From NCBI RefSeq assembly GCF_963921235.1, contig NC_086097.1:147190001-147254000 (forward strand): a stretch of DNA of 64,000 nt. Reading direction: 5' to 3'. The position numbers and the translations under genes are program-made. This DNA comes from Mobula hypostoma. Taxonomy: Eukaryota. Below, one piece after another: positions 1-64,000 of this stretch (positions are counted from its first letter, which is position 1; each line of letters begins with the position of its first letter). Under the pieces are notes generated by a model. It was not told the DNA's origin. It searched no databases and worked only from the letters and a program-made list of their open reading frames with translations.

Positions 1-153
1 AATGCTACACTGAAGTGTTAATTTCTGAAGTTAAGCTCAGACCTCTAGTTATGGAGCCCATGGCCTCTAGTTCAATTGTGTGAGTGCCCCTACTGTGCTC
101 CATCTCACAGACTGATACAGAGATTAAGTTGAACGTGCAGATATATGATATGA

Positions 154-585
154 ATACTACTACTACTACGTCGACTCAGGCCTAGGGGGCCGGCGTCGGG
201 CATGATGACAGACTCTCCACTTCTCCCTCTCCCTCATCATGTGTTCAGTTCATCTACATTAGCCGCGCCGCTGTCTTCTAGGAGCGTGTTGACCGTAGTC
301 TTGGGAGGGCGCCCAGGGTTCATCCTCCCGTGCTTGGGCAGGTAGCTCGGGGTGGCGTAGACAGTGCTCCGCTAGTTGCAGTCTTCTCGCCTCGATTTTA
401 GAGGTGAGCATCAGTAGGTTGTTATAGAGCTCGACATTCATTATGTGCTGTTGCTAACTCACATCAAGAGTCATCCGGAGTATTCGTGTATAGCAACCAT
501 CTAGAGACTTCCACATAGTCTTGGTGAGTGTCCACGTCTCGCATCCGTATGTGAGAACGGACTCTATGACTGCTATGAAAATCCT
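154..585 (-). mobile_element. RTE-clade LINE 3' fragment
   Basis: (TAC)n at 154-169 is a (GTA)n tail on the minus strand; the minus ORF contains RRLQLAEHCLRHPELPA, resembling the RTE C-terminal RRL.xAGHC.R motif. Confidence 0.6.
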
Positions 586-3329
586 ATGATATTAATGACT
601 ATTTGAAATTACATGAATCCATAGAAAAGAATGGTCTGATTTCCCTTACTCCTGGAAGTATTACAAGCTGAAAGGAAAATAAATGATCATCTAGTTCTTG
701 TGCCATTGTTATACTGGCAACAGATATGCTGCATCTGGGTGGATGGGGTAGAAAAGAGGAAGAGACAAAATGAAAAAGGGTGGGAACACAACGGTAGACT
801 TAATTTGTTTATTTTTATGCCATGATCCTACTTAATTTCATCTTGGATAGGAGAGAGAAATCCAATGGACAATACACGAGAGAATATAGAATATACTCAT
901 GTAGACGTTGAGCATATACCACTGCATTCTTTGATAAATTTGTAAATGATAGAAAGCACAGGCAGGAAATTGAAGGGAGCCTATTGCTGAAATATATCTA
1001 TAATTAATGTATACATATCCCATACATTTCTGAAGAGCAAGCAAACAAAGGGGTGTTAACCTGCGTCTATATACTACCGCTGTAAAGAAAGACGGGAAGG
1101 TGGAAGTAAGGGGGAGGATATGCCCATCAAGTATTACCATCATATCTATGCAATTACAATGCATTTCCATGTAACTGATCTGCATTGCTATGTAAATATA
1201 GTAACCTGGTTTATTTAATGGACATCAAATAACTTCAATCCCCTTGTGATATGTGCCTGACATGAATCAAATAACAAGCCTGAAATCTCTTAAAGAATAT
1301 AGTTGGAAGGTTCGTTACATAGTTATAATGGCTATAGTTTTTGAAGGGTTGACTTTGTCCATTCTCCAAAGTGGAAGTGAGTACAAGTTAATACTCAGCA
1401 GGAAATAAAACAGTTTTGTTAATAATGGGGACCTTTAATTGTAGCTTGATACTGGATGAAAGAGTGAGGTTAATTATATCACATTATATAAACAGCGACC
1501 TCGACTTCACTCTCCACTAAATCTAAAGATGAAGTAGCAAAATGTCAAAGGTAATTTTCATATGCCGCTTGCCAATACTATAACATTGTGGCCTTTTCAA
1601 ATGACCCATTTTCTTAAGTAAACTCTTGTGCATGGGTGAAACATTTTTATTTTGCTAACTGGCGTTGCTTGTGTTTACATAGAGTTTTATCATGTTGCAA
1701 TGTCTCCCCAGAATTAGTCAGACCACAAAATGTTCTTCATGTTTATTCAAGCTCTTTCAAAAGACATCTGATTAGTTCCATTCCTTCTGCACATCATTAT
1801 ATGACCTTTTTTGTTTCCTTTTCAAATATATATTAAATTTTGTTTTAAACATTAATTTGCAGCCAGGACAAGAATTTGGGTTATGCATTCGAGATTATTA
1901 ATCAAGTAAACAGCATAGAGATAAATTACTAGGTAATTTAAATAAACTTTGTCTTCCTAAGTTTGCTATGCAACCTAAATTTGGTTTGTTTTATATTGTC
2001 ATCCATTCACTGTTCTGCTGGTTCACTTTTTAGACTGATTGTAATACCACCTGCACACTATAAAGTTTGTGTAAAAAAAGTATAAAGAAAATGTTAAGTA
2101 TGTTGTGTCAAATATAACATTTAATTTATCTCTGTTGATCTCTGGTTTTTGCTCTTTGCTTTCTGATTGATAGCTTCTCTATGCACCAAGGTTTACTTTT
2201 ATCTCTTTCCACTTTCTCCTGTTCCACTTTTATGGCTCACTCATATTCTCTGTTTCTTTTTTCCTTTCTCTTTGTCTCAATCTGCCTCTTTATTCATCTA
2301 TCTTTTTATATGTGATTGGAATGTTATTCAAGGATAAAACAGCTTTAAGAAACATTTGAGGAGATAATGTCACCTTTAACGTCAACATAAACAAAGCCTC
2401 ACAGATACAGAGAGCCTACAGTAAATCATAAATGTCTAGAAAACTTCAACACGTAACATAAAATGGAGAGAGTGCCATAGTTAACATAACAAGTCTTGAT
2501 CATTGCCCGGCTCTGATCATATTCATGTGTAGGATCATTTTAAATCCTTGTGTGGCAATTCAGCCTGAGGTTAGTGTTCAACGAGTTAGTCTCAGCCAAC
2601 ATAATGTTGCACATTCCACAAATGTCAAAAAAACTATACACACAGATGAAGATAGAAAGGCATTAATGTGCAATATAAGTTCATTTTTCCCATTCAAACT
2701 CCAAGATTGTGACTGTGCACTCTGCAATAAAACACAATGATGCTCAGTCTTTAAACCATCTGTAGTCGAAATACAACCCATAGCCATTCAAAGTCTAGAT
2801 TCACATTATGGCATTTTACCAATGGATATGTCTGTTTGAGAAAGAGAAAGAAAATCATGATTCTTCTAGCAATTATGCTGACCTATTATCACCAATGGGA
2901 CTGTCTTAGAGTCTCTAGCAAAATCAGACTCGTTGCTTTCTCTATTAACATAAAAGCTTGCCAAGTCGAAGTTTACACATATAGAAAACATATCCTTAAG
3001 ATTCACAGTTACAGTACAGGATATCTGAGATGCTGGATAACTGCCACGATCTTGTTCTCACAGGCTAGTCTGGGCATCAAGTAGCCTGGATTAGATGCCA
3101 GGTCTATTCTTAGATAATGCACTATATCTTCCAAGTTCTGTATGCTAAAGCTTGCAGCACATAATCCTTGGTCTCACCATCTTTCAAGATTCTAATGATT
3201 CTAGATATTTGGTACTACAGTTTACCATCTTTTTTTTTGTTTGCTAGTTATGTCACTTTAATTTCAAACAAAAATTAAGGGGACAATTTCAATGTAGCAA
3301 ATACATTGCAATTTCAATGGCAAAGTAGG

Positions 3330-4110
3330 TAATTCCATCAAGTGACCATCGTTCAACAGTGAACCAAAATGTAATTGGCAATATGCCCTTCAGCAAATGG
3401 ATGATATTACAAAGATGGGTGAAGAGGTCTGGAGTATGATATGAGTGAAAGGGGATGAAAATAGGAGGATTGGAGGAAGATTGGAAGGAAAGAGACGAGG
3501 AAGAGAGTAGAAAGGAAAACAGCCTATTGGAGGGGCTGGTTACCAAAAATTGGAAAACTCAATATTCTTGCCATTGAATAGTGACTACCCAGGCAGAATA
3601 TGAAGTATTTTTCCTCCAGTTTGCTTTGGCCTTCATCCTGGTAGTACAGAAGGCCAAGGATGGACAGGTTAGTGTGGGAATGGAAAGGAAAATTGAAATG
3701 GTTTGCAACTGGGAGCTCCGGATAGCTCATTGCATACCAACTGGCTGAAAGAGTTGCCCAGTCTTTGTATGGTTTCACTGATGTAGAGGAGGCCATATCA
3801 AGATCAGGAAGTGGAGTAGACAAGATTGAATGAGGTGCGCATGAATGTTTTCCTCAGCTGAGAAGGATGATTAGGTCCCTGGATGGTAGTAAGGGAGAAT
3901 GTATAAGAACAAGTATTACACCTCTTGCACAGGCAGGGTTAAGTGCCAGGGATCAGGAGGAGGCAGGTGGAATGGGATTAGTGGACTAGGGAGTCATGGA
4001 TGGCGTGGTCCCTGCCAAAGGTGAAAAAGGGTAGGGAGAAGGTGTGGTTGGTGGTGGTATCTCATTATAGCTGGTGGAAATAAGGGAGGATGATATACTG
4101 GATAATTCAT
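3330..4110 (-). mobile_element. Degenerate Penelope-like element (GIY-YIG end)
   Basis: Minus translation near 3770-3830 gives NLVYS....YGLLYISET (GIY-YIG), followed by PELPVANHFNFPFHSH; boundaries approximate. Confidence 0.6.
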
Positions 4111-5809
4111 ATCTCAAGATGAGATAGCTGTTCTGTTTCTGACCTATAACCAATTTCCATCCATGCTGTCACATTCTCCTTATTACAATGTACCTTTAGT
4201 TAATTAACAGGCTCCAACCCCTCTACCATAATGTGGTTGAACATAATGATTCTTAGCACTCTGAATAGCACACTTGTAATAAGTTCCTCTGTGTGCTATT
4301 TTAGTCATTGCTAACTTGTTTGAAATTAATTATGTACCAACATTGTAAGGATATAGCCCACTTGAGAATTTTATTTGCACTTATTAATCAACTTGCCAAA
4401 AATAGCGGAGCTGAATTTTAACTCCTGTTGTACTAATTATCAAAACAAACATTACACATTGGTTTTGCTTTCTTTAGTAATCTTATTACAGCATTTTAAG
4501 TAAAATAAATATAATTTCAATTTAAACGACAAATGCCTGGTTCAGATAAAATGGCACTCACAGAAAAATTGAATGGCATTTGGATTGGTTCCCTAGTAAA
4601 AGCACAATTCCTAAATGAATAAAAAGTACTAGTTATTAACAGAGTAGGGAATGGATTTATTTTCTGAAAATATTACTAAAATGTGCGAAATGATCTCATC
4701 CAGCTATTTTATTTTTTGACCTGTCACATAAGCTTAATAGACAATCAAAAAGGGCATATTACCATCAAGTAATTCCTATGACATCATGACCTATTGCTAA
4801 CAAATGTTCCCCACTTTTTCCCCTTCGTCTATTTTTATATAAAATTCAATCAGAGATGAATTATGAAACCACACAACAAATTTTAATTGATGGCCATGAT
4901 CAGAATCAATAAAATGTGAACTATTATAAAAGCAGACTCAAACAAACTAAAATTACAGTTACTACAGACCAACAGGAAGTTGTCCATCCTAACTAACCTA
5001 GGTGAGTGTTGTTAAAGAAAGAAAGAAAGACATGTTATTCCTTTCGAATAAGGAAACAAGCAATTGTTGCAAATTTAGAATCATAGAGCCACAGAGACTC
5101 TTCCACAGGTGGTTCAGCAGATTGCCTGATGGGACAGGCAGGGCAGTGGGTGGATGGTTCCTTCTTCCATTCAGGAAATACTCTGTGTGATTTGCATACA
5201 TGTAATGTTGTAGATCTGAATTCGGAGCTCAAAGGAAATTTGTAATCAAAGTACATATATGTCACCATATATCACCCTGAGATTCATTTTTTGTGGGCAT
5301 TCACAGTAAGTTGAAAGAATCACAGTAGATTCAATGAAAACTACACATGACATAGGTGGACAAAAAACATGTACAAAAGGCAACGGACAGTGCAAGTACA
5401 AAACTGAAATAATAAAAAGTTAAGCAAAAATGTCAAGAATACGAGTCATAGAGTCCTTAAAAGTGAATCCCTAGGTTGTGAAATCAGTTCATTGTTGGGG
5501 TGAATGAAGTTATCCCCTCTAGTTCAAGAACCTGATGGTTGAACAGTAATAACTGCATCTGAACCTAGTGGTGTAGGATGAGGCTCATGTACTCCCTTCC
5601 TGATGGCAACAGCAAGAAGAGAGCATGGCCTGGCTGGTGGGAATCCTTGATGATGGATGCTGCTTTCCAGCAACAATGCCTTTGTATATCTGCTCAATGG
5701 TGGTATGAGTTTACCTGTGATGGATTTGGCTGTATTCACTACTCTTTTTGAAGGTTTTTATAGTTATTATGCAGTTAATGATAAAGGATCTAGTGCTTTC
5801 CTGGCATAT

Positions 5810-6433
5810 ATGACAAATAAACTCTTCTCAGGCTTCCAGCCAGGTACAGGTATCGATTTTAACTGATGTTTTGATGATAAATTCTGCAATCTTCATCAGG
5901 GGTGATACTTAGCCATATCTAGTCAGATGGTATATATATCCCTGTTGTCCTTCCCTCCTGATTGGTTAGTCCTTGTCCAATCAATTTTCCACTGCCCCAC
6001 CTTATTTACACTTGAATTCTAGTTCTTACCTCAAGCAAGACCTTTGTCTTTGTTAAAGTTCTTTTTCTCTCATTTTATTTCAATGGTTTCCTTCAACAGA
6101 TGGTCCCCAAACTACTGTGATGTGCCAATGGCTTTTGAGACCACTTGATGAAGGAAGCCGTTGAAATAAAACTAGAGAAAAAGAATTTTAACAAAGACAA
6201 AGGTCTTCCTCTCAATAAGAATTGGAATTTGATTATAAGCAAGGTGGGACAGAAGAAACCTGATCATATAAGGACTAGCTATTCAGGAGGGACGGATGAT
6301 GGGAGGCATATATACCACTGGACTAGACATGCCTAGGCATCATCTGTAATGAAGATGGCAGAGTTTCTCATTGAAACATCAATTAAAATTGATACTTGTA
6401 CCCGGCTGGAAGCCAAGGAAGAGTTTATTCATC
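5810..6433. mobile_element. Penelope-like 3'/pseudo-LTR segments in inverted arrangement
   Basis: About 5810-6110 is the diverged reverse complement of about 6120-6433; KEAVEIKLEKKNFNKDKG resembles the PLE GIY-YIG C-terminus. Confidence 0.65.
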
Positions 6434-7104
6434 ATACAGTTAATGTTTCCTAATTACCAGAAGAAAATAATTGAGCTTGCTTTTATTGTGAAAATCCATA
6501 GTTCCTCATTAAGCTGTTTGTAATTTTCTATGTAAGTGCCACCATGCAAAAAGTCTCAATTTACTAACAATACTGCAGTGGTGTTTGCCGCATAGTGTTC
6601 TTACAATCCAGCTGTGGAGTATAACTTACAATGGCTTAACAGAATCACTGAGAATTCTGCCCACCAAATCCAAAGCAACCTTGTTCATTTGAACAGAAAT
6701 GTTTCTGAATCAAAATCACATTTATTATCAAAGTTTGAAGTAAATTTTATTATCAAAGTACATATATGTCACAATACACAACCCAGAGATTCATTTTTCT
6801 GCCAGCATACCCAGAAAATCTATAGAACAGTACCATCTTCTGGATAGATCACAAAAGCATACAGTTCACTTCTTTTATATCTTTTACTTTTGTGTTTTGT
6901 CTTGGATGTGATTCCGGAGCTGCTAGTATACTTTCCAGCATACTTCTTTAGAAATTTGTCAATGTTTTAGATGTTCTGCAGAATCTCCACAGATCCTGAT
7001 GAAGTAGAGGTGCTGTTGTACTTTCTTTGCAATTGTACTTGTGTGGTGGGTCTAGGGTATGTCCTCTGAAATAGTAACTCACAAGAATTTAAAGTTGCTA
7101 ACCT

Positions 7105-7990
7105 GATGGAGAGAGAGAGTTGGGGGGGGGGACCTGACAGGAACAGAGAGGAAGAGCCTGGCGGGGTTAGGGCGGCCGGTGTGAGCAGACCTGTCAGGGA
7201 AAGAGCTCGGGTTTGTGGGGTGTATGGGCCAGGTTTAGGGTTGGGGTTAGGAGTTAGAGTTAGAATGTAGATATGCAGGCAGTGGGAAAACTATCTCTTT
7301 TATGTTTCTAGATCTCATTATTGGAGATTCAGTGTCACTTGACCCTGCCAATTTGTTCTGGCCCAGACCTTCGTTAACCTAGTCCAATCCTTGTCTTTAT
7401 TGTGATCTTCCTCTACCTTACATCCATTTTAAAGTTTAGGGTTATGAATATGCTAAGGTGGTGGGTTATTACTTATGGTTGGTGTTGGGGGAGCTTGATT
7501 GTAGGGAATGAGTGCGCTGATTTGGGGGATATGGAGTGAAGGGTTAGGAATAGGGGGATGGTTGGGAAATGGAGGTGAAGGCCTCTTGGTGAGGGGGGGC
7601 GGTCCTGGCAGAGAGGAATGGGGGGAGGGGGAACCTGAAGGATGGAGAGGGGAAGGAACCTGTTGAGGAGAGAGGTTGGGACCAGTTGAGCAGAGAGGGG
7701 GGGTCCTGTCAGGGAGAGAGAAGAAGGCTTCTGGCCGAGTTGGGAGGGCCTGGCAGAGAAAGAGAGAAGAGGTGGGTGGACCTGTCAAGGAGAGAGCTCA
7801 GATTTCTGGATGTGTGTATGAGAGGTGGGGATATTAGGGTTGAGAGATTTAGGTGAAGGTCTCCTAGAGGGGAGAAAGAATGGGGGCTGGCAGTGAGAGA
7901 GCTCAGGTTTGTGAGGATTGTACTGATTATGTGTGCACAATAAAGAGCTTCAGTACCTAGTGGGCAATGCCGGAATCGGAAGCTGTGATG
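7105..7990. repeat. G/A-rich degenerate minisatellite-like tract
   Basis: Recurrent GACCTGTCAGGGAGAGAG(CTCAGGTTTGTG) variants at about 7131, 7188, 7602, 7658, 7703, 7747, 7779 and 7887. Confidence 0.5.
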
Positions 7991-8039
7991 GGGACCTGGT
8001 TGTGTGTTCATAGCATTGAGGAGCAGTTCAGTAATAAAA

Positions 8040-8425
8040 AGTTCTAATGTAAACCCACACCAGGTTTGTCTTTATTAAGAAGAAACATAACAGGGTGTCA
8101 AAAAACAGCATGATGTCAAAAGGCAGAGAGTAAATGAATACCATGACTGAGAAAGAGGCTGGGTGAGGATGATACGTGCTAGCAGGATGTGAGGACAGAC
8201 TGTAGTTACAACAAAGAAGAGCTGACCAGTGAGTTGAAAGAGCATGTTGTTCCTGAAGTTCAACAGTCACTGAATTCTCCAAGAGATTCAGGTGACCGGG
8301 TGAGAGTTCCTGTCAGGGATAAGCTAAGTCCTCCTGCACTCATATTCAGAGAAAGACGGCAGAACGAAAAAGATTTGACACTGGAAAAGGCTAAATCTGT
8401 GTAGGGCAGCAGAGACCACACAAGC
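8040..8425 (+). mobile_element. LTR-retrotransposon gag remnant (Gypsy-like)
   Basis: Translation around EKDLTLEKAKSV*RAAET resembles the Gypsy gag DLTL.KA...CRA.E motif. Confidence 0.4.
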
Positions 8426-8429
8426 TCTA

Positions 8430-10130
8430 TCTGGTGCCACTTTCCAGGAGCTCTGTAGTGTATGCTTTTTGATATTCTTGTGTTTGCATGAGCTATATAT
8501 TATTGACATGTTTTGTGAAATTTGTGGTTTTGCAGTAGCTGTACAGTGTAAGACACTACTTCTTATAAGTTACAATAATAAATTAATAGTGCAAAAGAGG
8601 GACAATGAGGTGGTGTTCATAAGTTCCTGGACCATTCAGAGATCTGATGGCAGAGGGGAAAAAGCTGTTCCTAATTGTTAAGTGTAAGTCTTCAGATTCT
8701 TGTGCATTGTCCTCCTAAACGGTAGTAATGAGAAGAGGATATGTACTCCTTTAAGCACCACCTCTTGAAGATGTACTTGATGGTGGGGAGGTCTCTGCCA
8801 TCGGGAAAGTGGCTGAACCTACAACACTCCGCAGCTGCTTTCGATCCGGTACCTTGGAGACTTCATACAAGGAGGAGATGCAACCAACCTCAGTTATACA
8901 TCTGGAGAACCTTGCAAGGGTCTTTGATGACATACCATATCTACTCAAACTCCTAATGAGCTGCTGGCATGCCTTCTTCATGACTGCACCAAAATATTCA
9001 CAGTTCAAGGTAAATTTGCTATCAAAGTACATATATAGATATATAGATCTATAAGAGTCCTTGAAAGTGAATCCGAATGTTGTGGGAACAGTTTATTGAT
9101 GGGGCGAGTGAAGTTGGTTGGAGTTATCCTGTTATCCTCTCTGGTTCAATAGCCTGAGGATAGAGAGGTAATAACAGTTCCTGAACCTGGTGATGTGAGT
9201 CCTGAGGCACCTGTACCTTCTCCCTGATGAGCATGGTCTGGATGGTGGGGATCCTTGAGGATGGATAGTGCTTTCCTCAGAAGAGCCTTCCATATAGATT
9301 TGTTCAACGGTGGGGAAGGCTTTATGTGTGGATAGACTGAGCCATATCCACTACTTTTTGTCAGCTTTTCTGTTCAAGTCCATGAAGCAACCAATGAATA
9401 TAATCTCCACCACATATCTACAGAAGTTTGTCAGGGTTTTAGATATTACGTCAAATGTTCACAAACTTCGAAGAAAGTCAAGACACTGCTGTGCTTTCTT
9501 CATAATAGCATTTATGTACTGGATCCAGGACAGATTCTCTGAAATGATAACACCAAGGAATTTAAAATTGTTGATTTTCCAATGAGAACTGATTCATGGA
9601 CCTCTGGTTTCCTTCTCCTGAAGATAATAATCAGCTCTTTTGTCTTGTTGACATTGAGTAAGAGGTTGTTGTTGAGGCATCACTCAGACAGATTTTCAAT
9701 CTTCTTCCTATATTCTGATTCCTCACTATATTTGATTTGGCAAATGACAGTGATATTGTCAGGAAATATAAATTTAGCTTTGGAGCTCTGCTTAGTCTCA
9801 TAGTCATAAGTATAAAGTGAGTAAGATAGAGGCTAAGCATACGGCCTTGTTATGCATCTGTGTTGATGGAGATTGTGGAGGAGATGTCAATCTGAACTGA
9901 CTGGGGTCTGCAAGTGAGGAAATTGAGGATCTAGTTGAACAAGGAGGTATTGAGGCCCAGGTGTATAAGCTTGTTGATCGGTTTTGATGGGATGATAGTA
10001 TTTAATGCCAAGTTGAAGTCAATGAAGAGTATCATGATGTATGCACCTTCACTGTCCAGATGATCCTGGGTAGACCAAAATGTTGGGCCCAGGATAAATC
10101 CTCCAAGATACTGATGCCCAGAAATTTCAG
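8430..10130 (-). mobile_element. Cluster of degraded Rex1/Babar LINE fragments
   Basis: Minus [17 protein letters not shown] (Rex1 RT) and the ccaaggaatttaaa (FKFLG) segment; several 3' UTR pieces. Confidence 0.55.
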
Positions 10131-12293
10131 GATTTAGACTCTGCGACAACGAAGGACCAGTGATAAATTTCCAAGAGAAGATGGTGTGTGATTTGAAGGG
10201 AATCTTCATATGTCCTTGCACCTCTTGTACTGTTGGAGAGGTTGTGTGTTTGAAAGGCTTTACTAACCACAGTGCATTTTGTAAATGATACGTATTACGC
10301 CTATTGTATGCTAAAGGTGAAGGGTGTTGATGGAGTGCAAATCAAGATTTGTCCTGGTTTGTTCTGAGCTTCTTGAGTGTTGTTGGCTTTGCAGTCAATC
10401 AAAGCCAGTGGATAATATTCTACTGTGCTTTGAGTAATGTCAGGAGGTGGACCATCAATCAGAATATTCAGTATCTACCTTTCTGTCATTGCCTCAGTGT
10501 TAATGTAGCTGGTCAGGTTGAATTTCTATTCAATGGTGGCCACTTGAATATAATCCTTGAGCATTGGTGAGAGACTAGATGATGGTAATCTTATTGCATG
10601 ACAAAGATAAGTCATAAAACTCTTTCTTGTTGGAGATGATTATTGATTGGCACTCTTATGGTATGGATATCTCTTTTCATATTAGTCCATGTCTAGGTTT
10701 AAGGTCTTAATGCATTCTGGGGAATTGTTAATTTAATTGAACCGTGTGCAATCATCATATAATTTCCTCAGTTCATTGATGAAGCTGCTGAACAGAGCCA
10801 ACTCTAGGTTATTGTCTTAAGAAAATCACACTGTGATGTTCTGGGTCTAAGATGATTGATCTACAACAAACAGAATCATTTTCTGTGCAAGGAGTGACTT
10901 TAACATCAGTTTTACCAGGGCCCCTTGAAGCTATACACTGTCCAATGCTGGATTCATGGCAAGGACATTAAATTTTAGAGCTCAAGTCTTTGTGTGAATG
11001 TTCTTTGATAATTGCATGTTATCTGATTTCATCCACAATTTTTCAGATAATAAGGATACCATGCCTGTAAACAGCATGACCTGGCCAAATTCAGGTTTGT
11101 GCTAATAAATAACATGCAGTTCTCAAACCACAATGGAGTCTTGCAATGAAATTCTTCAACTGCAGAGAGTCTAACCAACTTCCTTTGATATTTAACCACA
11201 TTATCATTGTTGAAAATTTAACAGTCTGAAAGTCAGAGACTTAACTGAATTAATTATCTAAATATTGAAGCAACAGGATCAGGCCTATAGCTACGTATTC
11301 TGCAGTGACACATCTCTCAAAATTTGCCATTCTCCATCAACAACACAAGTCAAGAGTGTGATGGTACATTCTCTGTTTGAAGTGGAGCTCCGACAATATT
11401 AATGAAGCTTGATACTATTCATGCCAAAGCAACATGCCCTAATCAACACCCTCCTTAGATCTTCACACTCCCCATTCTTGGTGTGCAGCATCTGCAGTTT
11501 TCACCATCTGAAAAGTATTGTACACCAGTCTGACAAGGCTTCATTAACAACTCTTCACAAATCACAATCCTGATCAATAAAAGAACAGAGACAGCAAGTG
11601 TGCAGAAACACTGACACCTCAAAGTTGAAATCTTAGAGTTCTTCCAATTGCTCACCATAACTTCATCAGAAAGTTGGCAGAAATTCTAACAAAATAGCAT
11701 GAACAGTATTTATGTCTTCTCAACACGACATTTGTAAGCCATCTGTCAAAAGTTGTAGCAATTGGTTCAGAAAAGTCGAGGAGTTGTTCAAACCTGATTC
11801 AGTGCATTTCCAGCCGGATGACAGAAATATGATGTATAGGTCTAGTCTCCTTACCTAACTAAACATACATTTGCAGTAAAGGGAATCCAGTGAGGGTTAA
11901 TAACATAGACTGAGTCTATACATTTTGGAGCTTAGAAGAATGAGACATCATATAATCAAACAAACAAAATTTTCACAAGGCTTGGTTAAGATAGATGCAG
12001 AGATGATGTTTTCCCTCCCTGAGATGTCTAAAACTAGAGTGAGGAGACATTCTTCATGAAATGTCTTAGAAGATAGAAAAAGATTTCTTCATGCAAAGGA
12101 TATTGAAGCTTTAGAACTATCTACCTAAAGGAGGCTGAGGGGTTCCGTCACTGTATACATTCAAGAGAGAAATTAACAGATATTTGGATTACAAAGGAAT
12201 TGACAGGTAAAGGATTAGTGCAAAAGAGTGACACTGGAGTAAATCTTCAATAATGAGCTATTGCAATATGTATAAGGAGCTGAATGGCCTATT

Positions 12294-13172
12294 TTATAAC
12301 CATATAACAATTACAGCACGGAAACAGGCCACCTCGGCCCTTCTAGTCCATGCTGAACTCCTACTCTCACCTAGTCCCACCGACCTGCACTCGGTCCATA
12401 ACCCTCTATTCCCTTCCTGTCCATATATCTATCCAACTTAACCTTAAACGACAACATTGAACCTGCCTCCACCACTTCTGCTGGAAGCTCGTTCCACACT
12501 GCCACCACTCTCTGAGAAAAGAAGTTCCCCCTCATGTTACCCCTAAACTTTTGCCCTTTAACTCTCAACTCACGTCCTCTTGTTTGAATCTCCCCCACTC
12601 TCAATGGAAAAAGCCTATCTATGTCAACTCTATCAATCCCCCTCATAATTTTAAACACCTCTGTCAAGTCCCCTCTCAACCTTCTATGCTCCAAAGAATA
12701 AAGACCTAACTTGTTCAACCTTTCTCTGTAACTTAGGAGATGAAACCCAGGCAACATTTTAGTAAACCTCCTCTGTACTCTCTCAATTTTATTGACATCT
12801 TTCCTATAATTCAGCGACCAGAACTGCACACAATACGCCAAATTTGGCCTTACCAATGCCTTATACAATTTCAACATTACATCCCAACTCCTATACTCAA
12901 TGCTCTGATTAATGAAGGCTAGCATACCAAAAGCTTTCTTCACCACCCTATCCACATGAGATTCCACCTTCAGGGAACGATGGACCATTATTCCTAGATC
13001 CCTCTGTTCTACAGCGTTCTTCAATGCCCTACCATTTACCATGTATGTCCAATTTTGATTAGTCCAACCAAAATGTAGCACCTCACATTTTTCAGCATTA
13101 AACTCCATCTGCCATCTTTCAGCCCACTCTTCTAACTGGCCTAAGTCTCTCTGCAAGCTTTGAAAACCTACT
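12294..13172 (-). mobile_element. CR1 LINE 3' part (RT C-terminus), 5'-truncated
   Basis: 261-aa ORF 12371-13156 with WQMEFNAEKC, LYKALVRPNL, RLRGDL, GNFFSQRVVAVWNELP; octamer-type tail at about 12294-12310. Confidence 0.92.
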
Positions 13173-13296
13173 TTCTAGTTTCTATATTTTTTTCTGTTGT
13201 ATTATGCTTTCTCAACAATGTGTGATGTCCGCTGCCATTTCCCTATGCCAATTATTTTCTACTCATTCTTTGCTCTTTGTTGGTAATTATATAATG

Positions 13297-14757
13297 CAGT
13301 GGATTCCAGTTCATTGGGACATATTGGGACAAGTATAGTTTGGCCCAATTAAGCGACTGCCCCAGTTAGCCAAACTTTCATGGAAATAGTTACAAAAAGG
13401 TATTAAAAAAGACAAACTACCATTTAACTGAGTAACAGATTATTAGATTAGATTAGATTATGAGGACACACAGTCCTCCTTTATTGTCATTTAGTAATGC
13501 ATGCATTAAGAAATGATACAATATTCTTCCGGTGTGATATCACAGAAACACAGGACAGATCAAGACTGAAAAACTAACAAAAACCACATAATTATAACAC
13601 ATAGTTACAACAGTGTAACAATACCATAATTTGATGAAGAACAGGCCATAGCACAGTAAAAAAGTTCAAAGTCTCTTGAAAGTCCCACACCTCATGCAGA
13701 CGGGAGAAGGAAGAAAACTCTCCCTGCCATGCCTGACCACAGTCCAACTCTGAGTCGTCCGAAAACTTCGAGCTCTGATCAGCCCTCCGACACCGAGTAC
13801 CGAGCACCATCTCTATCCGAACGGGTCGACCTCAGCCTTGGTCGCCAGCAGCAGGCAAAGCTAGGGATTTTGGGGCCTTCCCTCCGGAGATTCTCGATCG
13901 CACAGTAGCAGCGACAGTGAACTGGCACTTCAGAAATTTCTCCAGATGTTCCTCTGTGCTTTCACGTCTGCCTCCATCAAATCAGAATTGTCCACAGCCC
14001 CTATTTAACAGATACGATGTCATTTCACCAGAGAGCTGTGCGCGCTGCGTCACACTGCCATCTTCTCCTCCCGCGTTATGCATTTAACTGAAATACAGAA
14101 CAAATTGGAACACTACCAACACTATTGCAGTAGTATAAAACTGTGTATCAACAGAGGAATTCATCCTGTTTACTTTGCTGTGTTCTTTGATTGACTTTAA
14201 GCATATCAGTGCAGACACTTAGGGCAGAAAATGGATTGCCTTCATACAATGCTTTTGATGATTGGACCCTCCAAATCATTATTTTCATTGTAACATTCAA
14301 GATGAATATCGATACTTTCAAATTCTTTATTGTTCCTCACTTGCGGAAGTAATGAAATCCTTTTATTTTCCCTCCTGGCTGTATCTGGCATCTCCAACCC
14401 CGAATGCTTGAAATTGCAGTGAGCAAAACAGTTTTGAAATGTCTTACTGCTTACTTTTTGCCAACTATCAGTGAAAAAAATCTCTGTTTTTTGAACACAA
14501 ACACATGGAACTGACACTATTTAAAAACTGTTTGCTTTAAGTATGATGCAGTGTTTAACAGCTGCAGCAAGTGCAAGCAACTGATGCTACTTAAAAACCA
14601 CTCAGCAATAGTCTCTTGGCCCAATTATGCAGCATACTGTCCCAAATAAATGAAAGGAATCCGGACTATTTTCTTGATTAACCTTTGTTCTTGAAGAGTT
14701 GTTCCCAATAAACAGCTATCCAGATTAACTGATGGCCCAGGTAACTGGAATCCAATG
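13297..14757 (-). mobile_element. Tigger/pogo-type non-autonomous DNA transposon
   Basis: TIR CAGTGGATTCCAGTT / AACTGGAATCCAATG (14/15 match), TA after the right end; remnant DSWQKVSSKTFQNCFAHC resembles the DDE_1 C-terminus. Confidence 0.7.
13444..14075 (-). mobile_element. Non-autonomous LINE-derived element inserted in the Tigger copy
   Basis: (AATCT)n tail and AATAAA on the minus strand; CpG-rich 5' end starting ..AAGATGGC; TTAT duplicated at 13440-13443 and 14076-14079. Confidence 0.6.
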
Positions 14758-14997
14758 TACTTCTGATGGGTGAATTGATTTAGCATGAAATATTTTAATG
14801 TACACATTGTAAATAGGCCAGTGAAAATGTTGTGCCTTTGAATAATCTGGATACTTCTATAGATTGGCCAGAATGATGTCTTTCACTAATCTCATTTCTC
14901 CTCCAGTGGTTGTCTGATTCCATTTGATATTATCTATATTGCAAATACAGTGGAACATGATCATAGTGAGTGGAGTCAGGCAGTGTTTGATAACAGG

Positions 14998-15370
14998 TAC
15001 ATAGAAAAGAATATAGAAAATCTACAGCACATTATAGGCCCTTTGGCCCATAATGTTCTGCCGACCTTGTAACCTACTCTAGAAGCTGCCTAGAATTTCC
15101 CTACTGCATAGCCCTCTATTTTACTAAGCTCCATGTACCAATCTAAGAGTCTCTTAAAAGACCCTATTGTATCCAATCTGCCTCTACCACCTTCGCTGGT
15201 AGTTCGTTCCATGCACCCACCGCTCTCTGTCTAAAACTTGCCTCTGACATCCCCTTGTACCTACTTCCAAGCACCTTAAAACTATGCCTCCTTGTATTAG
15301 CCATTTCAGCCCTGGGAAAAAGCCTCTGGCTATCCACATGATCAATGCCTCTCATCATCTTATACATCTT
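14998..15370 (-). mobile_element. CR1 LINE 3' end
   Basis: MYKMMRGIDHVDSQRLFP...AVGAWNELP; ttctatgt-like tail. Confidence 0.85.
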
Positions 15371-16592
15371 TTTAAAACATGGGAGAAAAATAAAGTAAAA
15401 CAAAGTAATACTTGGAGATCATGTTGCACATTAGTTTTTGGAAGAAAAATCAAAGGGAATCTCAAACACTCTGTAGTTTTTCATATGTTTTGGGAACCTC
15501 CAGACATGCATCACAAAAACTCCAAATTGTGAATAATGAGTTTTATAATTCCAGCTGCAATTAATTACATAGCACTTCCAAAATAAGAATGCATACTAAT
15601 CTGTTCACTCAATTTAAAATGAAAACAGACAAGTCTGGAAAGGCAAAGGTGGTCCAAAGGCAACTCACTAATATTACTGATAAGAAAATAAATCAGTTTT
15701 GATGATAGGTTTTCATTGGAAACATCTTTCTTTGTATAATAACAAATGGTTTCATATGCTGGGGGCATCTAATTGAAATTCTGGCATTTTGTTTTCAAAT
15801 TTCCCGTTTTTTACTGACATGGACTGGAAATCAGTGCATTTCTAAATTCCAAAACATGGTCTTACAAAAAATCTGTTGCCTCAGTTTAACCTCATCATCC
15901 AATCATCCATCACCAGCTCTGTAGGATAGTGAAATGACAACGTAGATTATACGTTTGATTCATAAAGTGGGACTGAACTGCAGTTTTCTGATACAATGAC
16001 CACAGAGGCTTTCAGATGAACAAAGCTGACATTCAATTGGCATAACCAGGACTTAGTAGTTGAAGTGAAAGTTCCTGGTTACTTAAATATATCAGGCAAG
16101 AAATGACAATCACCCGAGAAAGAAAAGAGAATTAATCCTTCTCCTGCTTGAAAAAGAGAATTAAGTCAGAATGCTTAACAGGTAATTTTCCAATTTCACA
16201 CCATTGACTTGGCAAACATTCCTAATTGCTCTTGAGAAGACGTTGGTAAGTTGCCCTTTTGAAATGGCGCAATCCTGTTGTTTTAGAGAGGAAGTTCCAG
16301 TATTTGGACAGCCATAACAAACTTCTGGACATGCAGTATCTTCCCATGTCAAGATGGAGTGCACACTGTAGGTGGTCCGATGTGTCTGTTGCCTTGTCCT
16401 TCTTGATGATAGAGCTCCTGTGCTTGGACGCCATTGAAGTAGTATTCTAAGTAACTACAGTGCATTTTGTACATGGTAAACACTATAGACACTAAGTGCA
16501 GGTGACGGTGTGAACTAATCTTTACAATAGAGATCTATACAACTTTGTCCTGTGAGTGGAATTGGTGCTGGATTTAGCACTGAATTCCACCT

Positions 16593-18734
16593 TGTTATAT
16601 TTTGTAATTCCAAAATATGAAACTAGTTGAAAGCAAAAAAAAAATGGAGTCGGGAATGCGTGGCTTAGTTTTGTTTTCTACTTTAGCAGAATATGCTCTT
16701 ACGATGTGGTGGCATGATGCCAAATGCCATTCACATTCTTTTGCATATAACCCGTAACTAATTATTTAAATGAAGATGAATTCTTAATCAAACAATAAAA
16801 TTACACATATATTAAATATTGCTGAAGTATTAAATACACAACACTCTTCCCTGCTTAGCAATAAACTCCAACTCAATATAGAATGCATCTCAGCTTATAT
16901 ACATATATCATCTCACACAAGTTCTATATGGACATCTGCAGTAGAGTAAATTTTATATTGTCCCATTCAGGCCTAAAGATTTAATTGCTGTGAGGGATTT
17001 CTTACTCTTGTGGTAGTTGTAGGAGTTGACCCTGGACTGCAGGAAGTGCTTCTGATAGCTCTGGACAACTTTCTTCTGGATGTGTTGGAATCCTGAACAG
17101 AGTACGGCGAGCTGCTCAATCTGTTGATCTATCCCAGGCTACCAGATAAGATTACAAACAGCGCTTTCAGTTTGACCATACCTAGATGACTGGCATGTAG
17201 CTCCTCCAAAACTTTATCGCTCAGCTTGGATCCCCACATAAGGTAACCTCCTGAGTTCATTCAGGTGCTGGTAAAAATGGGGGAACTAGGAAGGTGCTGG
17301 TAAAAATGGGGGAACTAGTATCCCTGCTGTACATTCCAGCCATTTTCAGTTGCATGTAGACTTGTGGTTGTGTGGGCTCTTTTCTAGTTTCCCTTTGGAT
17401 CATCTCTACTGTAATAGGGAGATTTTTGACTTGTACTAGGAAGAATATGTTAAGAGGAGCATCCTCTTTTGTAAATTTTTCAGGTATTTCCTTTTGCAAG
17501 GGTAAACGGAGCAATCCACCAGTATTTCCATAATTAGTTGTCCTCTTGAATTTGATCTTGTAATTGTGTTCTCCCAGAAACAAAGCTCATTTCTGAACTC
17601 ACGCTAATGCTGTTGGTGGAACACCCTTCTGTGGATTGAAAATGGACACTAGTGGTTCATGATCAGTAATGAGAGTAAATTCGGTCCCATACAAATAATG
17701 GCTGAAACATCCCAAACCAGAGTCAAGACTTCTCTGTCAATCTATATGTAATTTTTCTCAGCAGCGGTAAGGGAATGTGATGCAAAGGCTATAGGGCATT
17801 CACTTCCATCAGTCATAGCACGTGACATGACTGCACCTATATCATACGGCGAGGCATCACACGCATGCTTTACAGAATGATGTGGCTCATAATGTGTGAC
17901 TACAGTGTTTGACATCACCATTTCCTCTGTGGATTTGAAAGGCACCTCACATTGCTTTGTCCATTGCTTTTACTTCCTCATCTTTATTAATGTATTCAAA
18001 GGGTAGAACATTGTAGCCAAGTTTGGCAGGAACTTGATAAAATAATTGGCGTATCCCAAAAAGGACCGCAACTATAGCACATCTTGGGCATCTACTATTG
18101 CTTGAACTTTGTCTGCACACTTGTGTAAATCCTTGTGCATTAATGATGTGACCACAGTAATTGATGCTTGGTTTAAAGAATTCATACTTGCTGCATCACG
18201 CTCTGAGCCCATGATCTTCTAATCTTTTTAACAATGTCTTGAGATTTTGGGGATGCTCCTTGTTATTCCCACTGGTAACAATGTTGTCAACCAGGTAATA
18301 CTGAGTGCCTGGGCTGCCTTGCAGCACCTGGTCCATAATTTTCTGCCAGAGTGCAGGTGCAGATGCTACTCGAAAAATAAGCTTATTTTATAGATAAAAC
18401 CCTTTGTGAGTGTTTATTGTGAGAAACACTTTATACTCTTCACATCTACATCTGTCAGTAGGGCTCAGCTAAATCCACTTTGCTTCAGTGTTTTCCTCTA
18501 GAACAGCTTGCAAAGATATCCTCTATCATGGGCAGAGGGTATTGATCAACTTTCAACACTGGGTTAATGGTGACCTTAAACACACCACAGATGTTGCCAG
18601 CCCCATTCTTGGCCACTGGGACCATTGGCAACCTTGGAAAGAATTCCTTTATATATAAATGAACAAGGAATGCATAATCAAACAATATATCTACAATGTG
18701 ACTCAAACATTACTGAAATATTAAATACACAACA
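16593..18734 (-). mobile_element. Internally deleted Ty3/Gypsy LTR retrotransposon
   Basis: Both LTRs start TGTTGTGTATTTAATA on minus (18734 and 16843); PPT GGGAAGAG precedes the 3' LTR; RT DQYPLPMIEDIF and RNase H DASPYDIGAVMS / PIAFASHSLTAAEKNY; 5-bp TSD CACCT/CATCT. Confidence 0.85.
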
Positions 18735-19003
18735 CATCTGGTTCCTGACTTGTGTCTTGCAAGTTTCAAAAAGCCCTTGCAATGCAAATAGGTGAACCAT
18801 TCATTACATATCACACTGATTTACTATCTTATATTGTTATATGGCTGGCCCTGTTATGCTGGTTAAGCTCTGGTCATTGGTAGTCCCGAGCATACTAGTA
18901 GTAAGAGACTTGAGAATGGTAATGCCACTGAACTTCAAGGGTAGACGGTTAATATCTGCTTTGTTTGAGACTGACATTGCCTGGTAGTTCTATTTCTTAC
19001 CGC

Positions 19004-19872
19004 TGTTACATAACCGGCAACAATGAATATTAATCGAGACAGGTTTTATGAAAACCAAATATTTATTAAACACATATAAGTGATAAGGGAAAAAAAAGGA
19101 AAACTTTAACCGGAGGTTAAACGGGTACACAGCCGTTCATCAACTCCACTCGGCTCTGGTTCTTAAAGTGTTAAATACAAAAACAGTTCTTAAAGCGATA
19201 CAGTCAGAAACAGTTCTTAAAGCGATAACTTTGAAAGTCCAACAGTTTTACACATTTAATTTGGGGAGACTTCTCTGGAGAAGGATTTCTTCACAGACGC
19301 ACCTTTACTGCTGGTTCTGTCCACAGGATTCTCGATGCGGAAAATAAACAGTTTAAATCAACTGACCTTAAATTCCTTTTAGAGAGAGAGAGAGCCTTTG
19401 TGCATGAACTCATTGCGCTATTGCAAGAGTTATCTCAATGCAGGTTCTATTCAACGAAGACTCAATAAGGTCGATCCTTTATTAAACTGCCAAACGATGC
19501 CGAATTCCCTCGATCCTTCACTTCGATGAATTCTTCACTCTCCCTTCAAAACTGTTGGAATTGAGTAAATTGGCACTTCCAGCCACAAATTTCCAGTTCA
19601 AATACCATATCTTGTAAGAGAACGCACCTTCCGTTTTAAAAATGAAACTGTGTCACAAAAACAAACACGCAACAGAAATGGAGATACAGCACGTTCTACC
19701 TGGAAATCTACAAACTCAAAAACCTACTGTGTCACCTGGGTCGACCCTTATATAGTCACGGGGCACATGTCATCACGTGACCTCACAACGGCGGGAAAAT
19801 CACATCAGGTGACCTCCAAAAGACCATTACAGCATTCTCACAAAAAAAACAGATCTCCTTGAGCATGTAACA
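19004..19872 (-). mobile_element. Solo LTR (869 bp)
   Basis: TGTTACA...TGTAACA termini; 4-bp TSD CCGC/CCAC; TATATAA and AATAAA on the minus strand; homologous to 29388-30254. Confidence 0.85.
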
Positions 19873-21799
19873 CCACTTATTAGCCCATGCCTTTGTTTCC
19901 ATCACCACTTTTGATATTGTGATAGATGGAACTCAGGCCTCCCTTCAGCATTTTCAGGAAGACTAGATTGTCCAGCCCTCATATGTCTGATATTTATAAT
20001 CTGTATAACCCACGGTAGACTCATCAGCTCTCCCTACCATTGACATTATCATTCTTCAGTTACTCTCATCTTCCCTCCTACTATTCCTGCTGATCCTCGT
20101 GTTGTTCTGCTGAACACGGTGGCATGCCATATTGGCACTGGAATGCGTGGCTGCCTCTAGCACATTCCTAGATTGCATTGGTTGGCAGCACAAATGACAC
20201 ATTTCATCCACTGTATGTTTTGATGTACATGTGATAAATAATTTGCATCTGAATCTGGATGGAAGGATATTGATGAATCACCTCAAGTTCTGAATCATGG
20301 TTTGGTTTTGTGCTGGGTTCGCAGTTTCTCAAAGTAAATCATAAACAGACTACCGTCATTTTTTGTTTTAACAGAATTGTCATTAATGAACTCTAATAGA
20401 TTTCCCAACAAAAAGTTTTTGTTGTTGAGTACAAGATTAATTTTTTTCATGAGAAAAGTAATTGAATGACTATTTATCTGCAGTCCAATGAATGGATTTC
20501 ATAAACTAAAACTATATTGTTCCATGTTGGGGAAAAAACTGGATATTCATAGTAGGTATCTGTTGAAATATCTATGCTTGTAAAATACACATGTTGTTGT
20601 GAGGGATGCTTTCACTTAAAAATTCCTTTAACTGAGATGTTGATCTACTAACCAAACCACTTTTTCTCAACATGCGTATTTTATTTCCTTCTTCTGAAAT
20701 GAACATTCTCTTTCACAGATTAGAATCACATCTCTTGTTTCATCTTCAGCTTCCACAAATAAGCAGGACTGGTACTATACACAATAGGTTTTGAATTAGG
20801 AGCCAGTTACTGATTTTGTTGTGTGCTCCTCCATTTGCAAGAATTATTAAAAGGACACAAATTTAAGATACTTGGCAAAAGGGTAAGAGCAGAAATGAAA
20901 TATATATTTTAATGCAGTGATTTTTGTTATGTTCTGAAAGGTTGTGAAGGAGATTTAGGAGGACATGGGGTATGTAATCAGAAGAGAGGAATTTAAGACC
21001 CTATGGAAATAACAAAAGAATAAAATTAATTTGATAGCTGTTTCTAAGAGGTAGCAAAGGAGCTACGTGCTATGGTTAAGCGTCTTCCTTCAGTGCTGTA
21101 TAATTCTAAAATCTATCATTCTATAATTGTCTGGAATTTGCTGGTAGTATCAAACACCACACACTGAACTATGAAAAAAGCCTGAACTTATGTTTTGCAG
21201 GTTCCTCAATGTTAATGCTACAAGGTGTTCCCTGATAAACTGCTAGTACGTGAGATTTGGGATTTTGAAATAAGCCTTGCATATAAACTACTGAAAAACA
21301 CTTTGGTAATAGCTCAGCCCCAAATCGTGCCTCAGCCGGCAAAAAAAAAACATTTAAAAGCTGTGAATTCAAATAGATTAAAACAATATTAAAACAATCA
21401 AAAAAGCAGAAGTACCAAAAAATATATGAAGCTATTAGTTCATAAGAAATGTAAAGTACCCAAAACTCACCTTGCTCTTTTACAGCCAAACCACCCAAAC
21501 TGGGTTACAGTTGCTACATCAGGTCTAACTAATGGAGATTCCTCAGACTAAACACTAAGGAATTCCGGAAAGTTCATCCTCCATTGTCACATTTTACGAG
21601 GAGTCCAATGTTGCACCACAGCCAGGAAAGGGTCAAAGAGGAGTCTGTAGTTTTGGTTTCAAAACTTGTGCATTATGGTTCTGACATGTAAATATTGTTG
21701 CAGTTTCATTGGAAGTACCTAGAGTTTCTAGCTCTATTAAAAAAAGAATCTCAAAAGCAGAGGTGGAGGAGTATGATCAACTCTTCTTGGCACCCTGTC

Positions 21800-22617
21800 T
21801 ACTTAGGACAGATGCCTCACTTTCAAGAACCACATCAATAAGACAAAGGCAAAAGTGAGTGCATGAAACAAGTAAGCTCACTAACACAAAATGGGGAGCA
21901 AGCTCGGAATCATTGCGAACCAGTGCACTTGCTCTTTGCTATTTCACTGCCGAATACGCTTGCCCTGCATGGGGAATATCTACTCATGCTAAGAAGATGG
22001 ATGCCGTTCTGAATACAAGCTGCCGACTTACCACAGGTTGCTTAAAACCAACAAACACCAACAGCCTATATATTCTGGCGAGTGTCGCTCCCCCTGATAT
22101 AAGAGGAATGGTAGCCAGCAAGAAAGAATGACTCTGTCAAGCATCAGATGAGAGGCACCCTCTACATGGTCATACACTTACACCCAGCAGCCTGAAGTCA
22201 AGGAAGAGCTTCATGAACAATGTTGTTCCATTACAATCAACCCCACCTGAAGCCCGCATCGCCTCGTGGAAAGACTGGCTCACCGGTCTCAAACAACCCC
22301 CAGCGATGGAAATTCCACCGGATGAAAGCCTTTCCCCAGGAGCTAATCGCACTGGGCAACCTGGAAGTGCCTAAATAGACTTAGGACTGGTGTAGGTCAT
22401 TCAAAGTTGTCACTAAGCAAATGGGGATATACAACCAGCCCGACAACTTGTGAATGTGAAACTGAGCCACAAACTATGCAACATCTCCTGCAACGCCCAT
22501 CGCTAGAGGAATCCTGTACTGTTGCAGATCTTGCCGAATTCATAAACAAGGCACAGAAATGTGTCCAGTTCTGGCTGGGCCATGTATAGACTGTCCATGG
22601 ACATTATAAGAAGAAGA
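21800..22617 (+). mobile_element. RTE/RTEX-like LINE 3' fragment
   Basis: LRTSALALCYFTAEYACPAW, C-terminal CECETEPQTMQHLL zinc-knuckle remnant, (AAG)n tail. Confidence 0.75.
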
Positions 22618-23634
22618 AATCTTCTCAGTGCACAGATATATCAGTGCTGTCTCAATTCTGCTCACCAGACCTGGAATATCTAGCAGTAAAATGCTGTCCT
22701 TTTTACCTACCATGGGAATTGTCCAGGATCATTTTGGTTGCAGTTTATATTCCACCTCAAGCCAATGTCAGGCAGGTTTTAGGTGATCTGAGTAATGGGA
22801 TCAACATGCAAGAAACAACACACCCTAATGCCTTAACCGTCATTTTGGGAGATTTTAACAGGCCAGTCTGAAAATCTTAAGGAAGCAACTACCATCAACA
22901 GATCACTTGCAATACCAGAGGAAACAACACACTGGAACATTGCCACACCACCATCAAGAAAACCTATTGTGCTATTCCACACCCCCACATTGGTAAGTCT
23001 GATCACCTGGCTGTACTTCTACTCCCTGGGAATAGACAGAGACTGAAGCACCAGCACTGAGGACCGGGGTATGGACAAGGGAAGCACAGGAGCGTCTACA
23101 GGACTGCTTTGAATCGGTGGACTGGACTGTATTCAGGGATTCTTTGAACCTGGATGAGTATGCTGCAGTTGATACCGACTTCATTAATACCTGTGTGGAT
23201 GAGTGTGTGCCTACAAGGACTTACTGTACAGTCCCAAACCAAAAGCCGTGGATGAACCAGGAGATACGTCATCTGTTGAAGGCTAGATCTGTGGCATTAA
23301 AGCCTAGCGACCCAGGCCTGTACCAGAAAACCAGGTATGATTTGCGGAGGGCTAGTTCAAGGGCGAAGAGACATTTCGAATGAGGTTGGAGGTGACATCC
23401 GATGCATGGCAGTTTTGGCAGGGTTTGCAAGACATTACTTCTGACAATAGCATGAATGACAGTGATGCTTCACTACCAGGTGAACTCTATGTCTACTTTG
23501 AAAGGGAGAACACAACTACAGCTGTGAAGGTCCCTGCTGCACCTGATGATTCTGTGATCTCTGTCTCAGAGGTCGATGTTAGGCTGTCCTTAAAGAAAGT
23601 GAACCCTCGCAAGGTGGAATGTCCAAATGGAGTA

Positions 23635-24744
23635 CAGGTTTCACCCGCTATCTGAAAGTAGAGCATTCCTATGAAACCTTTCATAGGCCGAAATGGCGTA
23701 AAAGGAAGAAGCAATTACCATTAATTTATATGGGAAAAATTTTTGAGCGTTCCCAGACCCAAAAAATAACCTACCAAATCATACCAAATAACACCAAATA
23801 GCGAGGGAGTTAGATATGACCCTTGTGGCTAAAGGGATCAGGGGGTATGGAGGGAAGGCTGGTACAGGGTTCTGAGTTGGATGATCAGCCATGATCATAC
23901 TGAATGGTGGTGCAGGCTCGAAGGGCCGAATGGCCTACTCCTGCACCTATTTTCTATGTTTCTATGTTTTCTATGTAACACATAAAACCTAAAATAACAC
24001 TAACGTATAGTAAAAGCAGGAATGATATGATAAATATACAGCCGAAAAAGTAGAAATAATGTAGTAGTTTCACTTACCAGAATCGGGAAGACAGCGAGCA
24101 CACTGGAACACCACGGAACACCACGCTTTGTACACCCATCAATCCACTCAAGCAATAGACTTTCCATTTTATCCATTACTGGATGCCGACTAAAAGAGAC
24201 CGCTTTACTACTAGCAGAACCATAGTAACATCGGCAGCTTTCAAGATTCTTTCTCTCTGCGTGTAAATAGAACGAATGGTGGACACAGGCAAGTTCAACG
24301 CACGCACAATGTCTTTATTTCGTTCACCACGATTGAAATGCTTAATTACGTCCAATTTTACGCTAAGCGTAACACCCTTATGAGCTCTCTTAGGCTTTTC
24401 TGATACCCTAGGACACATCTTGCTAATGGATGCACGAAATAAATCGAGATAAAGCACAGATGCTCACAGGCACAGTTCAAAGCTATGGTGGCTTGATGCT
24501 GAAATGCTGAGTGTAGTTCCTGGGGAAGGAGCTTGGCGGTACCACTCTCGCTGCTCGGGATGCGTGCTGCCTTTATAACGGCTTGCTGCAAAACAAACGC
24601 TGAACGCTATTTTCGCTTTTCTCCTTTTTTGGTAAAAGCAAAAATCCTCCGGATTTCTTTCGTTTAGCGAAAACAGGTACTAATGTAGGTCTTTCGTAAA
24701 AGCAAAGTGGCTTAAAGTGAATTTTCGAAAAGCGAGGGTACCTG
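23635..24744 (-). mobile_element. Tigger/pogo DNA transposon deletion derivative
   Basis: TA TSD (23633-34, 24745-46) splits the Rex1 codons GV|PGKALK; imperfect CAGGT..CGCT TIRs; CENP-B/psq-like HTH N-terminus KGVTLSVKLDVIKHFNRGERNKDIVRALNLPVSTIRSI. Confidence 0.85.
23795..23975 (+). mobile_element. Short CR1 3' end nested in the Tigger element
   Basis: TAACAC TSD (23789-94, 23976-81); GGCCGAATGGCC hairpin and (TTCTATGT)n tail; very similar to the 3' end of the full-length CR1 at 50.5 kb. Confidence 0.88.
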
Positions 24745-26419
24745 TACCTGGTAAGGCTCTGAAAACCTGTGCCAACCAACTAGCAGGAGTATTCAAGGAC
24801 ATTTTTAACCTCTCATTGCTACGGGCGGAAATTCCCACTTACTTCAAAAAGGCAACAATTATACCAACGCCTAAGAAGAATAATGTGGGCTACCTTAATG
24901 ACTATCGCCTGGTAGCACTCACCTGGACAGTGATGAAATGCTTTGAGAGGTTGGTCATGACTAGGCTGAACTCCTGCCTCAGCAAGGACCTGGACCCATT
25001 GCAATTTGCCTATCGCCACAATAGGTCAATGGCAGACACAATCTCAACGGCTTTCCACACGGCTTTAGACAACCTGGACAACACAAACATCTATGTCAGG
25101 ATGCTGTTCATTGACTATAGCTCAGCATTTAATACCATCATTCCCACAACCCTGATTGAGAAGTTGAACAACCTGGGCCTCTGCAATTGGATCCTTGACT
25201 CCCTAACCGGAAAACCACAATCTGTGTGGATTGGTGATAACATATCCTTCTTGCTGATGATCAACACTGGCGCACCTCAGGGGTGTGTGCTTAGCCCACT
25301 GCTCTACTCTCTATATACGCATGACTGTGTGGCTAGGTATAGATCAAATACCATCTATAAATTTGCTGACAATACAACCATTGTTGGTAGAATCTCATTT
25401 GGTGACAAGAGGGCACACAGGAGCGAGATGTGCCAACTAGTGGAGTGATGCCACAGCAACAACCTGGCACTCTACATCAGAAAGACGAAAGAGTTGATTG
25501 TGGACTTCAGGGAGGGTAAGACGAAGGAACACATACCAATCCTCACAGAGGGATCAGAAGTGGAGAGAGTGAGCAGTTTCAAGTTCCTGGGTGTCAAGGT
25601 CTTTGAAGACCTAACCTGGTCCCAATATATCGATGTAGTTATAAAGAAAGCAGGACAGTGGCTATACTTCATTAGGAGATCGGAGGGATTTGCCATGGCC
25701 ACAAATACACTCAGCAACATCTATAGTTGTATCGTGGAGAGCATTCTGACAGGCTGCATCACCGTCTCGTATGTAGGGGCTACTGCACAGGAGTGAAAGA
25801 AGCTGTAGAAGGTTTTTAAATCTAGTCAGCTCCATCTTGTGTACTAGCCTACAAAGTACTCAGGACTTCTTCAGGGAACAGTGTCCCAGAAAAGCAGCAT
25901 CCATTATTAAGGACCTCCAGCACCCAGGGCATGCCCTTTTCTCACTGTTACCATCAGGTAGGAGATACAGAAGCCTAAAGGCACACAGTCAGTGATTCAG
26001 GAACAGTTTCTTCCCCTCTGCCATCTGATTCCTAAATGGACACTGAATCTTTGGACATTACCTCACTTTTTAAAAAATATACAGTATTTCTGTTTTGTAC
26101 TTTTTAAAATCTATTCAATATACATAATTGATTTACTTGTTTGTTTATTTATTATTATTATTTTTTTTTCTCTGCTAGTTTATGTATTGCATTGAACTGC
26201 TGCTGCTAAGTTAACAGATTTCACGTCACATGCCAGTGATAATAACCCTGATTCTGATTCTAAGAATCATGGGCTGTGATATTGACATCAATGAGAAGAC
26301 TAATATCGCTGGACCACAAAGACTTCCTGATTACTTTCAGGTGTATCTTATGGATTTTGGGCTGCTGATCATGGAAGTCACTGTGAAATTTCCCTACCCC
26401 GCACTATTTTTGTGAAGTC

Positions 26420-27250
26420 ACCTATATTTGTTATTTCAATTCATAATTCCACCCAATTAAAACTTTGCTCACAATGTAAGCTGAAAAGTTTTCTGTCTTG
26501 TCCAGGCATGCTTAGCCAGGGTGGATGCTGCATGGCAAGACAGGCTTTAGAAAGGCTATAAACTTCCATGAAGGATTTTGGTGTTTGAGACGGATGTTTC
26601 CCTGAATAACTGTTGCTAAGATTAAGGAGGGAACTTTTGCTGGTCCGCAAATCGAACAAGTCATGGATGACAGGCATTTCAATGAATTTCTAGTGGGACC
26701 AGAGAAAGTCGCATGAAGACATACAAAGATGGTGCTGAAAATTTTGTTGGCAACTACAGAGCACCAAACAAAGTGCAGCTGGTTGACAATATGCTTCAAT
26801 CATACCAAACCATAAAGTACAACATGTCACCCCAAAGATTCATTTTCTGCATTTCCATTTTCAACCTTCCCTGCAAATCTTGATGCCATCAGTGATAAGC
26901 ATAGTGAAAGGTTTCACCAGGACATTGTAGTCATGGAGAAGTGGTATCAGGGCAACTGGAATCCATCAATTCTGGCTGATTATTGATGGACACTTAAGTG
27001 AGAAGGCTCAGACATAGAGTACAAATGAAAATTATCAAGACATTTTTAGCTTAGTTGAACTGACGCAAACCATCAACACCATTATGAAATTAAATGCATT
27101 ATATTCAACAAAAGTTAATTTCTTCTTTCTCCAAATTTCAATGTGATACAAGTAGTCTGAAATTATATTTGTGTTCAGCTTCAATGGGTCTATCATAAAT
27201 TTTAAAAATTCTGAGGAAGGAACACTTTCAAAAAAATTTGTTGTTCAGTG
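26420..27250 (+). mobile_element. CMC/Chapaev3-like DNA transposon 3' portion (degenerate transposase)
   Basis: Frame-broken KIKEG.FAGPQI, KIHFLH, FPANL..ISDKHSERFHQDI..MEK.YQG.WNPS.LADY; ends ...TTTGTTGTTCAGTG (CACTG-type terminus). Confidence 0.7.
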
Positions 27251-27812
27251 TATTTAATATTTGTCACTGAGAAGGTACAAATGAGCCAATTTTTAACCAC
27301 CACATTAAAAGTATTCTCAAAGGTGATTAGTTAGTTTCAAGGTATGGACCCAATAATGGTTCTGTACCTGAACAGAAAAGGAAAGATTATTTAAATAGCT
27401 GCATTTATTTACCTCATAACTTGCAATAGCATACTCCAAGTTGCCTAAACAGGAATATGTACTGCAGGTAGTGCAGGGATGGCTAATTATACCTCAATTA
27501 GCATATCTTGATGTTAATCTTCAAACGGAGCTTTACTCTATGCCAATCAATCTGCTCTTTTTCCCTACTTTATTGTTTAATTTCTTTTGAAAATTTTACC
27601 AGAGCTCTTTTAACTTATCAATTGCAGTAAAGTGTTCTGGGTCCTATTCGTCCTCCTTGTGAAAACATTTAATGTCACTTTCTCATTCATGATCCACCTC
27701 ACTAACTGTCTCAAAATAATTTGTTGGTGCAGTTTCTCCACAGGCTCATACATTGCTCGAGCTCGATGTTTGCCTGCCTTCATGTTCTTTAGAGCAGATT
27801 CCTGGACAATAC

Positions 27813-27957
27813 CTTCTAGACTTAATTGCCTGCTCCAAAGTGATTGGCAAAGCCCTGTGCAATATAATGTTTCTCCGTTTGCAATTGGCAAGCCCTGCTT
27901 CCAAAATTGCTCCGTGAACTGGTTGAACTCCTCTGTAAGGCTCATTAGCTTTTCAAA
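27813..27957 (-). CDS. Candidate exon of unidentified host gene (FEKLMSLTEEFNQFTEQFWKQGLPIANGETLYCTGLCQSLWSRQLSLE)
   Basis: Acceptor tcttcttgacag; phase-0 open frame; donor AAG|gtattg. The donor is uncertain because the frame stays open to 27610. Confidence 0.45.
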
Positions 27958-28678
27958 CTGTCAAGAAGATTGAACATTTTTTAAAGCCTCAGGCAACCAA
28001 GAACATCCAAAGCTACACAAAACATTAAAATTGTAAACTATTGTCGAACATTTAAGATGACTAAAAATAAAAACAATAGCAAGTGATTTAAACAATTAAA
28101 TGTATATAAGTCACCACATAAGAACAAACAAAAGGAAATTACCTAGTACTTATTCTGCTGCCTGCAGATGTTTAGATTCCTAATTAACATGACTAGGCTA
28201 TCTGAACCGATGCCAGTTTAGCCTGGTGCAGTATCAGCAGGCAAATACCCAGCTTATATACTAGGGCCTCTGCAGATGGTTGTGCTTCTCTGCAGGATTC
28301 CACACAGTTACATCTGTAATAGCAGTTGTTCCTAAGCAGAATTGTTAGTTTCTGATTGATAGATTCAGGCTGTGGTTTTGAGTGTCTTCATTTGTTCAGT
28401 TCCCTAAAGTATACAGCTTCACACTTCCCTTTAATTAATGCGTTTTATTGATTACTTATCATTTTTCTTGCTTTCTGACCATTTTATAGTGAATGTTTCC
28501 TCACAACTGTTAATCTCCTTACATTGATATCATCACCAAATAGTAAAATTCATTTAAAGCCCAGTTTTTCTCCATGAGAAGAAATTGAAAGTTGAAGGAA
28601 TTAACATCATAGAGGCAACAGTTCAAAACACACCCATTTATTTCCAACCTTTTTTTATGTCAATGTGTGTTTTCTTAC

Positions 28679-28726
28679 CGTTTGAAATTCATCCTGGAGT
28701 ATTGATATGATTACTATGATGGTCTC
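28679..28726 (-). CDS. Candidate exon of host gene (ETIIVIISILQDEFQT)
   Basis: Strong donor ACG|gtaaga; weak acceptor gacaacag; 48 nt, phase 0-0, compatible with its neighbours. Confidence 0.35.
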
Positions 28727-29088
28727 CTGTTGTCATCACCAACGGCTGATTTATGCAGGTATTGATGGACCTCACAGATATACAAAATGATCATCAATAC
28801 AAAAACTGGCTTTTTATAATAACCCAACAATTCAAATCTCATAGTTACTGATTACAATTATTTTGCTTTCACATTTTTCGAAAATCACATCAATTTATCC
28901 AACAACATAGTCACAATTAGACACACGTTCACTGGATTATTAGTCCAGTAGCATAATCATGACAACTCTCTCTCTTGACTTTTTCAATAATCATACTACC
29001 ATAAAATCCCTAGATCTGATATTTCCTCTTATTTATTCAAACAGAACTTTCTGCGTAACATCAGTTAAATGACCTAGTCATGATTTAC

Positions 29089-29216
29089 CTTTATAGGTAC
29101 AAGTTTGTAATTTGTGGCTAAACCAAATCTCTCTACATGTTCCCTGATTTCATCCCATAATATAGTCATTCTCAGACTTTGGTTGATGATACCTATTGGC
29201 AGTAGGTAAGATGTGG
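29089..29216 (-). CDS. Candidate exon of host gene (TSYLLPIGIINQSLRMTILWDEIREHVERFGLATNYKLVPIK)
   Basis: Strong acceptor tttctctactttcatttacag, donor AAG|gtaaat; 128 nt, open only as phase 1 to 0. Confidence 0.65.
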
Positions 29217-29274
29217 CTGTAAATGAAAGTAGAGAAATGTAACTTTAGAATTTTATCTACTGATAAGATAATTA

Positions 29275-31285
29275 CCATAAGACCATAAGACATAGGAGCA
29301 GAATTAGGCCATTCAGACTCTCGAGTCTGTTCTGCCATTCCATCATGGCTGATCCCTGATCCCATTCAACCTGCCATCTCACCATATTTTCACATGATCT
29401 GCAACAATTAATATATCAATCGAGTCAGGTTTTATAAACAAACAAACATTTATTGAACTCTGACCAATATTAGTAAAGAAATAAACAAACAAAAATCTTA
29501 ACCAGAAGTAAACTGCTATGCAGCCATTTAACAAACCGCTTCTCAGTACTAGTTCTTAAAGCGATAATGCGAAAACAGTTCTTAAAGTGGTAAATTCAAA
29601 TACAGTTCTTAGAATGGTAAACTCGGAAGTCCAAGAGATTTTTACAGTCAATTAGGAGAGACTTTCCTCAAGTAAAGAATTCCTCGAAGACACGACGTCG
29701 CTGCCGATTCCAGCCGGAACCTGCTTTGTCCGCAGGATTCACGACGACGGAAATAAAACTGTTTAAAGGCACTGACCTTTCCTTCTGGATACTAGATACT
29801 GCACAGCCTTTTCTGCCGCTTTTAGCAGAGGCTATCTCATGCAGATCACTCTTTCTTGAACGAATTCAATAATGTCCAATCTTATCCTAAACTGCCGAAT
29901 GATTCCTTCAGGTTCTCCTCTTCACTCTCCAATCCTACTGAAAAGATACATCAACAAACCTGGCAGCAATTAGTTAAACTGCCGGCCCAACACTTTTGTA
30001 CCTTACAATAGAACATAAAACTCCATTTTAAATCAAAACTGCGTCGCAAGGCAAATACGCAGCGGAGTGGAGTATCTGGCTGACTTTCTCACCAGAAAAT
30101 TGACTGCGTCACCCCAGGGGTCTCCTTTTATACCCGTGGTGAACATGTCATCACGTGACCTCCCATCGGCGGGAAAATTACATCAGGTGACCTCCAAAAG
30201 ACCATTACATCATGGTCATAAGACAGTTACAAGATATCCATGAGATATGTAACAATATCCCTGATGCCCTGACCAATCAGGAATTTATCAACTTCCGCTT
30301 TAAATATACCCATGGACTTGGCCTCCACCACATTTGTAGCAGAGCATTCCACAGTTTCAACACTCTTTGGCTGAAAGAATTCCTCCTTACTTCTGTTCTA
30401 AAAGGTCACCCCTCAACTTTGAGGTTGTGCCCTCTAGCTCTGGATAACCCCACCAGAGGATACATCCTCTCCACACCCACGTTATCTAGTCCTTTCAACT
30501 TTTCAAAGAGATTTCAAATAGGTTTCAAAGAGATCCCCCCACATTCTTCTAAATTCCAGTGAGTAAAGACCCAAAGCTGCCAAACACTCCTGATATGAAA
30601 ATCCTTCACTCCTGGTATCATCCTTGTGAACCTCCTCTGGACCTTCTCCAATGACAACACATCCTTTCTGAGATTAGGCGCCCAAAACTGTTGACAATAG
30701 TTGACAGGCTCCAAGTGCAGCCTGACTAGTGTCTTATAAAGGCTCAGCATTATCTCCTTGCTTTTATATTCTGTTCACCTTGAAATAAATGCCAACATTA
30801 TATTTATCTTCTTTACCATAGACTCAACATGTGAATTAACCTTCTGGGAGTTTTGCACAAGGACTCCTAAGTCCCTTTGCAACTCTGATGTTTAAATTTT
30901 CTCCCCACTTAGATGGTCTGTATAATTGTTCCTTTTACCATAATTCATTAACATACATATCCCAACGCTGTATTCCACCTGCCACTTTTTTGCCCATTCT
31001 TCCAATTTGTCTAAGTTCTGGTACAATTGCATTGCTTCCTCAGCATTACCTCTCCCTCCACCTATCTTGTATTGTCTGCAATCTTTGCCACAAAGCCATC
31101 AATTCCACAATCTAAGTCATCGACAAACAATGTGAAAAGTAGCAATCCCAATACTGACCCCTGAGGAACACCACTAGCCGACCAGAAAAGGCCCCCATTA
31201 TCCCCACTCACTGCCTCCAGCCTGTTAGCCATTCCTCTATCACATGCCAGTATAGTTCCTGTAAGACCACAGGATTTTATTACCT
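29275..31285 (-). mobile_element. CR1 LINE 3' half interrupted by a solo LTR
   Basis: SGVPQGSVLG, AKIADNT, LYKTLVRLHLE; (ccataaga)n tail at about 29275-29295. Confidence 0.85.
29388..30254 (-). mobile_element. Solo LTR (867 bp), same family as 19004-19872
   Basis: ATAT TSD (29384-87, 30255-58); T(T)TCACA...TGTAACA termini; TATAAAA and AATAAA on the minus strand. Confidence 0.85.
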
Positions 31286-31407
31286 GAGACAATGTGCTGA
31301 CCTGTCCATTTCTCTTGAACAGGAACTGTTCTAGTGGTTGCCTCCAGCCTGTTGGAACAGTTCCATCTTTTAAATGGTTTAGAACCTGAGCAAAATGAAG
31401 AAATTAC

Positions 31408-31486
31408 CAGATGAGTGAACCTGTGGCAACAAAGTGAAATACCTGCCAGAAACAGCCGCATTACTTATCAAATCTACAACTTCTAC
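31408..31486 (-). CDS. Candidate exon of host gene (VEVVDLISNAAVSGRYFTLLPQVHSS)
   Basis: Acceptor ccttgactttccag, donor CTG|gtaatt; 79 nt, phase 0 to 1; joins 31613-31658 to 29089-29216 in frame. Confidence 0.55.
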
Positions 31487-31612
31487 CTGGAAAGTCAAGG
31501 ACAGCAGAACATGAGAATGCTTCCAACTTCCATGATTTGAGTCAGAAACATAGAAATTCCCATCTTGTTAACACTCCGAGAGCACAGCAACAGTGAAGAA
31601 AGTGGCCATTAC

Positions 31613-31658
31613 CTTCAAAGGAGTTGAACAATACTGATTGTCATATACTGTATATAAC
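31613..31658 (-). CDS. Candidate exon of host gene (LYTVYDNQYCSTPLK)
   Basis: Acceptor gctaattttcag, donor AAG|gtaatg; 46 nt, open only as phase 2 to 0. Confidence 0.6.
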
Positions 31659-32394
31659 CTGAAAATTAGCAACATCTTCCATTCATATGGCATCTTTAAT
31701 AAAACAAAACATCCTAAAACACTTAACATCAGGATTATCAAACAAAAATTGACCAGATTACAAGTTTGATTTTCAAGGAGTGTCTTAAAAAGAGGAACTG
31801 ATGCGGATTAAAAGCACAAATCTCATGTGTAGAAAGGAATTGGGGAAATTAAGAGGCTGACAGTAGTGTCTGGATAAGCTATTGTTATCTTTTTGGCAGA
31901 TCGGTTCCGATTGCTATATCTAACAGGAGGCGAGGGTTTCAGCAGTGGTTAAATTGGGTCAGGCAGAGAATCAGGGGAAATTAGGTTTAAGATTACTTAT
32001 CTGCTTCAGCTGCAGAGAACTGCCAAGAAGAAGGCTGGCTAGAAAGTAGGGAATATAGCAAAATTTGAAAGGAATGGCTTCTGACTTTATAATAAAATGT
32101 CAAAGAAAATTCCTCCTCATTCAATTTTGGATGTCAGATTCTAGATGTCAGACAAGACATCTGACATTTATGCATGGGTCAAAAGAGGTGGTAATTTAAT
32201 GATGTAAGGCTGGGTATCACAAGCATATGTGGATGCTGACAGTGTGTTTTGTTATGCCAAAGGGCAGAATACAGACATTGAAACGTACAACACAGAAACT
32301 GATCCTTTCAGCCCACCTCATCCATGCCAACTGTGATGATTGTCTGTGCTAATCCTATTTGCTTCTCTATGCCCATATCCCTCTGTGTACATAC

Positions 32395-33150
32395 ATCTAT
32401 TGATGCTTCTGGACACATCTTCAGTGATGTTCCTGGAATCATCGGGTGTTTCCGGTCTTTCAACATCATACAACCTCCTCCAGGTGACCCAGCCGGGGCT
32501 GATCAGACCCCAGCTTGTGTCCAGATGGCTAGCTACTTATGACTCCATGGCTCCCCTCTTTTGAGCCACAGCCATCTTGAGGCCCTCTCTGCCGCATCGG
32601 GGGTACTACAGATGGCTCCCCTCTTCCTCTCTCCCTCGATGCCCAAAATGCTGAAGGCTCTAACTAAAGAACAGGCTATAAATCCCCTACAACCAGCCTC
32701 CACTGGGAGACACCTCGCTCCCCATCCAGCCTGCTGACAGTTACTGACCAGTCCTGCGTACTTGGAGAGCTTCCTTTCAAAGGCCTCTTCCAAGCTATCT
32801 TCCCATGGGACTGTCAGCTCCAGCAGCACCACTTGCTTAGTAGACTCAGACACTCGGACAATGTCTGGTCGCAGGGTGGTGGCTGCGATATGGTTAGGGA
32901 ACTTCAGCTGCCCTTCGAGGTCCACCAACAGCTGCCAGTCCCTTGCAGAGGTCAGAATGCCTGCAGATGTTCTTTTGGCAGGTATTGACAGCTCCCCAGC
33001 TCTGACAAAGGCAATGGTCTGCTTGGAGGGTCGGGACCGCTTCGCCCACTCAACTCCTGTGCTGATGGCTTCAGCGATGGTCTTCAGGACCTGATCATAC
33101 CTCCACCTGTACCGTTCCTCACCAAGTGCCCTTGCACAGCTGCTGAGGAT
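32395..33150 (-). mobile_element. RLE-bearing non-LTR retrotransposon 3' end (HERO/NeSL-like)
   Basis: ILSSC..ALGEERYRWRYDQVL, LRPDIV, VLLELTVPWE, ERKLSKYAGL: restriction-like endonuclease PD..E motif; open for about 200 codons. Confidence 0.85.
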
Positions 33151-33934
33151 AGATATCTTCTTCAAGTATGAGAAAGAGGAGAAAGCCAAGGTTCAGTTTT
33201 GGGGGATACAAGAAGTAAAGGTGAAAGAGCCAAGTGAGAAGCCATTGCAGATGATTTTGTATCCTCTATTGGATGATTATGAACAGAGCCAGATAGAGCA
33301 GCCTCTTAGAGCTGCTTAACAGAGGACAGATGTTGGCAAATGACACAGTGGTCAGAGGATCCAAGCTAATAAAATAAATGTTCCTTTTCAAAGGTTAAGG
33401 GAATTTCTGAACGCTTGTTGAAAATACTTATCGTCTTAATTAAAACATTTTAACTGAAACAACAGATCATGCATAATCCTTGAACTTGGCCTCAAAACAT
33501 GGAAAGTATAGGAGGAGCAAACCATTCAGTCCTTTTGGAGCACACTTTGAAAAATGTTCTCATATTTTTTAACCTTCATAATCAGAGTGGCCATTAACTG
33601 CTAAAATTCAACAACTGAATTTTAATATGCGATTAAAATTTTATAATTTTATATGCGATTTCACAGCTGCCAGTGTTGATGCTTCAGACAAAATACCACA
33701 ATGCATTCTGATAATGAAGCTGTTAATTACAGACATATTTAGTTGGTCTTTAAAATTGTTCACAGCACTTCAAAATTTCTCATAACTGCACATAAAACAA
33801 CTTAATACAGTATACACAATTTGATCAAGGAACTTGCCGCTTACTTCTGACAACTCTAATTTCTCAAGCAACTGCTTAAGGTGTATTTTTAATTTTATAC
33901 CTTAAACCTCCATTGTAGATTATCAAGTCAAATC

Positions 33935-34850
33935 AAGTCTAATCAAACCAAGTTTAATTATCATTCAAACCATACATAGATACAGATGAATGAGACAGCA
34001 TTCCTCTGCAGCTAAGGTGAAAAACATTCAAAATACCAAGCAAACATTCAAAATAGTGAGTAACATAATTCAAAATAGTGAGCAAAGAAGCACATTCACT
34101 CGAAACAAAATACATAGTCCGAGACCCTGAGCATCAATGTCCGGCAATCGATGGTACAGTCTCCCGGCAGTTTACAGACGCATGCAATCTAACCTGCCCT
34201 TCCACCGATGGAACGTGGAAGGGCAGCACCAATGGGAGAGGTCAGGCCCCAGCCGAGCGCAGATGCCACGCTGTAGTACTTCAACGTCTTCTCACCCAGC
34301 TCTGCAGCAGCAGGCAAGCCCGAGGCTTGAGGACTTGTCCTCCCTACAGCCAAGTCTACACAGCTCCTACACAGTTGACTATCCCTCCACCAGACAAGGA
34401 TAACAGGCTAGTGGCAACTTACATTATCACTGTCCAACAGAGTCTTGTGATCGCAAATGAAATGTCCAAGGCAATCTGCCATGGTTATAGTGCACCAACT
34501 CCGATGCTTCCGAGTAGCAGGCTGCAGCCAGGTCAGATCCTCTGTACCCACCCAGCTCCTCTGACAACCTGGCAGGCTCCTCCAATATCCTGACCCTCTC
34601 CTTTCCTGATATCCCAAATGACTCTTTCTCCAACATCCTGGCCAGCTCCTTCAACGTCTCCGCCAGCTCTACAGTTGACACCAGTCCAGCTACTCCGATC
34701 AACGAACAGCTCACAGATGGAATAGCCCTGCAGTACTCAAAATCCTTGGAGTAGAATTGTTTTTGGATTGTAAAAACAACTTTTACAAAGAGAAAAAGCA
34801 CCCTTGGTTGGCCCCCAAGAGGCCACAGCATTTGCAAGCGCTGCCAATTT
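33935..34850 (-). mobile_element. Non-autonomous LINE-derived interspersed repeat
   Basis: (ACTTG)-like tail and Rex-type 3' UTR at about 33935-34030; GC-richer body ending ..GCGCTGCCA; no recognisable protein motif. Confidence 0.4.
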
Positions 34851-36899
34851 ATGTCAAAACTGTCAGTGTCCCTGCCCAACAAAGGCCATTTTAGCAATGC
34901 TGCCTGAAGGAGTTTTAATTCATTCTGCATGAAAAAAATAATTTCAACTCTTTATAATATTTTAATGCAAGACCTGAGATCAACACTGCTGCTGAGAAGA
35001 GCAACTCTACTGCCTTCTCCACTGTGCTGTCTTAGTGTCTATGGAACCTAGAATTCCCAAGTAGTTTCCCATCCAAATGCTAACCAGGCCTGATGCTACA
35101 TAGCTCCCTAAATCTGAAGACATTGTGCATTTTTGAGTTTATATGAAACATCTCAAAAGTAGTTACTTCTATAGATGTAATGCAGCGCTGGAAAAGTCCT
35201 ATACGAAGTATTTTCTTGATGTAATGATAGATAACTTTGTACATAGAGCCGAGACACCGGAAGAGCTTCCTCATCTGGTGCCCATCATTATGGATCCCCA
35301 ACAACCAGGATATGGCCTCTTCACACTGTTAACATCGGGAAGGAGGTATGGAAGCCTGAAGGCACACACTAAGCAATTCAGCAACAGCCTCTTCCCCTCT
35401 AAATGGTCATTGAACTCATGAACAATACCTCACTACTTTTTTATTTCGGTTATTTTACATTACTTACTTTAACATAACTATTTTAACTATTTCTGCTGCC
35501 ATAAAGTTAACGAATTTCATGACATATGCTGGTGATATTAAATCTGATTCTCATCTTTAAATGATGCTATGAAAGCTTTAAAACTGAAGTCAGCACAAAT
35601 GAGGAATCAAGAATTTGTTCCAAACAGACAATTGATCCTATTCTTCTGTGCCATATTCCAGTGCTATCCCCCTTATCGCCTGATTCATTAATGTCCAAAA
35701 ATATCAAAGAGAAAATGAACTGGTTAAATATGCAATAGGAGGCTGATTCACTACTATTTGTCCTACTCCCTTCCTGAAGGTTATGACAAGGTTTCAGTGA
35801 TGGCCCAAGTGCAGAGGGAGAGACATAGACATGGAGCAAACAGTTCTCTGAGTTTTAATTTGAACTGTTCAAACAAAGTAAAATAATAAACACTAAGTCA
35901 ACAGGGCCGCTAACAAAAACCGCTCAAACTAACTGAAAACTAATGCCATCACTGCGGCTGGAAAGGAATAACCTAGAACTAAATTTACATTGCTCCATAA
36001 CGGCGTCTCTCTAAATCATTAATTTTCTTTCCTTACATGGACTAATGTAAGTAAGTCATTGCTATGCTTTGATGAACACTTGACAAGACTGAGACAAAAG
36101 GAAGAGAGATAAGTGTGATAAGCATGATTATTAAGAAACCCTAATTGACTGGAATATGTGTATTCTCACATGCTTGAATTCTGTCATCTTTCAGCTGCCC
36201 GCCTACAAAAGCACCCAGACTCTGTGGCAGTGTCCATTCTTGTGACAAAGCTCCCCCTATAGCTGCATCCTTCAAAGCACAGAAGTCTGTGTCCACTGGA
36301 ATCACAGATGTGAGAATTGTCCAGGATGCGTTAAGTCAGAACCCAAGAATGTTCCTTTGGACCATATCCATACCATTCAAAGAGGTACTGGACACTGCTC
36401 CACACCCCGTGAGATGCCTTATGGAATAGACAGTGGACTCATTCACCAAGTAGGGACAGGGAGGAGACAGAGTGGCTGAGGCAAGTCACAGTTTGAACAC
36501 TAGGGAAACATTCAATGATGATGGTAGTGAAGCCTATAAGAGGCTTGGTTGATAGTCTGCTCCACTACAAAAGGCCCCATATAGTATGGGGCCAATTTAT
36601 GGTTCTGCACTCTCAATGGAAGACCTGTAGATGCCAGCCAGACACTAATCCCAGTCTTAAGAGGCTTCACTTGCTAGCAGAGCCAATCAGCCTGCCAGGT
36701 ACAGTATTTCTGGGTGCTCAGCAGAGAAGCCCTGTCCTGTCTCCACATGCGCTTGGACCAACTGTTCATCAGCAGGGTCTCCCATGTCAACCTCTAGGTC
36801 AGAGAATTCCATTTGGTCTTAAAAGGGGGACATGCCGGTGGAGGATAAATGGAGGTTATTGAGGGCAATCTCTGCCCAACTCAGCTGGGAGGTCCACGT

Positions 36900-37460
36900 T
36901 ATGCAGGTGGAAGAGACAAGGCGGTGCAGTGATTCATTCTCTCAGTCTGGGTGTTAGATTGGAGGTGGAACCTGGTGAGAGGGTATCTGTGAACTGCGAT
37001 CTTTGATCAGGAGCTATGTCCTGAGGGGAGCTTTGCCAGCCTGACCTTGCGCTGAACCATGAGGCCGGCAGACTCACAAGCTGATGTGACCTTGGAGAGA
37101 GCAATGAGGTTTTAGAAAACCAGTCCACAGCAACTACAATGTTAGTGTTCCTGTCTGACAAAATCAGGCCAGTGATGAAATCCATGGGTGATGAGCACAA
37201 GCAATGAGCAGAGCATGCCAATGGGGCACTGACTTGATATCTTGTTCTGGCCACAAGTGGGGCTTGCACAGATGAAGTCATAGGACGTAGGTGGCCACGA
37301 AAATATCTTCTTATAAATTCTAGGGTCCACTGAGTTAAATATGATTCCAAAGGAACCATGTTTGGTTGGAATGTGTGCATTCTCACATGCAACAGTGCAC
37401 AACTCAGCAGCAGTGTCCACAGTTGTGACAGGTTTTTTCCCCCTTCTACCTGCAAGCGTT
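36900..37460 (-). mobile_element. Gypsy (Tf2/sushi-like) integrase remnant
   Basis: PMDFITGL..SDRNT.IVVAVDWFSK and DQRSQFT integrase-core motifs. Confidence 0.7.
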
Positions 37461-38699
37461 ATTGTTCAGAAATAGTGACTGGATTTGCCCACAGTACTCC
37501 CAGTGAGATGTGAGACATAATTTCCAATTACAATTTGAAAATGATCATACTTATTATATCCTAGACAACGAAATCAAAAACTGCCTTTGCAATATTCATA
37601 TTCAAAATGAGAGCAAGTCAAAACGTGGCTAACTATAAGCTACTAAACAATCATAATTGGAAAAAATAGAATCAATTATTAAGGAATTAATAGCAGAACA
37701 TTTGGAAATAAGTATTCTGATGAAGGCTTCAGGAAGATGAAACCTTCAGAACTAAATGACTTCTGTCCAGTGGTTCTGACAGCAATAATCATGAAGTGTT
37801 TTTCAGTGACTGGTAACACATCAAAAACTCCATTCCGGCCACACTGGAGACTCACCAACGTGCTTGCTGACAGAAACAATCTACAACTTATACCATCGCA
37901 TCTGTCATGCTCCTGACCCTGACACACCTAGAAATGAAGGGCTTTGATGTTAGAATGCTGTACCTGGATTTCAGTTCGGCATCCAACACTTGTCCCACAA
38001 ACACTGGTGAACAAACTCCTATTCCTTTGCCTACGTTCAACACTGTCTAACTAGGTGTTGGACTTCCTTGCCAATGGACCTCAGATAGTCAGGATGCCCA
38101 ACCGCTCTTCCCCCTGTATCAGCTGTAAATAACCCACTGCTGTACACTCTGCTCACAAACAACTGCACAGCCAAACACCTCAGCTTTTCCTAGAAATCAC
38201 TGGCAACGCACCTCATATTCCTCCATGTACTGCCATAGGTTGGAATAGTTTCAGCAGAACGGGCAGTAGGTTGTGCTAAGTTCTTGCTTTCTCACCACAA
38301 AAATATAAGAAATAGAAGCAGAATCAGACCATTCAGCCCCCATCCCTGCTCTGCTATTCGAAACCATCATGATTGATCTTTTACCTCAATCCCACTTTAC
38401 TGCACTAGCCACATAGTCCTTGATTTTCTTAATACTGTATATAAAATCTGTTTACTTAGGAAGCTCTCGCATAGAGTATTCCCAAGATTCAAAACCCTGC
38501 AGCTGAAGAAATATCTTCTCATTGCATTTCTGAATGCACCTAATTTTGAGACAGTGATCCCTGGTTCTAGATACCCCAATCCAAGTTAACATCATTCTGT
38601 TAAACTCCATAAGAATTTAATGTATTTTGATTAAATAACCTCTCTTCTAAATTTAAGATAGTCTATTTAATTTTTCTTTCTGGACAAATGTCCCTAACC

Positions 38700-39240
38700 T
38701 TTAGGGAGCTTAAGGTAAATGAACCCTTCAGAGACAGTGAACATATTATGATAGAGTTCACCCTGCAGTTTTAGAGGGAGGAGATAAAGTCTGATGTATC
38801 AGTACTTCAATGGAGTAAAGGGAACTACAGAGACATGACAGAGGAGTTAGTCAAAGTTGATTGGAAAGGATACCAGCAGGGATACTGACAGAAGAGCAAT
38901 GGTTGGAGTTTATGGGAGCAATTTGGAAGGTGCAGGACAGATACATCCCAAAGATGACAAAGAGTTCTGAATGGAGGATGATACAGCATTAGCTGATGAG
39001 AGAAGTCAAAGAAAGCAAAAAAAAAGCAAAAGAAATGGTATATAATATAGCAAAAATTAGTGGGAAATGAGAGGATTGGGAAGCTTTTAAAAACCAATAG
39101 AAGGCAACTAAGAAGCCATAAGAAGAGAAAAGTTGAAATATGAAAGTAAATGACAATACCAAATGGCAGACTAAGAAATGGCAGATGAATTTAATAACTA
39201 GTTTGCATCAGTCTTCACTGTGGAAGACATTAACAGGATG
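38700..39240 (+). mobile_element. CR1 ORF2 internal fragment (degenerate)
   Basis: gagcttaaggtaaatgaaccc / SEHIMIEF region and gcatcagtcttcactgtggaagac (ASVFTVED). Confidence 0.75.
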
Positions 39241-42200
39241 CCTTTCAACATTCAAAAGGTTTCAACAAGATCCCCCCTCATCCTTTTAAATTCCAGAGAG
39301 TACAGACCCAGAGCTATCAAACATTCCTCGTATGAAAACCCTTTCATTTCCGGAATCATCCCTGTGGACCTCCTCTGAACCCTCTCCAATGGCAGCACAT
39401 CTTTTCTTAGATGAAGAGCCCAAAACTGTTCACAATACTCAAGGTGAGGCCTCACCAGTACCTTATAAAGCCTCAGCATCACATCCCTGCTCTTGTATTC
39501 TAGACCTCTTGAAATGAATGCTAACATTGCATTTGCTTTCCTCAACACCTACTCTATCTGCAAGTTAACCTTTAGGTTGTTCTGCACAAGTACTCCCAAG
39601 TCCCTATGTATCTCAGATTTTTGGATTTTTTCCCCATTTCAAAAATAGTCTGTGCATTTATTTCTTCTACCAAAGTGCATCACCATATATTTTCCAACAT
39701 TGTAGTTCATTTGCCACTTTCTTGCCCATTTTCCTAATCTGACTGAGTCCTTCTGCAGCCTAGCAGTTTCCTCAATACTACCTGTCCCTCCTCCAATTTT
39801 CGTATCATCTGCAAACTCGGCAACAAAGTCATCTATTCCACCATCTAAATCATTGATACATACTGTGACGAGAATACACATAAAATTAAGATGTTTGCTG
39901 GCCTGGGTTAGCATCAGTGACATCAGCAAGTGGTCTGCCACCTGCCCTCAGGGGAAGGAGAGATAAGGAACAATGGAGCAGCGTCTGGAGATGTGTAATG
40001 AAGGGACGGGGGAGAGAGAGCTGTCTGGAGCGGCTCCCTCCTTTGAACCTTGAACTGTTTGAAGTGATGGACAGGCGATACCCCTGCAGGGGGATAAAAA
40101 GGGACCGGTTCGCTAAGGCAGGACACACGCCACCCGAGGTAACGAGACCCTGGAAGCGGTACGCTTCTCACGAGTCGGTGGGAAGTACCAGACAACGGCC
40201 AGGGTGGAAAGGTACGATCAGCGGGAACCCGGTGTGTGTCCGCCCTTGCCTGGGTGCCGGGTTCACTGCAGAGGATCGACCGCATCTGGAGGAGGGGTCA
40301 CAGTCGGTGACCTCAGGTGACATCACCAAGGACCCGCCCAAAAGCTGCTTGTGAGCCATCTCGCCGGTCTGTGAGTGAAGCCGTGTCTGAATGATCAGTT
40401 GTTCCTGTTCTCCCTCTCCCCCGCCCCCACGTTGTCCATCGCCATGGAAACGATTACTGCGAACTGAACTTTGAGTCACTTTTAAATTTGGTCATTTACC
40501 CCTAGACAACGATAGAGCTTGATTGATGCTGTTATCTTAATTCTGTGCACATGTGTGTTTATAATCGCTGAACTGTTGCATTTATGATCCTTTCGATTAC
40601 TGTGTTGCTTGTTTCTTTAATAAAACTTCCTTAGTTCTAGTACTCCAGACTCCAACTGAGTGATCCATTTCTGCTGGTTTGGCAACCCAGTTACGGGGTG
40701 CGTAACAATACATAAAAAGAAGAGGTTCCAACACCGACCCCTGTGGAACACCACTAGTCACCGCCAGCCAATCAGAAAAGGACCTTTTTATTCCCATTGG
40801 CTGCCTCTTACCAACCAGCCAATGCTCTAACCATGTTAGTAACTTTCCTGTAATACCATGGGCTCTTAACTTGGCAAGCAGCTTCATGTGTGGCACCTTG
40901 TCAAAAACCTTTTGAAAATCCAAATATACAACATTCATTGCATTTTCTTCATCTATCCTACTTGCAAACTCCTCAAAGAGTTCCAACAGGTTCATCAGGC
41001 AGGATTTTCCCTTAAAAAAACCATGTTGAAACCATGCTGACTTTGTTCTATCTTGTTCTATGTCACCAAGTATCCCATAACCCCATCTTTAACAATTGAC
41101 TTCAACATCTTCCCAACCATTGAGGTCAGGCTAACTGGTCTATAATTCATTTCTGCTGCCTTCCTCCTTTCTTAAAGAGTGGTGTGCCATTTGCAATCTT
41201 CCAGTCCTCTGGCACCAAGCCAGAGTCTAATGATTTTTGAAAGGTCATTACTAATGTTGCCACAATCTCTGCTGCTATCTCTTTCAGAACCCTAGGGTAC
41301 AGTTCTTCTGGCCCGGGTGATTTTCAGCTTTTTGAGACCTTCTCCCTTGTAATAGTAACTGCACTCACTTCTCTTTCCTCACACACTTTAACATCTAACA
41401 TACTGCTAATGTCTTACACAATGAAGACTAATGCAAAAATATTAATTTAGTTCATCTGCCATCTCCTTGTCTCTGTTATTATTTCTCTGGTCTCATTCTC
41501 TAGCAGTCCAATACCAACTTTCATCTCCCTTTTATTTTTTTAATTTTTGAAAAAGCTTTTACTATCCGCTTTGATATTGTATGATATTTTATCTTTTCCT
41601 TCCTAATGATTCTTTCTGTTGCTCTCTGTAGGGTTTTAAAAGCTTCCCAATCCTTTGTCTTCCCACTAATTTTTGTTTTGTTGTATGCCCTCTCTTTTGC
41701 TTTTACAATAGCTTTGACTTCCCTTGTCACCCACAGTTGTACTATTTTGCCATTTGAGTATTTCTTTGTTTTTAGAATGCATCTATCCTACACCTTCATC
41801 ATTTATCCCAGAAACTCAAGGCATTGCAGCTCTGCTGTCATCCCTGCCAGCATCTCCCTCCAATTTATTTTGGTCAACTCCTCTCTCATACCGCTGTAAT
41901 TTCCTTTACTCCACTGAAATACTGCTATGTCAGATTATACTTTCTCCCTATCAAATTTCAAGTTGAACTCAGTCACGTTGTGATCACTGGCTCCTAAGGG
42001 TTCTTTTACCTTAAGCTCCCTAATCGCCTTCGATTCATTACATAACACCCAATCCAGTATAGCTGATCCCTCAGTAGGCTCAACGACAAACTGCTCTAAA
42101 AATCCATCTCTTAGGCATTCAACAAACTTACTCTCTTGAGATCCACTGCCAACTTGACTTTTCCAATCGACGTGCAAGTTGATTTCTCCCATAACTCTCA

Positions 42201-42507
42201 TAACATTGCCTTTTTGACATGCCTTTTCTATTTCCTGTTGTAATCTGTGGTCCACATCCCAGCTACTGTTAGGGGGCCTGTATGTAACTGCCATTAGTGT
42301 CCTTTTACCCTGGCAGTTTCTTAACTCATCCCACAAGGATTCAACATTTTCCAATCTTATGTCACATCTTTCTACTGATTTGATGCCATTCTTTACCAGC
42401 AGAGCCACACCATGTCCCCTGGCTACCTTCCTATCCCTCCAATTCAATGTGTAACCTTGGCCATTAAGTTCCCAACTACAACTATCCTTCAGCCATGATT
42501 CAGTGAT
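39241..42507 (-). mobile_element. Large degenerate CR1 ORF2 (APE + RT) interrupted by a solo LTR
   Basis: YRPPNSS, LGASDHN, VVYLDFQKVFDKVPH, SGVPQGSVL, FADDTKIGG, LYKVLVRPHLEYC across several frames. Confidence 0.9.
39864..40707 (+). mobile_element. Solo LTR (844 bp), CpG-rich
   Basis: TGTGAC...GTAACA termini; perfect ATAC TSD (39860-63, 40708-11); GATAAAAA at about 40093; AATAAA at about 40619; splits CR1 RT at LFMY|INDL. Confidence 0.88.
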
Positions 42508-44210
42508 GTTTGGAGTGTATCATTATTTGTTTGTAAATAAATAATTAGCATGTCTTCTGTCCCACTTACTGAATCTGTGAATCTGCTTCCACACAACATT
42601 TGGTGTAGTCAGCAGGATTTAACGCGTGTAACAGGAGTTTAAAATGTTCAGAGGTAAGAGCAAACAAGAGAACCTCTCATGTGAGGGGTGTCAGGGTGGA
42701 GAAACAACAGTGCAGCTTTTAGCAGTCTTGTCAATCTACTGCAAGGCCACAACATGCCAGTGGATTGCTCAGATGTCGGACGCCCATGGGGAGAAGATTA
42801 GACACCACATTGTGTTCCCAGACAAGAAGGGAAGCCAGAGGCATGACTATCGGCTGCTGGCAACTACTGTAAAGCACCAGCATGGAGAGGGCATGAGATA
42901 GTAAGTCCAAAGAATCAGGCGCAATGCTGCACCAGCACTCTACCACCATAGGGGGAGCTGTCTCATTGACACAGACCAGGGTCAGAGAGCTCCAAGGCAA
43001 GGGTACAGAGATAGCTTGTTGGCTAGTAAAGGTGCAGCAATTAGAGGTTGCCCGACAGGATAATTAGCAATTGGATCTTGTTAAGATCTGAACCTTGATA
43101 CTGTGGGGAGATTATTCCAACACGTGGACAGGGGATGGGAATATCTGGCTGGACGGTGAAGATGGAGAAGAGAGAGAGTAGATCAGAGTCCAATGATTCT
43201 CCATCAAAATGATTGCCCTTTGCACCTTACGCGTAGTATGAGACAGTACAAGCCAGACTGGTAACCACACAGTCCCATAGTAGCATGGGGGGCTTTGGCC
43301 TTGTGGGCTCTCTGACCCTTACAGGGCAGAAGGAGGACAAAGTACAAAAGACCCCTCCAAAACGACAGAGATCAGGGAGTTCTCCACCAAGGAACTGGCA
43401 GGATTGGGGCAGAAAGCCAGGAGAGCTTCAGGCCATGTGGTTGTGAGGGTGGAGTATAGTGGCATATTAGGGTATAGAGAGACGGGCAACCTCAGGGAGG
43501 TGGTTGTCATCCCAACATATGTCAACAGCACCCTGAAGATGCTACCTACTCCCCCTGAGGGTAAGTAATCCTTATGGGATTGGGTGGCAGCAGCAGTCAA
43601 GGTCAGGTACCCTTCCCTCATTGATTGGGATTTAAAATCTTGAGCAGGGTGGAGCACAAAGGAGGAAGCCTTTCACCAGTGTATTCTAATTATAGGTTTA
43701 TACAGTAGTAGTGATACCCACCAGAGGATTCTGAACTAATCCCTGAAATGGTAGGGCATTTTGTTAAGTCAGCAGCTCCACACTCAAAAGGGATGGTACT
43801 GCCTTTAATTGGACCGTGACCAGGGGATACAGTAAATGCAGCCATTCGATTACTGAAAGGGTTGGAGTATGTTGGAGAAGCTACGCATTTTCAGGTCCAA
43901 AGGTTGGACAAGCAGACAGTGTCTGGGGGATCCTGCTTGATGCATAAGGAGATGTTTTAGGCATTGCATAGGTCAGGGGTCTTGAAGGAGCAGGTCAATG
44001 TGGGTCCCACTCCCACGCCCTATGCAATGTGGAGGGAACTCTGCGTGAGTAAGTTGGTCAAAGTAACTGTTAAGGGGGAAGGATGTCACCTTCTTAGGCC
44101 TCCCTAGATAAAGGTTTGTTTGATCCTTCTCTGGATTCCTCATCTCACGATTAAGATTTCCTATATCCTTCACCCTGGAGGCCTTACAAAAAACCCTGAC
44201 AAGGGAACTC
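42508..44210 (+). mobile_element. Endogenous retrovirus-like relic: LTR 3' end, tRNA-Ser PBS, degenerate gag-like region
   Basis: AATAAA then ..ACAACA end at 42598; TGGTGTAGTCAGCAGGATT at 42601-42619 matches the complement of the tRNA-Ser 3' end (TGGCGTAGTCGGCAGGATT) with two CpG-decay changes; WTGDGNIWLDG-like remnant near 43125-43160. Confidence 0.65.
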
Positions 44211-44214
44211 AAAA

Positions 44215-46850
44215 ACAGCTAAAGGAAAAAGAGAGGCATATAACTTAGCCAAAATTGTTGGGAAGTTAGAGCACTGTGAACTTTTAAAGACTAACAGAAG
44301 ACAACTAAAAATCCATAAGGAGAGTAAAGATGAAATACAAAGGCAAGCTAGCTAATAATATAGAAGGGATATCAGATGTCCTTTCAGATATATAAAGAGG
44401 AAAGGGAGGCACGAATGGAATTGGAACACTGGAAAATGACACTGGAGAGGTCGTATTGAAGAACAAAGAAATGGTGTATGAACTGAATTAGCATTTTGTA
44501 TCAGTTTCCACTGTGGAAGAGACTAGCTGTAGACCAGAAATTCACGTGTGATTGCTATTACTAGGGAGAAGGTACTTGACAATCTGAAAAGTCTGAAGGT
44601 AGCTAAGTCACCTGAACTACACCCCTGGATTCTGAAGAAGGTAGACAAAGAGATTAATGAGGCATTATTAATGATTAAGCTGTAGTGTTAGTACAGCTCT
44701 AACACCACATCCAGCTTTGCTGATGACACCACTGTTGTGGGCTGTATCAAAGGTGGTGATGAATCAGCATACAGGAGGGAGATTGTAAATTTGTCTGAGT
44801 GGTGTAATAACAGGAACCTCTCACTCAATATCAATATGACCAAGAAACTGATTGTAGTCTTCAGGAGAAGGAAACCAGAGATCCATCAGCCAATAATCAC
44901 TGGAGGATCAGAGGTGGAGAGGGTCAGTAACTTTAAATTCCTGGGTGTCACTATCCCAGAGGATCTGTCCTGGACTGATCATATGTGCAATTGCAAAGAA
45001 AGCATGACAGCACCTCTATTTCCGCATGAGTCTACAGAGATTTGGCACGACATCAAAAACCTTGGCAAACTTCTACAGATGTGCGGTGGAAAGTGTGCTG
45101 ACTGGCTCCATTACGGCCGGGTATGGGAACACCATTGCCTTTGAATGGAAAATCCTACAGAAAAAGGTAGTGGATTCAGCCTAGTACATTATGGGTAAAA
45201 TCCTCTCAACCATATGAAATGTTGCCTGAGGAAAGCAACATCGATCATCAAAGATCCTCACCACCCAGATGCTCTTTTCTTGCTGCTGCCGTCCGGTAGG
45301 AGGTACAAGTGCCCCAGGACTTGCACCACCAGGTTCAAGGACAGTTACTACCTCTCAACCATCAGTCTCTTGAACAAAAGGAAATAACTACTCTCATTTA
45401 AGGACTCTTTTATCTTGTTATTTTATGCTCATTATTTATTGCCTTTTATTGATATCTGCATTTGCACAGCTTGCTGTCCATTGATTCTGTTTACAGTTAC
45501 TCTTCTATAGATTTGCTAAGTATTCCCGCAGCAAAAGAATCTCCGGATTGTGTGTGGTGACATGTATGCATTTTGATAATAAATTTTACGTTGAACTTTG
45601 AACTTCCAAGAATTATTAGATTCTGAACTAGTTCCAGAGGGCTGAAAAACTGCAAATGTCACACCACTCTTTAAGAAGGAAGGGAGGCAGAAGGAAGGAA
45701 ACTATAGGCCAGTTAGCCTAACTTCAGTGGTTGGGAAGATGTTGGAATCCATTATTAAGGATGACACTTCAGGGTACTTAGATGCACATGATATAATATG
45801 CCAACATCAGCATGGTTTCCTTAAGGGGTTATCTTGCCTGAAAAATCTGTTGAGAAAATAACAGACGAAATAGACAAAGGAGAGTCAATTGATGCTTTTT
45901 AATTGGATTTTCAGAAGGCCTTTGACAAGGCTGCTTAACATGATAAGAGTCCGTGGTATTACAGAAATAATACTAGCTGGGGCAGAAGATTGGCTGACTA
46001 TCAGGAGGTAAAGAGTGAGAATAAAGGGGGCATTTTCTGGTGGGCTGTCATTGACTAGCGGTGTTCTGCAGGGTTTGGTGTTGGGACTGATTCCTTTCAT
46101 ATTATATGTCAATGATCTTGATGGCAGAATTGATGGTCTTGTGGCCAAATTTGTGGACGATACAATAGGTTGAGGGGCAGGTGGTGGTGAAGATGCAGAG
46201 AGCAAAAAAAGGGAATAGGCAGATTAGTAGAATGGGTAAGGAAGTAACAAATGGAATATGTGTAGGAAGTGTATGGTCATGCATTTTGGTAGAAGAAATG
46301 ATGACATAAACTATTCTCTAAATCTGGTAATAATTCAAATACCTGAGGTGTAAATGGACTTGGAAGTCCTTTCCTAAATGTCAACTTGCAAGTTGAGTGG
46401 ATGGTAAGGAAAGCACATGCAATGTTAGCATTCCTTCTTAGAGGACTAGAATATAAAAGCAAGGATAACATATTGAAGCTTTATCAGGCAATGGTCAGAC
46501 AACACAGAGTATTCTCAACAGCTTTAGGCCCTTTATTTAAGAAAAAATGTGCCAGCATTCGAGAGGGACCAGAGGAGGTTCATGAGAATGATTCTGGGAA
46601 TGAAAGGGTTAACAGATGACGGATGTTGATGGCTCCGGGCCTGCACTTGATAGAGTTTAGAAGAATGAGGGGGGAATCTTATTGAAACCTATCAGGGTTT
46701 CCCAACCTTTTTTATGGCATGGACCAACACCACAAGGAGTCCATGGACCCCAGATTGAAAATTTCTGTAATAAATCATCCATGATGGAATGGCGGAGCAA
46801 ACTCGATGATACAAAAAGCCTTATTCTGGTCCTATGTCTTATTTTCTTAT
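44215..46850 (+). mobile_element. Degenerate CR1 with a nested Rex1 3' fragment (about 44680-45604)
   Basis: CR1 NVTPLFKK, NYRPVSLTSVVGK, LDFQKAFDK; Rex1 FADDTTVVG, VSNFKFLG and (GAACTT)n tail. Confidence 0.8.
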
Positions 46851-48106
46851 GGTTCCATTACATTGTCAAGTTCAATAATGAATCAATGGTTGTCATCATC
46901 AACAACAATGAGGTAGCCTTCAGAGAGGAGGTGAAAGGGTTCAAGGCCAGGTGATAGGCGAACAACCAAAGGTGATTGTTATCAACTTCAGGAAACTCAC
47001 TCCTCTCCTTACATTAGCAGCACAGCAGTAGAAACTGTGAGCAATTTTAAATTCCTGGGAGCGCATGTCTTGCACACCCTCTCATCGTCCCAGAAAACAT
47101 CTTACACAAGCAAGAAAGCTCACCAGTCCCTCTACTTTATAAGTAGGTTGAAGGGAAATGGACTATCAACATCAACACTCATGACCTTCTATAGATATGC
47201 TGTATCACTGCATGGTGGGGAAACTACCTTGCTGCAGCCAGGAAGGCTTGGCAATAGGAAGTCAAAACTGCCCAACACATTACCAGCACTAGCCTCCATG
47301 CCACCAAGGACATATATGCAGAAAACTGCAAGAAAATGTCCAGCAGTATCATCCAGGATCCCATCTACCCTGCCTATGGGCAGTTTGTCATTTTCCCATA
47401 GGGAGGAGGCCACATCATATCTATGCCAGGACTACAGGACCCAAAAATAGTTACTTTTCCAGCAGTAAGGCTGATCAACACCTCCACCCACTAAGACACC
47501 CCACCATACCCCATAATGTGATGGTGGTGGGTTGCTGACTGCGAAGTCCTAATCTCAAACAAAGACCTTAAGCCCTATCAGATATAAATAGCACAGGTGC
47601 CCTCACTAAAGGGGAGGTTATACAGTAACTACCCAATCTTTAGAAGCTAGCTCACTTCCTTGTTTATCCACCCTGGTGAGTTCAGCTGCCAGCACCCACT
47701 ATTTAAGCAGCAAGTCCCCTCACCCTACCAAGGAGAAGATACAGTACTTCCAGCTAACAGAGTAGTTTAACCATAATTCATTTATTTTCAGTGATATGGG
47801 TTTAATTTCAATCAACAATCTTAAATCTCTCCTCTCATCTGGTAGGCGCTACAGGAGCCTCCGCTCCCCCACCGGCAGGCACAGGAAGAGCTTCTTCCCT
47901 GAGGCTGTGACACTGCTGAACCTCTCATCACAGCACTAAGCAGTATTGCATCCGTATTGTACTGTCTCAGTACTTTTATAGTTGTGTGCTATAGCACTTT
48001 TTTTATTCACAGTTATTTTGCACATAACACTATTCTTTGCATTTCTGGTCAGATGCTAAATGCATTTCATTGGCTTTGTATCTGTACTCGGCACAATGAC
48101 AATAAA

Positions 48107-48420
48107 GTGTGGGCGCGTGGCCAGGTGGTTAAGGCATTGGACTAGCGACCTGAAGGTCGTGAGTTCGAGCCCCAGCCGAGGCAACATGTTGTGTCCTTGA
48201 GCAAGGCACTTAATCACACATTGCTCTGCGACGACACCGGTGCCAAGCTGTATGGGTCCTAATGCCCTTCCCTTGGACAACATTGGTGTCATGGAGAGGG
48301 AAATCTTGCAGCATGAGCAATTGCTGGTCTTCCATACAACCTTGCCCCGGCCTGCACCCTGGAGAGTGAAGACTTTCCAGGTGCAGATCCATGCTCTCGC
48401 AAGACTAACGGATGCCTTAT
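48107..48420 (+). mobile_element. tRNA-derived SINE with CORE-like domain
   Basis: A box TGGCCAGGTGG, B box GAGTTCGAGCC, then GTGTCCTTGAGCAAGGCACTTAA (MIR-CORE-like). Confidence 0.8.
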
Positions 48421-49562
48421 ATATTTTTAAACACTGGGGTAATGAAATGAAAGAGGGAACAACTAGAAAAGTGGATTAGAAGGAACTAGATCAGTAGTGA
48501 TCTTACTAATGAGTGGAGCAGACTTTTGGAAGTGAAGGGCTCACTCTTGTTCTAATTGTCGACTACCCATATCATGTTAACCTCGGTTATCATTTTTACA
48601 CTTTTGCTCAACTGCATTTGTTTGCATTGGTTCCATTTTCCTTGACATCCTTACCTAATAGACTCAGTTCTGAATTTCTAAAGATCTAAATGTAATAGTT
48701 TTAGCTTTTGGGGAGAAAATTCAAGATTTCTGCACACTTTGATTCCAAATTTCTCTCTAAAATGACCCAGCTCTAATGTTAATATTGTGTCCTTCCATTC
48801 TTAGATCTCAAGTTCAAAAAATATGTGAGCAGTACTAATGGTGCAACAATCTCACTCTGTCTTCCACCCTTACAGTGGCTGATTTACTCTATGTATCTTA
48901 ACGCATTAGTGCAAACTAAATTACAGCCTCCTGAAGCTCATTATCTGTATTGAAGTGTAATGATTTCTGTGGTAAGGAAGACCAACTGGTCACAGAGATT
49001 TGGAAAACCGGTGAAAATAATATAAAACCAGATGTACTCAGATCAACTGGAAATGTCAATGACTTTCTGACCGATGAAGAAACCATCTGAAGCTAATTAG
49101 AACAGGAAATTGCACTTCATACATGCAATGCTACTTCCTGATGTTAAGATTATTTTTTTTAAGTCTGGTGCCAAAATGCAAAGGCAGCCCAGGCAGTGTA
49201 AGTGAAATCTTATGTCAATCACTGGAAGGAAAACTTCTAGACAATGAATTTATTCATTCCCCTGATTATCTGGCCTTCCACAAAGGTCATTTTCTTTAGT
49301 AATGCCAAGTTACAAATTGTTTTTATCTTAATAAGGGAAGAACATTTTAAGTGCTCATATTCTGAGTTGTGTTCAATTTCCACTCCAGAACATTGAACAC
49401 TTTATCTGGAATAATATTTTATTCCAGGATTGAAGAAGCTTTGCATTGATTGAAGATCCATTGTTTAGGGTGAAACGTAAACTAATGTTCAGTAATTCGG
49501 TTGGTTGCTTAGATGATCAAAGAGATTATCATGATCAACTCCATGAGTCCAAATCAACTTAC

Positions 49563-49591
49563 TCAGCTTCCAACTCTCAAACCAATATGTC
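49563..49591 (-). CDS. Candidate micro-exon of host gene (TYWFESWKL)
   Basis: Acceptor cttgttttaag, donor GA|gtaagt; 29 nt, phase 2 to 1; in frame with 55763-55818. Confidence 0.5.
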
Positions 49592-50029
49592 CTTAAAACA
49601 AGTGAAATGACAATCTTATCCCAACCTAAAATACACAGCCTCTCTATTACTACACCAAGAGATTAATATAAAAATAAAATGATGGAAAATGAAGTCATTT
49701 TGGGAAATTCAGTGACATTCTTCTTAGTGCAAGGCAATGTAATAAACCTTTCTGGGTATATAGTAACTGATAAATCTTTCTAAATTTTGTAATTTGTCCA
49801 TGTTACTGAAACAAACACATTCCTCTCAGTTACTTGGTCAGTTTCCTTTTGATCAGCTTTTATTGCATGATTTGAAATTCTGAATAAAAATAGTTATGTG
49901 AAAATTTGCTAATCCAAAAGTAACATTTCTGTGAAAATAAATACTTCTTAACATTGCAACTGAACTACTTTTATTCCAATTTCCTTTCTTTCCATTTCAA
50001 ATAATATTCTGAATTTAACAGAATTTAAC

Positions 50030-50490
50030 ATCTTCATCATGTTCAAATTTGCTGATGATACAAAGATTGGAGGTGCAGTAGACAGTGAGGAAGGTTTTCA
50101 GAACCTGCAGAAGGACTTGCACCAGCTGGAAAAATGGGCTGAAAAATGGCAGATGGAGTTTAATACAGACAAGTGTGAGGTATTGCACGTTGGAAGGACA
50201 AACCAAGGTAGAACATACAGGGTTAATGGTAAGGCACTGAGGAGTGCAGTAGAACAGAGGGATCTGGGAATACAGATACAAAATTCCCTAAAAGTGGCAT
50301 CACAGGTAGATAGGGTTGTAAAGAGAGCTTTTGGTACATTGGCCTTTATTAATCAAAGTATTGAGTATAAGAGCTGGAATGTTATGATGAGGATGTATAA
50401 GGCATTGGTGAGGCCGAATCTGGCGTATTGTGTTCAGTTTTGGTCACCAAATTACAGGAAGGATATAAATAAGGTTGAAAGAGTGCAGAG
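50030..50490 (+). mobile_element. Older CR1 copy, left part (target of the full-length insertion)
   Basis: FKFADDTKIGG...KVERVQR; the reading continues RFTRML at about 55158. Confidence 0.9.
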
Positions 50491-50584
50491 AAACATAGAA
50501 ACATAGAAAATAGGTGCAGGAGTAGGCCATTCGGCCCTTCGAGCCTGCACCGCCATTTATTATGATCATGGCTGATCATCCAAC

Positions 50585-53584
50585 TCAGAACCCAGCCTTC
50601 CCTCCATACCCCCTGACCCCTGTAGCCACAAGGGCCATATCTAACTTCCTTTTAAACATAGCTAATGAACTGGCCTCAACAGTTTGCTGTGGCAGAGAAT
50701 TCCACAGATTCACCACTCTCTGTGTGAAGAAGTTTTTCCTAACCTCGGTCCTAAAAGGCTTCCCCTCTATCCTCAAACTGTGACCCCTCGTTCTGGACCT
50801 CCCCAACATCGGGAACAATCTTCCCGCATCTAGCCTGTCCAATCCCTTTAGGATCTTATACGTTTCATTCAGATCCCCCCTCAATCTTCTAAATTCCAAC
50901 GAGTACAAGCCCAGTTCATCCAGTCTTTCTTCATATGAAAGACCTGCCATCCCAGGAATCAATCTGGTGAACCTTCTTTGTACTCCCTCTATGGCAAAGA
51001 TGTCTTTCCTCAGATTAGGGGACCAAAACTGCACACAATACTCCAGGTGTGGTCTCACCAAGGCCTTGTACAACTGCAGTAGTACCTCCCTGCTCCTGTA
51101 CTCGAATCCTCTCGCTATAAATGCCAGCATACCGTTCGCCTTTTTCACCGCCTGCTGTACCTGCATGCCCACTTTCAATGACTGGTGTATAATGACACCC
51201 AGGTCTCGTTGCACCTCCCCTTTTCCGAATCGGCCACCATTCAGATAATAATCTGTTTTCCTATTTTTGCCACCAAAGTGGATAACTTCACATTTATCCA
51301 CATTAAATTGCATCTGCCATGAGTTTGCCCACTCACCCAACCTATCCAAGTCACCCTGCATCCTCTTAGCATCCTCCTCACTGCTAACACTGCCACCCAG
51401 CTTCGTGTCATCCGCAAACTTGGAGATGCTGCATTTAATTCCCTCATCCAAGTCATTAATATATATTGTAAACAACTGGGGTCCCAGCACTGAGCCTTGC
51501 GGTACCCCACTAGTCACCGCCTGCCATTCTGAAAAGGTCCCGTTTATTCCCACTCTTTGCTTCCTGTCTGCTAACCAATTCTCCACCCACACCAATACCT
51601 TACCCCCAATACCGTGTGCTTTAAGTTTGCACACTAATCTCCTGTGTGGGACCTTGTCAAAAGCCTTTTGAAAATCCAAATATACCACATCCACTGGTTC
51701 TCCCCTATCCACTCTACTAGTTACATCCTCAAAAAATTCTATGAGATTCGTCAGACATGATTTTCCTTTCACAAATCCATGCTGACTTTGTCCGATCATT
51801 TCACCGCTTTCCAAATGTGCTGTTATCACATCCTTGATAACTGACTCCAGCAGTTTCCCCACCACCGACGTTAGGCTAACCGGCCTATAATTCCCCGGTT
51901 TCTCTCTCCCTCCTTTTTTAAAAAGTGGGGTTACATTAGCCACCCTCCAATCCTCAGGAACTAGTCCAGAATCTAACGAGTTTTGAAAAATTATCACTAA
52001 TGCATCCACTATTTCTTGGGCCACTTCCTTAAGCACTCTGGGATGCAGACCATCTGGCCCTGGGGATTTATCTGCCTTCAATCCCTTCAATTTACCTAAC
52101 ACCACTTCCCTACTAACATGTATTTCGCTCAGTTCCTCCATCTCACTGGACCCGCTGTCCCTTACTATTTCTGGAAGATTATTTATGTCCTCCTTAGTGA
52201 AGACAGAACCAAAGTAATTATTCAATTGGTCTGCCATGTCCTTGCTCCCCATAATCAATTCACCTGTTTCTGTTTGCAGGGGACCTACATTTGTCTTTAT
52301 CAGTCTTTTCCTTTTTACATATCTATAAAAGCTTTTACAGTCCGTTTTTATGTTCTCTGCCAGTTTTCTCTCATAATCTTTTTTCCCCTTCCTAATTAAG
52401 CCCTTTGTCCTCCTCTGCTGAACTCTGAATTTCTCCCAGTCCTCAGGTGAGCCACTTTCTCTGGCTAATTTGTATGCTACTTCTTTGGAATTGATACTAT
52501 CCCTAATTTCTCTTGTCAGCCACGGGTGCAGTACCTTCCTTGATTTATTCTTTTGCCAAACTGGGATGAACAATTGTTGTAGTTCATCCATGCAACCTTT
52601 AAATGCCTGCCATTGCATATCCACCGTCAATCCTTGAAGTGTCATTTGCCAGTCTATCTTAGCTAATTCACGTCTCATACCTTCAAAGTTACCCCTCTTT
52701 AAGTTCAGAACCTTTGTTTCTGAATTAACTACGTCACTCTCCATGTTAATGAAGAATTCCACCATATTATGGTCACTCTTACCCAAGGGGCCTCTCACGA
52801 CAAGATCGCTAATTAACCCTTCCTCATTGCTCAAAACCCAGTCCAGAATAGCCTGCTCTCTAGTCGGTTCCTCGACATGTTGGTTCAAAAAACCATCCCG
52901 CATACATTCCAAGAAATCCTCTTCCTCAGCACCTTTACCAATTTGGTTCACCCAGTCTACATGTAGATTGAAGTCACCCATTATAACTGCTGTTCCTTTA
53001 TTGCACACATTTCTAATTTCCTGTTTAATACCATCTCCGACCTCACTGCTACTGTTAGGTGGCCTGTACACAACTCCCACCAGCGTCTTCTGCCCCTTAG
53101 TGTTACACAGCTCTACCCATATCGATTCCACATCTTCCCGGCTTATGTCCTTCCTTTCTATTGCGTTAATCTCTTTTTTAACCAGCAACACCACCCCACC
53201 TCCCCTTCCTTCATGTCTATCCCTCCTGAATATTGAATATCCCTGAACGTTGAGCTCCCATCCCTGGTCACCCTGGAGCCATGTCTCTGTGATCCCAACT
53301 ATATCATAATCATTAATAACAATCTGCACTTTCAATTCATCCACCTTATTACGAATGCTCCTTGCATTGACACATAAAGCCTTCAGGCGCTCTTTTACAA
53401 CTCTCTTAGCCCTTTTTAATGCTTGCCCTGGATTTGTCGGCCTGCCACTTTTACTTTTCCCCTTTGTACTTTTTGCTTCTACGCTCACTTTACACCCCTC
53501 TGTCTCTCTGCACTGGTTCCCATCCCTCTGTTGTGAACTAACCTCCTCACACCTAGCCGCTTTAATTTGATTCCCACCCCCCAA
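50585..53584 (-). CDS. CR1 ORF2: AP endonuclease + reverse transcriptase
   Basis: 999 uninterrupted codons: NARS, ITETW, YRPP, MGDFN, SDHN (APE); SPGPDG, NYRPVSLTS, LDFQKAFDKV, GVPQGSVLGP, KFADD (RT). The listed start is TTG; the first ATG is codon 202. Confidence 0.95.
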   Translation of the reverse strand: MGGGNQIKAARCEEVSSQQRDGNQCRETEGCKVSVEAKSTKGKSKSGRPTNPGQALKRAKRVVKERLKALCVNARSIRNKVDELKVQIVINDYDIVGITETWLQGDQGWELNVQGYSIFRRDRHEGRGGGVVLLVKKEINAIERKDISREDVESIWVELCNTKGQKTLVGVVYRPPNSSSEVGDGIKQEIRNVCNKGTAVIMGDFNLHVDWVNQIGKGAEEEDFLECMRDGFLNQHVEEPTREQAILDWVLSNEEGLISDLVVRGPLGKSDHNMVEFFINMESDVVNSETKVLNLKRGNFEGMRRELAKIDWQMTLQGLTVDMQWQAFKGCMDELQQLFIPVWQKNKSRKVLHPWLTREIRDSINSKEVAYKLARESGSPEDWEKFRVQQRRTKGLIRKGKKDYERKLAENIKTDCKSFYRYVKRKRLIKTNVGPLQTETGELIMGSKDMADQLNNYFGSVFTKEDINNLPEIVRDSGSSEMEELSEIHVSREVVLGKLKGLKADKSPGPDGLHPRVLKEVAQEIVDALVIIFQNSLDSGLVPEDWRVANVTPLFKKGGREKPGNYRPVSLTSVVGKLLESVIKDVITAHLESGEMIGQSQHGFVKGKSCLTNLIEFFEDVTSRVDRGEPVDVVYLDFQKAFDKVPHRRLVCKLKAHGIGGKVLVWVENWLADRKQRVGINGTFSEWQAVTSGVPQGSVLGPQLFTIYINDLDEGIKCSISKFADDTKLGGSVSSEEDAKRMQGDLDRLGEWANSWQMQFNVDKCEVIHFGGKNRKTDYYLNGGRFGKGEVQRDLGVIIHQSLKVGMQVQQAVKKANGMLAFIARGFEYRSREVLLQLYKALVRPHLEYCVQFWSPNLRKDIFAIEGVQRRFTRLIPGMAGLSYEERLDELGLYSLEFRRLRGDLNETYKILKGLDRLDAGRLFPMLGRSRTRGHSLRIEGKPFRTEVRKNFFTQRVVNLWNSLPQQTVEASSLAMFKRKLDMALVATGVRGYGGKAGF

Positions 53585-53589
53585 CCATT

Positions 53590-54504
53590 CTAGTTTAAAG
53601 TCACCTCAGTAGCCCCCGCTAATCTCCCTGCCAGGATATTGGTCCCCCTAGGATTTAAGTGTAACCCGTCCTTTTTGTACAGGTCACACCTGCGCCAAAA
53701 GAGGTCCCAATGATCGAAAAACTTGAATCCCTGCCCCCTGCTCCAATCCCTCAACCACGCATTTATCCTCTCACTGTCGCGTAGCACAGGCAGTAATCCC
53801 GAGATTACTACCTTTGCGGTCCTTTTTCTCAACTCCCTTCCTAGCTCCCTATATTCTTCTTTCAGGACCTCATCCCTTTTCCTACCTATGTCATTGGTAC
53901 CTATATGTACCAGGACCTCTGGCTCTTCACCCTCCCACTTCAGGATATCTTGGACATGATCAGAAATATCCCGGACCCTGGCACCAGGGAGGCAAACTAC
54001 CATCCGAGTCTCTGGACTGCGTCCACAGAATCGCCTATCTGACCCACTTACTATCGAGTCCCCAAACACAACTGCCCTCCTCTTCCTTGCCCTACCCTTC
54101 TGAGCTACAGGGCCAGACTCTGTGCCGGAGGCAGGGCCACTGTCGCTTCCCCCGGGTAAGCTGTTCCCCCCAACAGTACTCAAACAGGAGTACCTGTTGT
54201 TAAGGGGCACAGTCGCCGGGGTACTCCCCATCACCTGCCTTTTCCCCTTCCCCCTCCTAACCGTGACCCACTTGTCTGCCTCCCGTGGCCCCGGCGTGAC
54301 CACCTGCCTTCCACTCCTCTCTATCACCTCCTCGCTCTCCCTGACCAGACGAAGGTCATCGAGCTGCAGCTCCAGTTCCGTAACGCGGTCCCTTAGGAGC
54401 TGCATCTCGATGCACTTGGCGCAGATGTAGACGTCCGGGAGGCTTGGAGACTCCAGGGCCTCCCACATCCGACACCGAGAACAGCAAACTGCCCTCACAG
54501 TCAT
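53590..54504 (-). CDS. CR1 ORF1: zinc finger + leucine zipper + SGNH/GDSL esterase
   Basis: ATG at 54504; CSRC..CAKC; LLRDRVTELELQLDDL; VFGDS, PGA, GTND, DGLH catalytic blocks. Confidence 0.93.
   Translation of the reverse strand: MTVRAVCCSRCRMWEALESPSLPDVYICAKCIEMQLLRDRVTELELQLDDLRLVRESEEVIERSGRQVVTPGPREADKWVTVRRGKGKRQVMGSTPATVPLNNRYSCLSTVGGNSLPGGSDSGPASGTESGPVAQKGRARKRRAVVFGDSIVSGSDRRFCGRSPETRMVVCLPGARVRDISDHVQDILKWEGEEPEVLVHIGTNDIGRKRDEVLKEEYRELGRELRKRTAKVVISGLLPVLRDSERINAWLRDWSRGQGFKFFDHWDLFWRRCDLYKKDGLHLNPRGTNILAGRLAGATEVTLN
53593..53599 (-). promoter_or_regulatory. Candidate -1 ribosomal frameshift heptamer U_UUA_AAC
   Basis: ORF1 reads acT TTA AAC TAG; the -1 frame TTT AAA CTA GAA TGG TTG GGG is ORF2. 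Confidence 0.65.
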
Positions 54505-54667
54505 AATGCCCCTCTCCTCAAATAGCAACAGAAAATGAATGTCAAACCTTCCTCGCCTCGCCCGCTTCCGCCTAAGCCCGGTGAGCCGAAGCCCTTAAGT
54601 CTTCACTCTGCTCCCGGCTCACTCCGCAGCCCGCAAACTACGCTGCCCGCTCTATGAGGCTCTGTTC

Positions 54668-55159
54668 CTTTTAAATCTGCCGCGCTGCACTGCCCGACGT
54701 CACACGCCTGCGCAGTCCCGCCTCTCAGAAAGCCGTTGGAGAAAAAAAAATAACGAAAATTTCAAAAATCTCTTTCTCGGCACTCCCACTCAGACTCTCA
54801 GACTCCTTCTTCGAATCAAATCCGAAGCAGGATGTCTGCCCTTTTAAATCTGCCGCGCTGCACTGCCCGACGTCACACGCCTGCGCAGTCCCGCCTCTCA
54901 GAAAGCCGTTGGAGAAAAAAAATAACGAAAATTTCAAAAATCTCTTTCTCGGCACTCCCACTCAGACTCTCAGACTCCTTCTTCGAATCAAATCCGAAGC
55001 AGGATGTCTGCCCTTTTAAATCTGCCGCGCTGCACTGCCCGACGTCACACGCCTGCGCAGTCCCGCCTCTCAGAAAGCCGTTGGAGAAAAAAAATAACGA
55101 AAATTTCAAAAATCTCTTTCTCGGCACTCCCACTCAGACTCTCAGACTCCTTCTTCGAA
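54668..55159 (-). repeat. Tandem 172/173-bp promoter-like monomers (about 2.85 copies) in the CR1 5' UTR
   Basis: Units start at 54668, 54841 and 55013 on plus; identical apart from an A9/A8 run. Confidence 0.95.
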
Positions 55160-55645
55160 GGTTTACAAGGATGTTGCTGGGTCTTGAGAAACTCATGTTA
55201 CAGAGAAAGGTTGAATAGGGTAGGACTTTATCCCCGGGAGCGTAGAAGAATGAGGGGAGATTTGATAGAGGTATATAAAATTATGATGGGTATAGATAGA
55301 GTGGATGCAAGCAGGCTTTTTCCACTGAGGCAAGGGGAGAAAAAAAACCAGAGGACATGGGTTAAGGGTGAGGGGGGAAATGTTTAAAGGCAACATTGGG
55401 GGGGGGCTTCTTCATACAGAGAGTGGTGGGAGTATGGAATGAGCTGCCAGACGAGGTGGTAAATGCGGGTTCTTTTTTAACATTTAAGAATAAATTGGAC
55501 AGATACATGGATGGGAGGTGTATGGAGGGATATGGTCCGTGTGCAGGTCATTTGGATTAGGCAGAAAGTGGTTCGGCACAACCAAGAAGGGCTAAAAGGC
55601 CTGTTTCTGTGCTGTAGTTTTTCTATGGTTTCTATGGTTTCTATG
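55157..55645 (+). mobile_element. Older CR1 copy, right part
   Basis: RFTRML..RMRGDLIEVYKIM; (TTTCTATGG)n tail at about 55618-55645. Confidence 0.9.
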
Positions 55646-55762
55646 TTAAAAAATCAAATATATCTCTTCTAAACTCTGTTTATTTAATGTAAATACACAA
55701 TTTGCTCATGGAGCCTCCACTAATAAATAAGTGTATGTATTCATTTTCCCCTCTGTACTCAC

Positions 55763-55818
55763 AGCAGAATCTTAATATTACTGCCACATGAACACAGCAC
55801 AAAACACAATGCTCTCAG
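55763..55818 (-). CDS. Candidate exon of host gene (LRALCFVLCSCGSNIKIL)
   Basis: Acceptor ttctttcaccag, donor CT|gtgagt; 56 nt, phase 0 to 2. Confidence 0.6.
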
Positions 55819-55950
55819 CTGGTGAAAGAAAATTTAACCTATCACCCTAGTCATCTCTCCAATAAATCATGCTCCTTCCTTGATCTGTAAATATCATGAC
55901 TGTCTGCTGGGAATGTAGGGAAACAGAAGAGACTATTCACCTTGCCTTAC

Positions 55951-56034
55951 CTGTGTGGAACTTAGGGCCTCAGTTAGAATTGTTTCTTCACAGTAGCATT
56001 TCTTCATTTTATTTTGTAATTTTTTTATATGTTC
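55951..56034 (-). CDS. Candidate exon of host gene (EHIKKLQNKMKKCYCEETILTEALSSTQ)
   Basis: Acceptor tttattattaaattag, donor CAG|gtaagg; 84 nt, phase 0-0; 132-nt intron to the next exon. Confidence 0.6.
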
Positions 56035-58847
56035 CTAATTTAATAAATAAACAGTATTTTAAAAAATGAGTTATTTGCCATGTGGTTTCATGCCTCAACA
56101 AACCTTTGCAAAAAAACCTTTTAAATTCTAACCTTTCGTGTGTTGTTTCATAGGTCCAAAAAACTGCCATTTGTTCCCCAACAATTACAGCAAAAGCCTA
56201 CTTTTTGAGATAACTCATTATACTGTTTTCAGTTAGCTGCACAGCAACATTACCAGACTATCACAGTTCATTTCCCTCACACTGCATAAAATAGTTTCTG
56301 ATTCTGTGCTGTATTAAGGAATTGACTTGGTGTTTTCTGCAGCACAATTTTGGCTCTAAGATATCTTTATAATCACGTACAGAATTCTATGGGTGGGCAT
56401 TGCTCTGTATTCTTCATACGTGCAGAACTTCCACATTAATGGTAAGGCCAATCCAGTTGTAAGCTCCCATGTGAACAAATGGATCTGGGCAGCTCCCTAC
56501 AGATGCTCAATACTGGAAGTGTTCCATCTTATGTAAGGAACTAAAATGGCAAACATCCATAAAAGGAAATGCCTGAAGATATTGAAGCTACCTTCAGTCT
56601 GATTCCCCCTCCAATTCAGGAAGATATTTTGAGAATTACAGTAAAAACAGGTATGATAAAAGATTACACCATTCCTGTAAATGACCATGAAAACCATTGA
56701 GGTTGAATTTTCACAGCCCCGATCATACTGCTTTAACTTTGGCAGGAATATGGAGAAACTTTCTTGTGTTTATTAAAAACTGGTTCACCCTTGAACCCAT
56801 CAGAACTCACTAGAAGTTTAAAAGTTTAATGAAGAGAAATTGCAAAAAAACTAGAAATGCCTTTTAACTAGAAGCACTTGAAGTAGTCTTACCCTTCAAA
56901 TATCCATAACTTTAGAGAATCTTATTGTTTTCACATTTATTTTATTGAAGTCATTTGGAGCCTGTTGCTATCAACTATCCATGGCCAAATCACTGAAACC
57001 AGAGAGAAATATTAAGGACAAGAACCTTTAAAATAAATGAACTGAAAACTCAGAGTTATCCCCAGCTGTCTGTTATTTTCATAGTTAAAGCATTTGCTTG
57101 CTGCACTGAGTGACTGTTGCAATAAGTCAACCATAAAGATAAGAGACTGATGCTTCAGCTCCCTGTTCTAATGGTGCTGGTGAGTTCAAGCATTCCGGGG
57201 AGTATTCAAAAATGAGCAGAAATTATTTTGCTGATTTCTTGAAAGAAACTTAGACTCAACTTTAGGAACTTCTGCTTGGCTGGGTGGCAGATTCTGAACA
57301 TCTATGAAAGTGCTGTGATTGTAAATTTCCAGTCACAGGAATTCTACACAATTTAGAAATGCTTATTGTTTTGATATGGGGCAATGTAAGTCTTACAGAT
57401 AAAGCTTAGCTACCAAAGGATGAGAGAAATTGTTTATCACTATTAGATAAATGGATGTCTTTGGCTGTTTTGGGGAAACCTCTGCCTTCTTTGCCAGATT
57501 GGGACAAATACTATTTATGGAACATTTGCTGAACTTGAAGCAGAATACATAATAGCCAAATATTTAACTAAATTAAAGCCGAGCAATGAAGTGAAAAGAC
57601 CTTTGATCAAACTTATACATTTTTTTGCACTAAGCCAGTGATCAATTAGTTGGCTTGTGTAGTTTAATCAGGCACTGATACCTTGCAAAACACCTTGTTT
57701 ATGCTATTACCCTCCACAGGTGGAATATATTTTACAGGACAACCTATTTGCTTGGATAAAGAAAAGGAATTCAATATGAGTGCACAAAATACACACTTGT
57801 TAAAAATCCAGAAGCTATTTTCATAATATCGAGTATTATATAGTGGGGTAAACATTGCTATTTAGAATCTGTCATTGCATGAGTGGAATCACATGGTGAA
57901 GCTACATGTCTATTTTTTTTTCAAATGAAAACAACTCACACTGACAAAGGAATATTTCAAGCACAATATAAAAGCAAAATCCAGACATCTGGAATTTAAA
58001 GAACACACTGAAAAGACTCAGCAGAAAGAGGAATAAAGTTAATGGGCCAGAATCTTGCTGAAAATACCATATAGAGTTTTATAAGTTTTGTAAGGAAGTA
58101 AGTCTGAGATTCCAAGAATTCAGAATTCCAACCTAACTAATCAGCATATAGCGCCACTAGGCTCTGTCCTGAACTACATATACATATCATAGTTATGTCT
58201 AACATGTAATCATAGATCCTGTAAGAAAACCAAAAAAACTGTGACAGATACTCAACAGGCTGGAGAACATTTTAGATTCTATGCCAGGTTAGACTTCTTG
58301 TAGAAACTGAAACTCAGAAAGTTGCAGCTACTGGAAATCTAAAATGCAAAGAGAACATGCTTTTCAATATAGTTTGTAGGGTTGCAATAGCAGGACAAAA
58401 CTATGGCCTTGGTTCAGTAGAAACACTTTGGATAAAGTTAAGAAATAGCAAGGGTAAAAAGACCCAGACAGGAGTTATATACAGGCTTCCAAACATAGCC
58501 AGTATGTGGGATACAAATTACAATGGGAGATAAAGAAGGCATGTAAAAAGGGCAATATTACGTTAGTCATGGGGGTTTCAATATGCAGGTAGATTAGAAA
58601 CTCAGGTAGGTGCTGAATCCCAAGAAAAGGAACTTGTAGAATGCATACAAGATGGATTTTTAAAACAGCTTGTACTTGAGTACATTATGGGAAGGGCAAT
58701 TGTATATCAGGTGTTGTGTAAAGAATCAGATTTTATTTAGGACCTTAAGATAAAGGAACCCTTAGGATGCAGTGATCATAATTATAATAGAATTCACCCT
58801 TCAGCTTGAGAGATAGAGGATAATGTCAGATGTATCAGTATTACAGT

Positions 58848-59049
58848 TGTTATTGCTGTTCCCCTCCATGGCTGTGGAGCATTGGGTGGTAACATCCCTG
58901 TTTCTTTAGCACTTTTTTTATGAGGCCAAGTTGCTAACTCACTGCTCAACCCAGCATGGAAGGAAAGCATGCAAGGAGCCGGCTGGATTTGAACCTGGGA
59001 CCACTTGCCTCGAAGTCTGGTGTTGATGCCACTTTACCACCAGTTGATT
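58848..59049 (-). mobile_element. tRNA-derived SINE with 11-bp TSD
   Basis: AGTATTACAGT duplicated (58837-47, 59050-60); minus B box GGTTCAAATCC and A-box-like TGGTAAAGTGG. Confidence 0.75.
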
Positions 59050-60408
59050 AGTATTACAGTGGAGTAAAGGGAATTACAGAGGCATGAAAGAGGAACTAGT
59101 CAAAGTTGCTTAGAAGGGGACACTAGCAAGGATGTTGACAGAACAGCAATGATTGGGAGCAAATAGGGAGGTGCATGATAAAAACATCCCAAAGATGAAG
59201 AAGTGTTCTAAAGGGAAGATGACACAACAGTGATTGATGAGGGAAGTCAAAGACACCAAAAACAAAAGCAAAAGAGAGGGCATGTAATATAAAACACGAG
59301 TGGGAAATTAAAGGATTGGGAGTATTTAAAAGCCAACAAAAGCCATTGAGAGAGAAAAGATGAAATACAAAGGACCACTGGATATCAGATTGCCAGAAAA
59401 TGACACTGCAAAGGTAGTAATGGGGGACAAAGAAATAGCGGATGAACTTAATAAGTATTTTGTGTCAGTCTTCACTGTGAAAAACATGATCAGTATGCCA
59501 AAGTTTCAAGAATGCCATGGGACAGAAGTGAGTGTAGTTCCTGTTACGAAGGAGAAGGTGCTTGGGAAACTGAGTGGGCTGAAGGCAGATAAGTCACCTG
59601 GACTTGAGGACTACACCTAGAGTTCTGAAAGAGGTAGCTGAAGAGATTGTGGAGGCATTAGTAAATGTCTTTCAAGAAACATCGGAGCCAGGAATTTTTC
59701 CAGAGGACTGGAAAATTACAAATATCACTCCACTTTTTCAGAAAAGTGGAAATTATAAGCTGGTTATCCTGGCTTCAGTGGTTGGTAAGATTTTAGAGTT
59801 CATTATGAAGGATGAGAGCTTGGGGTACTTGGAAACACATGATAAAGTAGAGCAATGTCAGCATGGACTCTTTAAGGATAATCTTGTCCAACAAATCTAT
59901 TGGAATTCTATGAGGAAAAAAAGGTAGAATAGACAAAGGAGACTCAGTAGATGTTGTTTCCTTGGATCTAGAATTCCTTTGACAAGGTGCCACACATGAG
60001 GCTGATTAACAAGATAAGAGCCCATGTTATTAGAGGAAAGATACTAGTATGTATAGATGATTGGCTGACTGGCAGGTGACAAAGAGAGGGAACAAAAGGA
60101 GCCTTTTCAGGTTGGTTGCTGGTGACTACCGCTGTTCCGCAGGGGTCGGTGTTGGGCACGTTTCTTTACATGTTATATATCAATTATTTGGATGACTGAA
60201 TTAGCATTTATTTAGAGAGGACTAGAATATAAAAGCAAGGATGTAGTGTCAGCATTAGGGATGGTCCAGAGGTCATTCACTAGAATGATTCCAGGAGAGA
60301 AAGGTTCTGCATGAGGATGGTTTAATGACTTGGGGCCTGTGCTCACTGGAGTTTAGAAAAATGAGGAGAAACCTCATTGTACCTTATCGAACATTTAATA
60401 GCCTAGAC

Positions 60409-62699
60409 TAGGGGTCGCCAACCCGTCGATCGTGATCGTCCGGTCGATCTTTGAGACTTTCCCAGCAGATCCTGAAAAAAATCAAAAAGAAATACACAAA
60501 TACTGTTGTAATTAGGATAATGGTAATATAGCAATACTTTTGCTACTGAACGCTGTTTATAAAGAGCTATTGTTTCCGGGTTGCGGGGGTTTAGTTCCGT
60601 TCTTTCTGCCCAGTGCGCGTGTGTGTAGCTCCCCCGCCATGCACCGTGTTTTCAGCGTAGCCTGTGCTGCATCAAAGTGACCAATTAGGTTAGATAAGAG
60701 CACAAACTGTCGCAAACATCAATATATGGCAGTGGTCCCCAACCTCCGGGCCGCGAACCATGCAGTAGTCGGAACGCACCCAGCAAATCTTTAAGAAAAA
60801 AAAGCCGAAATAAACCAGCTAATTAATTAGGTGCCTCAGGGCACGTAAATGTCCGCCCAGAACAGAGGCAATGCCATCAGCAATCGCTTGTGATATCCTG
60901 ATAGCATGGCGGAGGCTCCACAAAAGAAAGCGAAAACGTACAAATTCCATCCAGAATGGGAAGAGGAATATCTGATTACCTTGGTGAAAGACATGTGTGT
61001 ATGTATGTTGTGCCACCAAACACAAGCACTGACTAAAAGAGGGAATCTGGAGCGACACCACAACACCAACCACCAGAAATTTAAAGACACCTACCCCCCA
61101 AAGAGCGCAATTCGTGCCTGGAAAGTTGAGCTGAAATCGGGGTTGAAGGCCCAGCAATCGTTTTCCACAAAACATGCTGCTCAAAATAAGGCTGCTATTG
61201 AAACATCATTTCGTGTAAGTCACCTTTTGGCTAAACACAAGAAGCCTTTTACAGATGGCGATTTATTCAAGGAAGCAATGGCCATTATTGCAAAAACTGT
61301 TTTTAATTACTTTAAAAACAAAAACGACATCATAACCGCAATACATAATATACCGCTTGGCCCTGCAACAGTGCCAGGGAGGGTAGAGTCACTGTCAGAG
61401 GATGTGAATATTTTTCTCTACAGTTTGATGAATCCCTGGAGGTAATGCAAACAGCTCAGCTTGTTGTATTTGTCAGAATGGCTTTCCGGGATTTTACAAC
61501 AAAGGAGGACTTCCTCACTCTTTTGCAATTAAAGGAGAGAATGAGAGGTGAGGATATTTACAATGAGTTTAAAAAATATGTCCATGAAAATGACAACCCC
61601 ATTCATAAACTGGAGGCAGTTACTACTGATGGGGCTGAGCATTGCGCAGTGTGTGCATTAGTTTTATAGCACTAAAAGTCAGTGCCTACTTTGGGTCAAC
61701 TTACCTATGTGAAATTGCATTTTCACAGATGAAAATTATTAAATCTAAGTACAGGAGCTGACTTACTGACAGACACCTCACTAGGGTTGCCAAATTTCTC
61801 ACTCCCAAATAAGGGGCAAAAGTAGCAGTCAAATCCCGGGGCACTTGTGTTTACCCCATGAAAGACTACCATGACCATGAAACCTTGCACGGGCACCTGT
61901 TTGTGCATACGTGTACGTGCCGATTTTTTCCCCCACGAATTGGCTTAATCTTCATTATTTCTACTTTATATAGGCTGTGTATTTATCATATCATTCCTGC
62001 TTTTACTATGTATTAGTGTTATCTTGGGTTTTATGTGTTATTTGGCATGATTTGGTAGGTTATTTTTCGGGGTCTGGGAATGCTCAAAAATTTTTCCCAT
62101 ATAAATTAATGGTAATTACTTCTTCGCCTTATGCCATTTCGGCATGAAAGGTTTCATAGGAATGCTCTACCTTAGCGGGGGAAATATGGGACAAGGGCGG
62201 TCCCATATGGGACAAACCAATTTAGCCCAGTATACGGGATGTCTCTGCAAATACGGGACAGTTGGCAACCCTACACCTCACAGGCTGTCTCAGACTGACT
62301 GTCTGTAGTTATGAGCCAAATTTCAGGAACTAGCAGAAAGTATTCAGCCCTAGTCATCACACTGAGTGCAACAGTTAATTTTTATTCATTTATTTTTTGT
62401 GTTGAAATAATATTAAATAATGAAACTTAGAATTAAAGGTGTGAAGTATTGTAATATTCTTAAAGAAAGACAGATATGGCCTGTTTGATATGAGAGTTAC
62501 AGTGTTTTCTTGTTTGAATTAATTTGAAAGTTTGACAAAAGTATTTTGTGTAATTCAAATACAATTAGCCCAAATAAAAGGCATCAAATTGGAAGTACAA
62601 TCTGAGCTGTTTTTTCTCTAAACGATTTAGTAGGTAAATCTTGCCTTTCACTTAGGTCGAGATAAGGGATCTTGGGCTTAAAAAGGTTGGTGACCACTA
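60409..62699 (+). mobile_element. hAT (Charlie/SPIN/GTF2IRD2-like) transposon with degenerate transposase
   Basis: 8-bp TSD GCCTAGAC; TIR TAGGGGTCGCCAACC / GGTTGGTGACCACTA (13/15 match); BED-like CMLC..NLERHH, KHKKPFTDGD, AQLVVFVRM, VTTDGA; frameshifts and deletions. Confidence 0.92.
61782..62273. mobile_element. Non-autonomous hAT MITE nested in the hAT element
   Basis: TIR TAGGGTTGCCAA / TTGGCAACCCTA; perfect 8-bp TSD CACCTCAC. Confidence 0.9.
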
Positions 62700-64000
62700 G
62701 CCTAGACAGAGTAGGGGAAGGAATGTTTCCTATCATGGGGGAGTCTAGGACCAGAGGGCACAGCCTCAGAATAGCGGGACTTCTATTTAGAACAGAGCTG
62801 AAGAGGAATTCGGACAAAGTGACGCAACAGACTGTTAACACCAAAAATCAGTGAGTTGTTTTGTTATGTCGCCCCTCTCATGTGAAATGGGGAAGCATTT
62901 TTTCCCTTATTAGGGAGGGAGAGAGCCTGTGGTATGTCGAATTACCAGGTGAACAATTAGTCTTTGGGGTACTGCAAGTCTGTGTCTTTATTGATGCTTT
63001 GCTGCGCACTTGAGAGCTCAGTGGGGGGCGCCAATGCTTTTTTGCTGGTGGGGGCAGGGTGTTGCCTGGCTGCTGCTTGTTCATGGGAGGGGCCTTGAGA
63101 TTCTAATATTTAACTGTCATTAATTCTTTTGGGCACTCCTCTGTGTTCGTGGATATGTGCAAAGAAAAAGAATTTCATGATGTATATTGTATAGATTTCT
63201 CTGACATTTAATGTACCTATTGAAACCTATTGAATTTCTTTAGCCAGAGGGTTGTGAATCTGAGGAATTCATTGCACCAGATAGCTGTGCAGGCCAAGTC
63301 ATTGGCTATATTTAAAGTGGAGCTTGATAGGTTCTTGATAGTTAAAGGTGTTAAAGATTACAGGGGTGAAGACAGGTGAATGGGATTGAGAGGCCATGAT
63401 GGAATGGCAAACAGACTTGATGGGCTGAATGGCCTGATTCTGCTCCTGTGTCTTATAGTCTTTTCCTCCAGCAGACTTCCTGCTTTCTTTGTTCAAAAAA
63501 GTCTTAGTGCAATGTTTCAGGCTGATACTATTATTGAGGATTTTTCTCAGGTGTTCTAACAAATGCGAAAAAATGCCAATTACTTAAACCTTATTGATGA
63601 TTTGGAAGTAGCTCTGGCCTCCAGATAAGTAGGTGAAATTAGTTACATGCTGTACAGTTGGAGTTGGGCTGGCAGTCTAGCTTATAACCTTAAGTTAGAA
63701 ACTAGAGTACTTCAGCATGCAACTCAAAAGTCCAGTTAAAGATGCACTAACTTGCAATTTAATACATTTCTTAGAAATTTCTCAGACTTTCATGTAAAAT
63801 GATTGATACTGAAAGGATAGGAATTTTGCATATATCATATTTAACCATAAATGCACAGCAGATGGTGTGAAAGTGATCATTATCATTGATTTAAGTAGGC
63901 AGAAAAGATAAGTAAGTTTGAAGTTGCAAACTGGGCAGGGAGAGGCAGATAGGGCGATCAAAATCTATCTTGCAAGGTGAAGTGAGGGTTGCCCATTTTG

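Follow-up and report, generated by a model that had tools for sequence, protein, structure and literature searches.

Promoter-like tandem units at the 5' end of a young CR1 retrotransposon of Mobula hypostoma

The window analysed here is a stretch of 64,000 nt from Mobula hypostoma (contig NC_086097.1), and all positions are counted from its first base. A young two-ORF CR1 LINE was found on the minus strand of the window, from 55159 to 50489, inserted into an older CR1 copy. The element and its target consist of the following features.

49964..50492, plus strand: left part of an older CR1 reverse transcriptase fragment, the target of the young element's insertion
50489..50584, minus strand: 3' UTR, with a stem-loop at about 50551-50513 and an 8-nt repeat tail at about 50512-50489
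50585..53605, minus strand: ORF2, 1006 codons open from stop to stop, encoding an AP endonuclease and a reverse transcriptase
53590..54504, minus strand: ORF1, 304 aa, with Cys motifs, a coiled-coil-like stretch and an SGNH/GDSL esterase
54505..54666, minus strand: tether, the unique 5' UTR from the last TATA-like box to the ORF1 ATG
54667..55159, minus strand: 5' monomer array, three units of 148-149 nt and two identical 24-nt spacers
55157..55159, minus strand: 5' junction, 3 nt common to the unit start and the target, recurring at the 3' junction (50490-50492)
55157..55645, plus strand: right part of the older CR1, resuming the interrupted frame, with a 9-nt repeat tail at its end

Domain searches confirmed the esterase-type ORF1 (PF13472, 2.1e-12) and the two domains of ORF2 (PF03372, 6.8e-12; PF00078, 1e-33). 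The 3' end of canonical CR1 elements consists of a stem-loop and a short-repeat tail and has no poly(A); the last 102 nt of this element folded weakly better than shuffles (z -1.92). Judged from its sequence, the element is a CR1 with an endonuclease/reverse transcriptase ORF2, an esterase ORF1 and a CR1-type 3' end. An esterase ORF1 is a feature of canonical CR1 (PMC13343379), and the nearest published consensus, found by eye in the part of the table compared, carries the label LINE/CR1. The three target nucleotides recurring on either side of the element also match the element's own sequence at each of its ends.

In a protein search with ORF1, the best of 65 matches was from Mobula hypostoma (94% identity), with skate and stingrays among those named as ranking next. 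Seven residues were absent from ORF1 at one place (about 53770) when compared with 19 of 19 aligned relatives. Six Mobula gene models (P0053, P0054, P0061, P0062, P0065 and P0034), with names including TMEM204 and ABHD14A-like, fuse CR1 ORF1 to other sequence and break at one common ORF1 point near 53775, suggesting that ORF1 contains a splice donor through which CR1 transcripts become joined to host exons. A relative of ORF1 with 57% identity (P0022), which sits on a 4-kb contig under the label of a Pseudomonas aeruginosa SGNH hydrolase, is probably shark or ray DNA inside a bacterial entry.

The window also contains at least 10 older CR1 fragments with 66-78% identity to the young element. 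A 166-nt piece at 23804-23969 (plus strand) is 92% identical to the young element's 3' end and has the same stem-loop and tail; it is either a short truncated copy or a SINE tail, and the 3' UTR of the young element is 6 nt shorter. Reverse transcriptase frames of other LINEs were found at 24684-25448, 44692-45144 and 46935-47450. A 219-aa frame at 32533-33192 (minus strand) has a PD-(D/E)xK-like motif, which we take to resemble the restriction-like endonuclease of R2-group retrotransposons, and a 183-aa frame at 60894-61445 (plus strand) presumably resembles the N-terminus of a hAT/SPIN-type transposase.

The 5' end of the young element is built from the following units, all on the minus strand and listed from the element's 5' end.

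55012..55159, minus strand: unit 1, the 5'-most, beginning at the element's 5' end
54988..55011, minus strand: spacer 1, between a TATA-like box and the next unit start, found between units only
54840..54987, minus strand: unit 2, identical to unit 1
54816..54839, minus strand: spacer 2, covered by contigs in all four sequencing runs compared
54667..54815, minus strand: unit 3, the terminal one, with one extra T

The original prediction had described about 2.85 near-identical, CpG-rich units of 172 bp. Tandem Repeats Finder returned the same array with a period of 172, 2.9 copies and 99% matches, and the ratio of observed to expected CpG was 1.27 in the array, compared to 0.55 in ORF1, 0.40 in ORF2 and 0.18 in the 5' flank. 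The count of three units is that given by the assembled sequence for this copy. Unit 3 departs from units 1 and 2 solely by the T added in a T run, and it lacks the 24-nt spacer, in whose place a different stretch follows; the start of this tether resembles by eye the equivalent stretch in stingray and sawfish CR1 elements of the published table. Identity of the units was considered as a sign of homogenisation after insertion and rejected: about 1.8 substitutions were expected, an estimate derived from 2 near-private sites among 40 of 121 variant rows, and zero were seen (P about 0.17). Neither the unit (z -1.12, for a 145-nt stretch spanning the motifs and the spacer and excluding the unit's first 27 nt) nor the tether (z 0.13) folded better than shuffles as RNA.

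Each unit ends with a cluster of four motifs, which we take to be E2F/GC-box-, NRF1-, CRE- and TATA-like. All four lie where the original prediction had placed them and are present in 3 of 3 units.

55013..55067, minus strand: cassette 1, with the E2F/GC-box-like motif at 55067-61, NRF1-like at 55059-50, CRE-like at 55047-40 and TATA-like at 55020-13
54989, minus strand: start (TG) predicted for cassette 1 from TATA spacing
54841..54895, minus strand: cassette 2, with its predicted start (TG) at 54817, TATA+31
54668..54722, minus strand: cassette 3, with its predicted start (CA) at 54644, TATA+31

Of 3000 dinucleotide shuffles made from one unit, 0 contained all four motif classes, a figure that overstates significance because the motif definitions were picked after the unit had been seen. 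The TATA-like box, TTTAAAAG, is non-canonical, with one mismatch to TATAWAWR, and the same box was also present in most ray families examined in the published table. In all three units, behind two different spacers, a pyrimidine-purine dinucleotide is found at a distance of 31 nt from the box's first T. In mouse CAGE data, functional TATA boxes lie at -34 to -29, with an optimum at -31/-30 and pyrimidine-purine starts (PMC1779604), and on that standard the one-mismatch box with its pyrimidine-purine start has the predicted make-up of a TATA-type core promoter. Among the variants listed, 6 sites fell inside the unit and zero broke a motif, numbers too few to count. At 54695, about 48% of the depth in organism D, against about 1% in organisms A and B, has a base that makes the CRE a perfect palindrome.

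The element's own 5' end had been placed 33 nt past the TATA-like box. Folded onto the next unit, it does fall at 54815, but microhomology blurs the distance to TATA+33 to +36: since the first three bases (55159-55157) also match the older CR1 target, the true 5' end is anywhere from 54815 to 54812. Truncation junctions often show such microhomology.

Other copies were sought in sequencing contigs, using one unit plus 26 nt of the next unit as the query stretch. Four of 23 runs were compared (X1, X9, X17 and X6), representing three organisms (A, B and D); all are contigs and thus uninformative on RNA starts. The bins of the spacer and of the junction were covered in 4 of 4 runs. One contig from organism B bridged the tandem joint, running from 54839 back to 54667 (a step back of 173), and a contig from organism A spanned unit and spacer with 8 differences and a gap, indicating another copy. 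Spacer and joint were found in organism D as well as in B. Summed depth just across the junction was 36,414 in X1, 11,334 in X9, 420 in X17 and 233 in X6, compared to depths of 6-16 for long flank-bearing contigs, which points to many copies, the depths not being copy numbers; X1 may be the source sample. The contigs were too short for counting the units of each copy.

In run X6, which was used solely for the junctions bridged, two contigs exit the element at 54816 (TATA+32), and the sequences into which they run are unlike the spacer (agreement 0.65) and unlike each other. Two other insertions in X6 therefore end within 1 nt of the folded 5' end of this copy. With these, three individual 5' junctions were observed in all, and the 5' ends in the family of the window's element lie at TATA+32 to +36, 1-5 nt past the predicted start. 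The table of contig ends showed no accumulation of molecules beginning or ending at one place, and position 54816 was missing among the six loose-end rows listed for each of X1, X9 and X17, where short junction contigs may be unplaced. A drop in depth at the unit start (from 142k to 67k in X1, the other three runs alike) was rejected as evidence, because depth falls similarly at the far edge of the stretch (425k, 221k, 161k) and is unsuited to ranking the parts of a stretch.

Published consensus sequences were compared by eye in part of Supplementary Table 2 of PMC13343379, each over its first 400 nt. The NRF1-like 10-mer had 11 occurrences in 10 rows of this part, namely six from Hypanus, three from Pristis and one from alligator. 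Eight of the 19 Hypanus CR1 rows examined bear the cassette, six with the exact word and two with variants, and all eight begin 0-6 nt before the word homologous to the start of this unit. The remaining 11 begin in ORFs or in the inner UTR (nine) or have other 5' ends (two). The stingray families share ancestors, and the ends of consensus sequences depend on curation. The closest row, HypSab_CR1-6a, begins at the same base as the unit in the window and, like HypSab_CR1-5 and HypSab_CR1-12, shares with it the motif cassette, the tether start, the region of the ORF1 start and the 5' start word.

These three consensus sequences differ from the copy in the window, which has three units, in that HypSab_CR1-6a and -5 have one unit and HypSab_CR1-12 has two; seven of the eight cassette-bearing stingray consensus sequences have one unit only. 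The three also have, in the first 55 nt of their units, a word that we take to be YY1-like; by eye, no intact YY1-like word is present in the unit of the window. HypSab_CR1-12, listed with 839 copies of which 208 have an intact ORF2, is a tandem of two units (about 168 nt) whose TATA boxes are canonical; it starts at TATA+29 (lower case) to +31 (upper case), and its spacer differs from the window's beyond the first few bases.

Beyond the stingray, among families with a visible internal junction, catshark ScyCan_CR1-11b begins at +34 of a canonical TATA box and lizard HemCap_L2-1a and -1b at TATA +32 and +33; dogfish SquAca_CR1-15b, at +35 of a box with two mismatches, is a weak fit. CarCar_CR1-14, with its start at TATA+20, and PriPec_CR1-4, a ragged consensus starting about 100 nt from a TATA-like word, did not fit. 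CarCar_CR1-2 and -23 are likewise misfits, with arrays of about 115 nt and no TATA box seen in the first 400 nt of the consensus, and LeuEri_CR1-1 has two TATA-bearing units with no clear start. Alligator AllMis_CR1-1a has the NRF1-like palindrome at its start, followed by a TATA-like word as in the window, and sturgeon AciRut_CR1-1 has a repeated 5' block.

Random scatter of 5' ends through the unit, or a repeat confined to this copy, would have counted against the original prediction. On scatter the outcome was divided, the two contigs and all eight cassette-bearing consensus sequences ending at the unit start but the contig-end table having no peak. The repeat is not confined to this copy, since the spacer occurs in three organisms, the joint is bridged in organism B and HypSab_CR1-12 is itself a tandem. 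At the DNA level the earlier model is largely borne out, and the array is a real feature of the family.

The units also appear to turn over. At 54731 and 54770 all three units of this copy have the same base, whereas joint-bearing organism B has another base in about 98% of summed depth, these shares being summed contig depths and not copy numbers. On this rough, depth-based comparison, variants appear to have spread among the units within a lineage. Since the spacer exists only between units, a one-unit copy could not rebuild it; its presence in three organisms would mean that the founding line never fell below two units.

Taken together, the array is probably the promoter of the family, each cassette starting transcription at the next unit, with units disappearing from the 5' end and being restored from copies that have two or more. 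The end of the unit would act as an upstream-type Pol II promoter, with activator sites at about -50 to -80, the TATA-like box at -31 and a pyrimidine-purine start. Because an upstream promoter lies outside its own transcript, a cassette would be inherited only if the preceding unit starts the RNA. The earlier claim that a parent with n units gives daughters with n-1 would hold for starts driven by the first unit, but starts at later units would leave the daughters with fewer. The copies made by an n-unit parent would have n-1 units at most and would all begin at a unit start, and starts at the last cassette would produce promoterless copies; cassette 3 of this element, starting at 54644, would yield an RNA without any unit. 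The lineage would then persist through copies with at least two units, which would gain units back by homology, either through unequal crossing-over or through nascent cDNA realigning from unit 1 onto an internal unit.

The main alternative is an internal promoter as in human and mouse L1, in which elements inside the unit, a YY1-type word near the start or the NRF1- and CRE-like motifs further in, set the start at the unit's first base. One-unit copies would then be autonomous and extra units would only add strength. Such a promoter predicts identical phased ends, and it agrees with the YY1-like word in the units of HypSab_CR1-5, -6a and -12, with the single unit in seven of eight cassette-bearing stingray consensus sequences and with mouse G and T monomers, whose ends cluster near a YY1 site (PMC6454616). 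On the other side, that word is not intact in the unit of the window, the order and spacing of the cassette are those of an upstream promoter pointing out of the unit, the distance from TATA to start is preserved with spacers that are unrelated, and HypSab_CR1-12 and ScyCan_CR1-11b have a canonical box. We regard an internal promoter as unlikely.

Phasing might also arise at integration, if stalling of the reverse transcriptase or microhomology joins favoured the unit start and the true start lay elsewhere; the array would still be a feature of the family. The 3-nt microhomology at the 5' junction of this copy is in keeping with this, as is the offset of 1-5 nt between ends and predicted start, known from three individual junctions only. 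The 145-nt stretch of motifs and spacer, however, folds no better than shuffles (its first 27 nt excluded), and in the published table families with differing units and spacers end by eye at the same distance from TATA. A truncation hot spot of this kind is improbable, and both it and a private duplication are weaker rivals than the internal promoter. Duplication of a single 5' UTR in this copy, or its expansion during assembly, with the end position due to chance, would suit units identical apart from one T and a run X1 that may be the source sample, but is very improbable and, as regards the existence of the tandem, refuted by the spacer and joint in organisms B and D, the diverged copy in organism A and the published tandem of HypSab_CR1-12 with the same cassette.

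A promoter of upstream type maintained by unit loss and regain may extend further. It is conceivable, though we hold it only tentatively, that many vertebrate CR1 and L2 families captured a TATA-type upstream promoter, have no internal one and keep it by a 5' unit treadmill of loss and regain, in which the reverse transcriptase itself may add units back by realigning on a repeat. In the part of the table compared, arrays with TATA about 30-35 nt before the consensus start were visible by eye in stingray, catshark and lizard. If this broader reading were true, most copies of full-length appearance would be a single step away from sterility, and new lineages would come only from copies with at least two units.

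CR1-group elements account for 22-34% of the genomes of sharks and rays (PMC13343379), and no description of their transcription in sharks and rays was found in the literature searched. The element described here offers a testable case, as the start is predicted to the base, the spacer marks every junction, and lineage variants may trace the loss and regain of units. The proposed model predicts that the fertile copies are those with at least two units, and that every insertion delivers a CpG-island promoter to the genome.

In a literature search covering listings and the opening parts of abstracts, with Repbase, Dfam and subscription papers outside its scope, no TATA-type monomer promoters were found in CR1. 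An ORF1-based locus search returned 27 loci, of which 26 were distant and metagenomic, 1 was bacterial and 0 were viral, and 0 of these 27 had either a unit match or a repeat with a period of at least 30; a protein search with the frame read across the array gave 0 of 37 candidates. Subunits have been described in CR1-group elements, 1-5 in number and of 100-500 bp, near the 5' UTR (PMC13343379, Fig. 4 legend). These concern ORF1-less elements only and are given no function there, whereas the element in the window has an esterase ORF1; the words 'promoter', 'tandem' and 'monomer' have 0 occurrences in the main text of that paper. Chicken CR1 5' UTRs have E boxes, and a 32-bp direct repeat is known from turtle and pufferfish (PMC2734521).

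An upstream copy drives transcription of a downstream copy in HeT-A and Penelope (PMC2377424). The arrangement proposed here likewise uses an upstream copy as promoter, but in HeT-A and Penelope the 3' UTR of a neighbouring or partial copy serves as the promoter, TATA-less in Penelope, whereas here a short unit is repeated within the 5' end.

The closest parallel is mouse L1Md (A, Tf and Gf), in which tandem CpG-rich units also precede a unique tether and ORF1. In mouse L1, the 5' ends concentrate at a single monomer position that coincides with CAGE peaks, and the promoter is maintained by monomer duplication (PMC6454616; PMC9022269; PMC5381506). Second-strand priming and unequal crossing-over have been put forward as models for the regain of monomers (PMC6454616; PMC9022269), and how a tandem promoter survives truncation-prone copying is stated to be unclear (PMC6454616). 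Mouse L1 differs in belonging to the L1 clade and in having starts that are linked to YY1 or AP-1 sites and distributed over about 30-40 nt; the CR1 described here has a TATA-type upstream cassette, a spacer confined to the joints between units and a start that is predicted to the base. The underlying logic would thus be that already known from mouse L1 monomers, and what appears to be new is a TATA-type version of it in an ORF1-bearing CR1.
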